A stretch of DNA of 64,000 nucleotides from Candidatus Latescibacterota bacterium (GTDB lineage: Bacteria; Latescibacterota; UBA2968): positions 3,328,001 through 3,392,000 of the forward strand of contig OZ242311.1 of the NCBI GenBank assembly GCA_965207885.1, written 5' to 3'. Made by a program: the position numbers and the translations under genes. The notes under the pieces were generated by a model. That model made no database searches. It was not told the origin of the DNA and saw only the letters and a list, made by a program, of their open reading frames with translations. Shown in pieces: positions 1-64,000 of the stretch; positions within the stretch are counted from its first letter, which is position 1, and the number at the start of each line of letters is the position of its first letter.

Positions 1-788
1 TACGTTATCCCCGCTCCAAATTCCCGGGGAAATTCCACATCGCTTTCCGTCTCGACCTCAACGGCTTCACGCTGTCCCACAAAGCGATTTCTTTGAACCT
101 GACGCTGCTTGATACTGCCTCCGATATCGACATTTGCCCCCAAACTCCACCGCGAAGTGGGCGTATAGATAATCCCGAATGAAGGCAACCATCCGCGGTG
201 GGTGCGCGTGATCTCATCGTGAGAAAAGAAGACCGTCTCATTGTCGAAATCCTTGATCCAGGACTCGTTAAATGTCCCCATAGCCACCCAATTTATACGC
301 CCTCCCACAAAAAGCCTGCGCCCAATTCGATGTCCCAACCCCAGGGCAATAGCCTGGATACCCCCGGTCGCTTCCACTTCCAGTTGATACTTCAAATCAC
401 CCATGCCGCGATCTTCTATCGCCCCGAAATCCATATCTGTAAGCGGTTCAAGTCCGACACCTATAACAGGACCACGTCTCATAGGCAGTGCGATCTGAAA
501 AGCCCCGACATCCCCGTCATTTACAATGCTTTCGCCATTCAAAAATCGGTGCTGAGCCATAAATTGCATACTCACAGATGCTCTGCGGAAAGCGCCCAAC
601 AAAGCGGGATTTTGGGATGAAAAATTTAGTCCATCTGCAAGTGACCGCCCAGCACCGCCCATACTTCGAGATCGCGCATCAACGCGCCTGACTGGATCTC
701 CAACACCATAAAAAGAAAAAATTGTATTGGCACAAGCTGGCAGTACCATCGACAAAATAAAACCCAAAGCGAGAATTATTCGCATCAT
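1..788 (-). CDS. Outer-membrane beta-barrel protein, FadL/OmpP1/PorV-like (partial, runs off the window start)
   Basis: Not in the ORF track because its stop is outside the window. My translation from ATG 788: MMRIILALGFILSMVLPACANTIFSFYGVGDPVRRVDARSRSMGGAGRSLADGLNFSSQNPALLG... Signal peptide, the ARSxxMGGAG...NPA N-terminal motif and alternating beta-strand patterns. Starts just after the stop of the upstream lipoprotein gene. Confidence 0.75.
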   Translation of the reverse strand, partial: MMRIILALGFILSMVLPACANTIFSFYGVGDPVRRVDARSRSMGGAGRSLADGLNFSSQNPALLGAFRRASVSMQFMAQHRFLNGESIVNDGDVGAFQIALPMRRGPVIGVGLEPLTDMDFGAIEDRGMGDLKYQLEVEATGGIQAIALGLGHRIGRRLFVGGRINWVAMGTFNESWIKDFDNETVFFSHDEITRTHRGWLPSFGIIYTPTSRWSLGANVDIGGSIKQRQVQRNRFVGQREAVEVETESDVEFPREFGAGIT

Positions 789-789
789 A

Positions 790-1974
790 TTACAATTCCG
801 GAGGAAGAGAGTAAATGAGATTTAAACGCACATCTTTTAACACAAGCCATCGGATGAGAGAGGGCGAATTTAAAGGCACTGGCAACCCCCCTAAAGAAAC
901 AAAATTGACGGGCGAAAGTGCCAATCCATGATTTTCTCGTACACCAGATATCCATGCTTGAATCAAAGTCTGATTAATCGTGTAAATCGCTGTCGCTGGT
1001 TCAATGAGTAATCTCTCATTAAACCGCGTAAACGCGGTATCGCCTTCTGCAATTTTCAGGCCATATATTTCAATGGGAAAAGATGAAAAATAGGAACGAT
1101 CCAGATCGATATTCAATTGCAATTGGGCCGAATTGATCGTCGCGCCTTGTGGAATATTGGGCAGATCAAAATTCAAAACACTCCCGTAAAAAAAACCCTC
1201 GGCAAGAATCGCCAGATCTTTTGGAGGACCGCCATTGATCCGCGCACTCCAATAAGTATCTGCATCGGTCTGAACAGCCGCACGCTCTGTCACATCTCCC
1301 ACCCGGTACACGGCCTCCAATTCGGGAATCGGCGCATCTGCACGAATATCGGTAGCTTCGCGTGAAAAAATATCCAACAAAAAAGGTGCCTCACCATCGG
1401 GTTGCAACAGGATTTCTACAGACTGATCTCCCGCTTCTACCGCATACTTCAAGAGCGACACGGGCAAATCGATCCGAACGCGATCCACAAACACCTGCGT
1501 CACAGCACCGGGTATTGGCGTTGCAAGCACCTCGGACTCGACCCAGCGAGTCGTATCGACATAGGTCTGAAGTTCTTCCCATGGCGAATCGGGCCGCAAT
1601 GCAATCAGCGATGCATTTTCGACCAATCGTGCCGACCGAATACCCAGATTGACGCGCAGGGAATCAATCGTCAACCCCGATGGTACACCGCCAGACAACT
1701 CATCCGGCACATTAAAACGCAACAGACTCCGCAGCAAAAACCCATTCATCTGCCCGACCAGCAATTCCTCTTGTTCCCCCATCACGGTAGGAATAATCAG
1801 AGATTGAAAGGACCGCGCCGACGTTAGCGGAATCGCGGGCAATGCTACTGTATCACCGGGATCGCGTCCAACAAAGCCCTCGCCCAATGGGTTGCGCTTT
1901 TCGGTATTGCAACCAGTGAGACAGGTCACAAGTAAAAAAATCAGTAAAAATCGTTTTCTCATCATAATCATCAC
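790..1974 (-). CDS. Lipoprotein with two related beta-sandwich (DNRLRE/DUF4270-like) repeats
   Basis: Lipobox LTGC after a basic/hydrophobic leader. Two similar segments: SLLRFNVP...GLTIDSLRVNL and SVLNFDLPNIPQGATINSAQLQL. Confidence 0.65.
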   Translation of the reverse strand: MMIMMRKRFLLIFLLVTCLTGCNTEKRNPLGEGFVGRDPGDTVALPAIPLTSARSFQSLIIPTVMGEQEELLVGQMNGFLLRSLLRFNVPDELSGGVPSGLTIDSLRVNLGIRSARLVENASLIALRPDSPWEELQTYVDTTRWVESEVLATPIPGAVTQVFVDRVRIDLPVSLLKYAVEAGDQSVEILLQPDGEAPFLLDIFSREATDIRADAPIPELEAVYRVGDVTERAAVQTDADTYWSARINGGPPKDLAILAEGFFYGSVLNFDLPNIPQGATINSAQLQLNIDLDRSYFSSFPIEIYGLKIAEGDTAFTRFNERLLIEPATAIYTINQTLIQAWISGVRENHGLALSPVNFVSLGGLPVPLNSPSLIRWLVLKDVRLNLIYSLPPEL

Positions 1975-2025
1975 TCAATGGATAAAAATAGCTGACTACA
2001 ATAGCCCTTTACACGCTTCAAAGCG

Positions 2026-3768
2026 TCAAACGTTTCGTTGTACTCGACCACGGGAAATCGCGCGTTCTATACCCGGCAAAAAAAACGCTTCGCACACGCG
2101 ATCCCAGCTCATTTGTCCAGCTAACCTGTAACCCGAATGCAATCGCGCCTCGCGTTCTCTATCCGATGATGGCAACGCATCTGCGATATCCCACGCAACT
2201 TTTTCTGCCACTTTGCCTTCCTGGATACGACGTTCATACTCACCTATCACACGGGCAGACGCGGCACTCTCCAATGCGACATCTGCCGTATAATCTGCCA
2301 CGATGACGAGAGGATCGGCCTGTTCTTTTGTCACGCGACCCAAAAATCCGCAACACCCGCACACACTACTCGGCACACAAAGCCCACCAAAAGTCAGAGG
2401 TTCGAGCACGGCAATACCAAACAGCTCGTAAATCGATTGTCCAAATTCAACATCCGTACCCCGGCGCAAATCCTCAAATGTCATATCTTGCGGCATGCGC
2501 TGCCCGCAACTCGCCTGGTCCCATCCAAACTGATTGACCAAAATGGCCTGAATGGCAACAGATTCGCGATTAAACCCTACCATATCCCGCCAGATATCCA
2601 CCTCATTTGAAACCAGATCGGGTGGTCCTTTATGGTGTACAACCGGCCATCCATATTCGGACTCCATAATCTCGATATCGCGCGCACTACGCTGTTCCGC
2701 AGCTGTTGTAAGCACAAAAAACACACCCGTTTGTCCTTTGTTCCCCAACAATTTATCGAGATGTGTCAGCACGAGTAAATCACGCCATAGCCCTTTACTA
2801 ATCACCGGGCGCGTAACATGAGTCATCACCACATCTGGCTCATATCCGAGCAAATTTTGCGCATACTCCTGTAAACGCGAGCGAGACTGTAATTTCTCTG
2901 CATAAGAAATCTGCACAGCGGGAATACCATTGTAAACCAGGTCTATCGCTTGCGCTTCAAGCCCCATAAACCGAAGCTCATCGAGCGTTGGGTCTCCCAC
3001 GGCAAAAATACCATCGGAGTGCGACGCCAATTGAACCAGCGCGTGCCGATAATAATCGGACTGATCTCCAAATATATCCTCAACCACTTCGCCCTGTGCA
3101 AGTGCTCGCGCCATCGCGTTGTAAAACATCACATCGTGTCCCGGGTTGCCCTCGGTGATCTCGCGCATCGCGGAAACCTCATGGGCGTAAAAAATCGCTC
3201 GAAAGCGCGGATCATTTTCCATAATAGTTTTGAGCGCAACAGGCCTGCCCATATACTCATGGGCCAGCACAATATGTGGGCCGGGGTCCTTTCCGATAAG
3301 CGCGACAACAGCGCCGTAAATAGCTTCCGCACTATCGATATAAAGCGCGTAATCCTCAACCGTATCATATCGGTCAGACGCAAGGCCAAAATGCCGGTAG
3401 AGATTGTACTTAAAATTGCGGGACCGCCGAGGGTTGATATCTTCGGCATCAACGAGCAACACATCGGCTCCATATCCACCACCGAATCGACGTATCCCAT
3501 AAACAATATTGACATTGTACCGCTCTGCGACGCGATTGAGCGCGTCGGCACAATCCGCATTTTGCACGCCGGAAATAGTCGAAAAAAGCACCTCGCCACT
3601 TTCCGCAAGGAGATCTTCATCCTCTGGGCGCAAAAGCGGGCCGACGAGAAAAGACCGCCTCACGGCTTCCTGGTACACAGAAGAAGTCATCAAGCCCTCG
3701 AGTACAGCTCCAATACCACCGGCCTTGCGCACTGCTTCGTGTGTCGCGTGAATCACCGTATAGCTCAT
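2026..3768 (-). CDS. GT-B glycosyltransferase, glycogen synthase-like (GT3-like)
   Basis: N-terminal HEAVRKAGGIGAV (KxGG loop), AHEY motif, and C-terminal SIYELFGIAVLE (E-x7-E signature of retaining GT-B enzymes). Confidence 0.7.
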   Translation of the reverse strand: MSYTVIHATHEAVRKAGGIGAVLEGLMTSSVYQEAVRRSFLVGPLLRPEDEDLLAESGEVLFSTISGVQNADCADALNRVAERYNVNIVYGIRRFGGGYGADVLLVDAEDINPRRSRNFKYNLYRHFGLASDRYDTVEDYALYIDSAEAIYGAVVALIGKDPGPHIVLAHEYMGRPVALKTIMENDPRFRAIFYAHEVSAMREITEGNPGHDVMFYNAMARALAQGEVVEDIFGDQSDYYRHALVQLASHSDGIFAVGDPTLDELRFMGLEAQAIDLVYNGIPAVQISYAEKLQSRSRLQEYAQNLLGYEPDVVMTHVTRPVISKGLWRDLLVLTHLDKLLGNKGQTGVFFVLTTAAEQRSARDIEIMESEYGWPVVHHKGPPDLVSNEVDIWRDMVGFNRESVAIQAILVNQFGWDQASCGQRMPQDMTFEDLRRGTDVEFGQSIYELFGIAVLEPLTFGGLCVPSSVCGCCGFLGRVTKEQADPLVIVADYTADVALESAASARVIGEYERRIQEGKVAEKVAWDIADALPSSDREREARLHSGYRLAGQMSWDRVCEAFFLPGIERAISRGRVQRNV

Positions 3769-3771
3769 AAC

Positions 3772-4257
3772 TCAATGTACCGTATCGATCAAAATATCCA
3801 CATCCACGGCTCCCGGCGCAACGGGATTTTGCGGATAAATCCCCTCCATATCCCCTGCTTTTGAACCACCCACACGTCCATCTGCATCAATTTTTGCAGA
3901 GACGTACAACGCATCGATCTCAGACCAGTCAATCTCAATCATCGCATCCCCGCGTGTCAGTGTGTACGAATAGGGAAAATCGGAAATGTCGAGCCGCTTC
4001 ACCGCCAGCGGTGGTCCGCCAACAGGGGCAGGTCGCGCAATAACAAATAGCACGGCATTGCTCCCAATGCGCTCGCCCAGCCCATCGGCCAGTCGAATCG
4101 TCCCTGAAACCACGGCGCCTGATGCCTGTGGTCCTTCTTTATCCGCTGCTGAAGTCTGAACAGGTGGAGGCTTTGGCGGCGGATGCGCCCCTTCCTCATA
4201 GTGCTGGCTACAAGACATCAACCACATAAGAACGCATAGGAGAATAGATTTACGCAT
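3772..4257 (-). CDS. Lipoprotein resembling the C-terminal Ig-like domain of CcmI/CycH
   Basis: Lipobox LMSC; VSGTIRL...VLFVIAR...PPLAVKRL...FPYSYTL...DAM...SAKID...GD pattern typical of the CcmI periplasmic C-terminal domain. Confidence 0.6.
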   Translation of the reverse strand: MRKSILLCVLMWLMSCSQHYEEGAHPPPKPPPVQTSAADKEGPQASGAVVSGTIRLADGLGERIGSNAVLFVIARPAPVGGPPLAVKRLDISDFPYSYTLTRGDAMIEIDWSEIDALYVSAKIDADGRVGGSKAGDMEGIYPQNPVAPGAVDVDILIDTVH

Positions 4258-5014
4258 CGATATCTTCCTCGAACATCGTCAAAATCCTGGGTTCTCCACG
4301 TGTAATTGCTACCACATGTTCAAAATGCGCCGAAGGCAACCCATCAGCCGCCGATGCCGTCCACCCGTCATCTGCCACCACAACTTCATGCGTTCCCAAA
4401 TTGACCATCGGCTCAATGGCGAGTACCATCCCCTTTCGCAAACGAGGATTGCGCTCTGGGGGCACATAATTGGGCACGGCGGGTTCTTCGTGCAATCTGC
4501 GCCCAATGCCATGCCCTACAAATTGCCGCACAACAGAAAAACCAAATTGCTCGACCCAGTTTTGTACCGCACCGCAAATATCACTCAGGCGTTTCCCGGC
4601 AACCGCTTGCTCAATCCCCTTAAACAGAGCTTCTCGCGTCACCTCCAGCAATTCTTTTTCCCGCTCTGAAATATTGCCAACAACGCGCGTAATCGCCTGA
4701 TCGCCGTAGTAGCCTCGCAATTTCACTCCAATATCAATGCTAACAATATCGCCATCTATCAACTTCCGCGACCCGGGAATCCCGTGTACGACCTGTTCGT
4801 TAATAGAAATACAACTCGCTGCGGGATACCCCTTATAGCCCTTAAATGCGGGTTCTGCGCCGTGTGACCGAATCACATCTTCGGCCGCGCTATCCAGTTC
4901 TCTGGTCGTCGTTCCCACCTTGACAAGCGGCTTGAGTGTGCGATGCACCAGCCCCACAATGCGGTTTGCCTCAATCATCAAATCCAGCTCTCGATCTGTT
5001 CGCAATACAATCAC
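4250..5014 (-). CDS. map: Type I methionine aminopeptidase
   Basis: CISINEQVVHGIP, DIVSIDIG, GHGIG..LHEEP, IEPM and SAHFEH motifs. Confidence 0.97.
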   Translation of the reverse strand: MIVLRTDRELDLMIEANRIVGLVHRTLKPLVKVGTTTRELDSAAEDVIRSHGAEPAFKGYKGYPAASCISINEQVVHGIPGSRKLIDGDIVSIDIGVKLRGYYGDQAITRVVGNISEREKELLEVTREALFKGIEQAVAGKRLSDICGAVQNWVEQFGFSVVRQFVGHGIGRRLHEEPAVPNYVPPERNPRLRKGMVLAIEPMVNLGTHEVVVADDGWTASAADGLPSAHFEHVVAITRGEPRILTMFEEDIDA

Positions 5015-5026
5015 AGCGTTACTCCC

Positions 5027-6643
5027 TTAACGCGATTCACCAAAATGGGAAACAAAAATGAGAAAATCGCGAAAATCAACAGGCCCATCCCCGTTGAAAT
5101 CCAATTTTGGATCATACCTATTATCCGTGTGTAAGAGCTTAAAACCATCCGCAAAGCGCAGGAAATCGGAAAATGCAACGCGCCCATCGCCATCGACATC
5201 GCATACGAGATCCGTCGCCATACTTCCGCCAGTTGAAAACGTGTAATTCACGCGCCGCCTTTCACCCGAAAGCGATGTTTCCATCACAATAAATACAACC
5301 TCGTCAAAACGATTAGCTCTTGGAATCACCACCGTTGTCCCACGCGGGCACAGCAATTCGACGCCAGATGGAGAGATCAGCATAACCAGCAACTGCCACT
5401 GCCCCTGGGCGTCCAGCGCAAACGTTCCCCGAAGCCCGCCAGCGATATTTGAAGTTGCCACGCGCAAATACGTCGCTCCCAAATGATCAACCGTCTCAGC
5501 CCCTTCAATAGAGCCACCTGTGCCGAGGAATATATTGGCATGCTTTATCGAGGGCAAATCGCGCGCTTCAACATAATACCCGGGGCGCGTACGCACATCA
5601 GTCAAATAATTCCACGCGGCAAACCGCGGCATCACCTGGGCAAATCCGCCCAATGGCATCCCATCATCAATAAGCGACAAACTATATCTACTCGGATCGC
5701 GTCTTTTGAGCAACTCCCAAACACTCTTGATCGCATCTGCACCGTAAACCTGCTCAATGTGATGGGCAAAAATCGACGCGCCAAAAGGATGGAGACTACC
5801 AGAAAACTTGTCCAATGAGGCTTCGGGATCGTCGTAAAAACACGAAAAGTTGCTCGGGCAACTCATGTACTGATAAAAATCATTCACGTCGGGATAGGCC
5901 ACATCCTCCATCCATACCGCCGTGAGTTCCTGCCACCATGCAGCGGCAAAATCGGCATAATACCCAAATTGAATCGCGTGAAAAAACTCGTGTGCAGCCG
6001 TCACGCGCAACCCGTTGAATCCACGTGAATTCACAGGGTAAATATTATCCGTAAAATTATTGTCAATCTCCATATAACTCGGCGTTGTCAATTCCGTATA
6101 TGCAATCGGATATGTGAAACCATACGCCTGCTGAACGGCGAGATTTTTGATATAAATGTCGTAAACATTATCGCCATCGGACAGTGGTGGATTGTAGCCC
6201 AATTGATTGATCTGCAGATCCCAAACATCCTCAAAAACGCGCGCGGCTTCATCGACATAATCCGGCACACCATTGGCATCTGTATCGGTAGGAGCAACGG
6301 CGTGTGTCCCCACAGTATTGTAGTGAATCTTGAAATGCCCCCCCGAAGACAGAATTGAATGACTCAGAACAGGACGCTGCTGCAGAAACGCAAATGCCTC
6401 CTTTGCAGCGGGAGGCAAACGATCCCAATTCGCGGTCAAACCCCTTATTGCCGATGTCCCACAAATAGCTCTATCCAGTCTAAATTCGCTATCAGCGGGC
6501 AAAACCTCGGGAAAAAAATGGGCACAGGCACGGCAATAAATATCGTGCAATTCAGTCTCGGGCGTAAAAATAGGCGGAACTTGTGCATGCACAGATCCGC
6601 CCGCCAGTAAAAAAAATGCCAACAAAGGGACAACCCTACCCAT
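5027..6643 (-). CDS. Secreted zinc metalloprotease (MXAN_6640-like) with C-terminal dockerin/EF-hand-like double repeat
   Basis: Start reassigned to MGRVVPLL (signal peptide ending ..SVHA) just after the upstream regulator's stop. HFKIHY..G, D.NGVPDYV, TAAHEFFHAIQFGY (HExxH), WWQELTA. C-terminal DVDGDGRVAFSDFL and DFNGDGPVDFRDFL. Confidence 0.8.
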   Translation of the reverse strand: MGRVVPLLAFFLLAGGSVHAQVPPIFTPETELHDIYCRACAHFFPEVLPADSEFRLDRAICGTSAIRGLTANWDRLPPAAKEAFAFLQQRPVLSHSILSSGGHFKIHYNTVGTHAVAPTDTDANGVPDYVDEAARVFEDVWDLQINQLGYNPPLSDGDNVYDIYIKNLAVQQAYGFTYPIAYTELTTPSYMEIDNNFTDNIYPVNSRGFNGLRVTAAHEFFHAIQFGYYADFAAAWWQELTAVWMEDVAYPDVNDFYQYMSCPSNFSCFYDDPEASLDKFSGSLHPFGASIFAHHIEQVYGADAIKSVWELLKRRDPSRYSLSLIDDGMPLGGFAQVMPRFAAWNYLTDVRTRPGYYVEARDLPSIKHANIFLGTGGSIEGAETVDHLGATYLRVATSNIAGGLRGTFALDAQGQWQLLVMLISPSGVELLCPRGTTVVIPRANRFDEVVFIVMETSLSGERRRVNYTFSTGGSMATDLVCDVDGDGRVAFSDFLRFADGFKLLHTDNRYDPKLDFNGDGPVDFRDFLIFVSHFGESR

Positions 6644-6644
6644 A

Positions 6645-7328
6645 TCAGCCATCTTCCCCCAATGATGAAACATAAATATGTGCAGCCACTTCAAGCCCGA
6701 GCGAATACGTCGCCTCGCCATTGACCACAATTTCCAGCGGGCCGTTAAAAGGCGCGCGCCCCACCACCTCGATCTCGACATTGGGTTTAATACCCATCGT
6801 CGCCATATAGCGCAACATCTCCGCGCTTTGATCACTCACCTGTCTGACGAGCACGTTTTCTCCTGCGGGAATATCTGCCAAACACAGGTAGTGGTCGTAT
6901 TCTATCGAACCATCTTTGCGCGGAATCGGCGCACCGTGAGGATCGACTGTCGGATACCCCAGCATTCGATCAATTTTATCTTCAAACTCCTCAGAAATCA
7001 CATGCTCCAATCGATCCGCCTCCTCATCGACCTTATCCAGATCAAATCCCAGCACTTCTGACAAATATAGCTCGAGCAAACGGTGGTGGCGAAGGACCTC
7101 AAGGGCAATGCGTTTTCCCGTCGATGTAAGTACAACGCCCTGATAGGGCGTGTGTTCCACCAACTTCATCGCGGCGAGTTTCTTCAGCATATTGGTGACC
7201 GAAGCGGGAGCAACAGCCCTGTGCTCTGCAATCAGCGAAGTTGTCACAGAAGCGACGGGATTCTGGCCGTGTGTCAGCTTGTAGATCGTTTTCAAATAAT
7301 CCTGTGACGATTGACTAATCATATTCAT
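6645..7328 (-). CDS. DtxR/MntR/TroR family metal-dependent repressor with C-terminal FeoA/SH3 domain
   Basis: QDYLKTIY, SVTNMLKKL, RHHRLLELYL, EEADRLEHVIS, DPHGAPIP. Confidence 0.95.
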   Translation of the reverse strand: MNMISQSSQDYLKTIYKLTHGQNPVASVTTSLIAEHRAVAPASVTNMLKKLAAMKLVEHTPYQGVVLTSTGKRIALEVLRHHRLLELYLSEVLGFDLDKVDEEADRLEHVISEEFEDKIDRMLGYPTVDPHGAPIPRKDGSIEYDHYLCLADIPAGENVLVRQVSDQSAEMLRYMATMGIKPNVEIEVVGRAPFNGPLEIVVNGEATYSLGLEVAAHIYVSSLGEDG

Positions 7329-7385
7329 CTCTCCAAATAACCATCACAAAAAGTAAGATAAACCTCACGTACAGGCAAGCACATC

Positions 7386-8660
7386 CTATCCATCGGGAAT
7401 GCGCTTGCCCTGCGGATCAATTGCGATATTGGGCAATGCCGCTCGCATTTCTTCCCGCAAATGGTCATCCGTAAAGTGTTCCAGCGCGTCGGCGGGGGCG
7501 TGTACATGATCTGGCGGAAGCCCCAGTTGGTTCAAGTAGGACTCCCAAAGCCTGTGATTGCGGAGCAATCTGGTCGCGTGTACAACGCCTTGTTCCCCCA
7601 GCGAAAAATGCCCATTTTCCCGCTTGATCAGCCCTTGCCACATCAACGACCGAATCGCAATGCTAGACACCCAACGCGTAGCCGTATCGACCAGATCGCC
7701 CCAACTGAGCGCAGAGATGCGCTGCGATTCTCGCTCGCGGAGCAATTTCAACAAGACGTGATCTCGCGCAACCCTCAGAGAGAGCCGCACCTGCCGCACA
7801 AATCGCCCCAACAACCCATAGTGGGGTGCAAAAATCAGGGAAAGCGCGAACAGCACACCCATAACCACGACCATAGCCCCGGCAATAGAGCTATTCCAAA
7901 CCCCTGCGAGAAAATATCCGGCTATTGCGGAAATAACGCCCATCAAAGCAGACAACATCAAAATGACTTTTAACCGATCGCTCCACAAATAAGCCGAAGC
8001 GCCGGGAACAATCAGCATTGCCACAACGAGGATAGCCCCTACGGACTCAAATGCGGCTACTGTTGTGACGGAAACAGCTCCCATCAGCATATAATGTACC
8101 AGCGTGGCACTCACGCCCACAGAAAGCGCCATCTCGGCATCGAAAGACGCGATCAAAAGCTCTTTGTAGAACACCAGAACAAGCGCGATATTAAGCGCAA
8201 AGACCGTTCCGAGAATCCAGACTGGACGCGGTCCCAAGTCCCATTCTCCCCAGAACAGGCGATCCCAGGGCGTGTACGCGATCTCTCCGTAAAGGACGCA
8301 TTCCTGATCGAGATCGACCTGCCCGGCGAATGCCGTGATCAAAACAACCCCCAGCGCGAAAAGCGCTGTAAAAGTAATGCCTATCGATGAATCTTCTTGC
8401 ACGCGCCACCTGCGGTGAAATGTCTCAATCAACACCGTGGCAATCACCCCACATATAGCAGCACCAATAAACATCGGAATCACATCGCGACTGCCCGAAA
8501 GCAGAAACGCAATAACAATGCCCGGCAAAACAGCATGGCTTAGCGCATCGCCCAAAAGCGACATCTTGCGCAACACGAGATAGGCGCCCAATAAACCGCA
8601 CGATGCCCCGGCCAGCGCGCCTGCAAGCACAATCCAAAATGGTCCCCAAAACTCATCCAT
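7386..8660 (-). CDS. Mn/Zn/Fe ABC transporter permease (TroD/MntD-like) fused to a DtxR-like domain
   Basis: LGDALSHAVLPG and FESVGAILV (ABC-3 permease). Tail RNHRLWESYL...HAPADALEH...DPQGKRIP. Start moved to MDEFWG, overlapping the upstream stop. Confidence 0.9.
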   Translation of the reverse strand: MDEFWGPFWIVLAGALAGASCGLLGAYLVLRKMSLLGDALSHAVLPGIVIAFLLSGSRDVIPMFIGAAICGVIATVLIETFHRRWRVQEDSSIGITFTALFALGVVLITAFAGQVDLDQECVLYGEIAYTPWDRLFWGEWDLGPRPVWILGTVFALNIALVLVFYKELLIASFDAEMALSVGVSATLVHYMLMGAVSVTTVAAFESVGAILVVAMLIVPGASAYLWSDRLKVILMLSALMGVISAIAGYFLAGVWNSSIAGAMVVVMGVLFALSLIFAPHYGLLGRFVRQVRLSLRVARDHVLLKLLRERESQRISALSWGDLVDTATRWVSSIAIRSLMWQGLIKRENGHFSLGEQGVVHATRLLRNHRLWESYLNQLGLPPDHVHAPADALEHFTDDHLREEMRAALPNIAIDPQGKRIPDG

Positions 8661-9966
8661 CTTCGCCGGTCCTCCGATAGCCACTGTGTGTTTTGTGGAT
8701 ATCTCCAACAACATCTATACCTTCTTGTGCCAGAATCAGTTCAAGCTGTTCAATAATCTCAGGCGTTAGAATGTGTTCGACCTCATCGGCGGATCTATCC
8801 ACGTGATCCACCTCCAGGATAGACCGATAAACCAGATAATATTCCCATAGCTGATGGGACTTTACCACAAAATTCGCCTCTTTGTGTCCCCGTTCCGTCA
8901 AAGAACATGCACCATTATGCGTGTTCACCCATCCATCACGGCCGAGACGCTTTGCAATTCGACGCACGCGGTAAAGCGGCAGCTGAAGCTCATTGGCGAG
9001 GTCCGCCAACACGACCTCCCGCTTATCCCGTACCTGCAGCGCGAGATATGCCCGCAAAAAATGCTGACCGTTCTCCCGCAAAACATTTGCCCTGAGCCGT
9101 GCCCACCTGGCGAGCACTCCACGCCTGGGGGCAATCAGCACAGAAACGAGAAATGCAGCCGTTGCAACCAGCACCATCACTGGACCTGTTGGGATTCGGG
9201 GTGCCAGCGCACTCAGACCAACGCCCAGCGCGCCGCATAACGCACCCAAAATACCCGACACCAGCACCATCACATGCAGCCGATCTGTCCAAAACCGCGC
9301 AGCAGCAGCGGGGGTAATCAACATCGCAGCAATGAGAATAACTCCCACAGCCTGAAGCCCCACCATAACGGTAAGCACGATCAACCCCATTAGCAAAAGA
9401 TCGACCACACGCTGGGAAAATCCCAGTGAAGATAGAAACTCCGGATCAAAAATGAGTCCCTTAAACTCCTTGAAAAAAAGAAAAACCGCAACCATAACCA
9501 GCGCAGACACAATGCACATCACATACAGATCAGCGCGCACGATGGAAGCTGCCTGCCCAAAAAGAAACTTATCCAGACCACTTTGATTGCCCACCTCGCT
9601 TTGCTGAATATGCGTGAGCAACACAATACCCCCGCCAAAAAAGACCGAAAGCACAATGCCCAGCGCAGCGTCTGCTTTGATGCGCGTGTAATAGACAATG
9701 GCTTCGATAATAAGCACCCCCACCACACCGGAAATTGTCGCTCCCAAAAGCAGAATGGGCAATGCTTTGCTCTGTGACCACAGAAATGCCAGCGCAACGC
9801 CCGGAAGTGCTGCATGTGCCAGCGCATCGCCCAATAGGCTGCGCCGGCGCAATACGGCAAATGCACCCAGTGTGCCCGATGTTGCCCCGATCAATAGCGA
9901 ACCGAGCAAAACCAGTTGAAATGTCGCGTCCCAAATCACCTCATAAGCCTCGCTGGTGATGGGCAA
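8653..9966 (-). CDS. Mn/Zn/Fe ABC transporter permease (TroC/MntC-like) fused to a DtxR-like wHTH and dimerisation domain
   Basis: LLGDALAHAALPG and GLQAVGVIL. Tail LADLANELQ...LTERG...HQLWEYYL...SADEVEHILT. Confidence 0.9.
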   Translation of the reverse strand: MPITSEAYEVIWDATFQLVLLGSLLIGATSGTLGAFAVLRRRSLLGDALAHAALPGVALAFLWSQSKALPILLLGATISGVVGVLIIEAIVYYTRIKADAALGIVLSVFFGGGIVLLTHIQQSEVGNQSGLDKFLFGQAASIVRADLYVMCIVSALVMVAVFLFFKEFKGLIFDPEFLSSLGFSQRVVDLLLMGLIVLTVMVGLQAVGVILIAAMLITPAAAARFWTDRLHVMVLVSGILGALCGALGVGLSALAPRIPTGPVMVLVATAAFLVSVLIAPRRGVLARWARLRANVLRENGQHFLRAYLALQVRDKREVVLADLANELQLPLYRVRRIAKRLGRDGWVNTHNGACSLTERGHKEANFVVKSHQLWEYYLVYRSILEVDHVDRSADEVEHILTPEIIEQLELILAQEGIDVVGDIHKTHSGYRRTGEDG

Positions 9967-10726
9967 CAGCCTGTGCGGCTTCGGAAAGCACCGTCAACCG
10001 TCCGCCGTAAGTTTTGTTCAAATTATCTTCTGTGAACACACCTTCCGTCTCACCCGCGGCAACGATCCGCATATTGATCAAAACCAGCCAGTCAAAATAC
10101 TGATGCACCGTGTGCAAATCGTGATGTACAACCAGCATGGTCTTTTTTCGCGCCCTCAAATCCATCAAAATGTCTATAATGGCGCGTTCGGTCGCCGCAT
10201 CCACGCCGGCAAAGGGTTCGTCCATCAAATAAATTTGTGCATCTTGAGCCAGAGCGCGTGCCAGGAAAACCCGCTGTTGTTGGCCCCCCGAAAGCTGATT
10301 GATCTGCCGATGCCCAAAATCGGTCATACCGACCTTTTCAAGTGCTTCCTCAGCCAGTTCTCTGTCAATTTTATCCGGACGCCTCACCCAACCAACGTGG
10401 CCATAACGTCCCATCAGCACCACATCTAAGGCATTGATGGGAAAATCCCAATCCACTGACTCGCGTTGTGGCACATAGCCAATGGCCTGACGCATGCGCG
10501 AATAGGGCTTGCCGTAGATGCGGACCCACCCCGAAGCCTTGGGCACGAGATCCATAATGGCTTTGATCATCGTGCTCTTGCCCGCGCCATTTGGACCCAC
10601 AACCCCCACGAGTTTGCCTTCTGGCACCGCGAGATCCACATCCCAAAGAACGGGTTTCTTGTGATACGCCACCGTCATATCGTGAATATGAATGGGCGTC
10701 ACCGATTCATCAACTGCGTGTAACAT
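9941..10726 (-). CDS. Metal ABC transporter ATP-binding protein (TroB/MntB-like)
   Basis: Walker A GPNGAGKST, LSGGQQQR, MDEPF, VHHDL. Start MLHAVD overlaps the substrate-binding protein stop (TAATG). Confidence 0.95.
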   Translation of the reverse strand: MLHAVDESVTPIHIHDMTVAYHKKPVLWDVDLAVPEGKLVGVVGPNGAGKSTMIKAIMDLVPKASGWVRIYGKPYSRMRQAIGYVPQRESVDWDFPINALDVVLMGRYGHVGWVRRPDKIDRELAEEALEKVGMTDFGHRQINQLSGGQQQRVFLARALAQDAQIYLMDEPFAGVDAATERAIIDILMDLRARKKTMLVVHHDLHTVHQYFDWLVLINMRIVAAGETEGVFTEDNLNKTYGGRLTVLSEAAQAVAHHQRGL

Positions 10727-11643
10727 TATTTTAGTGCCTCGACAATTGTGTTCACATTTGACCTTACCATGCCGATGTACGTATCGGCCCCACTGCCCGC
10801 AGGTCCCATCGCGTCGGAATACAGAGTTCCACCAATTGCGACATCCCACCCTCGCGCCTTGCAACCCTCGCGCACGGCATTGATCGAACGCTCGGGTACA
10901 CTGCTTTCCACAAAAATGGCTTTTACCCGCCGTTTGACGATAAAATCTACCAGCAGAGACACATCGTTGACGCCGTATTCGGCCACAGTCGAAATTCCCT
11001 GAAGCCCGCGCACTTCAATGCCGTAAGCAAGACCAAAATATCCAAAGGCGTCGTGTGCTGTAATCAACACGCGCTGGTCGCTGGGAATGCGCCCAATCTG
11101 CGCTTTTGCCCAGGCGTCGAGATCGAGCAATTGCTTGCGATACGCCTCGGCATTGGCGCGAAACACACCTGCACCATCGGCGTCACGCCCGCTCAGCGTC
11201 TGGACAACTACGGACAAGGTCTCTGCCCACATGCTGACGTCAAACCAGATATGTGGATCGTGCTCCCCTTGTCCAGCAACCGGTTTCCGCAGCCTCTCTT
11301 TGGGAATATCCCGCGATACTGGAATCACCGTCTTGCTGCTGCGCGCCATCTTTTCAAAAATACCTTCCAGCTTGCCTTCCAGAAAGAGACCATTGTAAAA
11401 TATCACATCCGCTCGAGACAGTTTCTGCAAATCGCCCTGCGTCGCCTTGTAATAATGCGGGTCAATTCCAGGCCCCATCAGGGAAATCACCTCAGCGCGA
11501 TCCCCTGCAACATGGCGCACCAGATCGCCGACCATTCCGGTCGTACACACCACCAGCTGTTTGTCCTGTTCAACCGGCGGCGTTTCGCCTCCGCCACACG
11601 CGCACAGCAATAAAACACCAGCCATAATGAAAAATCTATACAT
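10726..11643 (-). CDS. Metal ABC transporter substrate-binding lipoprotein (TroA/MntA-like)
   Basis: Lipobox; GIDPHYY, DPHIWF, TAHDAFGYF, LYSDAMG (His/His/His/Asp ligand set). Confidence 0.95.
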   Translation of the reverse strand: MYRFFIMAGVLLLCACGGGETPPVEQDKQLVVCTTGMVGDLVRHVAGDRAEVISLMGPGIDPHYYKATQGDLQKLSRADVIFYNGLFLEGKLEGIFEKMARSSKTVIPVSRDIPKERLRKPVAGQGEHDPHIWFDVSMWAETLSVVVQTLSGRDADGAGVFRANAEAYRKQLLDLDAWAKAQIGRIPSDQRVLITAHDAFGYFGLAYGIEVRGLQGISTVAEYGVNDVSLLVDFIVKRRVKAIFVESSVPERSINAVREGCKARGWDVAIGGTLYSDAMGPAGSGADTYIGMVRSNVNTIVEALK

Positions 11644-11697
11644 ATACCCTCCATTATATATGCCTACAACAATTCTTATATTGCTGCTAAAATAAAA

Positions 11698-11740
11698 TTT
11701 AGTCAGAGCTAAAAATATAAAAATCAGGGGATATGGTCAA
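11698..11740 (-). promoter_or_regulatory. Sigma70-like promoter with an overlapping DtxR/MntR-type operator for the metal ABC operon
   Basis: Minus strand TTGACC-17nt-TATTTT (11740-11712). Palindrome TTTAG-tcagag-CTAAA at 11698-11713 overlaps the -10/start region and resembles TTAG-N-CTAA DtxR/SirR boxes. Confidence 0.65.
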
Positions 11741-11746
11741 GAAAAG

Positions 11747-11780
11747 AAAAAACCCTCAATCCATAGATTGAAGGGTTTTT
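11747..11780 (-). terminator. Intrinsic terminator after the feo operon
   Basis: aaaaaaccctcaatc-cata-gattgaagggttttt hairpin with A/T tracts on both sides. Confidence 0.7.
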
Positions 11781-11810
11781 ATACAAAACGAAACTCCCGT
11801 ATTTCCCTAA

Positions 11811-11960
11811 TTATTCAATCTCTATCAAACCCTCGCGCTTTGCTTCCCCGCCACAGCCGGAACAAGACGAAGTCAAAAACGGCCTTACGACCTCACCAAT
11901 AACGCGATAGGCACACCAGAGTGCCACTGCAACCGCGATCCAATTTTGCCAGTCGGTCAT
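11811..11960 (-). CDS. Small FeoB-associated Cys-rich membrane protein (49 aa)
   Basis: Below the ORF-track cutoff. MTDWQNWIAVAVALWCAYRVIGEVVRPFLTSSCSGCGGEAKREGLIEIE: one TM helix plus CSGC, 4 nt after the feoB stop. Confidence 0.7.
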   Translation of the reverse strand: MTDWQNWIAVAVALWCAYRVIGEVVRPFLTSSCSGCGGEAKREGLIEIE

Positions 11961-11964
11961 ACCA

Positions 11965-14145
11965 TTACCCCCATCCGAGCGCCATTCCGAGGCGATAAGT
12001 CACAAATGCGCCGATATAGGCGAGCACCGTCATATAAATAAAAGTCAGCACGGGCCACCGCCAGGCCCCCGTTTCGCGTTGAATGACTGCAAGTGTGGAA
12101 ACGCACTGCGCGCACAGTGCAAAAAATACCATAATAGACAGTGCGACCGGGATATTAAACACCTTTCGTCCATCAGACCAGGTCGCAGACCGAAGCGCGT
12201 CTCTAAGCGACGCCGATTCCTCATCTACCTCTCCCAGACTATAAATGGTCCCCAGAACAGCGACAATTACTTCCCTTGCAGGGAAAGATGCCAGTGCCGC
12301 CATCCCAATCCGCCAATCCCATCCCAATGGCTCTACGACGGGTTCAACAGCATGTCCCATCCGCCCCAGAAAACTCTGCTGGAGCATCTCGCCAGCCTCT
12401 TTCGCGCGCAAATCATCCAAAACCTCCTCCGATGCCCCAACTAATCGCTCGCGCTCAGCCTCGTAATGTTCGGCAATTGTTTCAGACCTCGGGAAATACG
12501 CCAGTGCCCACATCACAATCGTCGCGGCGAGAATCAATGTGCCAGCTCTTTCGAGAAAATGCCTCGCACTTTGATAAATACGCATCCCAACAGTGCCCAC
12601 ATCTGGTATTTTGTAAGACGGCAACTCGAGCAAAAAAGGCGTGGGCTGCCCTCTCAACAGCGTCTTTTTTAAAATCCACGCAATGGGAATAGCCACAACA
12701 ATACCAACGCAGTACAGCGCGAAAAGCGTAAGCCCCTGCAACCCAATCCCCCCCCAAACATCTCGGGCGGGAATAAAAGCCCCAATAAAAATCGCGTACA
12801 CCGGCAAACGCGCAGAGCAACTCATCAACGGCGCAACCAGCATCGTGGCAATGCGATCTTTGGGGTCATTGATAGTCCGCGTAGCCATCACACCCGGAAT
12901 CGCACAGGCAAAACTCGACAACAGGGGAATAAAAGACTTCCCCGACAAACCACACGGCGTTAACAGGCGATCCATCAACAGCGCCGCGCGGGCCATATAT
13001 CCACAATCTTCCAGTATGGCAATAAAGAGGAACAGAATACAAATCTGGGGCAAAAAAATGACCACGCCTCCCACTCCGGCAATCACCCCATCCACCACCA
13101 TACTTTGCAGCGCTCCTTCAGGCAGATAGCCCGAAGCCCATCCTCCGACCGTCCCAAACAACGCGTCAATACCATCCATTAAAGGCACGGCCCACGAAAA
13201 AATCGATTGAAATACAAAGGCCATAATCACAGCAAAACTCAGGCTACCCCATAGCGGATGGGTCAAAATCCGATCCAGTTGATCAGAACGGGTCACGCGA
13301 AGTGGTTCGGGATCGCGCAACACATCATCGAGGACTTCGTCGATCCATCTATAGCGCCATTCGATCTCTCGATTCGCCAGTGCATCATCCGCATTAATCT
13401 GTGCTCGCAACGCGTGAAGGTCGGCGGCAAAGTCATCGCCAAAGCGTTCCACGACACGGGATGCAAAGGCGTTCTGATTATCAACCAACACACGCAACGC
13501 CAGCCCCGTAGATACACCTTCGTATTTTCGCGCCAACTGATCGGCTTCTACCCACCAGGATTGCGGCGATATCGGGCTGCGCGAGGGAACCCTGCCCTTT
13601 TCAACAACCCGAGAAAGGGCTTCTTTCAATTCATCAAGTCCCACGCGTTTATTGGCCTGTATGGGAATAACAGGAACGCCCAAACGCTCGCTCAGAGCAG
13701 GTGCATCAATAACAATGCCCCTGGCTTTGGCCACATCTAACATATTGAGGGCAACAACCAGGGGCAAATCAATTTCGAGAAGTTGAGATACGACGTATAA
13801 ACTGCGCCTCAAATTGCTGGCGTCGAGAACCACGAGCACAGCTTGAATGGTACTCTCGCTCTCCAACAACCCCATCAGTGCTTCAACAGCAATAAGCTCA
13901 TCTGGAGACTTGGCTGAAAGGCTGTATGTACCGGGCAAATCCAGCAGGTCAACCGCACCCGCGTTGGGCAATGTCAATTGTCCGACCTTGCGTTCAACCG
14001 TAACGCCGGGAAAATTTCCCACGCGCTGCGAAAGCCCCGTCAGGGCATTAAAAAGCGTTGTCTTACCCGTATTGGGATTGCCAACCACAGCGACCGTGGC
14101 ACGACCCACATAAGGTCGCTCTCGATTCGCTATATTCATTGCCAT
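11965..14145 (-). CDS. feoB: Ferrous iron transporter B
   Basis: GNPNTGKTT, GNFPGVTVE, DLPGTYSL, NMLD, LEDCGYMAR, MSCSARLPVY. Confidence 0.97.
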   Translation of the reverse strand: MAMNIANRERPYVGRATVAVVGNPNTGKTTLFNALTGLSQRVGNFPGVTVERKVGQLTLPNAGAVDLLDLPGTYSLSAKSPDELIAVEALMGLLESESTIQAVLVVLDASNLRRSLYVVSQLLEIDLPLVVALNMLDVAKARGIVIDAPALSERLGVPVIPIQANKRVGLDELKEALSRVVEKGRVPSRSPISPQSWWVEADQLARKYEGVSTGLALRVLVDNQNAFASRVVERFGDDFAADLHALRAQINADDALANREIEWRYRWIDEVLDDVLRDPEPLRVTRSDQLDRILTHPLWGSLSFAVIMAFVFQSIFSWAVPLMDGIDALFGTVGGWASGYLPEGALQSMVVDGVIAGVGGVVIFLPQICILFLFIAILEDCGYMARAALLMDRLLTPCGLSGKSFIPLLSSFACAIPGVMATRTINDPKDRIATMLVAPLMSCSARLPVYAIFIGAFIPARDVWGGIGLQGLTLFALYCVGIVVAIPIAWILKKTLLRGQPTPFLLELPSYKIPDVGTVGMRIYQSARHFLERAGTLILAATIVMWALAYFPRSETIAEHYEAERERLVGASEEVLDDLRAKEAGEMLQQSFLGRMGHAVEPVVEPLGWDWRIGMAALASFPAREVIVAVLGTIYSLGEVDEESASLRDALRSATWSDGRKVFNIPVALSIMVFFALCAQCVSTLAVIQRETGAWRWPVLTFIYMTVLAYIGAFVTYRLGMALGWG

Positions 14146-14151
14146 AATAAA

Positions 14152-14394
14152 TCAGGCCGCTTTCATTCCTTTGATGCATGCAGCATCGGTTTTTCGCAAG
14201 CAAAATCTGCTGCTACCCACCTGAATGACCACAGTGCGCCCAACGCGCAACACGCGCACCGGGACACCTGGTATAGCACCCACCTCACGCAGTCGGGCCG
14301 CCAGTTGATTGGCTCCTGAAATGCCTTCAATAGTACCTTCATCACCCCGGCCCCATATTGAAAGTGGGGTTGCAGCATCCGTCGCATAAGCCAT
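14152..14394 (-). CDS. feoA: Ferrous iron transport protein A
   Basis: RLREVGAIPGVPVRVLR SH3-like FeoA pattern, directly upstream of feoB. Confidence 0.85.
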   Translation of the reverse strand: MAYATDAATPLSIWGRGDEGTIEGISGANQLAARLREVGAIPGVPVRVLRVGRTVVIQVGSSRFCLRKTDAACIKGMKAA

Positions 14395-14918
14395 TATTGA
14401 GACTCCAAATTGAATAATTGATCAACATCCTGAACGGGCCACTGCCACTCTTCATCCTGATCCAACCTGGACCAGAATTCAGAGAGAAATTGTCGCGCAG
14501 TGGGATCATCGGAGAGCAAAAAGCGCACAAAATGCAGCAATTGCCCACCAGTTTGCGCGCTTAAAAGATGCTCGACCTTGCACGCATCTACTTCGGCTTG
14601 ATGCTCGTCGAGCTTGAGCACCTCATTGAGAAATTTGCGAACAACAGCGCGTTTGGCTAAAATAGAATCGACAATGCGGCGGCCATCTTCGGATAATTTC
14701 AAAAATTTATTGTGATCTTCCACAACCAGCCCGCGCGCCTTGAGGGCTTTGAGCGTCAGCGAAGCACTACCCCGGGTAATCTCCAGCGCACGCGCCACAT
14801 CCGAAACCCGCGCATAGCCCAGATCGCCCATCAACTCGTGAATGGCAGTTAGATGATGGGCAACACTGTGGGAAATCTCGTTGCTCTCGTATTCTTTCCA
14901 TACATCCGATGCCATCAT
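14394..14918 (-). CDS. DtxR/MntR family metal-dependent regulator (short form)
   Basis: HHLTAI..L, ARVSDVARAL..TRGSAS, DACKVEHLLS; first gene of the feoAB operon. Confidence 0.9.
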   Translation of the reverse strand: MMASDVWKEYESNEISHSVAHHLTAIHELMGDLGYARVSDVARALEITRGSASLTLKALKARGLVVEDHNKFLKLSEDGRRIVDSILAKRAVVRKFLNEVLKLDEHQAEVDACKVEHLLSAQTGGQLLHFVRFLLSDDPTARQFLSEFWSRLDQDEEWQWPVQDVDQLFNLESQ

Positions 14919-14951
14919 AATGCCCCCTCATGCGTTTAGCCATTTAACCAA

Positions 14952-15008
14952 TGTTTTGCTAATAAAACAACTGATAGAAACATAAACCAAACGCACTCGC
15001 TCTGTCAA
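14952..15008 (-). promoter_or_regulatory. Promoter and candidate operator of the dtxR-feoAB operon
   Basis: TTGACA on the minus strand (15003-15008), a TATGTT-like -10, and the inverted repeat TGTTTT-gctaat-AAAACA (14952-14969) downstream. Confidence 0.5.
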
Positions 15009-15060
15009 GGTATTTTTTGGGTGAGACGCAATACGCGAGATGTGAGACAAGACACCCGCG

Positions 15061-15093
15061 TGAACTGGCCTGAGAGTCGGCTAATTGTCCACC
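15061..15093. repeat. 33-bp palindromic intergenic element, copy 1
   Basis: tgaactggcctgagagtcggctaattgtccacc; 28/33 identical to 31438-31470. Confidence 0.7.
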
Positions 15094-15189
15094 ATTTCTC
15101 GCCTCACACTTCATCCTTCTCCCTTGACATCTCTTTTTTTTATCCTTATACCTCTTATCCCTAAACCGACTTATCAAAGGACACAACAC

Positions 15190-17883
15190 ATGACGCATTT
15201 CTATAAGTTTTCTGAAATCGGTCGTCTCCCTCTTCCAGGAGACAACGTCGGCATTGCAACCCGAAAACTGGACGGAGGCACGCAGATTATCCATTCAGAT
15301 CGCACCTTCGCGCTTCGGCACACCATCCTCGAAGGCCATCGCTTTGCCATCCAACCCATCGCGCCCGGCGACCCCCTCCTCTCGTGGGGCTTGCCCTTTG
15401 GCATTGCAACGCGCCATATCTATCCCGGAGATTATGCCTGCAACCCGGAAATCCTTGGCGCCCTTAAACTCCGCGATCTCGACTTTGAACTGCCAGACAT
15501 GCCCAACTTTGAAGATCGCATTGTTCCATACCAGATCACCACTTTTGAGGCAGGCGAGCAAGTCAAGCACTATGATCAGTGCGGTACTTTTCAGGGTTAC
15601 AAAAGACTGGGAGGTCGAGGCGTAGGCACGCGAAATAATATTGTTATACTGGGAACATCCTCTCGTACAGCGAGTTATGCCAAACAGCTCGAAGCGAGGT
15701 TACAAGACCGCATACGAGATTATCACAACATCGATGGCATTGTTGCAGTGGCCCACACCGAAGGCGGCGGCACTGAAATCCCCAATAACAAAGACCTCTT
15801 ATTGCGTACACTCGCCGGATTTGCAGTACATCCAAACGTCGGTGCGGTACTCGCGATCGACTATGGTCACGAAGCCATCACCAATCAGCACCTACGGGAA
15901 TTTCTCGCGCAAAACAACTATCCTATCGACCATGTCCTGCACCACTTTCTCACGCTTGAAGGCAGCTTTGAAAACGCGCTAAAACAAGGCGAAAACATCA
16001 TTGCCAAATGGCTGCCGCAAGTCCAGACAATGGTCCGCACACCCGAACCCCTATCGCACATCAAAATCGCACTGCAATGCGGTGGCTCAGACGCATTCTC
16101 GGGCATCTCTGGCAATCCATTAGCTTCGTGGGTGGCAAGAGAAATCATTCGCCACGGCGGCTCGGCCAACCTCGCAGAAACCGACGAACTCATCGGTGCA
16201 GAGTCCTATGTCCTCCAAAATGTCTCATCTTACGATGTCGCCCAATGCTTTCTCGACAAAGTGGAAGCCTATAAAACCCTCGCTGCATGGCACGGAACAA
16301 CGGCAGAAGGTAACCCTTCTGGTGGCAACAAATTTCGCGGCCTCTACAACATCGTCCTCAAATCAATCGGCGCGGCCATGAAGCGTCACCCGGATGTCCG
16401 TCTCGATTCTGTCATTGATTACGCGGCACCGATGACCGATCCGGGGTACTATTTCATGGACAGCCCTGGCAATGATCTCGAAAGTATTGCCGGACAAGTA
16501 GCTTCCGGATGTAATATGATCTTCTTTATCACGGGCAATGGCTCAATCACAAACTTCCCCTTTGTACCCACCATCAAGATCGTCACCACATCCGAACGCT
16601 ATCATCTACTCAGTAAAGATATGGATGTCAACGCGGGTGCATATCTGGACGGTACCTCCATGGACGACCTCGGCAGCGATATGTTTAACCTGACCTGCAA
16701 AATCGCCTCGGGAGAACGCAGCAAAGGCGAAAAAGCCGCACACGCACAAGTCTCGATATGGCGCACATGGCGACAGACCTCAACAGATCACCTGCCCGAC
16801 CTCAAGAACCGCCCCGAACCCCGGGGCGTGCCACTCGCTATTCAGGTATTGGACGCCGACGAACACAGCTTTGAAGCCATTCGCACCCGAGATGGATTTA
16901 CAACCGACCGCCTGGGCCTGATTCTGCCCACCAGCCTGTGTTCTGGACAAATCGCGCTGATGGCGGCAAAACGCCTCACAGAAAAGGGTCTGGGCCACGA
17001 TAAGGGCATCTCGCGCTTTGTCGCCCTCGCGCACACCGAAGGATGCGGCGTATCGGGAGAAGTCACCGAACGCCTCTACACGCGCACTATGCTCGGCTAC
17101 CTCACTCACCCTCTCGTACACACCGGCCTGTTATTGGAACACGGCTGTGAAAAGACCCACAACGACTATATTCGGCATGAACTAGACGACAGAGGGATCA
17201 GCCCCGATGCATTTGGATGGGCCAGTGTGCAACTCGACGGCGGTATCGAGGCCGTTCTCGACAAGGTCGAAGCCTATTTTATCAGCCAGTTCGTACAGAC
17301 TCCCCCTCCTGAAACCACTCCTGCCAGCCTGTCCGAACTCCACGTCGGTCTTCATGCTTCTGGTTCTATTTCCAATATAGCCGCGCAATCACTCGCCATT
17401 CTATCCCAATCCTTGATCGGTACAGGTGCCACGCTCATTGTACCCGACAATGCGAGTTTTCTGTCTCATCCTATATATCTATCCGAAGTTCTGGGCGACA
17501 CGCCACCTGTATCCACTCTTGCACACGGGCAAAATCCCACCCAACCGGGCTATCACATCATGGACAGCCAGACCGATCACTGGGTCGAAACCCTCACGGG
17601 ATTGGGCGGCACAGGCGTCCACCTCATCGTCGCCTACTCAGGGGATCACCCCTTGCAGGGGCACCCCCTGACCCCAATGCTTCAAACAACCGCCGAAGAG
17701 CGCGTCGCTAATTCCTATGGCGATGACTTTGACCTCATCTTCAACACCGAACCCAAACACAACGCCGACGCTCTCTTGCGCCAGATCATCTCCATCGCCT
17801 CTCGCCAATACACGCCCAAAACACCGCTAACGGGCAACACAGATTTCCAATTCACCCGAGGACTTCTGGGCGTCTCGATGTAA
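15190..17883 (+). CDS. UxaA/GarD family sugar-acid dehydratase (SAF domain plus internally duplicated GD_AH region)
   Basis: Start moved to MTHFYK (AAGGA RBS). DNVGIA/GHRFA SAF domain, GVGTRN, QCGGSDAFSG, NPSGGN..GL, DSPGND, and a second copy with TSLCS/HTEGCG/HGCEK. Confidence 0.85.
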   Translation: MTHFYKFSEIGRLPLPGDNVGIATRKLDGGTQIIHSDRTFALRHTILEGHRFAIQPIAPGDPLLSWGLPFGIATRHIYPGDYACNPEILGALKLRDLDFELPDMPNFEDRIVPYQITTFEAGEQVKHYDQCGTFQGYKRLGGRGVGTRNNIVILGTSSRTASYAKQLEARLQDRIRDYHNIDGIVAVAHTEGGGTEIPNNKDLLLRTLAGFAVHPNVGAVLAIDYGHEAITNQHLREFLAQNNYPIDHVLHHFLTLEGSFENALKQGENIIAKWLPQVQTMVRTPEPLSHIKIALQCGGSDAFSGISGNPLASWVAREIIRHGGSANLAETDELIGAESYVLQNVSSYDVAQCFLDKVEAYKTLAAWHGTTAEGNPSGGNKFRGLYNIVLKSIGAAMKRHPDVRLDSVIDYAAPMTDPGYYFMDSPGNDLESIAGQVASGCNMIFFITGNGSITNFPFVPTIKIVTTSERYHLLSKDMDVNAGAYLDGTSMDDLGSDMFNLTCKIASGERSKGEKAAHAQVSIWRTWRQTSTDHLPDLKNRPEPRGVPLAIQVLDADEHSFEAIRTRDGFTTDRLGLILPTSLCSGQIALMAAKRLTEKGLGHDKGISRFVALAHTEGCGVSGEVTERLYTRTMLGYLTHPLVHTGLLLEHGCEKTHNDYIRHELDDRGISPDAFGWASVQLDGGIEAVLDKVEAYFISQFVQTPPPETTPASLSELHVGLHASGSISNIAAQSLAILSQSLIGTGATLIVPDNASFLSHPIYLSEVLGDTPPVSTLAHGQNPTQPGYHIMDSQTDHWVETLTGLGGTGVHLIVAYSGDHPLQGHPLTPMLQTTAEERVANSYGDDFDLIFNTEPKHNADALLRQIISIASRQYTPKTPLTGNTDFQFTRGLLGVSM

Positions 17884-17908
17884 ATAATGGAACATACAGG
17901 AGATATCA

Positions 17909-18268
17909 ATGTCTAAAATCAGCTTTTACACCTGGAACAGATGAAGTTCCTGCCGCAAGGTGAAAGCGTGGCTTTCACGAGAAGGCGTGAATTTTGAGGA
18001 AAGGGATTTCTTCAAAGACGAGTTCTCTGAGGAAGAACTCCGAAAACTGCTCGGCGACACTCCGCCAACCGACATATTTTCTTGGCGAAGTCCTTCGGCG
18101 CGAACGCTAAAACTCAATCGGGAGGGCGTGTCGGCAGATGAACTGATTCGCCTCATGGTTGACCAGCCCCGGTTGATACGCCGGCCACTGATACACACCG
18201 GTGATCGGCTATTCGCAGGCACGGACAAAGAGGCGATGGCAGAGACATTCCCCGGCTACAATCTGTAA
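17909..18268 (+). CDS. Spx/ArsC/YffB-family thioredoxin-fold protein, probable selenoprotein (UxxC), 119 aa
   Basis: RBS CAGGAG, ATG 17909, MSKISFYTWNR-TGA(17942-17944)-SSCRKVKAWL, in frame with the 17960-18268 ORF. The TGA falls at the first Cys of the family CxxCRKA motif; LIRRPL near the C-terminus. Confidence 0.8.
17960..17978 (+). promoter_or_regulatory. Candidate bacterial SECIS hairpin
   Basis: GTGAAAGC-GTG-GCTTTCAC, a perfect 8-bp stem starting 15 nt after the in-frame TGA, with a G-first apical loop. Confidence 0.6.
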
Positions 18269-18274
18269 TTAAAC

Positions 18275-18306
18275 AAAAAAAGCCAGACAAAATATCTGGC
18301 TTTTTT
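18275..18306. terminator. Bidirectional intrinsic terminator
   Basis: aaaaaaagccaga-caaaata-tctggctttttt between convergent genes. Confidence 0.8.
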
Positions 18307-18321
18307 CACTTTACACTTCCC

Positions 18322-19380
18322 CTACCCGACCTTAACTTCCCGCCCCGTGCGCCCGGATTCAAACACCGCAGTAATAATTTCCACGGCCTGGCGCGCGCTT
18401 TCAAGGCCAATCATAGGCTCGCGGCCTTCATTGATCGCCCCGATAAGATCTTCGATAATCAACGTATGCCCATCTGAACTAACGGCCAGGGGATCTGCTG
18501 AAATATTCTTCTGTTTGTCTTCTTGATCGCCGTAAAAACCCAGCATCTCTGCTTCTTCCGATGCCTCGTTCTCACCCTGAATTTTCCAGGAAATCAACTT
18601 TGAAGCATCTTTCATAATCGACCCATTCTGGCCGTAAATAGTCACCAGTTGCGGAAGCCCTGGATAGCAGCAAGTCGTCGTATAAACCGTGCCAATTGCG
18701 CCATTCTTAAACTTGAACAACGCCACAGTCTGATCTTCTGCTTCGATATCGTGCCCAAAAACGCCAAACATACCCATCACAGACTCGACGCCGCCTGCAA
18801 GCCACTGAATCAAATCGACAGTGTGAACGCCCTGATTCATCAGCGAGCCTCCCCCATCGAGATCCCACGTTCCCTTCCACGATCCATGTGCGCCCTGATA
18901 ATAGCTATCCGCGCGATACCAGGGCAAATGGCCGTGAACGCCGATCAACTTACCCAGCTTGCCGCTATCAACCGCATCTTTAATCCGCCTGTTTAGAGGT
19001 TCCAAACGCGCTTGAAAAATACATCCGACCTTTACCCCGGCATCCTTCACCGCACCAATTAATTGGTCAACGCGCTCAGGCGTAATATCTGCGGGCTTCT
19101 CAACGATCATGTGCTTACCCGCATCTGCAGCCTGAATACCCAACTCGGCGTGCTTTCCAGACTCAACGCAAATATTGACGACCTGGACCTCATCATCCTG
19201 AAGCATCTCTTCATAACTCGTATAAGCTTTGCACCCGTATTCCTCAGCCGTCGGTCCCAAACGCTCCTCATCTAAATCGCACACGGCCACCAACTTCGCA
19301 CCTTCGGCCCGTGTGACAGACCGACAGTGATTCGTGCCCATACCCAGTCCAACAACGCCAAAACCCAGCTCTGCTGCCAT
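18322..19380 (-). CDS. Gfo/Idh/MocA family oxidoreductase
   Basis: GVVGLGMG, VEKP, GGGSLMNQGVHTVD. Confidence 0.92.
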   Translation of the reverse strand: MAAELGFGVVGLGMGTNHCRSVTRAEGAKLVAVCDLDEERLGPTAEEYGCKAYTSYEEMLQDDEVQVVNICVESGKHAELGIQAADAGKHMIVEKPADITPERVDQLIGAVKDAGVKVGCIFQARLEPLNRRIKDAVDSGKLGKLIGVHGHLPWYRADSYYQGAHGSWKGTWDLDGGGSLMNQGVHTVDLIQWLAGGVESVMGMFGVFGHDIEAEDQTVALFKFKNGAIGTVYTTTCCYPGLPQLVTIYGQNGSIMKDASKLISWKIQGENEASEEAEMLGFYGDQEDKQKNISADPLAVSSDGHTLIIEDLIGAINEGREPMIGLESARQAVEIITAVFESGRTGREVKVG

Positions 19381-19554
19381 AACATCCCTCCAATCAAAAA
19401 TGTAAGATCAATCTATCAAAACGCCGCCCAATGTAATGAGACACCCGTCCACGAGCAAGCAAAAATTATTAAGGGAAAGACCTTGACATTTGGCGAGAAC
19501 AGGCTATACATAGTTAAAGAGATAATCTACAAACTATGAACGAGGAATCACACC

Positions 19555-20244
19555 ATGTGCGGTCGATTTGTTTATGCTGCCCAATGCGATGAAAACCAAC
19601 TCGCATTTCCACAGGTTGTTTTTCCCAACGAGATGCCATTGCGATACAATATCGCGCCGGGCCAGAACATCACGGCGATTGCCAATACTGCTGAGCCGCG
19701 GGCAGACACCTTCAAATGGGGACTTATTCCATCGTGGGCAAAAGATCACAAAATTGGCAACCGACTCATCAATGCGCGGGGAGAAACCCTTGCGGAAAAA
19801 CCCTCATTTCGCACGGCCTTTAAAAGACGGAGATGTCTAATTCCCACAACGGGATTTTACGAATGGCAACGCAATCCCGACGGCAGAACCAAAACTCCCA
19901 TGTGTATTGCACTCAAATCCGGCGCACCCTTTGCCTTTGCTGGCCTATGGGAATCGTGGCATTCACCTGAAGGACAACACATCCAATCCTGCACCATAAT
20001 CACAACCGAGCCCAACGACCTGATGGCACCGATTCACAATCGCATGCCCGTTATCCTCCCGGCTGATGTATATGATCTCTGGCTTGATCCAGAAGAAAGA
20101 ACGGACCTCCAGGAACTCCTCATTCCCTATTCTGCACAAGAGATGAACGCACACCCCGTTTCCACCCTTGTCAATAACCCCGGGAATGACACGCCGGACT
20201 GCCTGAAACCCGCGCAACCGCCCGAACAGGGCGCATTGTTTTGA
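19555..20244 (+). CDS. SOS response-associated peptidase (SRAP; YedK/HMCES abasic-site crosslinking protein)
   Basis: MCGRF N-terminus, RYNIAP, WGLIPSW, INARGET, GFYEW, IHNRMPVIL. Confidence 0.95.
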   Translation: MCGRFVYAAQCDENQLAFPQVVFPNEMPLRYNIAPGQNITAIANTAEPRADTFKWGLIPSWAKDHKIGNRLINARGETLAEKPSFRTAFKRRRCLIPTTGFYEWQRNPDGRTKTPMCIALKSGAPFAFAGLWESWHSPEGQHIQSCTIITTEPNDLMAPIHNRMPVILPADVYDLWLDPEERTDLQELLIPYSAQEMNAHPVSTLVNNPGNDTPDCLKPAQPPEQGALF

Positions 20245-20268
20245 TCCCACCCCTTCGGAGCAAACACA

Positions 20269-21027
20269 ATGACCATTGTCGATACACACTGCCACATTGG
20301 ACTTCACAAATACGAACCCGTGGAATCTTTACTCTACCACATGAACACATCCGGCGTTGATCGTGCCGTCTTTATCCAATACGCGGGGAACTCGGATAAC
20401 CAGTACATGATCAATAGCATGGCGGCACATCCGGGAAAATTTCAAGCGGCCATGATTGTTTCCTCCACAGACGATGGCACAGCCATGCGACAATGGACAG
20501 AACACGGTATTGTCGGCATTCGCCTTCCGGCAAATAGTCGCGCCGATTGCGCCGCTCCCCTCGCGCAGTGGCGTACAGCAGCCGAACTCGACCTCGTTGT
20601 CAGTGCGCCGAGCAGTCCCCAGAGCCTTCTAAGCGATGAATTTGCAGAAGTAATCAGAGAATTTCCAACTCTGTCCATTGTGATCGAACACCTTGCGGGC
20701 ATCGGCGAGGGCCAACAACCTCCTTATGATACCTTCAAAAAAATTCTCGAACTCGCCGAACACCCCAATCTGTCCATCAAACTTCCCGGATTCGGCGAAA
20801 TCTGCCCCGTCCCCTTGCCCTTTGATCCCATTCCTCCACTCGCCGACATGGCCATAGAAGCCTTTGGTCCTCAAAGAGTCATGTGGGGAAGCGACTATCC
20901 TCCAGTAAGCAGACGCGAAGGCTATGACAACAGCCTCAATGTCCCAATGGATTATCTGTCTGACCTCAGCGAAGAAGACAGAGAATGGATATTCGGAAAA
21001 ACCGCCCTGAAAATCTGGCGGTTCTAA
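20269..21027 (+). CDS. Amidohydrolase_2 family protein (sugar-lactonase-like)
   Basis: VDTHCH, IEHLA, MWGSDYP. Confidence 0.88.
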   Translation: MTIVDTHCHIGLHKYEPVESLLYHMNTSGVDRAVFIQYAGNSDNQYMINSMAAHPGKFQAAMIVSSTDDGTAMRQWTEHGIVGIRLPANSRADCAAPLAQWRTAAELDLVVSAPSSPQSLLSDEFAEVIREFPTLSIVIEHLAGIGEGQQPPYDTFKKILELAEHPNLSIKLPGFGEICPVPLPFDPIPPLADMAIEAFGPQRVMWGSDYPPVSRREGYDNSLNVPMDYLSDLSEEDREWIFGKTALKIWRF

Positions 21028-21088
21028 TTTCGGTATATGGCAAAGTATGTAAATTGCATCTGAGAGTGAACTTACATATATTTAGACA

Positions 21089-21373
21089 ATGGAATTTGAA
21101 TGGAATTCGTCAAAAAATGTCTCCAATATTGAGAAACACGGAATCAGCTTTTTACGGGCTGCCAGGATTTTTGATGGTCCTATATTGAAATTTATTGATG
21201 ATCGAAAAAATTACGGCGAAACTCGGTATGTGGCAATCGGTATTGTCGAAGGCTTAGAGTACTACGTCGTTTACACCATTCGAGAAAATCGCTATCGAAT
21301 CATTTCTTGCAGAAGGGCAAATCGAGATGAAAGAAAAAAATATCGTGAGATATACCCGGGATCGTCTTCCTGA
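21089..21373 (+). CDS. brnT: BrnT family toxin (type II TA, ribonuclease)
   Basis: MEFEWN..KN..N.EKHGISF, GETRY, RIISCRRAN..ER. Confidence 0.92.
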   Translation: MEFEWNSSKNVSNIEKHGISFLRAARIFDGPILKFIDDRKNYGETRYVAIGIVEGLEYYVVYTIRENRYRIISCRRANRDERKKYREIYPGSSS

Positions 21374-21614
21374 AGATACCGAATCAGACATGGCGCGGGT
21401 TGAATCAATGACCGAAGCGGATATTGAAGAAGCCGCACGCTCTGATCCGGATGCTCAACCGACAGATGACAAATTCCTATCCAGAGCGCAAATCGTGCTC
21501 TCCATCCCTCTGGATCAGGACACTTTTAAGTGGTACCAGAGCCGAGGGAAAAACATCGAAACAACTGTCCAGTCTGTACTCCATGAATACAAAAAGATGC
21601 ATCAAGTTTCTTGA
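21327..21614 (+). CDS. brnA: BrnA family antitoxin
   Basis: Overlaps brnT; D..RV.SMTEADI..A..DPD and a C-terminal RHH-like SIPLDQD..KWY segment. Confidence 0.8.
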   Translation: MKEKNIVRYTRDRLPEDTESDMARVESMTEADIEEAARSDPDAQPTDDKFLSRAQIVLSIPLDQDTFKWYQSRGKNIETTVQSVLHEYKKMHQVS

Positions 21615-21644
21615 TCTGCAATTAAGGCACAGCTACGAAAAAAC

Positions 21645-21677
21645 AAAAGCGTCAGCTACTTGAGTCGACGCTTTTTT
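21645..21677. terminator. Intrinsic terminator between convergent brnA and the island genes
   Basis: aaaagcgtc...gacgctttttt stem with T/A tracts. Confidence 0.65.
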
Positions 21678-21704
21678 CGTTTTGCAACACGTTGTCTAAC
21701 AATT

Positions 21705-22355
21705 TTAATGTTTTCCTTCGGATAAACGCCGTTTTCTCGTTCTTTCTTCCAATCTATTGAACCAGTCCAAGCCTCTGATTCCACACTGATCTCGTATTAA
21801 CTCCTTCAATTCTCTTGTTCGATTGTTTAATCTTTGAACCTCTTGTAAAAATGACGCCTTTTGAGCCTTTACTTTATCTCTCCCGTCAAAAGCGCTTTCC
21901 CGCAGTTCACGAATCTCTTTTAGCTGCAATTCAATGTCACGTATTAACGTTTTGTTCTTTTTCTCCCTCGTTTTTTTAAAAAATATAAACCCTTTGTCCT
22001 TTATTTTTTTCGCTTCTTTTAGTCTTTCTCGAAACAATGTTCTCTGGTCTTTTGCTTCTTTTAACATTTTGTTCAGACCATTTTCAGTGTTACGGGCATC
22101 ATCCAAGAGTTTGTATGCAGCATCCGCTGTTTTCATAGAGGCATAATGTTCATCGACTAAAATCTGGAAATTATAACTATATTGTGCTTGAGCAAGATGG
22201 GCTTCGATATTTCTTCGATGCTCCTCAACGCTACGTTCAACATCCCATAGCATTTCCTCCCAACGTTGACTGGCCTCGCGTTCTTCATCCGAGACAGCCT
22301 TATAGATAAGTGCTACAATTCCACCTACTACTGCAACAGGAATCAACAACCCCAT
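21705..22355 (-). CDS. Hypothetical protein: N-terminal membrane anchor plus long coiled coil
   Basis: Start reassigned to MGLLIPVAVVGGIVALIYKAV (GGAGG RBS, 4 nt after the upstream stop). The remainder is E/K/R/L-rich and helical; AT-rich DNA. Confidence 0.75.
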   Translation of the reverse strand: MGLLIPVAVVGGIVALIYKAVSDEEREASQRWEEMLWDVERSVEEHRRNIEAHLAQAQYSYNFQILVDEHYASMKTADAAYKLLDDARNTENGLNKMLKEAKDQRTLFRERLKEAKKIKDKGFIFFKKTREKKNKTLIRDIELQLKEIRELRESAFDGRDKVKAQKASFLQEVQRLNNRTRELKELIRDQCGIRGLDWFNRLEERTRKRRLSEGKH

Positions 22356-22359
22356 AATC

Positions 22360-22914
22360 CTAACCCTCCAATAGTTTGGGAGAAATTTCAACAGGAGGCA
22401 AAGCTTGAACAAGTTGTTTGAGAGATTCGTTGGCCTTATCTCCAAAAAGGGGTAACTGTTTTATTAATTGGATTGCGAAATCTTTAGCATTTTGACGTTC
22501 TTCAAGAGATAGACCTTTCTTAAAGGATTGCTCTTGAGCAATTTGCGCCATCTCCAAAACCCTCACTCTTTCTATGTGAAGCCTTTGTAATTCTGCATTT
22601 ACTGTTTCATAGAAGCCAACAAGCGCGATTCTTCTTTGAGTAAGTTCTTCCATTTTCAGTTTAAACGAATTATCAATCACATGGTGTGCAATGTCCGCTT
22701 GTTCCTTTATTCTGGTCAGCTCAACCTCAAGGCGCTTTGTTTCAATTTTATACGCCAGAGTTTTGGCGTATGACTCAGCTATAGCACCAAGAGGATTAAA
22801 TGCTTTTAGAATGGGTATCCACTTGCCTCCTGTTGAATTGTGAAATTCTCGTGCTGGCTCAACTTTATCAATTTTCCCAACAGAAGCATTACTCGTTTTT
22901 TGAGCTCTATTCAT
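22360..22914 (-). CDS. Hypothetical all-helical/coiled-coil protein
   Basis: Start MNRAQK after an AAGGAG RBS; amphipathic WIPILKAFNPLGAIA followed by a heptad-rich region; AT-rich DNA. Confidence 0.75.
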   Translation of the reverse strand: MNRAQKTSNASVGKIDKVEPAREFHNSTGGKWIPILKAFNPLGAIAESYAKTLAYKIETKRLEVELTRIKEQADIAHHVIDNSFKLKMEELTQRRIALVGFYETVNAELQRLHIERVRVLEMAQIAQEQSFKKGLSLEERQNAKDFAIQLIKQLPLFGDKANESLKQLVQALPPVEISPKLLEG

Positions 22915-22961
22915 TTTATTCTCCTTACCATTTGTTATACCGTACTTTGGAATCAAGAGAC

Positions 22962-23663
22962 TCACTGGAAATCACTAAAATCTATACGAAACAGGTAATC
23001 TTCCATCTCTTTGTTCCAATCATCTGCAACAAACGCCTTGATTTGGATTAACCGGATTGAAAAGCCACAATACTCGTTTAAGTATCGAACAGCTTTCTGG
23101 AGTTGAGGTTTAAAACACTCGTCCATGATTATTCCGGTTTTCGGCAAGATACGAACAGACCGATCTTTGATATGATTTTTCTTGATAAACTCATCAAATG
23201 TGTCACCATGAATGTCTCTGGCAGTCGCATCCAAGACCGTATTCAAAAATTTTTTGCGGTAACATCGAATCCAGTCGAGATTGATGTCTTGAAAGTGCAA
23301 ATCAGCGATGTACCGGATTAATTGACCGTGAGTATCAAGTGCTGTTCCACCGATTTTGAGTTCACAGGGTAGTAACCCACCATCGTTGCGAATATAGAGG
23401 ATGTCAACTCGTTGTGCTTCATCACCCAACTTGAATTCAGTTCCTACCAACTTATAGCCCTTTATAGGGAAATCTGACCAGACGTTGCCTTGGCGAAGAA
23501 GGTGTTTAAGTTCATATTCTCCCCATCCAAGGTCAGCTTTAAGTCCGATACCGCGTTTCATGCGGGCATAGTTCGACCAGTGTTTATCGCTTAACGGTGG
23601 TATAATCCCGACCATGACAGGCAAGGGCTGATTTGTACCTTTGGCGCAGTAGAGCGACTTCAT
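22962..23663 (-). CDS. PD-(D/E)xK nuclease, NucS/EndoMS C-terminal-like
   Basis: E..LK..L, TEFKL...RVDIL...PCELK...GQLIRY (E..D..ExK..QxxxY). Start uncertain (23663 or 23720). Confidence 0.75.
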   Translation of the reverse strand: MKSLYCAKGTNQPLPVMVGIIPPLSDKHWSNYARMKRGIGLKADLGWGEYELKHLLRQGNVWSDFPIKGYKLVGTEFKLGDEAQRVDILYIRNDGGLLPCELKIGGTALDTHGQLIRYIADLHFQDINLDWIRCYRKKFLNTVLDATARDIHGDTFDEFIKKNHIKDRSVRILPKTGIIMDECFKPQLQKAVRYLNEYCGFSIRLIQIKAFVADDWNKEMEDYLFRIDFSDFQ

Positions 23664-23764
23664 AATGCCTGACTTCTTTGTGTAAAAAGCACCGCATTGT
23701 CCGGGCAATTGTCCATTCAAATAGCGGTGCTTTTATTTTTTGTATCTAAACTGATTTTCTGATT

Positions 23765-24208
23765 TTACTCTTCATACTCGGGAAATGCGGGAGCCAGCAA
23801 AAAGGCACAATCTTCGTGACATTTACCGCAATAAGGTACCATAGCGCGGAACTGCTTATTCGCCTCTTTGACATTTCCCGCCTTGGCAGCCGACGCAATC
23901 CCCAAAGCATGTGTTTGAGAATCCTTATTGTAAATCGTGAACTTTTCTTCGTGTTCTGGCGGATAGAGATCGATCACCGCTTGCAATGCATCCTGAATCT
24001 TCTCGGCATCGTCGGCAACCCCATCAACTGTCTCGTTTTTCAGCGCGACCATAATCCGGTCTGTACTCAGCTTAATCTCGCGCATTTTCGCACGTCTTAC
24101 TGGCAGATTATTGTCCGACTGTTCGTTGCCCCCACCACAGCCAGCGATACCAGCCATCACAACACCCAGAATTACCGAACCCAGAGCCATAAACCTCAAA
24201 TAACGCAT
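23765..24208 (-). CDS. Lipoprotein c-type cytochrome, cytochrome c'-like
   Basis: Lipobox IAGC; helical body RRAKMR...; single CxxCH (CGKCH) near the C-terminus, as in class II cytochromes. Confidence 0.7.
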   Translation of the reverse strand: MRYLRFMALGSVILGVVMAGIAGCGGGNEQSDNNLPVRRAKMREIKLSTDRIMVALKNETVDGVADDAEKIQDALQAVIDLYPPEHEEKFTIYNKDSQTHALGIASAAKAGNVKEANKQFRAMVPYCGKCHEDCAFLLAPAFPEYEE

Positions 24209-24275
24209 TGATTCCTCCTCATTTCATTCTCGTTTTACAGTGCGAATATGATAATAAACTTTTCCGAACACAAAA

Positions 24276-25283
24276 TCAAGTTTTTCCAGAGGGGTTATCT
24301 CGGCCTCCCAAAACTTTTCTCAAGCCCTCCTGAACCCGGCGATTTTGATTGTGCTGACGCACCCCCGCCTGAATCATAAACCGCGAAAGTCGGTCCTTCT
24401 TGGCCCTCATCCAGCGGTTCAACGGTGGATAGGCATACATCAGAAAACCAGAAAGACAAATCGTCAACGTAACATAGGCGACAATATCAGTATAAATATA
24501 CGCGTTGCTAGCACCCGCAAAAATAACCCCCGAATGCAACTCCAGCATGATTTTCCGGAAATCAGCAGATCGCACCATCACCAGAGAGGTAATAGACATC
24601 ACCGCCAACAAAATCATGCCGATCAACCCGGCCCAATAGTGTATCTTGCGATTGTACTTAAACACGGTATTGATAACCGTGCGGTCCTCCACCAGATGCT
24701 CAAATCCCGACAAACGCTCCATCTGCGCTTCGAGCAACTCATTGCGGTGGGCCATCTCCTCGCGCCGCAACATCATATCGACCAACCCACCGATTTGCGC
24801 GGCCACCTCGTGCAAAAAATCCTCATCATCTTTTGTAAAATACCCCGGATCGCCTTTCTTGTTCAGGAGTTCCAGCACACCTATCACCTCCCTGCGTCTG
24901 TTGTGCAGCGGAAAAGCCAGCATAGTATGCGTTTCATACCCAAGCTCATTGGAAAACAAGGGGTCTTTAGAGGTGTCTAAAACATTTCGTACATCGCCGC
25001 TATTAAACACATGCCCTGCGATACCTCTATTGCTCGGGATTCTCACCTGCGTGTCTTTTTCGACACCCGCACCAACATGCGTATATAGCTCATCCGTCAG
25101 GCGGTTGTGAAAAAAAATCGAACACTGTTCCGCCTCCAAATACGTGGAGATTTCATGTGCAATACCACTGATTAACCGCCCCTGGTTTGACGTCGCATTC
25201 ATCAACCGACTAATTGCCAACAGCGACTCCAAACGCTCCACGCGATCAGTGAGGTCTTGAGAAAGTTCGCTATCTTGTGCCAT
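24276..25283 (-). CDS. GAF domain protein fused to a minimal PepSY-associated TM module
   Basis: Start MAQDSE (GAGG RBS). GAF: CSIF, GIAGHV, F...GYET..ML..PL, IGVL.LLNK, FT..DE. Then a coiled coil and RKIHYWAGL...SIT / LELHSG...D...LSGF.MY TM segments. Confidence 0.75.
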   Translation of the reverse strand: MAQDSELSQDLTDRVERLESLLAISRLMNATSNQGRLISGIAHEISTYLEAEQCSIFFHNRLTDELYTHVGAGVEKDTQVRIPSNRGIAGHVFNSGDVRNVLDTSKDPLFSNELGYETHTMLAFPLHNRRREVIGVLELLNKKGDPGYFTKDDEDFLHEVAAQIGGLVDMMLRREEMAHRNELLEAQMERLSGFEHLVEDRTVINTVFKYNRKIHYWAGLIGMILLAVMSITSLVMVRSADFRKIMLELHSGVIFAGASNAYIYTDIVAYVTLTICLSGFLMYAYPPLNRWMRAKKDRLSRFMIQAGVRQHNQNRRVQEGLRKVLGGRDNPSGKT

Positions 25284-25389
25284 ATACCAACCTCGAATAT
25301 AAACTATATCCGATTGATACCAACGTTCAATGTTTCCAATATACAAAACTATTTGACGAAATACAAACTCCCTCCTCGTCTTTTAGCTC

Positions 25390-26034
25390 TCACCTCACCA
25401 ATTCCGCTGTACCCCACAAACTCGGATCATAAGACACGGGCAAAATCTCTTCTGCTGTCCAAACTTGTCGTCCCAGATTTTTGTCGCGCAGCAAATAAGT
25501 AAAACCGATCCGATTATTCTCATCGGGATCAAACCCGGTCATTGCAGTAGCGGGAATATGAGCTTCCAGACGATACCCCGTTTTGAGCACCTTTGAAGCC
25601 ACCTTTAGACGCTCGGGATCGCACAATCTCGGATGTGCTCTCGCCCGTCGCAGACGAAACTGCCTTCCCCCGGCTCGCCCCTTGCCCTTGCCCGGCCAAA
25701 AACAAAAATGATGACAGTAACGGCTTCCCCGAGGCGCATTACGCACATCGCGCGTATCAATCCACACCTGAAGTCCATCACCGCGCAATGGACTGCGAAC
25801 ATTGGGCGCACGCCCACCTCCACCTTTCACATCAACTGCGAAAAATAATCCGGTATCGTGCCAGGCCATATACACATCGGCAAAGGGATTTTTTCCCTCA
25901 ATCTCGGTCAAATCCGGTACCCAATAAGTCGCCTCCCAGTCATTGAGCACGCCATCAATCACCGGGACATCTGCGCGAAACACACAGGGAAAAGCCACCT
26001 GAAAAAACGCACGTTTGGGAATACCAATATTCAT
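25390..26034 (-). CDS. CBM9/DOMON-like domain protein
   Basis: PVIDGVLNDW, ADVYMAW...GLFFAVDV, GDGLQVWIDT, GYRLEAHIP, PSLWG. Start moved to MNIGIP, 4 nt after the S8 stop. Confidence 0.65.
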   Translation of the reverse strand: MNIGIPKRAFFQVAFPCVFRADVPVIDGVLNDWEATYWVPDLTEIEGKNPFADVYMAWHDTGLFFAVDVKGGGGRAPNVRSPLRGDGLQVWIDTRDVRNAPRGSRYCHHFCFWPGKGKGRAGGRQFRLRRARAHPRLCDPERLKVASKVLKTGYRLEAHIPATAMTGFDPDENNRIGFTYLLRDKNLGRQVWTAEEILPVSYDPSLWGTAELVR

Positions 26035-26038
26035 AACC

Positions 26039-29000
26039 TTAGCCCCCAGCCCCAACCTTGCGACCAAAAAGATTGGCAAAGATAAGAAAGTCGGGGAAAT
26101 TGACGATACCATCGCCGTCAAAATCAAATGTGGAATCAGAAGTTTGAAATGCACGGACAAAAGATAGGAAATCTGCGAAATCGACAACGCCACTACCATC
26201 GACATCGGCCCGCGCGAGAAGGCTCGGATCAACAATATCTGCAATCCTCGTCAGTCCAAGAGGCGTGCCACTTACATCAGAAATATTGAGAATAGTCAGC
26301 GTATATCGAGCGGGAAACGGCACGGCAAAAGACAGAACTGCCCGAGTATTTTGCCGGTCGAGAATCACTGATGTGGGTTGCCCAACACCGCCGAGCAGAT
26401 AACTCGACGGCAGTGCCGCATCTGATCCCATCTCTTCCGAAAAGAAAATTTGAATCTGGTTTTCCGACAGTGTTTCAACGCGCACGACTTCTGGCGCACG
26501 GTTCGGCGTGAGAGATACAATACCCGAGCGAAGGTTCTGATCAGCAGCGACAATCTGGTAGCGATAGGTCTGGCCTTCGGTCAGCAAGGAATCAATATAT
26601 ACCGTGTGATCGCTGATCTCATCAAAATAATCGAGCGCGCCATTGCCGACAGCGCGATAAATCTGGTAAGAAGACGCATCTGGCACTTGCATCCAGTCTA
26701 TTTCAACGCGGGTTGGCCCCAGAGGCCGCGCGCGTATAATCTGAGGCGACCCCACCTCAACTGGCGGTTCATCGCGTTCAACAATATGTACTGCGCCATC
26801 AAAATTAAAAAGCAATTCATAGCGAAAATCTTTGTCCAGATCCGCAATGAGTGCGCGGCGCATCAAACCCACTGGCGTATGCCATATCGGGCGATAGTGA
26901 TCGGGTTTTTCAGCGCGAAAAGCATAGAGGTCGGGGCGCAGACATACTATCAGATCGGCAAGGCCATCCCCATCGACATCCCCTGCTGAAATCCCATTGC
27001 CCGTGGTCGCCACCCCGTGGATTCGCGTCGTCCATTCACGCGCATAAGTATCGGGCGCACGCATGCTGTAAATTTCCAGCTCCCAGAAACCATTGGAAGC
27101 CTCATACGCATCTGTGTATGCGCGAGCAACTGCAAACTCGACCGATCCATCGCCATCCAAATCCATACCCCCGCCAATCCATCGCGCATCCCCATCGCCC
27201 GGCAAGTACCATGTCTGCACGTATCTTCCCGCGCGATATTCGTACATCCAAAGATCGCCATCGGCATCACCAGCGAGAATTTCCTGCTGTTCATCTCGAT
27301 CAAAGTCCGCAACCACAAAGCGCGGACCGGGATCTCCACCACCTTCCGAGGGATCAACGAGAAATGTCTCCTCGCGGATCACACTGCCGAGATTGCGAAT
27401 CACGCGGATACCGCGCTGATCGCCTGCGCGAGCGATAATATCGGGAATGCTATCGCCATCCACATCGGCAAAATCGCCGCCCCATGTGCCGCGCTGTTCG
27501 AATTCCACCTGCGCGGGATAGGGATTGGAGAAACTATCTGTAAAAAGCACGAGACGCTCATAAGTCACGCCCAATAAATCATCGGTCCCATCATTTGTAA
27601 TATCGCCAATTGCCCAGGGTAAAAAACGCTCATCGCTTTGAAATTCATCGATAAATGTACCATCCGCCTGGCGTTCGTAAATATGCACTGACCCATAAGA
27701 ACCGCCTCCAACATAGGGCATAAGCGCGATTTCCAGCCTGCCATCGCGGTCGAAATCCGACGCGCGGTCGGGCAAAAAACCATCGGGCAATGTGCCCCTT
27801 TCCACAAAGCCATTTTGTGGGACGCGAAATGGAACATAATCAATTGTCTGCGCCGGATGCACCGCGCGGATATTATTTTCCCCATCGGCTAAAACGTGAA
27901 ATGTAACGACACCTGATGGCAATGTGTGGGGCAGAACAACGCGGTGTTTGTTTTGCACCAGGCCGGTGTACAGAGTATCAAAATTCGTGCCATAGCGATA
28001 AGCAATACCCCCGTGTGCGCGCTGATCGGTTCGCCAGCGACATTCAAAAACGCGGCGGTCGTCCTCCAATACATCGCCACACACAAGTGCATTGATAGAG
28101 GGTGCTATTTTTTCAATGGCAACGCGAACGCGGTCCTCTACGACCACACCATCCGACAAATCTGCCTCGAGTCTCAAAACCACGTCAGAATCTGCAAAAG
28201 CAGAAACATCCCACGTCTGACGAATGTCCTGAGGGGGCAAACCCTCTGCGAGACGTGTCCATGTTTGTGGATCGCGTCCCATACCATAAGACAGTCGATA
28301 ACCCGTGACCTGCGCGCCCGAAACAGAAGCGCGAATATCAAACGCAGTATCTTCTCCCTCGTCATTGGCGGGAGATCGAATCGCAACCGTCAGCGAATCG
28401 AAAGTACTCAGGCGGTCTGCGAGTTGCGCGCCACTCACACGCCCTGCGCCGTAGTCATTATCGTGCCCCGGCGGCCCCAGGTCAATCGCAGATGCGATGA
28501 GCAAATTGCGTACAGAGTGAGGCGAAAGATCGGGCCGACGCGAGAGAATCAGCGCGGCCAAACCGGATATGTGAGGCGCGGAAAAAGAAGTGCCAGAACC
28601 AGACGCATAGCGATTATCGAGACGTGTGCTGAGAATACTGACACCCGGCGCAACCAGATCGAGCGACGCGCCCGTGCTGCTAAAGCCCGCCAGGCGATCG
28701 GCGTGATTTACCGCACCTACGGCAATCGTATAGTGATTGCCCGCGGGATATCCCAACTCATCTCCCGAGTTGCCCGCAGAGGTGACGAGCACAACGCCTT
28801 GAGCGTGTGCATATTGGATTACATCGCCCAAAATAAAAGTGCGCTCGGGTCCACCCAAACTCATATTAACGACATGCGCGCCATTTTCCGCGGCATAGAG
28901 AATAGCCGCAGCAATATCGTCTTCTTCGAGAAAGCCAATACCTCCAAGCCGTCTCAACCCCGCTCGCAATGCCATAATCTGTGCATTGGGTGCAACACCG

Positions 29001-29749
29001 ACAATACCTCGATTGTTATTCACCGCAGCTGCAACAATACCAGCAACGCGCGTACCGTGCGACGATTCATCCTGCGGATCGTTGTCGCGATTGAGATAAT
29101 CGCCCGTTCCCGGCAAACCGGGCGCATGGGTAAAATCCCACCCCCTTATATCGTCGATATACCCATTCCCATCGTCATCAACGCCAGACATGCCGTTCAC
29201 TTCTGCGGCATTGTGCCAGATATTATCGCGCAAGTCTTCGTGGTTGTAATCGACGCCAGAATCAATGATCGCGACAATGATCTGTTCTCGAACGGGACCG
29301 AGATTTTGTTGCAATAGCTCCCAATCGATGGTCTGAAGGCTGCGTTGATCGCCGTAGTGAGGGTCATCGGGCACCTGGTGGTGCGTAAACAAATAATTGG
29401 GCTGTGCGTAAACAACATCGGGACGCAATGCGTAATCGGCTGCGGCTGCGACCGGATCGCCCGATAAATGAACGCGGTACACGCGCGTCAAAGGATGGGG
29501 ATAAACTGCCTTAGCACTTCGCGGCGTAAAAAGCGGTTCAATCGCCGTCACGCCATGGAGCTCTGATAGATCGCGGAATTGTGCAATTGCTGGCTTTGCG
29601 TTGCGAAATTTGACGAGAATTTGCCCGGGAGAATATGTGGGCTGCGCGTGTGCTATCTGTAAAAAACAACCACTAATAACTACAGCAAGCGCGTAACACC
29701 ACCTCAGTCCTCGCTTTTCTCTGTGTCTCTGTGTCTTCGTGTGAGCCAT
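26039..29749 (-). CDS. Secreted S8 subtilisin-like serine peptidase with FG-GAP repeats, Fn3/Ig-like domains and a C-terminal dockerin/EF-hand-like repeat
   Basis: Catalytic triad IIDSGVD, HGTRVAG, GTSFSAP; multiple D.D.DG..E/D repeats; C-terminal DVDGSGVVDFADFL and DFDGDGIVNFPDFL. Confidence 0.92.
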   Translation of the reverse strand: MAHTKTQRHREKRGLRWCYALAVVISGCFLQIAHAQPTYSPGQILVKFRNAKPAIAQFRDLSELHGVTAIEPLFTPRSAKAVYPHPLTRVYRVHLSGDPVAAAADYALRPDVVYAQPNYLFTHHQVPDDPHYGDQRSLQTIDWELLQQNLGPVREQIIVAIIDSGVDYNHEDLRDNIWHNAAEVNGMSGVDDDGNGYIDDIRGWDFTHAPGLPGTGDYLNRDNDPQDESSHGTRVAGIVAAAVNNNRGIVGVAPNAQIMALRAGLRRLGGIGFLEEDDIAAAILYAAENGAHVVNMSLGGPERTFILGDVIQYAHAQGVVLVTSAGNSGDELGYPAGNHYTIAVGAVNHADRLAGFSSTGASLDLVAPGVSILSTRLDNRYASGSGTSFSAPHISGLAALILSRRPDLSPHSVRNLLIASAIDLGPPGHDNDYGAGRVSGAQLADRLSTFDSLTVAIRSPANDEGEDTAFDIRASVSGAQVTGYRLSYGMGRDPQTWTRLAEGLPPQDIRQTWDVSAFADSDVVLRLEADLSDGVVVEDRVRVAIEKIAPSINALVCGDVLEDDRRVFECRWRTDQRAHGGIAYRYGTNFDTLYTGLVQNKHRVVLPHTLPSGVVTFHVLADGENNIRAVHPAQTIDYVPFRVPQNGFVERGTLPDGFLPDRASDFDRDGRLEIALMPYVGGGSYGSVHIYERQADGTFIDEFQSDERFLPWAIGDITNDGTDDLLGVTYERLVLFTDSFSNPYPAQVEFEQRGTWGGDFADVDGDSIPDIIARAGDQRGIRVIRNLGSVIREETFLVDPSEGGGDPGPRFVVADFDRDEQQEILAGDADGDLWMYEYRAGRYVQTWYLPGDGDARWIGGGMDLDGDGSVEFAVARAYTDAYEASNGFWELEIYSMRAPDTYAREWTTRIHGVATTGNGISAGDVDGDGLADLIVCLRPDLYAFRAEKPDHYRPIWHTPVGLMRRALIADLDKDFRYELLFNFDGAVHIVERDEPPVEVGSPQIIRARPLGPTRVEIDWMQVPDASSYQIYRAVGNGALDYFDEISDHTVYIDSLLTEGQTYRYQIVAADQNLRSGIVSLTPNRAPEVVRVETLSENQIQIFFSEEMGSDAALPSSYLLGGVGQPTSVILDRQNTRAVLSFAVPFPARYTLTILNISDVSGTPLGLTRIADIVDPSLLARADVDGSGVVDFADFLSFVRAFQTSDSTFDFDGDGIVNFPDFLIFANLFGRKVGAGG

Positions 29750-29762
29750 CCCACCCTCACCT

Positions 29763-30962
29763 TTATTTTTTTCTGCTTCTCACCTCACCATACTCAGAAG
29801 GCAGCAGCGCCACCAGAAGTGTTGCCGGGATAAGCACCAGGGATACAACCACAAGCGCAGTCGCAGTAGAGGTCCACTCTGCAAGGCTCCCCACGCCGAT
29901 CATAGCAAGGCCCGCCATGCCCCAGGAAAATCCCATCACCAATCCCGTCGCCGTACTCGTATTGTGCGGCAAGGCACGCTGTGCCAGAGATATATTCGTC
30001 GTAATACCGAGATCAAACAAATACCCCGCCACAAAAAACGAAATAAGCGATACGTATCCGTCTGTCAGACAAAAACCAGCGTGAAAAATTGCGGATGAGG
30101 CACACGAAAAAGCCAGGAGTTTGCGCTGAGACATGCGATCTGCCAGATAACCACCTGTGATGCGCCCCAGCGTGCTGGAAAGCAAATAGCCGGAAAAAAC
30201 CCAACCAATTTCGCTGGTAGCCCAGCCGCGAGACGCTCCCAGAATAGCTGTAAAACTGACAAATCCCGTGTGAATAATAGAGCGCAACACACTAATCGCA
30301 AAAAGCGTCCATAGAGAGCGGGCTTTTTTTAAAATGGAGAAATCGATTTTACCCGCAGTTACGCGGCGTTCACGCACGGGAACTTTTCGAGATTGCCACA
30401 GAATAAATGGCGCCAGAATCAGGACGGGGATAACAATAAGCCACAGATATTGGATGCCGTATCGCTCGACAATTTGCGTCCCGGTAATCGAAGCGAGCGC
30501 CATCCCCGTTGTTCCCCCCGTCAGAAAAATAGCCATAGACAGATTGGCACGATGCGGCGTTAGAGCAGTAACCAATCCCCCGGCGGTGGGATGAAAAAGA
30601 GAGGATCCAAAAGACGCGAAAATCAAAAAAATAGCGAGTGTATAAGCGGTGGGCGCAAAGCCTATACAGGAGACAAAAATGCCCGTGACAAAAAGTCCCA
30701 GGGCAACGAGGGCCATGCGATCGCGTCCATCGCTAAAATATCCCATAAAGGGCTGCGTGATAGAACCGCAAAAGACAATCACCGTGGGCAAATAGGCAAA
30801 CTGCGCTACCGTGAGATTGTAATGACTCTGAAAAAAAGCCCACAATGGCGGCGTAAGGACCATATAAAAATCCAACGCCAGGTGTGCAGCGGTAATATAA
30901 AAAACAGGGCGCAAATCCCCTCTTGAAGCAGAGCGAAAAGAGGGCGCGGTTTCTGTGGACAT
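29763..30962 (-). CDS. MFS transporter (Fsr-like)
   Basis: About 12 hydrophobic segments; H...D.Y, QP..G..SD, GSSLFHP, GGYLADR. Confidence 0.88.
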   Translation of the reverse strand: MSTETAPSFRSASRGDLRPVFYITAAHLALDFYMVLTPPLWAFFQSHYNLTVAQFAYLPTVIVFCGSITQPFMGYFSDGRDRMALVALGLFVTGIFVSCIGFAPTAYTLAIFLIFASFGSSLFHPTAGGLVTALTPHRANLSMAIFLTGGTTGMALASITGTQIVERYGIQYLWLIVIPVLILAPFILWQSRKVPVRERRVTAGKIDFSILKKARSLWTLFAISVLRSIIHTGFVSFTAILGASRGWATSEIGWVFSGYLLSSTLGRITGGYLADRMSQRKLLAFSCASSAIFHAGFCLTDGYVSLISFFVAGYLFDLGITTNISLAQRALPHNTSTATGLVMGFSWGMAGLAMIGVGSLAEWTSTATALVVVSLVLIPATLLVALLPSEYGEVRSRKK

Positions 30963-30977
30963 AGAATCGTCTTCCCC

Positions 30978-31337
30978 TCACAACCCGGCGCGTTGGAGAA
31001 TAACCTCGCAGAGTTTTTCGTGCAGGCCAAGAGGTTCGGTAACGCGGATATGTACATCTGGATATGCAGCCCCCGCTTCTGTTGCCATACGCGGAATATC
31101 CTCCGTGGCATGGCGTCCGGGAGACAGCATGTAGGGATGAACAACGATCTCACTCGCTCCCTCGCGCACACATGCATCAATGCCCTGGCTGATAGTGGGT
31201 TCGGCCAGTTCCATGTGCGCGACCTGGACAATGATCTCGGGGCGTTCTTGCCGCAAAATATCGGCAACGCCGTAAAGCATCTGATTGGCTTCTTCACGCC
31301 TGGAACCGTGATCGACAATGAGAAGTGCAGTAGGCAT
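30978..31337 (-). CDS. CbiX/SirB single-domain chelatase (CbiX-S-like)
   Basis: LLIVDHGSR, HMELAEP, PYMLSPGRH..EDIP, EPLG.H. Confidence 0.88.
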   Translation of the reverse strand: MPTALLIVDHGSRREEANQMLYGVADILRQERPEIIVQVAHMELAEPTISQGIDACVREGASEIVVHPYMLSPGRHATEDIPRMATEAGAAYPDVHIRVTEPLGLHEKLCEVILQRAGL

Positions 31338-31421
31338 GTTAGTAAATGCGAATCTACGACAAAGTTTGTAACGATACTGACTTACATCATGTCAGCACAG
31401 GCTCTGGGTAGCAGGGTGGGG

Positions 31422-31486
31422 TTCGTCTATTCGTCGATGAACTGGCCTGAGAAACGGCCAGTTGTACACCGCTTCGTCTATTCGTC
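31422..31486. repeat. 33-bp palindromic element copy 2 (31438-31470) flanked by 14-bp direct repeats
   Basis: ttcgtctattcgtc at 31422-31435 and 31473-31486; core tgaactggcc-tgagaaac-ggccagtt-gtacacc. Confidence 0.7.
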
Positions 31487-32968
31487 CAGCCACGCTTCAA
31501 TTCGCTGTTCATCCCCGTCGGTCCACGGCGCAATATCCTCAATACAAAGGCGGTCATGACCGCTATAGACGCGGGCCATCGTATCCTCATAAATCCCTTC
31601 TTTTCGCGCCTGCTCGCGCCATGCGACAAAGTTTTTGCGGTCGTATTCTTTTGCTCGCGCATCAATGCCTTCGCAATCGAAATTGGTGGTCAGCACCCGA
31701 TCTAATTCGCGGGCGTTTCCCGGTTTGTCATGGACGAGATCCGTGGTTTCGTCGGGGTCGTCTTTGAGATTGAAGAGCTCGGATTCAAAACCCGTGTGCT
31801 TGACGTATTTCCAGTCGCCCTGGCGCAACATAAAAGTGCCTGTGGCACAGCGATCGCCGTGGTATTCGCACATCGCCCAATCGCGCTTGCGCTCCGTCCC
31901 CTCAACGAGTTGCGAAAATAGAGATTCGCCGTCCAGTGCATCGGGATACGCTGCATTATCCGCATAATCGCCATAGCGAATACGCGCCATATCCATAAAT
32001 GTGGGATATAGATCAACGAGAGAAACGGGCGTATCGACAACAACGCCTTTTTGCACATCGGGACCGCGAATAATGAGGGGAACGTGGGATGATGCCTCGT
32101 ACATCGAGCGCTTGAGTATTTGATTTTGATCACCCGCCATTTCGCCGTGATCGCTCGAAAAAATGACATACGTATTATCGCGCAACCCCAAATCATCGAC
32201 CGTCTGAAGCACCCGACCAACCATCTCATCGAGCGCGGCGATCATCGCAAAATAGGTGTGCCGAATCTCTCGAACGAGGTTCTCAGAGAACTGTTTATCG
32301 CAATTTTTGGTCACGCGTTGATACGCAATCGCCTGATTGTACGTATCTTCGAGCGGCATCAAAGTCGGCGGAATATCGACATTATCCGCATTGATCAGCG
32401 GCATGTGGCGTTTCTCGGCAGTAAATGCGGGATGCACCAATCCCGTAGTGAGATAAAGCCAAAAAGGCCGGTCACTACTCGCGTATTGATGCAGTTGATC
32501 AACAGCCTGATACGTCCGGTCCCAATCACGCCCATTCGTCTTGCCATCATCTACAACTTGCGGCAAGGTCGTGCGACATATAGGACGACGAATATTGGCC
32601 GCGCGCGTCCACGAGCCAATGCGATCGCGGATGGAGTGTTTGCCATAGGCGTAGTCTATAGGACCGATGGCAGAGGTCTGATAGCCCGCGCTCTCAAATG
32701 TATTTTGATACGTGGGCACATTCTCGTGCAACCCTTCGTGATTATTCCAACAATCGTAATAATTGGGATATTTTCCACTCCACATGCTCGCCCGCGACGG
32801 ATTGCACACCGGACAATTGGTGTACGCATTTGTAAACAGCACCCCATCACTGGCGAGGCGATCCATATTGGGCGTGGCATTTTGCATGGCAGGATGGCCC
32901 ATACAGCCCATCTTTCGCCCATCCATGCTCTCGGCGTGAATAAAAACGATATTCGGTTGAGAAGGCAT
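31478..32968 (-). CDS. Sulfatase (formylglycine-dependent, choline-sulfatase-like)
   Basis: PNIVFI, CNPSRAS (CxPxR), SSDHGEM, ELFNL..DP.E. Confidence 0.92.
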   Translation of the reverse strand: MPSQPNIVFIHAESMDGRKMGCMGHPAMQNATPNMDRLASDGVLFTNAYTNCPVCNPSRASMWSGKYPNYYDCWNNHEGLHENVPTYQNTFESAGYQTSAIGPIDYAYGKHSIRDRIGSWTRAANIRRPICRTTLPQVVDDGKTNGRDWDRTYQAVDQLHQYASSDRPFWLYLTTGLVHPAFTAEKRHMPLINADNVDIPPTLMPLEDTYNQAIAYQRVTKNCDKQFSENLVREIRHTYFAMIAALDEMVGRVLQTVDDLGLRDNTYVIFSSDHGEMAGDQNQILKRSMYEASSHVPLIIRGPDVQKGVVVDTPVSLVDLYPTFMDMARIRYGDYADNAAYPDALDGESLFSQLVEGTERKRDWAMCEYHGDRCATGTFMLRQGDWKYVKHTGFESELFNLKDDPDETTDLVHDKPGNARELDRVLTTNFDCEGIDARAKEYDRKNFVAWREQARKEGIYEDTMARVYSGHDRLCIEDIAPWTDGDEQRIEAWLDE

Positions 32969-32996
32969 TTTTGTTTCCTATTGTAGGTGTAATCAA

Positions 32997-33956
32997 TTAA
33001 ACATCCACCACACGCCCTGTTTGTGCTGCTTTGTGCATAGCAAAAACAACGCGAAGAGCCTGGAGGCCGTCTTCACTGTGCGGATCGGCAAAGGGAGCAT
33101 TGGGGGCGGGACGATTGCCTTTAATCGCCTCGACAAAGTGATCGCTCGAATTGCCGTATTCGGGCAAATTCTCCACGCGCTGCCAGCCACCTCTGCGCGC
33201 AATCGTGTAGAGGCGGTCGCGTTCCAGGCGATAACTCTGCTTGTCAGTATATATGTTGACCTCATCCTGATTTTCGTCACAGGACTTGATACAGAGCAGA
33301 CTGGCACATAATCCCCCTTCAAATTCGAGACGCATATCCACCAGCATTTCCTCTATGTGCCCGGTCTCGTATTGAATTTTGCCCTCTACTCTAACTACGC
33401 GCCTGCCCGTAAGCCACGGCAAAACATCGGTAATATGGATCGTGCGCCTGTGCAACATGCCCCCGTCTTCTATACCGCGCTTTACGGGACTCTTCCTCTG
33501 AACAGCCGTGAGCATTTGCGGGGTAATAGCTCCCGACGCGATTTGCCTGCGCACGTACTCGGTACTGGGCATAAAATGACGCGTAAACGCCGTCATCAAA
33601 ATACAATTTTGCGACTTACTCAACGCCACGAGTTCCTCGGCATCCTCCAAAGTCACCGTAATCGGTTTATCGACAATCGCCGGAATACCGCGCTCAAGCG
33701 CCAATTTGCAGGCCGCGAAATGCGCCCGATTGGGCGTACTGACAAAAACCCCATCAATCAAATCCGGATCGATCATATCGCGATAATCGGTAAATACCCG
33801 ACTATCCCGCAACCCCCTATTGCGCCCGTCCAGACATTCTTGAGAAATATCGCAAACCGCAGTGACCTCCACATCCGACCTGTTGAGCAAATTCGGAATG
33901 TGATAGCTCGAACAAAAAGAGCCGAGACCGATAATACCGATTTTTACCTTATCCAT
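32997..33956 (-). CDS. Gfo/Idh/MocA family oxidoreductase
   Basis: Start MDKVKIGIIGLG just after the PhyH stop; VSTPN..H, VDKP. Confidence 0.88.
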   Translation of the reverse strand: MDKVKIGIIGLGSFCSSYHIPNLLNRSDVEVTAVCDISQECLDGRNRGLRDSRVFTDYRDMIDPDLIDGVFVSTPNRAHFAACKLALERGIPAIVDKPITVTLEDAEELVALSKSQNCILMTAFTRHFMPSTEYVRRQIASGAITPQMLTAVQRKSPVKRGIEDGGMLHRRTIHITDVLPWLTGRRVVRVEGKIQYETGHIEEMLVDMRLEFEGGLCASLLCIKSCDENQDEVNIYTDKQSYRLERDRLYTIARRGGWQRVENLPEYGNSSDHFVEAIKGNRPAPNAPFADPHSEDGLQALRVVFAMHKAAQTGRVVDV

Positions 33957-33957
33957 A

Positions 33958-35022
33958 TCAATCCTTCCCCAGGCGCAACCAACCATCCACATCGGGGGTG
34001 AGTTCGCGCCAGTGGCTGGTAATCGCCTGCGCTTCTTCAAGGCCCATTTTGCTCCTGTCTTCATAAGATGCGGGCGCGCCCTTTTCAGTGAGATAATCCA
34101 GACAGCGAACCCACATTGCGCTCCATACGTAGGCATTGTGCAGTTCTGTTTCTGGAGCCGAGCGGCTGCGCGCAACAAAACCCGGTATAAACGGACGACC
34201 AGAGGGCTGTCCAATAGGCAAATAACGGAAATTATAAGCCCAGCGATAATCTTCACGACTCGTGTTGGGCGTAGAGCTGTGCATCACTTTATTATCTAAA
34301 AAAACAATATCACCAGGATCAACGGGCAGAGTAATTCCCTGCGTGTCGAGATCTTCTGGAAAAGGATGGTATTTAACGCCTTCTTTGTGACTGCCGGGAA
34401 TGACCACCAAACAGCCATTTTCTTCGGCCGCATGGGTAATCGGAATCCACGCATTGACAATCTCGCTCTCATGAGAATCTCTCAGGCCCGAACCTGCGTC
34501 CATGTGCCATCCTGTTTTGCCCACCTGAAATGTATAAAACCCTTCCTTTGAAAGATCTGCACCCACAGACCCGGCCACCTGATCTGCCAGCTTGAGATGA
34601 TCGGACGCGAGCTTGAGATTAAAATGGTAAATCGGCGACGCAGCTATCTCCGGCCCGATAAGAACTTCCAAAACATCTAAGACTTTTGGATGGCGCATAA
34701 GAGCAAACATTTCGGGAATCCGCGCATCTGGCAGGTCTTTGCGCCACTGAAAAGTCGGAACAAAGATATTCAGCACGGGATCGAGATGGTGTAAAACCGT
34801 TCCCCGACTGGCTCCGAGCGACATTGCAAACCGCTCGGGCAAAGACATCTCATCAAATCTATCCAGTGCCTCAGAATTAGTCTCAACCAGATAAATCCGC
34901 GCCAGCGCATATAGAAGCTCAGAATAGGCTTTTTGCAAGGGATAAATATCCTGCTCGATATTGAGCACATCTTTGACAACAATGTATCCCTCTTCTACGT
35001 ATTGTTCTTTTAATGACGACAT
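33958..35022 (-). CDS. Phytanoyl-CoA dioxygenase (PhyH) family 2OG-Fe(II) oxygenase
   Basis: WHMD (HxD), NAWIP...ENGCL.VIPGSH, MHSS.PN.S...R. Confidence 0.9.
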   Translation of the reverse strand: MSSLKEQYVEEGYIVVKDVLNIEQDIYPLQKAYSELLYALARIYLVETNSEALDRFDEMSLPERFAMSLGASRGTVLHHLDPVLNIFVPTFQWRKDLPDARIPEMFALMRHPKVLDVLEVLIGPEIAASPIYHFNLKLASDHLKLADQVAGSVGADLSKEGFYTFQVGKTGWHMDAGSGLRDSHESEIVNAWIPITHAAEENGCLVVIPGSHKEGVKYHPFPEDLDTQGITLPVDPGDIVFLDNKVMHSSTPNTSREDYRWAYNFRYLPIGQPSGRPFIPGFVARSRSAPETELHNAYVWSAMWVRCLDYLTEKGAPASYEDRSKMGLEEAQAITSHWRELTPDVDGWLRLGKD

Positions 35023-35073
35023 ATATGGTCTCCTATATTGATCATCAGTGATTAGTAATCTATTGTCAACTTC

Positions 35074-35106
35074 CCCATCTTGGACGCCTGCCTAAAGCCG
35101 CAATCC
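35074..35106. repeat. Collapsed or truncated REP-like doublet
   Basis: cccatcttggacgcctgcctaa-agccgcaatcc matches the left end and right end of the doublet at 38558-38643. Confidence 0.55.
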
Positions 35107-36069
35107 CTACAGATATTCACAGTTATCAAAAGCCCAGCGTAATGCCTCTATGGATTCATTGGTCGCCGCGGCAATTTCATTAACGGGATTTTCGGTGGGC
35201 AGCATATAAAACGCATGCGTCATACCAATATAACGCCGTGTGACAGCATCAATCCCTGCCGCTTTTAAGGCATGGCCATAATCTTCGGCCTCGTCTCGGA
35301 GGGGATCAAATTCAGCGGTCATAACCAATGCGGGCGGCAAGCCAGACATATCAGAAGCGCAAATGGGCGCGACATCGGGATGATTGCGGTCTGCGATATT
35401 GGGAACATAACAATCCCAGAACCACTTCATCGCACTGGCCGTAAGCAAATACCCTTCGGCATTTTCAGAATAAGAGACACGATCAAAATTTGCCTCAATA
35501 ACGGGATAAACGAGCAATTGAAAAACGAGATTTAATCCCGCATCTCGGGCGCGAAGGGCGACACAGGCAGCCAGATTGCCCCCGGCACTATCGCCAGCCA
35601 CGGCAATGTGGGAAGAATCAATCCCCAATTCATCCGCTGAAGATGCCGCCCATAACGTAGCGGCAAAACAATCGTCAATTGCACCGGGGAAAGGCGTTTC
35701 TGGCGCGCGGCGGTAGTCAACTGAAACGACAACACACCCTACATCATGCGCGAGTTTTCTGCATTTAAACTCCCCAGTATCGAGATCGCCCAGCACCCAT
35801 CCCCCGCCGTGAAACCACATGAGAAGCGGCAACCCTTGATCCTCATTGGGGCGATAAATGCGAATGGGAATCTCCCCCGTTTCACTCGATATCGCGCTAT
35901 CTTCCACATGATAAATAGGCGGCAGCATATCATCTGGCATTTTGCGCGAATCGTTAAAAGCCCTTGCAGCTGCCACCCCTTCGCTGTGCAAATCCGTCAG
36001 ACCATCCTCGTGCATTGCGTTTTCAAATGTCTGCACGAATTTCTGTATCTCCGGATGTGGTTGGCTCAT
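35107..36069 (-). CDS. Alpha/beta hydrolase, HSL family esterase
   Basis: HGGGW, GDSAGG, DPLRDE, H near the C-terminus; start MSQPHP. Confidence 0.93.
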   Translation of the reverse strand: MSQPHPEIQKFVQTFENAMHEDGLTDLHSEGVAAARAFNDSRKMPDDMLPPIYHVEDSAISSETGEIPIRIYRPNEDQGLPLLMWFHGGGWVLGDLDTGEFKCRKLAHDVGCVVVSVDYRRAPETPFPGAIDDCFAATLWAASSADELGIDSSHIAVAGDSAGGNLAACVALRARDAGLNLVFQLLVYPVIEANFDRVSYSENAEGYLLTASAMKWFWDCYVPNIADRNHPDVAPICASDMSGLPPALVMTAEFDPLRDEAEDYGHALKAAGIDAVTRRYIGMTHAFYMLPTENPVNEIAAATNESIEALRWAFDNCEYL

Positions 36070-36080
36070 ATTTATATCCC

Positions 36081-37541
36081 TCACTCTGGCATTGGAACGG
36101 GTCTCGCATCCTCTGTGCGAATACTCCAATCCGCCAATTTTAATTGCAAATCTGCGATAACATCGCGGTGATCGGCATTATCTATCACATTGTACAATTC
36201 CCAGGGATCGTTCACCAGATCGTACAACTCATCCCGATCCCCCATAGGATCATGCACGTACTTCCATTCGGCAGTACGCACCATCTTGCGGCGGCCCTCA
36301 GCTTCGCGCCATTGCAAAGACTGCCCAATAGCCCGCCTTCCCCATGGCTTCTCAAGCTGCTCTAAATCTGCCATAGTAAATGCCGGTCCTCCTGCGCCGT
36401 ATTCTGAAAAAGCCGCATCTCTCGGCGCTGTATCCGTAACCGTGGGCAATCCCTCCCCGTACATAGAACGCGGCACATCGTGCCCCTGCAATTGCAAAAC
36501 CGTCGGCACAATATCGATCAAATTGACACAACTCTCATCTACCACGCCCTGCGGGATCTGTCCCGGACACGACACGATAAGCGGCACGCGCGTCAAACAA
36601 TCGTAAAACGCACCTCCTTTGGCGATCTGCGCGTGCTCACCCGAAAAATCGCCGTGATCTGCACAGAAAACCACAACCGTATTCTCGCGCAAATTGAGCC
36701 TGTCCAGCGCATCTAAAATCTGCCCCACGCCATCATCCAAAAAACGCACCATTCCGTGATACACGCCCACGCATCCCTTTACGTCTTCAATCGGATCATC
36801 TTCCACCCCAATCATCGCATGCAAGACCCGATTGCGTTCGGGCGCTGTACCATCGCTATACTCATCCGCTCGCCAGGGTGGCATCACCACATCATCGAGT
36901 GCAATCGCATACCGCTCGGGACATTCATACGGCGTATGAGGATCGGGAATGGAAACCCACAGCGCGAATGGATCATTGCCAAATTGCTCCAAAAACCGCA
37001 CGGTCTGTCCCGCCACCAACCCGGTCGAATAATCCTCCAGCGGAAAATCGCTAACCCCATAGGAAAATTGCGGACTAATATCCGGCAAATTCCTTCTCAC
37101 CGCATGTGCCGCATTGATCGACTCACGGGACCGAAACCAATCCATTCCCTTTGTCGCGGAGCCTCTGGGCAATCCTCCATGTCCGATCTCACACCACACA
37201 TCGAACAAATCGAGATCGCTTTGTTGCTCAAAACAGTGATTTTTCCCAATCAGTCCACACCGATATCCCGCAGCTTTCCACAGCTTAAACGCATGCGTCG
37301 CATCCCCAGGCATCAGCGTCTGATTTCGCCGCCCACCGTGCGAATGAGGAAACTGGGAGGTCCAAAACGAAATGCGGCACGGCACACACAGCGGATGCGG
37401 CGTAACAGCGTGTTTGAACAACACCCCTTCATTCGCCATCCGCTCCAACGACGGTGTCTGACAAAACGCACTGCCGTATAAATGGCTCGCCGTTGCCTTC
37501 ATCTGATCGCTCATAATAACGATTACATTGGGTTGGTTCAT
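36081..37541 (-). CDS. Sulfatase
   Basis: PNVIVIMSDQ, CVPCR, GKNH, ADHGD, ELYDL..DP.E. Confidence 0.92.
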   Translation of the reverse strand: MNQPNVIVIMSDQMKATASHLYGSAFCQTPSLERMANEGVLFKHAVTPHPLCVPCRISFWTSQFPHSHGGRRNQTLMPGDATHAFKLWKAAGYRCGLIGKNHCFEQQSDLDLFDVWCEIGHGGLPRGSATKGMDWFRSRESINAAHAVRRNLPDISPQFSYGVSDFPLEDYSTGLVAGQTVRFLEQFGNDPFALWVSIPDPHTPYECPERYAIALDDVVMPPWRADEYSDGTAPERNRVLHAMIGVEDDPIEDVKGCVGVYHGMVRFLDDGVGQILDALDRLNLRENTVVVFCADHGDFSGEHAQIAKGGAFYDCLTRVPLIVSCPGQIPQGVVDESCVNLIDIVPTVLQLQGHDVPRSMYGEGLPTVTDTAPRDAAFSEYGAGGPAFTMADLEQLEKPWGRRAIGQSLQWREAEGRRKMVRTAEWKYVHDPMGDRDELYDLVNDPWELYNVIDNADHRDVIADLQLKLADWSIRTEDARPVPMPE

Positions 37542-38524
37542 ACATCCTCTCCATTGACCATCACCGGTTCACCACTCTCGGCACTGAGCTTCACCGCCTC
37601 AATCACAGCCATCGTATGCCGCACAGACCTGCCATTGGCATCGGGCACTTTTCCATTGAGACAACAATCTACAAATTCGGCAATCTGACTGGGCATCCCT
37701 ACCCGCGATGTCACATCTACGGGCACTTCTTTGCCATTGACCATCAATTTCTGATTGGTCATCCAAATAGATCCCTCACTACCCATAATATACGTATCGT
37801 GTGCGCCAGTATGCGTCACCACAGTTTGCGTCAGCACACTTACCGTGCCATCTTTGTGATTCATAATCGTCGAATAAGAATCCTTTTGCCCTGCGTATCG
37901 CTCTGCGCTTTCACTGCCTTGCGAATATACCTTAACCACGGGGGAATCGATATACCAGGGTAAAATATCGTACTCGTGCGGACCAAAACAATACAAAACA
38001 CAAACACCGCCCAATTCCAAATCGAGATACCACGATCGGTCAGGCGGATCAAAATTGCCGTATCGCCTGCGGATCATGTGCCCGACCTCGCCAATCGCAC
38101 CCTCCTGAATCAGCGCCTTCACCTTTAAATTCACTGGAAAGTGCCGCATCACCTGCCCCACCATCAGCACCACACCGGCATCCTCACACGCAGCAATCAT
38201 GCGATCGCATTCGGCCACAGACAGCGCCATTGGCTTTTCAACCAGCACATGTTTTCCAGCACGCGCAGCGGCAACCACCTGCTCGGCGTGTACTTTGTGA
38301 ATCGAACACACATGCACGGCATCCACTTCGGGATCATTCAACAAATCATCCAACACCCCATAAGCGCGGGCTTTGTGCTCAGTCGCAAGAGCCTCTGCCC
38401 GACTGCGGTCAATATCCATAACCGCCGCCAGACGGATATTTTCATTCGCCGCAATACCGCGCGCATGTCCTCCCGCATTCGAACCTGCACCAATCAGCCC
38501 AACAGATAAAATGTCTTTCATCAT
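37538..38524 (-). CDS. Gfo/Idh/MocA family oxidoreductase
   Basis: VGLIGAG, HVLVEKPMA; start MMKDIL. Confidence 0.9.
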   Translation of the reverse strand: MMKDILSVGLIGAGSNAGGHARGIAANENIRLAAVMDIDRSRAEALATEHKARAYGVLDDLLNDPEVDAVHVCSIHKVHAEQVVAAARAGKHVLVEKPMALSVAECDRMIAACEDAGVVLMVGQVMRHFPVNLKVKALIQEGAIGEVGHMIRRRYGNFDPPDRSWYLDLELGGVCVLYCFGPHEYDILPWYIDSPVVKVYSQGSESAERYAGQKDSYSTIMNHKDGTVSVLTQTVVTHTGAHDTYIMGSEGSIWMTNQKLMVNGKEVPVDVTSRVGMPSQIAEFVDCCLNGKVPDANGRSVRHTMAVIEAVKLSAESGEPVMVNGEDV

Positions 38525-38563
38525 ATTACCCCGCAATTTGACAAGAATTAAAAGCATCCCATC

Positions 38564-38643
38564 CTGGACGCCTGCTTAAACCATGCAGGCGTGAAGATAG
38601 AAATAGCGATTGTCATTGCGGCATGTTTTTAGCCGCAATCCAG
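38564..38643. repeat. Inverted pair of REP-like palindromes (REPIN-like doublet)
   Basis: CTGGA-cgcctgc-ttaaaccat-gcaggcg-TGA (38564-38594) and, inverted, CTGGA-ttgcggc-taaaaacat-gccgcaa-TGAC (38643-38612). Confidence 0.7.
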
Positions 38644-38730
38644 TGTTTTGCAATGTTAGTATCCACTAATTTCAGTTGCTCGTGCAATAGCTTTTGTTTT
38701 CTTTATTATTCTCTCACAAAGGAGCAATTT

Positions 38731-39939
38731 ATGAACCCCGTAAAATTTGGCATTGTTGGCATTGGCGGTTTTGGCCAAACACACTTACGCTCTGTCGAAG
38801 CACTCGAACGAAAAGGACGCGCACGCCTCAATGCCGCTGTTGTCATTGATCCGGAAAACCATCCCGAAAAACTCGCCGAATTTAAAACCCGCAATGTTCG
38901 CGTTTACGACACATTTGACGAGCTCCTCAGCGCAGGAGGTATAGACTACGTCACCTTGCCCATTGGCATTCACTATCACGTCCCCTATTCCGTTGCAGCA
39001 CTCGAAGCGGGATTCAATGTCATCTGTGAAAAACCACTATCAGCCACGATACAGGACGCCAACCATTTGATAAATATAAAAAACAAAACGGGCAAAATCG
39101 CGCTCATTGGATATCAATCAATCTACGCACCCAGCATCCAGACCATCAAAGCCCGCTTATTAGACGGTCGGCTGGGCAAGTTGCATGCGATTCGCATCAA
39201 AGGCGGATGGCCGCGCAACAACCTGTATTACAGCCGCAACACCTGGGCCGGGCGGCTCACACTCGACGACGACACCTGTGTTCTCGACAGCCCGATTAAC
39301 AACGCCATGGCACACGACCTCAACAATGCGATGTACCTGTGCGGCGCAACCCATCACGAATCGGCCATACCCGAAACTGTACAGGCCGAACTCTACCGAG
39401 CACGCGATATCCAGACACTCGACACAGCTATACTCCGCATTGTCGCAAATGGCGTTGACGTCCTCATCGGCCTATCCCATTCCACCCGCGAAAATTTCGG
39501 TCCCCTCATGCAACTCCAGTGCGAACATGGAACAGTCGAATGGAGCCGACCAGGTTCAATCATTCGCTACAATGACGGCAGCACAGACACCTTTGAAGAG
39601 CACGACTTGCGCGATCGCCACGGCCCGTTTCACAACGCCATCGACGTACTGCAAAACAACGCCACGCCCCTGTGTCCGCCAGAAGTTGCACGCGCACAAA
39701 CCCTGTGCGTCAATGGCGCACACGAAAGTTGTCCCAATATCGCCACAGTCGATCACAGTGAAATCGAAGTCGTCAAACGCGACGGCGCAACCTTCCACAT
39801 CATCAAGGGTCTCGACGACCTGTTAGACCAGAGTTTTCGCACGGGCAAACTCTTCTCAGAACTCGGCGTCAGTTGGGCAATCTCACCCCAGCCTTATGAC
39901 ATGACGAACTACGACCATTATCCTTACGGCGGCAAATAG
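38731..39939 (+). CDS. Gfo/Idh/MocA family oxidoreductase
   Basis: Start MNPVKFGIVGIGG after AAGGAG; ICEKP. Confidence 0.9.
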   Translation: MNPVKFGIVGIGGFGQTHLRSVEALERKGRARLNAAVVIDPENHPEKLAEFKTRNVRVYDTFDELLSAGGIDYVTLPIGIHYHVPYSVAALEAGFNVICEKPLSATIQDANHLINIKNKTGKIALIGYQSIYAPSIQTIKARLLDGRLGKLHAIRIKGGWPRNNLYYSRNTWAGRLTLDDDTCVLDSPINNAMAHDLNNAMYLCGATHHESAIPETVQAELYRARDIQTLDTAILRIVANGVDVLIGLSHSTRENFGPLMQLQCEHGTVEWSRPGSIIRYNDGSTDTFEEHDLRDRHGPFHNAIDVLQNNATPLCPPEVARAQTLCVNGAHESCPNIATVDHSEIEVVKRDGATFHIIKGLDDLLDQSFRTGKLFSELGVSWAISPQPYDMTNYDHYPYGGK

Positions 39940-41729
39940 TTCAAAAACCAGGCCAGCGTTCGCCGCGCACTATCGCGGCGGTTTTTCTCTTTCCGAAACC
40001 CGTGGCCCTCGCCCGGATACACCACCAGGCCCACTGGCACCCCCAGTGATTCCAGCGCACGACAGGTGACTTTGGATTCTGACAGCGGACAAATCGGGTC
40101 CTGATCGCCGTGCAACAACAGTAGCGGCGTGCGAATTGCGCCTAAATTGGGAAACACATCGCCCCCGCGCGTACGCTCTGTAATTGGCCACGACAGCGGT
40201 TCCAAATACTCTGTCTCATACGTAAAATCACCCGTCTCCAGAGTCATCCGCCTGTTGTCGATAAAGCCGAAAAGCGCAACGCCAGCCTGAAACCGATCCG
40301 TCACAGCCAGCGCCCGCAAAGTCATATATCCCCCGTAAGACCCACCGAAAATACCCACCCGATTTTTTAATGCAAGCCCCTCTTCAATCAAAAAATCAAT
40401 ACCCGAAACAATATCCTCGAGATCGGCCCGCCCCTGGCATCCGATATTGCTCCGCGCGAAATCGTCCCCAAAACCCAGAGAACCTCGAAATGCCGGACGA
40501 AAAACCCGGTAGCCTGCCCGCAACAAATGGCGATATCGAACCACCTCGCTCCGCACGTTCTCCACCGGTGCAGCAGGTCCGCCGTGTGCCGAAACCAGTA
40601 ACGGGGCAGAGCCTCTAAGTCTATCCGCTTCGTAGAGCACCCCTTCGATCTCCATGCCATCGGGAGCTTCCCATTCCATTTCTAAAACGCGCAAATCCTC
40701 GTAATTCTCAGGCTGGGGCAAGGGCACTCGGCGCGTTCCCGTCCAAATTGCAGGGAATCGCTCCGCGTCCTCGGTTTCAAAAATAGCCAGACCATCGGGC
40801 ATCCACACAATATCTGATACTGCGTCCAGATCGCCAAATGTCCCTTCTGGCGTTCCATCCAGAGCCAGTACTTCCGTCTGCGTTTGCAAACCCTCCACAA
40901 ACGACACCCAGGCAGTTTTGTCGCGAGGTCCCCAGCCAAAGCGCGCAATACAGCGCCCCCCCTCTGTGAGATTCACCCGTTCGCTGCCATCCCATGACAA
41001 CCACCACAAATCTGTATGTGTCGTAATGGGATACGCCGCCTCGTGATTCGCTTCGTAAAGCAACGCAGAGCCATCTGAAGCCATCACCACCCGGCCGACC
41101 TTGCCAGCGCCCTCGGTCAACTTTCGCACCTCATTTGTATTCAAATCAAAGCCGTAAAACTCTCCCCGCTGCGCTTCTTCGGGAATCACATTGAGAGATT
41201 CTCGCCAGGCGATTCGACGGCCATACCGACACATGCTCAGATTCCCGCATCCTTCTGGCACATCGGCGAGATCGTGCCAACCCTCAATTGAAGCATATCG
41301 ACACAGCGTGACCTTTTCTCTCGTCGCGGGATAAAAATACGGTGCTTTGGGATCCACAGACTCGCGGCGATCCACAAGCGCACCTACAACCAGGCCCCGT
41401 ATGCCCCATTTGACATCATAGGAAATTGTCCCTTTGGGAATCGTGAGCAAACGCCCCTTTGTACCATCCAGATCAACCCGCCATAGCGCGCCTTCGGATT
41501 CGACCAGCGCACAATTTTCATCGGCCGGCCAAATGCGCGTCACAGAATCAAACACAGGTTCGAGCACGGCTCTCTCTGAGGTCAACTTGAACAGGGAGCC
41601 GCTCAATATCACAAATAACACCTCAGATCCAACGCGCACCATACCCTGCACGCGCTTGAGATCCAGAGCCGTATCTGTCAGACGGTCTAAATGCGACGGC
41701 AATTTAACTTCATCCAGTAACACATCCAT
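39924..41729 (-). CDS. S9 (prolyl oligopeptidase/acylaminoacyl peptidase) family peptidase
   Basis: HGGP, RGSLGFG, GGSYGG, HGDQD, YPGEGH; N-terminal beta-propeller region. Confidence 0.92.
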   Translation of the reverse strand: MDVLLDEVKLPSHLDRLTDTALDLKRVQGMVRVGSEVLFVILSGSLFKLTSERAVLEPVFDSVTRIWPADENCALVESEGALWRVDLDGTKGRLLTIPKGTISYDVKWGIRGLVVGALVDRRESVDPKAPYFYPATREKVTLCRYASIEGWHDLADVPEGCGNLSMCRYGRRIAWRESLNVIPEEAQRGEFYGFDLNTNEVRKLTEGAGKVGRVVMASDGSALLYEANHEAAYPITTHTDLWWLSWDGSERVNLTEGGRCIARFGWGPRDKTAWVSFVEGLQTQTEVLALDGTPEGTFGDLDAVSDIVWMPDGLAIFETEDAERFPAIWTGTRRVPLPQPENYEDLRVLEMEWEAPDGMEIEGVLYEADRLRGSAPLLVSAHGGPAAPVENVRSEVVRYRHLLRAGYRVFRPAFRGSLGFGDDFARSNIGCQGRADLEDIVSGIDFLIEEGLALKNRVGIFGGSYGGYMTLRALAVTDRFQAGVALFGFIDNRRMTLETGDFTYETEYLEPLSWPITERTRGGDVFPNLGAIRTPLLLLHGDQDPICPLSESKVTCRALESLGVPVGLVVYPGEGHGFRKEKNRRDSARRTLAWFLNYLPP

Positions 41730-41979
41730 AGCAACCCTTCCGACCAGAACTCCGTGCGGAATTCAATAAGACAAACAAATCGCCCCACAAGATAGCGTTA
41801 GACCTCGATATAAGCAACAGCACAATGCATAAAAATAAGAGCCTACTTCGTAAGATACAAAACAATCGCTCTCTCTTTTTAACTTGACCAACAGAAATAC
41901 TTTGCCATACCTGTTTCTCCGTCCTATCTTGTCCCGTCCTTTTGATCCACCTGAACCCACCCTCCTTCCGGAGCACCTT

Positions 41980-43431
41980 ATGGCTCGCAACCTCCTCTTA
42001 ATCACCACCGATCAACAGCGCTGGGACAGCCTGCCCTGTTACGGCCTCGGCTTTATGCAAACTCCCAACCTCGACCGTCTTGCACTTGAAGGCATGGTAT
42101 TTGACCACTGCATTGTCCCCTCCCCTGTATGCGTACCTTGCCGCGCGTCCATCATGAGCGGGCAGTACCCCAGCGTAACCGGCGTGCTCGGCAATGGCAA
42201 CTGGTTACCCGATCACGTGCCGACCTGGCCGCACATCATTTCGCAGACTGGACGGCGCACCGCAGCCATCGGCAAAATGCACTTTCACCCCTGGGATTCT
42301 CTCCAGGGCTTTGACGAACGCATCATGGCCGAAGACAAACGGCACATATACCTGCCCGACCACCACGTACAATTTCTCGCTGCACACGGCCTTGACCGAC
42401 CACACCCCACCACATTGCCGGGTTATTACGAAAACATGGGCGCATCCATCACACCACACGAACGCAAATTTCACGTCGATGGCTTTGTCGGCGACCAGGC
42501 AACCGAATGGCTCCAACAAAATGGGAACGACCCCTTTGCCGCATGGGTCAGCTTTCCCGGACCACACGACCCGTACGATCCCCCAGAAGACATGGCCCTT
42601 ATGTATGCCGACGCGCCCATACCCGAACCAGTTGGCTCTGCAGAAGAACTCACCGACAAACCCCCCGCACAAAGAGACCGCGGCCGCGGCAGCCTGTCCA
42701 ACTCCATGTTTCGCCTGGATTATTCACAGGCCACGCCAGAACACTACCGCAAATGGCGCGAGCACTACTACGCCAACATCAGCCTGATAGACGAAGGAAT
42801 TGGCAAAATCATCGCCGCACTCGAAGCCCATGGCGTACTCGACGACACCCTCATCATCTTCACCAGCGATCACGGCGACGCACTGGGCGATCACGGCCTG
42901 CCCTTCAAAGGCTTCTTTTACGACTGCATGTCTCGCGTACCCCTCATCATTCGCGGTCCCGATGTCCCCGCCCATCAGCGCGCTCCGGGCCTTGTCAGCA
43001 TCATTGATCTCGTCCCACTCTTTTATCACGCCTGCGATACCGAACCGCCCGGCACACTTCAGGGAGAGGACATTCGCCGATTATTCAAAGACCCCACCGC
43101 GACCATCCGACAGGCCGCATTTTGCGAAATAGGCGGTCGCGCTATGGTGCGAACCGAACGCTACAAATACGCGCACTACGCCGATGGATCTGCCGAACTC
43201 TACGACCTCGAAAACGATCCCGATGAACTCGTCAACCGCGCGGGCGACGCGCAACTCTCCCATATTGAAAACGACCTCAAATCCCGCTTGCTCAAACACT
43301 GGATCGACAACCAGAAACACCAATCGAACTACGTCTCTGCCCCGCAATACTGGGTGCGAGAGGCACTTGAAGCCGATTACAAAAAACAACAGGAAGAAGG
43401 CGGAGATCTACGTTATAGACCGCTGTATTGA
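41980..43431 (+). CDS. Sulfatase
   Basis: Start MARNLLLITTDQQR (GGAG RBS); CVPCR, GKMH, SDHGD. Confidence 0.92.
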   Translation: MARNLLLITTDQQRWDSLPCYGLGFMQTPNLDRLALEGMVFDHCIVPSPVCVPCRASIMSGQYPSVTGVLGNGNWLPDHVPTWPHIISQTGRRTAAIGKMHFHPWDSLQGFDERIMAEDKRHIYLPDHHVQFLAAHGLDRPHPTTLPGYYENMGASITPHERKFHVDGFVGDQATEWLQQNGNDPFAAWVSFPGPHDPYDPPEDMALMYADAPIPEPVGSAEELTDKPPAQRDRGRGSLSNSMFRLDYSQATPEHYRKWREHYYANISLIDEGIGKIIAALEAHGVLDDTLIIFTSDHGDALGDHGLPFKGFFYDCMSRVPLIIRGPDVPAHQRAPGLVSIIDLVPLFYHACDTEPPGTLQGEDIRRLFKDPTATIRQAAFCEIGGRAMVRTERYKYAHYADGSAELYDLENDPDELVNRAGDAQLSHIENDLKSRLLKHWIDNQKHQSNYVSAPQYWVREALEADYKKQQEEGGDLRYRPLY

Positions 43432-43443
43432 AAGGAGTTACCC

Positions 43444-44583
43444 TTGAAAATCACCGATGTCGAAACCATTCAATTCAAATATATCGCCAACACCGAACAG
43501 GACAGCGATGGACACGGGCATCCTGGTCCCGAGCGCGAAGCCGTTCAAACCCTGCTCAAAATTTCAACCGACGAAGACGTATCCGGATACTGGTTCGGTG
43601 CAAATGCACGGGTGATCAACAGCATGGTCAAACCAGAACTCATTGGCAAAGACCCCTTTATGCGCGAACAAATCTGGCACGACCTCAACCACCGCCAGCG
43701 CATCAACTCAGACACCATAACCGACAAAGTCATCATGTCCGTTGACCTCGCCCTCTGGGACCTGGCCGGGCGCGCGCTCAATCAACCCGTTTACAAATTG
43801 CTCGGCGGGTACCGCGACAAAGTACCCGCCTATGCATCTACCATGTGCGGCGACGACCTCGAAGGCGGTTTGGCCACGCCCGAAGACTATGCCCGCTTTG
43901 CCGAATGGTGTATGACACGTGGGTACCCCGCCTTCAAACTCCACACCTGGCAGCCCCCCTACGAAGGTGCCCCCAGTGTCAAACGCGACCTCGAAGCCTG
44001 CGCTGCCGTGCGCGAAGCCGTCGGCCCCGACGTACCCCTCATGCTCGACCCCTATCACTATTACGACCGCGAAGCCTCGCTTGCCCTGGCAAAAGGACTC
44101 GAAAAACTCGACTACTACTGGATGGAAGAACCCATGGACGAACACAGCATGTCGTCCTATGTCTGGCTCTGTGAACAAACGTCTTTACCGATATGTGGTC
44201 CCGAAACCTGCGAAGGAAAAATGTATGTGCGCGCTGAATGGATCAAAGCCGGAGCCTGCGACATTTCCCGCTGCGGCGTCGGCGATGTGGGCGGTCTGAC
44301 CCCCCTCATGAAAACCGTTCACCTGTGCGAATCCTTTGGCATGCGCTGCGAAATCCACGGAGGCGGTCCCGGCAATTTGCACGCCCTGTGCGCCATGACC
44401 AACGGCGAATTTTACGAACGCGGCCTCCTCCACCCCTTCATCGACTTCGATGAACAGGCGCCCTGGCTACACGAACACGGCGAACCCATGGATGACCAGG
44501 GATTTGTCCATGTTCCCCAGCGCCCGGGATTGGGCATGAACATCAACTGGAATTATATCGAAAAAAACAGGATCAGAATATAG
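43444..44583 (+). CDS. Mandelate racemase/enolase superfamily acid-sugar dehydratase
   Basis: DLALWDLAG...PVYKLLGG, FKLH, MLDP, WMEEP, GPE, RPGLG; TTG start after AAGGAG. Confidence 0.9.
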   Translation: MKITDVETIQFKYIANTEQDSDGHGHPGPEREAVQTLLKISTDEDVSGYWFGANARVINSMVKPELIGKDPFMREQIWHDLNHRQRINSDTITDKVIMSVDLALWDLAGRALNQPVYKLLGGYRDKVPAYASTMCGDDLEGGLATPEDYARFAEWCMTRGYPAFKLHTWQPPYEGAPSVKRDLEACAAVREAVGPDVPLMLDPYHYYDREASLALAKGLEKLDYYWMEEPMDEHSMSSYVWLCEQTSLPICGPETCEGKMYVRAEWIKAGACDISRCGVGDVGGLTPLMKTVHLCESFGMRCEIHGGGPGNLHALCAMTNGEFYERGLLHPFIDFDEQAPWLHEHGEPMDDQGFVHVPQRPGLGMNINWNYIEKNRIRI

Positions 44584-44619
44584 GGATATTCCTACCCCCA
44601 ACCAAAACAGGAGAATTTT

Positions 44620-45780
44620 ATGGACAAAGTACGCATCGGCATCATCGGCATCGGCAACATGGGCAGTGGACATAGTCTTTATTTGCACCCGGGCGAGGTA
44701 TCCAATGCCGAACTAACCGCTATCTGCGACATAGATCCCGACCGCATCAAGTGGGCGCGCGAAAACCTGGGCGAGAATATTCGCACATTCGACAGTGCCG
44801 ATGATCTCATGGCTTCTGGAACCGTCGATGCCGTCATCGTCGCCACACCGCACTACCTCCATCCGCTACTGGCAATTCAGGCTATGAACAGCGGGTTGCA
44901 TGTACTCATTGAAAAGCCCGCAGGTGTTTATACAAAGCAGGTCGCAGAAATGAATGCTGTAGCTGAAAAAAGCGACCGCGTCTTTGGCCTCATGTTCAAC
45001 CAGCGCACCATAGGAGCGCACCAAAAACTCAAAGACCTGGTCGCATCGGGTGATCTGGGCGAAATTCAGCGTACGAACTACATCATCACCACCTGGTTCC
45101 GCTCGCAAAGTTATTACGACTCAGGCGGTTGGCGCGCGACATGGGAAGGCGAAGGCGGCGGCGTCTTAATGAACCAGTGTCCGCACAACCTCGATCTCTG
45201 GCAATGGATTTGCGGTATGCCTACCCGATGCAGGGCATTTGTCGGATTTGGCAAATACCACGATATCGAAGTCGATGACGAAGTCACCGCCTACGTGGAA
45301 TACGAAAATGGCGCAACAGGTGTATTCATCACCACAACGGGTGAAGCTCCCGGCACCAACCGTCTCGAAATCACTGGCGATCGCGGCAAAGTCGTCATGG
45401 AAGGTGGAAACATCACCTTCTGGCGCACACGCGAATCCGTCAGCAAATTCTGCAAAGAATACAAAGGCGGCTTTGGCAGCCCCGAATCCTGGAAATGCGA
45501 CATCCCCACGGGCAGCAGCGGCGAAGCCCATCGCGGCATCACGCAAAACTGGGTTGATGCCATACGCACGGGCAGTCCCCTCCTCGCACCTGGGGTTGAG
45601 GGAATCAAAGGCGTCGAACTCGCCAATGCCATGCTCTTATCCGCCTGGACAGACAACTGGGTTGATATCCCGGTTGACAGTGATCTCTTCTATGAAAAAC
45701 TCCAGGAAAAGATCAAAAATTCCAATACAACTAAAAGCGCAGAAGACAGCACCGTACTCGACGTATCCGAGACGTATTGA
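44620..45780 (+). CDS. Gfo/Idh/MocA family oxidoreductase
   Basis: IGIIGIGNMG, IEKPAG, GGGVLMNQCPHNLD. Confidence 0.93.
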   Translation: MDKVRIGIIGIGNMGSGHSLYLHPGEVSNAELTAICDIDPDRIKWARENLGENIRTFDSADDLMASGTVDAVIVATPHYLHPLLAIQAMNSGLHVLIEKPAGVYTKQVAEMNAVAEKSDRVFGLMFNQRTIGAHQKLKDLVASGDLGEIQRTNYIITTWFRSQSYYDSGGWRATWEGEGGGVLMNQCPHNLDLWQWICGMPTRCRAFVGFGKYHDIEVDDEVTAYVEYENGATGVFITTTGEAPGTNRLEITGDRGKVVMEGGNITFWRTRESVSKFCKEYKGGFGSPESWKCDIPTGSSGEAHRGITQNWVDAIRTGSPLLAPGVEGIKGVELANAMLLSAWTDNWVDIPVDSDLFYEKLQEKIKNSNTTKSAEDSTVLDVSETY

Positions 45781-45861
45781 GACAAAAAATTCGAGGGCCG
45801 ATTCTCAAGTAAAGAACCGACCCCCACGCGGAAGCTGACTGAAGAATAAGTTACAGCCACG

Positions 45862-46350
45862 TCAAATCGACTTTGGCACCTCAAAAAACACCAGATCCCC
45901 CGATACCGCATCTGACCAATCATCAATCGGCAGATCAATACCTGCGACACCACACGTCGGCACATTGACAATAGCAGATCCCGTTAGTTCATTGACCAAT
46001 ACGGTCATATCCGGGTTGTGTCCTATTACCATAACCTCCCGATACCGATTATCGACCTCTCGAATCAAATCCAGCACATCCCCACTGTGCCCCGAATAAA
46101 TGCGCTCGTGCCATGCAATCCGTTTTTTAGAAAAATTGAGTGACTTGCGCAATCGCTTGACCGTAGATCGCACGCGTTTGGCCGTGCTACACAACAAGTA
46201 ATCTGGCTCGACCTTCCACGCCTGCTTCAGGTATTTGCCCATGCGCTTCGAATCCCTTCTTCCACGCTTGTTCAGGGGACGATCAAAATCAGCCAATCCG
46301 ACATAACTCCAATCCGACTTGGCGTGCCGCACGAGATAGAGCCGTTTCAT
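45862..46350 (-). CDS. sixA: Phosphohistidine phosphatase SixA-like
   Basis: RHAKSDW, D.DRPL..RG, S.A.R...T, IGHNP. Confidence 0.85.
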   Translation of the reverse strand: MKRLYLVRHAKSDWSYVGLADFDRPLNKRGRRDSKRMGKYLKQAWKVEPDYLLCSTAKRVRSTVKRLRKSLNFSKKRIAWHERIYSGHSGDVLDLIREVDNRYREVMVIGHNPDMTVLVNELTGSAIVNVPTCGVAGIDLPIDDWSDAVSGDLVFFEVPKSI

Positions 46351-46420
46351 AAAGTATTCTCCGTTAAGGTTTTACACACGTTGAAATATACGCAACCAAT
46401 GGGCTTTTACAACTTAATCT

Positions 46421-48010
46421 TCACTTCGGAAGAATATAAAGTCTCAAGTCACTCGGCGGTGGGATCTCCTCCCGGGGCAGGTCCCGATTGCGCCCCAGTG
46501 TTTCCCAGCGCAAGAGATATCGCTCGCCGGGCCTTGTCCCCGACCCCCGCGCCCAACGCGTATTGATCCTCATACCCGGATACTGAGAAGTCACGCGCGC
46601 CAATTCTCTGGGGATCGCACTCGGGAGCGGCGGATACGTCCCGATCACTTGCATGGTTTGGGGATCCAGCTTCCAGATTCCCCGTCCTTCTTTCACATGT
46701 ATATAGCTCATACTCAATCCCCCATCGGATGCCACATTTACGCTACCCAACCGAATCTCTGCAATAATTGATCCACCCCCTCCAAATTCCCACCGATAGG
46801 TCCAATTGCTCACCTTGTACACAACCCATTCGCCGTATTCCAATCGCGCACAATAGGCTTGCGTATATCCATTTTCGTCGTGCTTGTGATAACTGATCAC
46901 CGGGCGTTTCTGATGATCAAAACCCAGCGACTGCGTCATATTGATCATCCCTCCCCTCGGCGGCACGGGATCGACGATAGCACCGCTTTCTATTGTAATC
47001 GGTAAATCCAACGCATCGCCGCTACCCGTTTCCCAGGCGACGAGGTCACGGCTGCGGGCATATGAGATATCGTGATTGGTTGCAGCATCGGGTGTGTCGC
47101 GCCACATCCAAATCATGTGGAACATTCCATCGGGACCTTTCTGGGGACTGCGCGCGTACGCATTCATCCGCCCTAACCCATCCAATAACGGCGTATCGTG
47201 CAATCTTCGCCATGTTCTGGTCTCAACATCGTAAATATTATAAAATTCAACCGCATTGCCACTACTGCCGTCTCGATACCTGAAAATCAATTCATTATTG
47301 GGACCGCGCATAAACACGGGATAAGTGCAGCGATCTTCATTTTGTCCCACCATCGAATCAATGCGCTCAAAACTCGTCACATCGAGTGGCCGCGTTGTGC
47401 GAAAATAAATCAGCGGATCCACATGCATATTCCCGCTCAGATGGATATGATCGTCGGTGTCAATAGCCATGGTCAGGTAATTGTGGGTGTCCCATCCGGT
47501 TTCCGACGACAGTCGGCCTCGATTTTCCAACCATACACCTCTGGGCTGTTCAAATGTCCACGTCTCTGCATCTAAATTTCTCATCCCCACCGTCATTTTG
47601 CGGTCGGCATCGTAAAATGCGACAAATTGTACATCGCCATAAGTCAACAGGTCAAAACTAACGGGATGTCCAGCCCATACCTTAGAGATAAATAACGAGC
47701 CGAGAATTTTCCTATTATCTACTGTCGGGGTCGCCCCCCCATTTGACGCGACTGTTTTGCCAAAATTTGCGGCAAAATGCAAAAAATCATCGAACCCGAT
47801 CTCGCCATCGCCATCCAGATCAAAACGATCTTCATACTTATCATCGCCCTGACGCGCCCCGAATTTGGCGACAAAGAGCAAAAAATCGGGAAAATCGACC
47901 ACGCCACTATTATCAAAATCTGGACTGGAGACTTGTTCTAATGCCACATTGGCCAGAAGGGGTTGGATCAGAAGCACGATGGATAGCAAGGCGAGGATAT
48001 GCCGACACAT
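46421..48010 (-). CDS. Secreted BNR-repeat (BNR_4-like) beta-propeller with N-terminal dockerin/EF-hand-like repeat
   Basis: Signal peptide; DFDNSGVVDFPDFL and DLDGDGEIGFDDFL; DTHNY, IHLSGNMH, TYP.F, YRDGSSG, NHDISYARS (BNR_4, polysaccharide-lyase-like propeller). Confidence 0.75.
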   Translation of the reverse strand: MCRHILALLSIVLLIQPLLANVALEQVSSPDFDNSGVVDFPDFLLFVAKFGARQGDDKYEDRFDLDGDGEIGFDDFLHFAANFGKTVASNGGATPTVDNRKILGSLFISKVWAGHPVSFDLLTYGDVQFVAFYDADRKMTVGMRNLDAETWTFEQPRGVWLENRGRLSSETGWDTHNYLTMAIDTDDHIHLSGNMHVDPLIYFRTTRPLDVTSFERIDSMVGQNEDRCTYPVFMRGPNNELIFRYRDGSSGNAVEFYNIYDVETRTWRRLHDTPLLDGLGRMNAYARSPQKGPDGMFHMIWMWRDTPDAATNHDISYARSRDLVAWETGSGDALDLPITIESGAIVDPVPPRGGMINMTQSLGFDHQKRPVISYHKHDENGYTQAYCARLEYGEWVVYKVSNWTYRWEFGGGGSIIAEIRLGSVNVASDGGLSMSYIHVKEGRGIWKLDPQTMQVIGTYPPLPSAIPRELARVTSQYPGMRINTRWARGSGTRPGERYLLRWETLGRNRDLPREEIPPPSDLRLYILPK

Positions 48011-48032
48011 GGCATCTCACTCCTATCGACAG

Positions 48033-48065
48033 AAAAAGGGCTTGCGATCCATATCACAAGCCCTT
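48033..48065 (-). terminator. Intrinsic terminator after tRNA-Leu
   Basis: Minus strand aagggcttgtgat-atgg-atcgcaagccc-ttttt. Confidence 0.75.
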
Positions 48066-48074
48066 GCTTTTATG

Positions 48075-48161
48075 TGGTGCCGAAGAGGGGATTCGAACCC
48101 CTACACCCTTTCGAGTACTGCCCCCTCAAGACAGCGTGTCTACCAATTCCACCACTTCGGC
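48075..48161 (-). tRNA. tRNA-Leu (anticodon GAG)
   Basis: GCCGAAG acceptor stem, D-loop GGAATTGGTAGAC, anticodon arm CTGTC-TTGAGGG-GGCAG, long variable arm, GGTTCGAATCC and encoded CCA; classic position after secG. Confidence 0.97.
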
Positions 48162-48168
48162 ACAAAAT

Positions 48169-48561
48169 CTATGGCGTGGTACTGCCGGTATCGGCCGGTG
48201 CCGTTTGGGTTGTTCCTTCAGTGGGTGTGGTTTCCGGAAAGGTCAGAGGTTGAGGAATTTGCTGCATGGGCATCTGCCCTTCTTCCATTAACCGCTCAGC
48301 AGCCGTTGACGGCACAGAATCAGGCGAACGCCCCGCGTACCAAAGCCCGATACATGTCAGCGCAAAAATAATCCCCACATACGTCGTCACTTTTGCCAAC
48401 ATAGGCACGGCACCACCACCGCCAAACATCGATGTGCCACCACCACCCATACCGCCAAAAGCACCGCCGGACAGCCCACCACTTCTGCCGGGCTGCATCA
48501 AAATAACCAGAATGAGTACCGCACAAACTATCACATGAACAATCAAAAGAAAAATTTCCAT
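48169..48561 (-). CDS. secG: Preprotein translocase subunit SecG
   Basis: LILVILMQPG..GGL.G...FGG, L.K.T, two TM segments; between tpiA and tRNA-Leu. Confidence 0.93.
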   Translation of the reverse strand: MEIFLLIVHVIVCAVLILVILMQPGRSGGLSGGAFGGMGGGGTSMFGGGGAVPMLAKVTTYVGIIFALTCIGLWYAGRSPDSVPSTAAERLMEEGQMPMQQIPQPLTFPETTPTEGTTQTAPADTGSTTP

Positions 48562-48569
48562 ATCACCCT

Positions 48570-49325
48570 CTATATAGCCGCTTTCACAATAGCGGCAAAG
48601 TCATCGGCTTCCAACGAAGCCCCGCCGATCAATCCACCGTCGATATTGTCCTGCTCAAACAACTCCGCCGCATTATCTGGCTTCACAGACCCGCCGTATT
48701 GTATGAGAATCGCCTGCGCGACATCGTCGTCGTAAAGTTGAGCCACCACCTGGCGGAGAAACGCATGGACGGCCTCTGCCTGTTCCGGCGTCGCCGTCAG
48801 TCCCGTACCAATGGCCCAAACAGGCTCATAAGCCAGGGTAATCCCCTGCACTTCATCAGCGGAAACGCCATTGAGAGCACCCCGCGTTTGCTTCTCAACC
48901 ACCTGCTCAGTCACATCGCTCTGACGCTCATCAAAAGACTCGCCAATACACATAATAGGCTTCAATCCAGCACTCAGAGCTGCCTTTAAACGGCGGTTGA
49001 CAGTCGCGTCAGTTTCGCCAAAAAACTGCCGTCGTTCAGAGTGTCCTAATATAACGTATTCACAACCGCAAGTCAACAGCATGGGGGCCGAAACCTCACC
49101 CGTAAAAGCACCCTCAGCCTCCCAGTACATATTCTGAGCACCCAGCCCTACGCCAGTGCAGCACACCACACTTGAAACCCGTTCCAGCGCCGTAAAAGGC
49201 GGACATATTGCCACATCCACATCCGTCACATCCGAAACCGCATCCACCACGCATCGCGCAAGTATTTCTGCCTCATCCGGTGTTTTATTGAGCTTCCAAT
49301 TTCCCGCCACAAACGGCGTTCTCAT
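48570..49325 (-). CDS. tpiA: Triosephosphate isomerase
   Basis: AGNWK, GHSERR, AYEPVWAIGTG, YGGSV, GGASL. Confidence 0.98.
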   Translation of the reverse strand: MRTPFVAGNWKLNKTPDEAEILARCVVDAVSDVTDVDVAICPPFTALERVSSVVCCTGVGLGAQNMYWEAEGAFTGEVSAPMLLTCGCEYVILGHSERRQFFGETDATVNRRLKAALSAGLKPIMCIGESFDERQSDVTEQVVEKQTRGALNGVSADEVQGITLAYEPVWAIGTGLTATPEQAEAVHAFLRQVVAQLYDDDVAQAILIQYGGSVKPDNAAELFEQDNIDGGLIGGASLEADDFAAIVKAAI

Positions 49326-49356
49326 TACAACTTCCTTTCAAAATTTGAACACGCAC

Positions 49357-50562
49357 CTATTCTTCCTCTTCCCTATCCGAAAGTGCCGCCACACCCGGCA
49401 GTGTTTGGCCTTCTAAAAACTCCAGCGACGCCCCACCCCCGGTCGAGACATGACTCAATTTTTCCGCCACGCCAAAATCTGCCATCGCAGCAGCAGTCTC
49501 CCCCCCGCCAACAATCGTCGTTGCACCGCGCTCAGTCGCCGTAACCAGTGCGCTGGCAACCGCACGCGACCCTTTTGAGAACGAGTGAATCTCGCACACC
49601 CCCAGAGGACCATTCCACACCACGGTTTTGGCACTTAAAACCACATCGGAAAATCGCTTCCGCGTCTCGATTCCGATATCAAACCCCTCCAAATCTGCTG
49701 GAATTTGATCTCGCGGCACTATCTGAGCAGATACCCCCTCCGTCATCTCTGCTGCCACAACCGTATCGGTTGGCAATATCAGATCGACATCTTCGGTCTC
49801 GGCGCGTTTGAGCAAATGGGTAGCGACTCCAACGCGATCTTCTTCTAACAACGACTTCCCAATTTCCAGGCCCATCGCCTTAAAAAACGTAAACGCCATA
49901 CCACCGCCAATAAGCAGGGTATCTACTTTTGAAAACAAATTTTCAATCACATCAATTTTACCAGAAATTTTTGCCCCGCCCATAATCGCGACATAAGGAC
50001 GCGCCGGATCGGCCAACGCCGTGCCCAGATACTCCAATTCTTTCTGCAACAACAAACCCGCAGCGCATTCAACAAAATAATGGGTAACGCCCTCAGTAGA
50101 GGCATGCGCGCGATGGGCACTGCCAAAGGCATCGTTGACATATACATCGCCCAATTCCGATAATTGTGTGGCAAAACCCGGCGCATTTTTTTCTTCGTCG
50201 GCGTGAAAACGCAAATTTTCGAGCAACACAACCGAACCATCGGGCGCGCGTTTCACAAGTGAATTTGTTGCCTCGCCCACGCAGTCTGACGATAGAAGCA
50301 CCTCCCGTCCCAACAACACTTGAAGGACTTCAGCCACGGGTTTAAGCGATAACTCGGGCACAACCTCACCCTCGGGGCGACCCAGATGAGACATCAATAC
50401 GGGCTGTCCCCCCGCATCCAAAATGTGTCGGATCGTAGGTAAAGAAGCCCGCAAGCGCGTGTCATCTCCGACCTGTCCATCTTCAATGGGCACATTGAAA
50501 TCAACGCGCACCAGAACGCGCTTATCCCTCAAATCCAGGTCTGTAATCGACAACTTCGCCAC
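49357..50562 (-). CDS. pgk: Phosphoglycerate kinase
   Basis: RVDFNVP, SHLGRP, LENLRF, DAFG.AHRAHAS, STGGGASLE; GTG start assumed. Confidence 0.98.
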   Translation of the reverse strand: MAKLSITDLDLRDKRVLVRVDFNVPIEDGQVGDDTRLRASLPTIRHILDAGGQPVLMSHLGRPEGEVVPELSLKPVAEVLQVLLGREVLLSSDCVGEATNSLVKRAPDGSVVLLENLRFHADEEKNAPGFATQLSELGDVYVNDAFGSAHRAHASTEGVTHYFVECAAGLLLQKELEYLGTALADPARPYVAIMGGAKISGKIDVIENLFSKVDTLLIGGGMAFTFFKAMGLEIGKSLLEEDRVGVATHLLKRAETEDVDLILPTDTVVAAEMTEGVSAQIVPRDQIPADLEGFDIGIETRKRFSDVVLSAKTVVWNGPLGVCEIHSFSKGSRAVASALVTATERGATTIVGGGETAAAMADFGVAEKLSHVSTGGGASLEFLEGQTLPGVAALSDREEEE

Positions 50563-50593
50563 ACCATCGCCTCTCAAAAGTCAAAATCAGCGA

Positions 50594-51631
50594 CTATTTT
50601 TCCATCTTTGCCAACTTCGCGATCAAATCCACACATCGGTTGGAATACCCCCACTCATTGTCGTACCATCCACACACCTTCACCATATTGCCATCCATCA
50701 CCGTGGTAATCATCGAATCGAAAATACAGGAATGGGCATTCCCCAGAATGTCGGCAGAAACAATGGGATCATCGGTATATTCCAGAATACCTTTCAAACG
50801 CCCCTGCGCAGCACACTCAAAGGCATTATTCACCTCTTCTGCTGTCACCTCTTTTTTTAGCACCGCGACAAAATCGGTAAATGAACCATCTGGCGTGGGA
50901 ACGCGCACGGCCATACCATCGAGTTTCCCATTGAGTTCGGGAATAACCAGCCCCACCGCACTCGCCGCGCCCGTCGTTGTCGGAATCATCGACAGGGCAG
51001 CAGACCGCGCACGGCGCATATCGGAATGGGGCGCATCAATAAGACTCTGATCGCCCGTATAAGAATGTATAGTGGTCATAAGCCCGTGGACAACGCCAAA
51101 AGAAGCGTGCAACACACTCACCATAGGCGCCAGACAATTCGTCGTACACGAGGCATTGGAAATGACCGCATCATCTTTTTGTAAAACACCGTCATTAATC
51201 CCCATCACCACAGTGGGCAAATCCCCTTTGGCGGGCGCAGAAATAATCACCTTTTTTGCACCTTTTTCTCCCAAATGGGCGCTCGCGGACTCTTTATCGG
51301 TAAAAAAGCCCGTCGATTCAATCACCACATCCACACCCAATGACCTCCATGGCAACTGTGCCGGATCTCGTTCGGACAAAACAGCTACCATTTTGCCATC
51401 TACCACAAGCGCGTCAACCGATGATTTTTCAACTTGCACGCCGTTTTCTCGATGTTTAACACACCCCGGATACCGTCCATGCGTCGAATCGTATTTGAGC
51501 AAATGCGCCAGACTGGCAGCATTGGTCAAATCGTTTACAGCCACCACATTGAGGCCCCGCGCCATCGCCGCGCGAAAAACCAACCGCCCAATCCGCCCAA
51601 ATCCATTGATCCCTACTCTCAGTCCTACCAT
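50594..51631 (-). CDS. gap: Type I glyceraldehyde-3-phosphate dehydrogenase
   Basis: [29 protein letters not shown]; start after GGAGG. Confidence 0.98.
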
Positions 51632-51648
51632 AATTTCCTCCAAATTCA

Positions 51649-52689
51649 TTATCCGAAAAATACTTTGGCAATATCGTAAAGGCCCATATCTACGGTGCGC
51701 AATTTCGACACGGCCTCTTTCAAGTTAATCGCAACAATATTTTGCCCTCGCAGCGCCACCATCTTGCCAAAATTGCCTGCCTGTATCAGATCAATTGCCG
51801 CAATTCCAAATCGCGTCCCCAACACCCGATCATACGCAGAGGGGCTACCTCCGCGTTGAATATGTCCCAGCACGGTTGCGCGACTTTCGTATCCGGTGCG
51901 CCGCTCAATTTCATCACTCAGCATATTGCCAATGCCCCCCAGGCGAACATGCCCGAATGCATCTTTTTCCTGAGATTGCAACACCATACTGTCATCGTCG
52001 AGCTTGGCACCTTCAGCAACCACGACAATACTAAATGTCTTGCCGCGGGCATGGCGTTTCCTGATGGTATCGCACACGTCATCCATATCAAATGGGACTT
52101 CCGGGATCAGAATCACATCTGCCCCCCCTGCAATACCAGCCTCCACGGCAATCCAACCGGCGTGGCGGCCCATAACCTCGACGACCATCACGCGGTTGTG
52201 AGATTCGGCCGTCGTGTGCAGGCGGTCAATCGCCTCCATCACAATATTAATCGCCGTATCAAAACCAAAGGTCTGGTCTGTGCCATCCAGGTCATTATCA
52301 ATGGTTTTGGGCACACCGACCACTTTGATACCCTGATCTGTGAGTTGATGAGCCACACCAAGCGTATCATCGCCCCCAATGGCAATCAACGCGTCCAGAC
52401 CCATTTTCTCCATCCCCGTTCGCACGAGCGCACCGCCATCTGCACCATCTTGATACGGATTTGTCCGCGACGATCCCAAAATTGTTCCACCGCGCGGCAA
52501 AATCCCCGAAACAGCATCCAAATCCAGAGGGACTGACAGCCCTTCAAGCATCCCTCGCCATCCCTCCTGCACGCCCGTCATGTCGTAATTATAAACCATA
52601 ATGCCTTTGCGTACAATCGCGCGGATTACCGCATTAAGACCTGGGCAATCGCCGCCACCTGTAAGTATGCCAACGCGTTTTACAGACAT
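51649..52689 (-). CDS. pfkA: 6-phosphofructokinase (PfkA family, PPi-type signature)
   Basis: [45 protein letters not shown]. Confidence 0.95.
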
Positions 52690-52759
52690 AATATCTCCCT
52701 TACAAAATCACTATGATGAGCATAATCGCCTGAGTCTTTTAAAATTTCCAAAGGTTTGA

Positions 52760-52788
52760 AGTTTAAGGTATTGCAACATACCTGTCAA
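52760..52788 (-). promoter_or_regulatory. Sigma70 promoter of the glycolytic operon with a palindromic spacer
   Basis: TTGACA-ggtatgttgcaatacct(17 nt)-TAAACT; inverted repeat AGGTAT-N6-ATACCT at 52766-52783. Confidence 0.7.
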
Positions 52789-52825
52789 GCCCGTTGTATT
52801 CGCCCACTAAAATATAAAATCACCG

Positions 52826-53554
52826 TCAAGGCTCTGATTTTTTTACATCTTGAGATAGATCATCCTCACCGAATGGGGGACTGGCAACAGCACCAACGGA
52901 CACGCATTGTGCCCCCGCAGATCTAAGCGCATGAACACATGCATTGAGCGTCGCACCAGTCGTGATGACATCGTCAATCAGAAATATTTTTCGCCCCTCA
53001 ATAGACGCGGGATGACGCACGCGAAATGCTCCCTGCACATTGTATTCGCGTTCCAAAACGCCCAGTTGTGTCTGCGTAGGAGTTGCTCGCACTCTTTTCA
53101 GCGCGTTTGCCATCACTTGTAAACCCGATACCCGTCCTGTAGCACGTGCAATAATCTCACTCTGATTATACCCACGTGCTCTTTTTTTAGCAGAGTGAAG
53201 AGGCACTGGAACAATTACCGCATCGGGTTCGACAGCGCCCGCTATGCGCTGCCCCAAAGCCTTGCCAAATATCTGTCCAGGCAACGTTTTTCCCCGGTAT
53301 TTGAGCGCGTGAATCAAAGACCGAATACAATCATTAAATTGATACAAAATAACTATCTGATCAAATTCGTGTTCAAAATCCACCTCGTGTAGTTCTGAAT
53401 CCCAAATCTCGATATCATCCCAACACGAATCACACAGCCCCGGCGAATCCGGCAGCGATGCTTTGCAAATCATACAAGACGACGGATAAACAAAATTGAG
53501 TGCCGCCTTCCAAATTTTCCATACTATTTGCACAATCTTTCCTCTTCCCCACAT
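52826..53554 (-). CDS. comF: ComF family amidophosphoribosyltransferase-like competence protein
   Basis: N-terminal CxxC...CxxC, LKY, VPVPLH, RGYNQS, LIDDVITTGAT. Confidence 0.9.
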   Translation of the reverse strand: MWGRGKIVQIVWKIWKAALNFVYPSSCMICKASLPDSPGLCDSCWDDIEIWDSELHEVDFEHEFDQIVILYQFNDCIRSLIHALKYRGKTLPGQIFGKALGQRIAGAVEPDAVIVPVPLHSAKKRARGYNQSEIIARATGRVSGLQVMANALKRVRATPTQTQLGVLEREYNVQGAFRVRHPASIEGRKIFLIDDVITTGATLNACVHALRSAGAQCVSVGAVASPPFGEDDLSQDVKKSEP

Positions 53555-53623
53555 TTATTTTTTTTCTTAACCTAAAAAGTCCTTATTTTTTTTCATCCCA
53601 TAACTCAATCGCGGAGATGTGCC

Positions 53624-55582
53624 GTGTCTCTGGAAAATGCCCGCGCAATCGTATTCGATCTCGACGGAACCCTCTTTGACCTGACGCCCGTCGTACATGC
53701 CGCGCGCCAACGCGTTGCTACCTTTCTATTTTCAAACGGTTTTTTTTCTACCCGCGCCTACGCACGCCAGCGCATCAATACGCTCGAACGCAAACACGGC
53801 CCTTATTATTCATCCTCGCCCTATTATTTCGCCTTTTTCGATATCGCCAAAGCCGTCTTCAAAGACAAACCCGACCAGGTGCGTCGTTTCCTCGACAAAC
53901 AAAATACCGACCCGGAAGCCGAGCCGGTCGAAGCCCTCGTAGCAGAAATGGAGCGCGTTTACAATGCCGAAGATGTAGAAGATATTCGCCCCTATCCCGA
54001 TGCGTTACACACCCTTCGGGAATTGCGCCACGCGGGCTATAAACTGTTTCTGGTCACACTGGGCAGAGCACGCCGTCAGCGCAACAAAATTGAATGCCTG
54101 GGCATTGCTCCTTATTTTGATCGCATCATCAACGAAGGTCCCCCTGCACATGCCTACTGGTTTTCAGAGCTTATGGAAAACCACGACCTCTCCCCCGACC
54201 AACTCATCGTCGTTGGCGACCGCACACATGACGAAATCCGTGCGGGCAATCGCCAGGGACTAACCACAATCTGGTTGCGGCGCGGAAGATTCTCCCGCGA
54301 AACACCCGCAATAGGCGACCGTCCCGACTACGAAATTAAATACCTCGCCCAACTATCCACATTATTGCACCTCTCGCGGATCGGGAAAAATCCCGACAGA
54401 TTCAGAATTGCCGTTATCGGCGGCGGCACTGGCCTTCCCACTGTCTTGCGCGGGCTAAGGCCCTATACCCGTCACCCGACAGCCGTCGTTGCCGTAACCG
54501 ATAGCGGAGCTTCCTCGGGGCGTATCCGCTGGAATTTGGGAGTCCAGCCCCCCGGCGACATTCGCAATGCTCTCACAGCACTTGCCGATCCCGAACAGAT
54601 ATCTCAGGGACTTTTCAATGTCTTCCAACACCGCTTTCCCAATAGCGAACAAGAATCCGGTATTTTTAAGAACGACCATATTGGCAATTTTCTCGTGGCT
54701 GCCCTTACCCAGCAACTCGGCGATTTCCATGCGGCTATAAAAACAGCCAGCGACATGCTGCACGTACAGGGCACAGTTTTCCCTGCCAGCACCGACAATG
54801 TCGATATTTGCGCCAAACTGACAAACGGCGAACATCGCTATACCGAATGGATGGTCAGAAAACCCGGCAAACCACCAATTGATCTGGCGTATCTCGTCAC
54901 CAATGACACACTCTTGCGCGAACTCAATCGCAAAAACAGCGCGCTCGATCGCGTCATAGACCCCGAAACAGGACAGGTTGAAATCTGCGTGCGTCAGGGG
55001 CGCAAAGTGAGCCTGGAACAAGATCAGATCAGAGCACCGCGTGGAGCTTTGCAAGCCATTGCAGATGCAGATATCGTCGTCATAGGACCGGGTAGCCTGT
55101 ACACCAGTGTCATCACCAATCTCCTCGTACCCGATATTCAAAAAGCACTGGTCAAACGCGCTCAGGGCAAAACCATCTATGTTTGCAACATCGTCACACA
55201 ACCCGGACAAACCGACGATTTTAGAGCCTCTGACCACCTCAAATCCATCCTCAAACACATTCCCGAAAATCAGCGCGATGGCGTCATCGATCACACGTTG
55301 GTGCAGGACCTCCGCATATTCCAAACGCCCAAAAGCAAGGACTGGCACCCACTGCTCAAAAAATACAAAAAAGATGGCAAAATTCTGGTTGAATCCGATA
55401 CAGAAACGCTCGACGCCCTCGGTCCCTGGACCCGCGCTGACTTCTTAGAAGAATTTCATCCCGATGCCATAGAGCGCGGCACCGGCGATTTTATCAGCCA
55501 CGACCCGGCCAAAGTCGCCGATGCGATCTGTCGCATTTTCTGCGGCCTGAGCGTACCCGACTACTGGGGCCTGGACGAATGA
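53624..55582 (+). CDS. HAD hydrolase fused to a YvcK/GlmR (UPF0052, CofD-like) domain
   Basis: N-terminal FDLDGTL...VGDR..DEI; C-terminal IGGGTGL, DSGASSG, PPGDIRN, GPGSLYTSV, TQPGQT, HDP.K.A. Confidence 0.88.
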   Translation: MSLENARAIVFDLDGTLFDLTPVVHAARQRVATFLFSNGFFSTRAYARQRINTLERKHGPYYSSSPYYFAFFDIAKAVFKDKPDQVRRFLDKQNTDPEAEPVEALVAEMERVYNAEDVEDIRPYPDALHTLRELRHAGYKLFLVTLGRARRQRNKIECLGIAPYFDRIINEGPPAHAYWFSELMENHDLSPDQLIVVGDRTHDEIRAGNRQGLTTIWLRRGRFSRETPAIGDRPDYEIKYLAQLSTLLHLSRIGKNPDRFRIAVIGGGTGLPTVLRGLRPYTRHPTAVVAVTDSGASSGRIRWNLGVQPPGDIRNALTALADPEQISQGLFNVFQHRFPNSEQESGIFKNDHIGNFLVAALTQQLGDFHAAIKTASDMLHVQGTVFPASTDNVDICAKLTNGEHRYTEWMVRKPGKPPIDLAYLVTNDTLLRELNRKNSALDRVIDPETGQVEICVRQGRKVSLEQDQIRAPRGALQAIADADIVVIGPGSLYTSVITNLLVPDIQKALVKRAQGKTIYVCNIVTQPGQTDDFRASDHLKSILKHIPENQRDGVIDHTLVQDLRIFQTPKSKDWHPLLKKYKKDGKILVESDTETLDALGPWTRADFLEEFHPDAIERGTGDFISHDPAKVADAICRIFCGLSVPDYWGLDE

Positions 55583-56268
55583 CAGGAAAAATTAGAGGCA
55601 TTATTTTTGACCTCGATGACACCCTCTTTGACTGCACGGGTCAACTCACCCAACCGGCACGTCGCAGAGCCGCTCAAGTTCTCGCATCTGCACATCCCGA
55701 CCTCTCAATTGAGACTGGTTATCAGCAACAAGTGTCACTATCCCAAACGCATGGGTCTTCAGAGGCCATTCGCATACTCGGCACTCAGTACAATATCCCA
55801 GCCAACATCGTAGAACGGGCGCTCAATACCTATAATCCCCACACTGTGGAGACCATCACCCTTTTCCCCGATGTACTCCCCACCCTCGCAACCCTTGTCC
55901 AGCGCGGTTATCAACTCGCCCTCGTCACCTCTGGAAATCCCGACCGCCAGCGCGAAAAAATTCGCCTTCTCGACTTGTGCGATTATTTTAGCGAGGCTGA
56001 CAATACCCTCATCCTACACGACGACCGAAAAAACAGCGATAAAGAGTCATCGCTCACCCAGGCCGCAAGAGCAATATCCTTGCCACACGCCCAGATTCTA
56101 TGCGTGGGAGACAAACTCACCGACGAAATCGCTACGGCCAAAACCCTGAGTATGACTACCGTACACATGCGTCATGGCCGACAAAAAAACAGAAAGCCTC
56201 AAACCCCATCAGAACAGCCCGATATTGAAATAGACCGCATTTCTCAACTGCTATCTCTCCTACCCTGA
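55579..56268 (+). CDS. HAD superfamily hydrolase (class IA)
   Basis: FDLDDTL, LVTSG...QREKI, VGDK..DEI; ATGA overlap with the upstream gene. Confidence 0.9.
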   Translation: MTGKIRGIIFDLDDTLFDCTGQLTQPARRRAAQVLASAHPDLSIETGYQQQVSLSQTHGSSEAIRILGTQYNIPANIVERALNTYNPHTVETITLFPDVLPTLATLVQRGYQLALVTSGNPDRQREKIRLLDLCDYFSEADNTLILHDDRKNSDKESSLTQAARAISLPHAQILCVGDKLTDEIATAKTLSMTTVHMRHGRQKNRKPQTPSEQPDIEIDRISQLLSLLP

Positions 56269-57053
56269 CCTCTATAAACGCAAATCTCATCCCCTCGTTT
56301 TACACCGAGCGTCCTGCTTGCACTGCCCCCACAAACCGCGATCTCCAGCGTATCCAAACTGCCGTAAAGCGCCAGTGTTTTCCCCTTTTCGACCTGGCTA
56401 TATGTCTGACATATCCGATCAAACCGGATCTCGCCAATAATAATCTCAAAATTCCCATCGGGATATTTTGCATCAATTTGCGACCGCGCAATCATTGAGA
56501 TCGCATTGCCAAAATGGTCAACACATACCACTCGTCCAACGAGTGCATCGTCACGTTCTTCAACGCCCCACAAATCGCATGTGACCGGATCCCCAATTTT
56601 TGTCCCCACTTCTTCACATGAAACCCCCTTGAGTAAATGCGCCCCCACCTGGGCAAATACATCTCGTCCGTGGAACGTCGAACTCACTTGCGAGCGCATC
56701 AATGCCACATTTTCAATCGCCACAATGCGCCGTACAACTTCTCGCTCATAGACAGGAGAGAACAGGCCATTATCCGGTCCGACATACACAAATTGCTCTG
56801 TTTCAACGACAATGCCCCGGCGATCACTCCCCACCCCCGGGTCAACCACTCCAACATGTACGCTACCCTCTGGAAAAAAAGGACACGCACAATACATGGC
56901 AAAAGCGCCAGCAGCAACATCCTGGGGCGGCACCTGATGTGTTATATCTACAATTTGAGCCCCTGGCACAGAGGTGAACACCACGCCCTTCATCGCAGCA
57001 ACATAGCCATCAGAAATGCCAAAATCTGTCGTCAGTGTTAATATTCGCCTCAT
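56244..57053 (-). CDS. DUF62 SAM hydroxide adenosyltransferase (chlorinase/fluorinase family)
   Basis: LTTDFG, VVDPGVG..RR, GPDNG, STFHGRDVF, DHFGN. Confidence 0.9.
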   Translation of the reverse strand: MRRILTLTTDFGISDGYVAAMKGVVFTSVPGAQIVDITHQVPPQDVAAGAFAMYCACPFFPEGSVHVGVVDPGVGSDRRGIVVETEQFVYVGPDNGLFSPVYEREVVRRIVAIENVALMRSQVSSTFHGRDVFAQVGAHLLKGVSCEEVGTKIGDPVTCDLWGVEERDDALVGRVVCVDHFGNAISMIARSQIDAKYPDGNFEIIIGEIRFDRICQTYSQVEKGKTLALYGSLDTLEIAVCGGSASRTLGVKRGDEICVYRGQGRRDSS

Positions 57054-57061
57054 ATCACCAC

Positions 57062-57754
57062 CTAAAAAACATTTGCCTCTTTCATACTCAAGAACCGCTC
57101 TGAACCGACGATCAGATGGTCCAACACCTCAATCCCCATAATCTCACCGGCCTGCACCATGCGGCGCGTGAGTTCAATATCTTCTCGGCTCGGTGTTACA
57201 TCACCACTGGGGTGGTTATGCGCCAGAATCACACTCGCAGCAGACGACCCCACAGCCGGCACAAACACCTCTCGCGGATGCACGAGTGAGGCGTTAAGCG
57301 AGCCAACCGACACATTTTCGCGGCAAATCACCTGATTCCGCGCATTGAGAAAAAGCGCCACAAAATATTCCTTGCGCAGATCTTTGATATCTGTCAGCAG
57401 GCCCAAAACATCGGCTGGGCTGGTGATAGTAGGCTCAATACCTATCCCCTGGTTAAGCCCCCGTTTTGCCAGTTCAAATCCCGCGACCAAACCCGCGGCT
57501 TTTGCCCGCCCGATTCCCTTTATTGTCGTGAGCTCTTTCAGATCCATATCCACGAGTTTATTAACGGGATACCTCTTGACTATCCCGCGCGAAATTTCCA
57601 GAACATTTCTGCCTTCGTATCCCGTTCGCAGCAAAATCGCCAGCAGTTCCTCATCGCGCAATCCCTCTGGCCCCAAACGCTCGAGTTTTTCTCGTGGCAT
57701 ATCCACATCTGCCACGCCCGCGATACCTCCTCTACTTTTTACAAAGCCATTCAT
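57062..57754 (-). CDS. radC: RadC family JAB/MPN domain protein (full-length)
   Basis: PREKL...G...L...ELLAILLRTG, HhH GIG.AKA, HPREVF, AHNHPSG...PS..D, LDH. Confidence 0.95.
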   Translation of the reverse strand: MNGFVKSRGGIAGVADVDMPREKLERLGPEGLRDEELLAILLRTGYEGRNVLEISRGIVKRYPVNKLVDMDLKELTTIKGIGRAKAAGLVAGFELAKRGLNQGIGIEPTITSPADVLGLLTDIKDLRKEYFVALFLNARNQVICRENVSVGSLNASLVHPREVFVPAVGSSAASVILAHNHPSGDVTPSREDIELTRRMVQAGEIMGIEVLDHLIVGSERFLSMKEANVF

Positions 57755-57950
57755 ATACTATCTCCCTGATATTGTTTCCACAACATCAGGCAAAATCAGT
57801 GCCGTTGATCAAGATATTTTACAAATCTTTTATTTATATGCACTTATAGATTTAACGACAAAAAAATCAGTACAATATTTGCAACACAATGTTCAATTTA
57901 CATCCCAAAATATGAACATGCTGTTCTTCATTAAGTGCGAAAAAATCTAC

Positions 57951-58757
57951 TCACAGCGTGCGTTTCTGTGCAAAAAGCCATTTCATAAAAACCGGCTCGG
58001 GATCACAGCGATCGCTGCTGAGTTGGGTGCTGCCATTGTCGGCACCGGTAATCATTTTCATAGCAACACCATGTCCATCACCAGCCCAGATCGTGAACTT
58101 CATATTCCCACCCAATTTCTTTATCTCTCCAAAAAGTTTTTGAGCGCGGTCGAATGGACAGACCTTATCCTGATCCCCGTGGAAAGCCCATATCGGAACA
58201 TCTTTAATCACTGACGCATCGATAAATTCTTCTGTCTGAGGCAAACCCGTTCCAGCTGAAGGGGCTGCCGCTGCGAAATAATGGGGATCAATTTGTAAAA
58301 AGACATGGGTACCGTGCCCCCCCATGGAGTGCCCCAGAACGTATATTCTATCCATATCAACGGATGGTAATGTTGCAATGAAATCCTTGATCTTTTGAAG
58401 GTCTTCTGCGTTCCACAAACGACTGACTTGAGGAGCGAGCACATAAGAGGGATAATCTTTTCGCCTCTGCTCGTCTGCAAGAAGTCTATTCCAGCCACGC
58501 AATTGTTTTCGATTATCTGTCCCCCGGCCACCGCCACCATGCAATGAAACGATAACAGGGTAGCGCTTGTCCGCATCAAAATCTATGGGCTTCAACAGCC
58601 GATATGGCATCTCGTTGAAAACGTGAGGTTCATAAAGTTCAACCCATTCATTCCCATCGGGTTGTGCATCTGTTTCTGATGCGGTAACCAACGAGCAAAC
58701 CATGGTCGCAACAACTGCGTCCCAAAAATATCTCTTCAACTGCAAGGGTTGGTTCAT
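57951..58757 (-). CDS. Secreted alpha/beta hydrolase (predicted peptidase/esterase)
   Basis: Signal-like N-terminus, MPYRL..P, LHGGGGRG.DN, GHSMGG, WAFHGD.D, H. Confidence 0.85.
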   Translation of the reverse strand: MNQPLQLKRYFWDAVVATMVCSLVTASETDAQPDGNEWVELYEPHVFNEMPYRLLKPIDFDADKRYPVIVSLHGGGGRGTDNRKQLRGWNRLLADEQRRKDYPSYVLAPQVSRLWNAEDLQKIKDFIATLPSVDMDRIYVLGHSMGGHGTHVFLQIDPHYFAAAAPSAGTGLPQTEEFIDASVIKDVPIWAFHGDQDKVCPFDRAQKLFGEIKKLGGNMKFTIWAGDGHGVAMKMITGADNGSTQLSSDRCDPEPVFMKWLFAQKRTL

Positions 58758-58789
58758 GTCCTAATCCTTTCTTTTTTTGTTGTCAGAGT

Positions 58790-61700
58790 TCACCGATTGA
58801 CCGACACCTCAATGGCCATCTTATCTCCAGCAGTTAAGACCACTTCTTCTTTCAGGATCAGACTCACTCTATCGTCGCTAAATGAAGCAGTAGTACTGAC
58901 TACCTCCCCACCGATAGAAGCAACAACCGATTGTACATGCCGACCTTCGGGCACTTCAAATTCAAATATCCGAATGGGCAGACGCCCCCATTCAACGCTT
59001 AACTCCATAACCTGCATTTCCACATCTCGTCTCTGCTTGAACAGACCCCATCCTTCGGCTGCAGCAAAAAAGGATACGTGATCATCGGATTTCCATACAG
59101 GTGCAAAGCCTATTCGCGCTTTGGGACCTTCATATACAAAACCCTGGCAAGCGAGCAACAACGACCACACACTCATCGCCCGTGCATAAAATTTGCCGCA
59201 TTCATCATCGCCAAACGGATTCCCACTATATCCCCACGACGCTGTATTCATCTCCGTCAACTGATCGCGCAACCTGCCATCGTAGCGATCGTAAACAGCC
59301 CGGGCAACCATCAGGCCTTCCTTGAGCATTCCAAACTGAACCATCGCTGCAGCAGCGCCATACTCAAAACCCGTCATCGCCTCGTCGCCGTATTTCATAC
59401 TGCGAAATGGCTGAGGACCCTTTGGCCAGGAAATCATCTTCATTGCCGCATCGTCATTATCGACAAATTTTCTCGGTCGCTGTGTCGTCGTCCGAAAATG
59501 ATGCTTGAAATTGTACTGCAAAAGAGACCGCAGTGCCGAACGGACATTTTCCTCGGGATAGTGTCCCGGCAAGTTCACCTGTGGTGCCCACCACTCACCC
59601 AGCACCTGATCGATATGGCAACCATCTCCGTAGTCTTCATGGGCATCCTCGTCGGGACTCTGCACGTAATACTCGCCATTCCAGAGCGTCCGATTCTGAT
59701 TTCGCGTTCCCTTTTCACGCAACTTGCGATATCGGTCGGCGGACTGCGCATCATCTTCCAATACAGCCATCTTTTCACACGCCGCAAGAGCCGACAGATA
59801 AAGCGTCCCCATCCACGATGTTGCCCCCGACAGTTCACCATCAAGTGTATTGTGTTGCGAACCCGATAGCAAACCATCTTCATCTGAATCCCAACGCGCA
59901 ATCACAAAATTCATCGCCTTCTGCGCACTGGGCCAATGCGCGTGCAACCACTGCTGATCTGGACTACACAGATACTCGCGATATGTACTCAAAATATCGC
60001 CGAGCATCCCATCAATTGCCGGGCCTTGTATTTCAAAATGGCGTTCGCTGTGGCGAAAAGGCAATCCCCCATCTTCCCCCTGCAATACAAATGTCTGCTC
60101 GCGCATTCTCCGCGCGATCTCGGGAAAAAGACGCGCATGCGCCTGTGCATAGTGCCACACATGGCTGCAATTCCCCATACAACAACCCGAAGTTGGTGCG
60201 CAACCTTCATTGGCTCCAAAATACCCATCTTTTGCCCAAAAACACGTCTTGCTTCTCAGCACTGCAACCTGCGAACTTATTCGGTCCAGCAACCAGTGCG
60301 GGAGATTAGACGCATAGAGCGTATCGTGAAAGCGCCGCGTCTGTTGTGTCAAATCATCGAGATTAGCCTTGAGATATGCATAAACATCTAGCGCATCAGT
60401 CCACCAGTTTGCATACATATTGCCGTGTTTCACCCATATACGCGAACCATGGTTGGTATTGGGGAAATACCAAGCGAGAACAAAGGTGATAGTGCGTTTT
60501 TCCCCTGGTCGAAGCACAAATGGCGTAGCCAGCGCGCAATCGACCGTTCCGCCAGTAGCCGACGGCCCCGCTGATTCGACATATTCCAGATCACCATCTC
60601 GTGAAAATACTTCATGCAAATCGCGCAAACCGTTCCAGGAAGCTGTCGCACTGGCATTTTCCACCTGTGCCGACAGCACCATATCTTCATCAGATGCCGA
60701 CAGGTGCGTCATATGAATCGAAGTCGCATCATCCTCTCGAATCACCCGGTTGACATTGCCGCCATAACCCCCATTGGGACTATCTCCCGCGATGCCAATC
60801 GCATTTTGTTGCGTAGCCAGAAAACTGACTTCTACAGGAGAATCACCCTCATTGCTCGCCGTCAGATTAAAAATCCCACACGGGATACTCGAACATTTCA
60901 CATCAAGGGGAATCAGCGGATTAAAAACCTCCATTTCGACCCGAAGGGGAAAATCGGCATCTGCGAACTCAAACCATCCAAACGGGTATTCCCCCCTGAA
61001 CCTCAGACGATCCATCGCGGGAAATACTCCAACACCCGAAGTCTGTAACGCCCTGACCACAGGCTCTTTTCCCCGGGGCCTCGCCCACACGGCAAAAAAG
61101 CTATTGGGCACTTCGATATGTTCAAAATTATTGAATATTTGCCACGCCGACCGCTCTGCCTTGCCATTCACCTGAATCAAACCCGCACCAATCCCTCCCA
61201 CCGGCAGAGAAATCGCATCCAGATATTGCCCCTCATAGACTTTTGTATCGCCGGGATCGAACAAAGCGGAATCGTTTAGACGCGCTCTAAGGGCATCCGC
61301 CGCCACCTCGTTTTCTTCGTCCTCCCGTTGTTCCCGATCATGCACCACCCGCTTTCGGAGCGACTCTCGACCAGCCGCATCAACGTGTTGTGCGATATCC
61401 AGCGGTGTCAGAGCCACATTGTATATAGCTACCTCGTCTATCGCACAATTTACAGCCCGATCCTCACCACTTGCGCTGGACGCACCAATCTGTATCGGAC
61501 CAGCTTGCCGCAGCACACCAAACGCCAGAGACCCCATATCCAGAAAGCATTCGACGCCATCGATATAAGCGCGAAATTCCTGTCGCGGCTTGCTCGTAGC
61601 CAAAAAATGATACCAATGCCCCACTTTTATAGATCCATCAGGCGGAAAAATCAGCGTATTTGTTGTGCCGTTGAGAAATCGAAGCGCATTCAAATCCCGC

Positions 61701-62050
61701 GTCACATGAAATGCGAATCGCGTCTGTTCACCGTGGGATAGCTGATGCGAAATAAGACAGGGTTCGTAGTCCAACTGCTCATCGGAAATAACTTGAAAAA
61801 AGAATTCAACAGATGCGTCGCCCGCTGGATTTTCATCCAGATGTGGCACAATTCCCAAAGCCACATACGAACTCACCCTGCCGACATCCGCATCCTGAGT
61901 CTCCCCCACTCGCCAATAAGCCAAAAGCCCCGACTCATTGCGAACAGTCTGCGAATAAGCCAGAGCCGCAGCTTTTAATGCAGATCCCACACCCAATCTA
62001 AAGGGCAACGAAGCGACTATCGGCGCGTTTTCTTTATTTACAGGTATCAT
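58790..62050 (-). CDS. GH116 family glycoside hydrolase with N-terminal LamG/ConA-like domain
   Basis: WYH...YIDG...IGA...IDEVAIYN.AL (LamG); P.GGIGAG, EYPF, FNP.IP, EG...C...HV..Y, D.D.DG...G..HNTLD, WNGEYY, ECG.FYAR.M. Confidence 0.85.
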   Translation of the reverse strand: MIPVNKENAPIVASLPFRLGVGSALKAAALAYSQTVRNESGLLAYWRVGETQDADVGRVSSYVALGIVPHLDENPAGDASVEFFFQVISDEQLDYEPCLISHQLSHGEQTRFAFHVTRDLNALRFLNGTTNTLIFPPDGSIKVGHWYHFLATSKPRQEFRAYIDGVECFLDMGSLAFGVLRQAGPIQIGASSASGEDRAVNCAIDEVAIYNVALTPLDIAQHVDAAGRESLRKRVVHDREQREDEENEVAADALRARLNDSALFDPGDTKVYEGQYLDAISLPVGGIGAGLIQVNGKAERSAWQIFNNFEHIEVPNSFFAVWARPRGKEPVVRALQTSGVGVFPAMDRLRFRGEYPFGWFEFADADFPLRVEMEVFNPLIPLDVKCSSIPCGIFNLTASNEGDSPVEVSFLATQQNAIGIAGDSPNGGYGGNVNRVIREDDATSIHMTHLSASDEDMVLSAQVENASATASWNGLRDLHEVFSRDGDLEYVESAGPSATGGTVDCALATPFVLRPGEKRTITFVLAWYFPNTNHGSRIWVKHGNMYANWWTDALDVYAYLKANLDDLTQQTRRFHDTLYASNLPHWLLDRISSQVAVLRSKTCFWAKDGYFGANEGCAPTSGCCMGNCSHVWHYAQAHARLFPEIARRMREQTFVLQGEDGGLPFRHSERHFEIQGPAIDGMLGDILSTYREYLCSPDQQWLHAHWPSAQKAMNFVIARWDSDEDGLLSGSQHNTLDGELSGATSWMGTLYLSALAACEKMAVLEDDAQSADRYRKLREKGTRNQNRTLWNGEYYVQSPDEDAHEDYGDGCHIDQVLGEWWAPQVNLPGHYPEENVRSALRSLLQYNFKHHFRTTTQRPRKFVDNDDAAMKMISWPKGPQPFRSMKYGDEAMTGFEYGAAAAMVQFGMLKEGLMVARAVYDRYDGRLRDQLTEMNTASWGYSGNPFGDDECGKFYARAMSVWSLLLACQGFVYEGPKARIGFAPVWKSDDHVSFFAAAEGWGLFKQRRDVEMQVMELSVEWGRLPIRIFEFEVPEGRHVQSVVASIGGEVVSTTASFSDDRVSLILKEEVVLTAGDKMAIEVSVNR

Positions 62051-62062
62051 CCCTTTTCTCCA

Positions 62063-63604
62063 TTATGACCGTCTATGCCGCGCACTGTCGGCGCGCATAA
62101 CTTTCTCAAGTGTCCCGTCTTCAAATCCCGCCCAAGGTATCAGACTATCGGTCATATCCGTGCCATCTGGAGCAATCAGCCCCAAATCTCGCTTGGCGCG
62201 CAGAGCCGTCGCCTTCGGATCGACTATGGAACGCAACTCCTCTTTAAATGCCCTGAGCCTGTCAGCCTGTTCAATATCCGATGCGAGATCGCGCTCTTCC
62301 TTCGGGTCTTCCTTCACATTGAATAACGAGGGTGGATGAAATTCATACCAGGTGTATTTGTAATCCCCCCGCACAATCATGTAATACGCGCCTCGAAGTT
62401 GCGGACCATGCCATTCTGCAAAAACGCGCTCAGACCGTTTGTGTGGTTCCCCCCTCACAAGTGGCAACCAGCTTGCGCCAGGCAGACCAGGTTCGGGATC
62501 CAACCCCGCCATGTCCAAAATGGTGGGATAGAGATCGATTAGAGAAACGGGCGTATCGGTATTGACCTCTCCCTCAGGAATACCCGGTCCTGTGATCACA
62601 AGAGGAACCCCGATAGCCCCTTCATAAGAACAGTGCTTAAAAAAAAGCCCGTGTTCGCCCATGGATTCTCAATGATCTGATGTATAGATGATGTATGTAT
62701 TTTCATAGAGCTTCTGGTCCTGCAACTCATCGAGAATCTCGCCGATCATATCATCCATACAGGTGATCATACCGTAATAAGCGGCAATCGTCCGGCGCAG
62801 CATATCCTCTGTCACTTCCCCAAATACATTGGAGGCTTGCCACTCCTGCATCGCGGGATGAATATCGCGATTTGGGAACTGTGCATCGTGGGGCATCAAA
62901 ACGCGATCGGGATAGTACATATCGAAATATTTCTGAGGTACGCGATACGGCCAGTGGGGATACAGGTAGCCGACATACAGCACCCAGGGCGAATCCGATT
63001 TACCCTGCCCTTTTTCCCGCAAATACGCCAGCGTCTTATCTGTCACCTCGCGGTCGTGACCATAGAATCCCAACTCTTGCCGATCATCAATCTTTGCGAC
63101 ATCTCCCCCACCCGCTTCGAGCAAAAACCGCCGACTGGCTGGACGCGTATATCCCGGAAGGCGCGTGACAAAAGGCATCTCTCTCGGATAGGGATTCCAT
63201 GCCGTTCGGTGAAGGGGTTCGTCAAAATGCGTAAATCCCGGATTGTGATCGTCAATAGTGCCAGCGGAATCGATTTTGCCTATACAAGTCGATTCGATAC
63301 CATTCTGATCCAGCCGCGCTGCCCAGGTATTTTGTTTTTCTTCTTCGGGCAGAGGCACGCCATTCGACCAGCTATCAATCTGGTGAACGTACTTCCCCGT
63401 CATAAAACTCATGCGACTGGGACCGCACACCGCACAATTGGCATACGCTCTCGTAAAGTGTGTGCCTTCGCATGCAAGGTGATCCAGATTGGGCGTTTTG
63501 ACAAATGGGTACTGCCGATACCCCACCATTGCTGGATGATGCTGATCGCTGCATATAATCAGAATATTGGGACGCTGACCCGGTATTTGTTGAGAATTCC
63601 TCAT
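62063..63604 (-). pseudogene. Sulfatase interrupted by an in-frame TGA
   Basis: ORFs 62669-63643 and 62063-62662 are in the same frame: ...YTSDH-TGA(62669-62671)-ESMGEHG, where the family has SDHGE; CGPSR motif present. Start MRNSQ overlaps the upstream stop. Confidence 0.8.
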
Positions 63605-64000
63605 CTTAGTTGCCTTTCCTGATAATCCTCGGATGAAATCCACGTCAAATCATCCCAGTAATCAGTATCGTTCGCCTGATTCTCTCCAGGAGTTGTACGC
63701 CCATTGCACACAATGCTTGTAATTTTGTCGGTCAAATCTGCTACAATCTCAGGGTGATCGCCAATCGCGTTTTTTGTCTCACCAGGATCATTCGCGAGAT
63801 CGTAAAGCTCCAGCGGCTCATTCTTGTGCACCATAATCAGCTTCCAGGTGCCTTCTGTAATCGCAAACCGGCCCCCAGCACCGTGGTTAATCAAAGGCAA
63901 TCGTTCATGGGGCGTGTCAGAATCACTGAGTATCTTTGCAAAACTCTGGCTATCTTCACCCGCATCAGCAGGCAACTCCGCACCGACAACCTCAGCAAAA
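63601..64000 (-). CDS. Arylsulfatase, C-terminal part (runs off the window end)
   Basis: GEDS.SF, FAI..G.WKL, ELYDL..DPGE..N. Confidence 0.85.
   Translation of the reverse strand, partial: FAEVVGAELPADAGEDSQSFAKILSDSDTPHERLPLINHGAGGRFAITEGTWKLIMVHKNEPLELYDLANDPGETKNAIGDHPEIVADLTDKITSIVCNGRTTPGENQANDTDYWDDLTWISSEDYQERQLR

Follow-up and report, generated by a model that had tools for sequence, protein, structure and literature searches.

A probable UxxC selenoprotein of the ArsC/Spx family with a covarying SECIS-like hairpin in a Latescibacterota genome

Decoding of the in-frame TGA

Near the start of a short ArsC/Spx-family gene of a Candidatus Latescibacterota bacterium lies an in-frame TGA, and the question arises whether this codon terminates translation or is read as selenocysteine (Sec). 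The gene is located in the window analyzed here, a stretch of 64,000 nucleotides that is part of a single 6.23-Mb contig; its features are collected in Table 1. In the original prediction, a hidden selenoprotein with a ribosome binding site, an ATG start at 17909, a TGA at codon 12 and a U-S-S-C motif was proposed, and all of these were found upon re-reading of the sequence. With the TGA read as Sec, the product comprises 119 aa and contains the pair U12-x-x-C15. As had also been claimed, the list of open reading frames truncates the gene: only a GTG-started ORF (17960-18268; 102 aa) is given, so that strand beta-1 and the UxxC motif are lost. When the upstream 20-mers of the 19 genus orthologs were compared, purine-rich motifs were found at the position of the AGGAG in most of them.

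Table 1. Coordinates of the features at the selenoprotein locus, numbered from the first nucleotide of the window.
Feature	Position	Strand	Remarks
Shine-Dalgarno-like AGGAG	17898..17902	+	6 nt ahead of the start codon; read directly
Predicted selenoprotein gene	17909..18268	+	ATG 17909-17911; 119 codons and stop TAA 18266-18268
UGA predicted to be read as selenocysteine, codon 12	17942..17944	+	translation gives N-R-U-S-S-C-R-K
Putative bacterial SECIS hairpin	17960..17978	+	8-bp perfect stem, apical loop GUG, base 15 nt after UGA
Terminator-like hairpin	18276..18306	.	bordered by runs of A and of T; between the selenoprotein gene and the convergent Gfo/Idh/MocA gene
Gfo/Idh/MocA oxidoreductase gene	18322-19380	-	convergent with the selenoprotein gene

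The terminator-like hairpin behind the gene folded with -14.2 kcal/mol (z = -6.08), and none of 200 shuffles folded as well. It was seen by folding and was absent from the list of a simple consensus terminator scan; weak, sub-threshold Rfam matches to terminator-bearing families fall on it. The one hit of that scan within the gene, at 17971-17986, coincides in part with the 3' arm of the SECIS hairpin and was discarded as not credible for a terminator.

Orthologs with 74-92% identity were present in the genome itself and in 18 of 20 other genomes of the genus; genome G001 gave no match, and G013 gave a paralog-level match only. In all 19 orthologs, codon 12 is TGA and the N-terminus ahead of it is conserved. 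Since TGA serves as the ordinary stop codon in 9 of these 19 genes, the organism does not generally read TGA as an amino acid. Outside the genus, TGA occupies the site in homologs from two Dehalococcoidia MAGs (67% and 56% identity) and in a homolog with 35% identity from another family of the phylum. The 102 loci examined comprised 19 from the genus, 3 from other genomes and 80 from metagenomes, the latter having been retrieved with two peptide patterns, neither of which includes the Sec site. The site was reached in 100 loci (L139 and L143 end before it) and was TGA in 99 and TGC in one (L079). With Cys10 of Spx aligned there as well, TGA and Cys were found at the same column, in line with the original prediction. 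The coding sequence is conserved on both sides of the UGA: in 51 diverse family sequences, an N-terminal [FY]Y.W is followed, after the UGA, by xxC[RK]K, with Y7 and W9 conserved in at least 90% and C15 invariant.

If the TGA were a true stop, it would end a meaningless 11-codon ORF ahead of a GTG start at 17960, or the locus would be a pseudogene or contain an assembly error. Gene callers give exactly this arrangement. Of 262 database relatives, the best 120 all cover 86% of the query or less, and 12 aligned relatives start at residue 18 or later; hence, gene callers appear to truncate this subfamily everywhere. Against termination stands the conservation as protein, across phyla, of the 11 codons before and the 5 codons after the TGA. 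In addition, the GTG is replaced by the non-start codons GCG, ACG and GCA in many homologs, and the shortened product would have lost both strand beta-1 and the active-site motif. Two contigs from the RNA libraries of one study (X13 record 2, 17677-18005, and X5 record 5, 17932-18101) contain the TGA unchanged; thus, an assembly error was ruled out. RNA-library coverage is not proof of transcription, as DNA is possible in such libraries and the contigs show no transcript ends. The DNA run X6 gave no contig over 17898-17969 and carries no weight either way. The objection of a sequencing error, which had been named as a refutation of the Sec reading, fails in view of the 99 independent TGA loci and the contigs of the other study. 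Termination at codon 12 was therefore regarded as highly improbable.

Near-identical sequence over 17300-18600 was observed in runs of several studies labelled sponge metagenome and metatranscriptome. This suggests that the organism is a sponge-associated member of the Latescibacterota.

The Sec machinery implied by the original prediction was sought on the 6.23-Mb contig, where selA, selB, selD and tRNA-Sec were all found, each above its curated cut-off. Profile searches yielded 575 bits for selA and 386 bits for selB, which adjoins selA. The selD gene (369 bits; G000:C1:5699275-5700198) contains one in-frame TGA, so that SelD is probably itself a selenoprotein, and the gene is separated by about 100 bases from that of tRNA-Sec (70.1 bits; G000:C1:5699077-5699170). 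Another gene of the ArsC family, likewise with an in-frame TGA, was observed at G000:C1:1196665-1197015 (locus L151:666-1016). It encodes H-N-P-N-U-S-K-S, i.e., a UxxS motif, and its product shares 31% identity with the U12 protein. The same search returned TGA-bearing matches of similarly weak rank in other genomes of the genus.

The hairpin downstream of the UGA

In bacteria, the SECIS element is a stem-loop shortly downstream of the UGA, and its apical loop contains G (and U). A perfect 8-bp hairpin with a G-first loop had been predicted for the locus and was recovered: its arms (17960-17967 and 17971-17978) enclose the loop GUG (17968-17970), and 23 bases (17945-17967) lie between the TGA and the loop G. 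Folded by itself, a 65-nt stretch reached -22.8 kcal/mol (z = -2.89), with 2 of 200 shuffles folding as well; this single-sequence fold was modest and suggestive, not decisive. A lower-stem extension seen in the window's own fold was not kept in the orthologs and was left out of the element. A search of 17850-18320 against Rfam gave no SECIS or other family above threshold.

The comparative data show pairing in the putative element far beyond chance. For the covariation analysis, 84 distinct TGA-bearing 54-mers were aligned without gaps. The eight stem pairs could form in 92.1% of the cells, as compared to 33-60% when the 3' arm was slid by 1-3 columns. Changes on both sides of a pair were counted in 114 cells, as compared to 10-35 in the slid controls, and in none of 500 shuffles were the pairing, the covariation score or the number of double changes as high as observed. 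Compensatory changes occurred in five of the eight stem pairs, and RNAalifold, unaided, predicted seven of the eight. Across homologous loci, the stem was located at the same distance from the TGA. In the apical loop (columns 27-29), G was found at column 27 in at least 90% and T at column 28 in at least 70% of the sequences. The lone TGC homolog (L079) lacks the hairpin sequence.

Since the stem arms lie within coding sequence, part of the column conservation is due to protein constraint. The slid and shuffled controls indicate that protein constraint is not the whole explanation. Two of the pairs illustrate how synonymous third positions follow the K/R and V/A changes of the opposite arm. 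Column 23 is the middle position of codon 19 (K or R), and its partner, column 33, is the synonymous third position of Leu codon 22; A-U was counted in 43 and G-C in 38 sequences. In the other pair, column 20, at the middle position of codon 18 (V, A or T), has as its partner column 36, the last position of codon 23, with C-G in 35, U-A in 31 and U-G in 9 sequences. Within the genus, the sole synonymous variation in codons 16-25 was a change from UCA to UCG in two sequences, by which the pair is kept as G-U; in the rest of the gene, degenerate codons showed two to four variants each among the genus orthologs.

On these comparative grounds, the gene almost certainly encodes a genuine selenoprotein. 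The presence of the Sec machinery, the conservation of the TGA and the covarying hairpin together argue for SelB/SECIS-dependent synthesis. A SelB/SECIS-dependent selenoprotein whose U-x-x-C pair has a redox role was considered very probable, an assessment that covers this role and leaves the specific catalytic mechanism aside. During translation, the UGA of codon 12 would be decoded as Sec, with the hairpin 15 nt behind it recruiting SelB together with Sec-tRNA(Sec), as the comparative evidence suggests.

Protein family and possible function

The product was assigned to Pfam ArsC (PF03960) with an E-value of 6.5e-17 and 62.1 bits (gathering threshold 24), residues 7-112 matching positions 1-78 of the 79-position profile; the match to the Pfam glutaredoxin family was weaker. 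Within NCBIfam, the only cut-off passed was that of TIGR01617 (Spx/MgsR subfamily), and this pass was narrow (78.9 vs. 75.05 bits). All 51 family members matched TIGR01617 with E-values of at most 0.001, the window protein having the best one; thus, most of the others are probably under the cut-off. By sequence, the closest relatives of solved structure were Spx proteins (HMMER; E 3.4e-16, about 30% identity). The predicted membership of the ArsC/Spx family, with UxxC where the family has CxxC, was borne out, since U12 and C15 align with C10 and C13 of Spx.

An AlphaFold2 model built with the 51 family sequences had a mean pLDDT of 85.7. It predicts a beta-alpha thioredoxin-like core with the UxxC motif at the start of the helix spanning residues 13-24 and a last helix at 107-113. 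The best Foldseek match was Spx (1z3e_A; TM 0.83); YffB and further structures of the ArsC family came next (TM about 0.8). As all of these score about 0.8, Foldseek does not tell Spx apart from YffB or ArsC-like relatives.

A UxxC motif on a thioredoxin fold usually marks a selenoprotein as a selenol/thiol oxidoreductase. By analogy, the protein was judged, with somewhat better than even confidence, to be a catalytic selenol/thiol oxidoreductase and not an Spx-type regulator. The selenolate of U12 would attack an oxidized substrate, as expected from the fold, the motif and the general behavior of UxxC selenoproteins. A selenenylsulfide with C15 would then form and be reset by a cellular reductant. 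It counts against the catalytic reading that Spx, the closest characterized relative, is a regulator and not an enzyme.

The protein could accordingly be imagined as a 'seleno-Spx', i.e., a transcription regulator that senses the redox state, binds RNA polymerase in the manner of Spx and has a selenenylsulfide switch in place of the disulfide. Spx proteins are its best matches in both sequence and fold, the cut-off of the Spx/MgsR subfamily is passed, and the UxxC motif aligns with the Spx redox switch. Moreover, R60 and the R-P-[ILV] motif are conserved, with R92 and P93 invariant in the 51 sequences; however, conserved Arg residues of this kind are common to the whole ArsC family. All Spx equivalog models, as well as that of the YffB-type reductase, scored far below their cut-offs. 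One account gives as hallmarks of Spx the CXXC motif, G52, the RPI motif and, at residues 119-131, helix alpha-7, which contacts region 4 of sigma-A (PMC8501982). Another stresses G52 of Spx and Y263 of the alpha-CTD and states that Y263 does not occur in Gram-negatives (PMC2801614). Of these features, the window protein has the CXXC equivalent and R-P-L. G52, which in Spx lies at the interface with the alpha-CTD, has no counterpart, the HMMER alignment placing a two-residue gap at G52-T53 of Spx, and the chain stops at residue 119, so that helix alpha-7 is missing. On the side of the polymerase, the Spx contact residue Tyr263 is replaced by Ala in the RpoA of the genome (stretch V-R-S-A-N-C-L-K). 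The numbering was taken from a gapless match of query residues 4-79 to residues 235-310 of an RpoA chain identical to that in the Spx-TAC structure 7f75. A regulator of the Spx type was thus considered improbable.

Reduction of an oxyanion, arsenate or similar, in the glutaredoxin-coupled manner of ArsC and with Sec as the nucleophile, would agree with the membership of Pfam ArsC, with the location of U12 at the position of the ArsC nucleophile and with the conservation of R60 and R92. ArsC-type UxxS selenoproteins are listed in the literature, and one is encoded in this genome. This separate UxxS gene also speaks against the same role for the U12 protein, as do the score for TIGR00014 (ArsC; 39 bits vs. 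a cut-off of 106) and the invariant C15, which is typical of dithiol switches and oxidoreductases and not of single-Cys ArsC. No ars genes were found among the 103 flank ORFs scanned. An oxyanion reductase was therefore judged even a little less likely than a regulator of the Spx type.

These 103 flank ORFs derive from 64 loci and were retained from 135 listed, 32 ORFs of loci judged to be near-duplicates having been left out by hand. Upstream of the selenoprotein gene, an altronate/galactarate-dehydratase-like gene was present in 16 of the 19 genus loci, at distances from 25 nt to several hundred nt, and it was absent from the three most divergent ones. In the window, the gap is 25 nt, as had been stated, with the upstream ORF ending at 17883. 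This ORF (15085-17883, plus strand; 932 aa) contains both altronate/galactarate dehydratase domains in two stretches each and thus resembles a UxaA/GarD-like protein with an internal duplication or fusion; its score of 198 bits is far below the cut-off of the galactarate dehydratase equivalog (731 bits). In the flank ORFs of 60 loci outside the genus, no GD_AH domain was detected. Since the dehydratase neighbor occurs only in this genus, and there with a variable gap, the proposal of a functional tie in which the selenoprotein maintains the thiols of the dehydratase was left without support.

Other neighbors varied. Homoserine dehydrogenase was found upstream in 8 loci and a short-chain dehydrogenase downstream in 13. 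The genes for MsrA (L104) and MsrB (SelR; L119, following the homolog) occurred once each. In three metagenome loci (L119, L130 and L132), a heliorhodopsin gene immediately precedes the homolog, and in L130 and L132 a Staygreen-family gene comes after it. Ten loci (L068, L083, L085, L086, L089, L093, L097, L098, L137 and L146) have mutS upstream and/or a mutL-type gene downstream, the selenoprotein gene lying between the two in L068, L086 and L093. The mutS/mutL-flanked loci belong to one lineage, which includes a Dehalococcoidia MAG. Overall, the neighborhood is variable and uninformative on function. The mutS/mutL placement may be plain lineage synteny; it also hints at a non-catalytic role. 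A Sec-based redox sensor that governs transcription or another housekeeping process through a partner interface unlike that of Firmicute Spx was given a chance as low as that of the oxyanion reductase. If this were true, it would be the first selenoprotein regulator. The preferred reading of the protein as a selenol/thiol oxidoreductase was retained.

Comparison with known selenoproteins and with Spx

The finding corrects a systematic annotation error, as the best 120 of 262 database relatives are truncated and lack the active site. Among the NCBI curated families, there is no model for this Sec-containing subfamily, and the present data could serve as the seed for models of both the protein family and the RNA element. 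For Latescibacterota, a phylum of which little is known, the finding contributes a well-supported selenoprotein whose SECIS is backed by covariation. For a specialist on selenoproteins, it is one more thioredoxin-fold UxxC selenoprotein, useful and unsurprising. The literature searched gave no match for the instance in Latescibacterota, the covariation-backed SECIS or the near-exclusive use of Sec. In a search for selenoproteins in Latescibacteria, both terms occurred together in no title or abstract among the matches listed.

Spx of Bacillus subtilis and other Firmicutes shares the position of the redox pair, R60 and R-P-[ILV] with the window protein. The latter differs from it by Sec in place of Cys10, by the missing counterpart of G52 and by the lack of the C-terminal helix and degradation tail. 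In addition, its host is not a Firmicute and has Ala at position 263 of the alpha-CTD.

Lists of selenoproteins have included ArsC-like members since 2006 (PMC1794560). Two reviews, from 2022 and 2026, name two such families, one of ArsC with UxxS and one termed 'arsenate reductase-like' with UxxC (PMC9312934, PMC13188914). The UxxS selenoprotein (TIGR00014-like; 'Arsenate reductase (ArsC) 1' in the GOS data) belongs to the same superfamily and has Sec at the equivalent position. It differs in having UxxS instead of UxxC and no resolving Cys, and the copy encoded in the present genome is 31% identical to the U12 protein. In the 2026 review, the 'Arsenate reductase-like protein, UxxC' is equated with NF041106 (PMC13188914). 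This model of an 'ArsC family (seleno)protein' (ArsC_rel_Se_1) has the ArsC fold and UxxC in common with the window protein. Since the window protein scored 32.9 bits vs. a cut-off of 85, and the best of the 51 family members had an E-value of 4.7e-10, the window clade represents a different subfamily.

The closest precedent is 'Arsenate reductase 2' (cd03032, UxxC) of the GOS data, a group for which Zhang and Gladyshev (2008, PMC2398784) give 42 sequences with Sec and 238 homologs with Cys. The set is heterogeneous: most of the reads displayed belong to another subfamily, and three reads in Dataset S1 carry the motifs of the subfamily described here, [FY]Y.W..U.TC.K, ERD[FI]F, RSP and EPRLI[RK]RPL (PMC2398784). 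The three reads have the ArsC/Spx fold and the UxxC of the window protein, and Sec was predicted in them from TGA/Cys pairs. The GOS sequences are marine shotgun reads, reported with no genome context, SECIS covariation analysis or host assignment; in comparison, the gene described here lies in a complete Latescibacterota genome. Thus, this kind of selenoprotein is already known, and its subfamily, which has no curated model and is truncated in the databases, was already seen in the GOS data of 2008.
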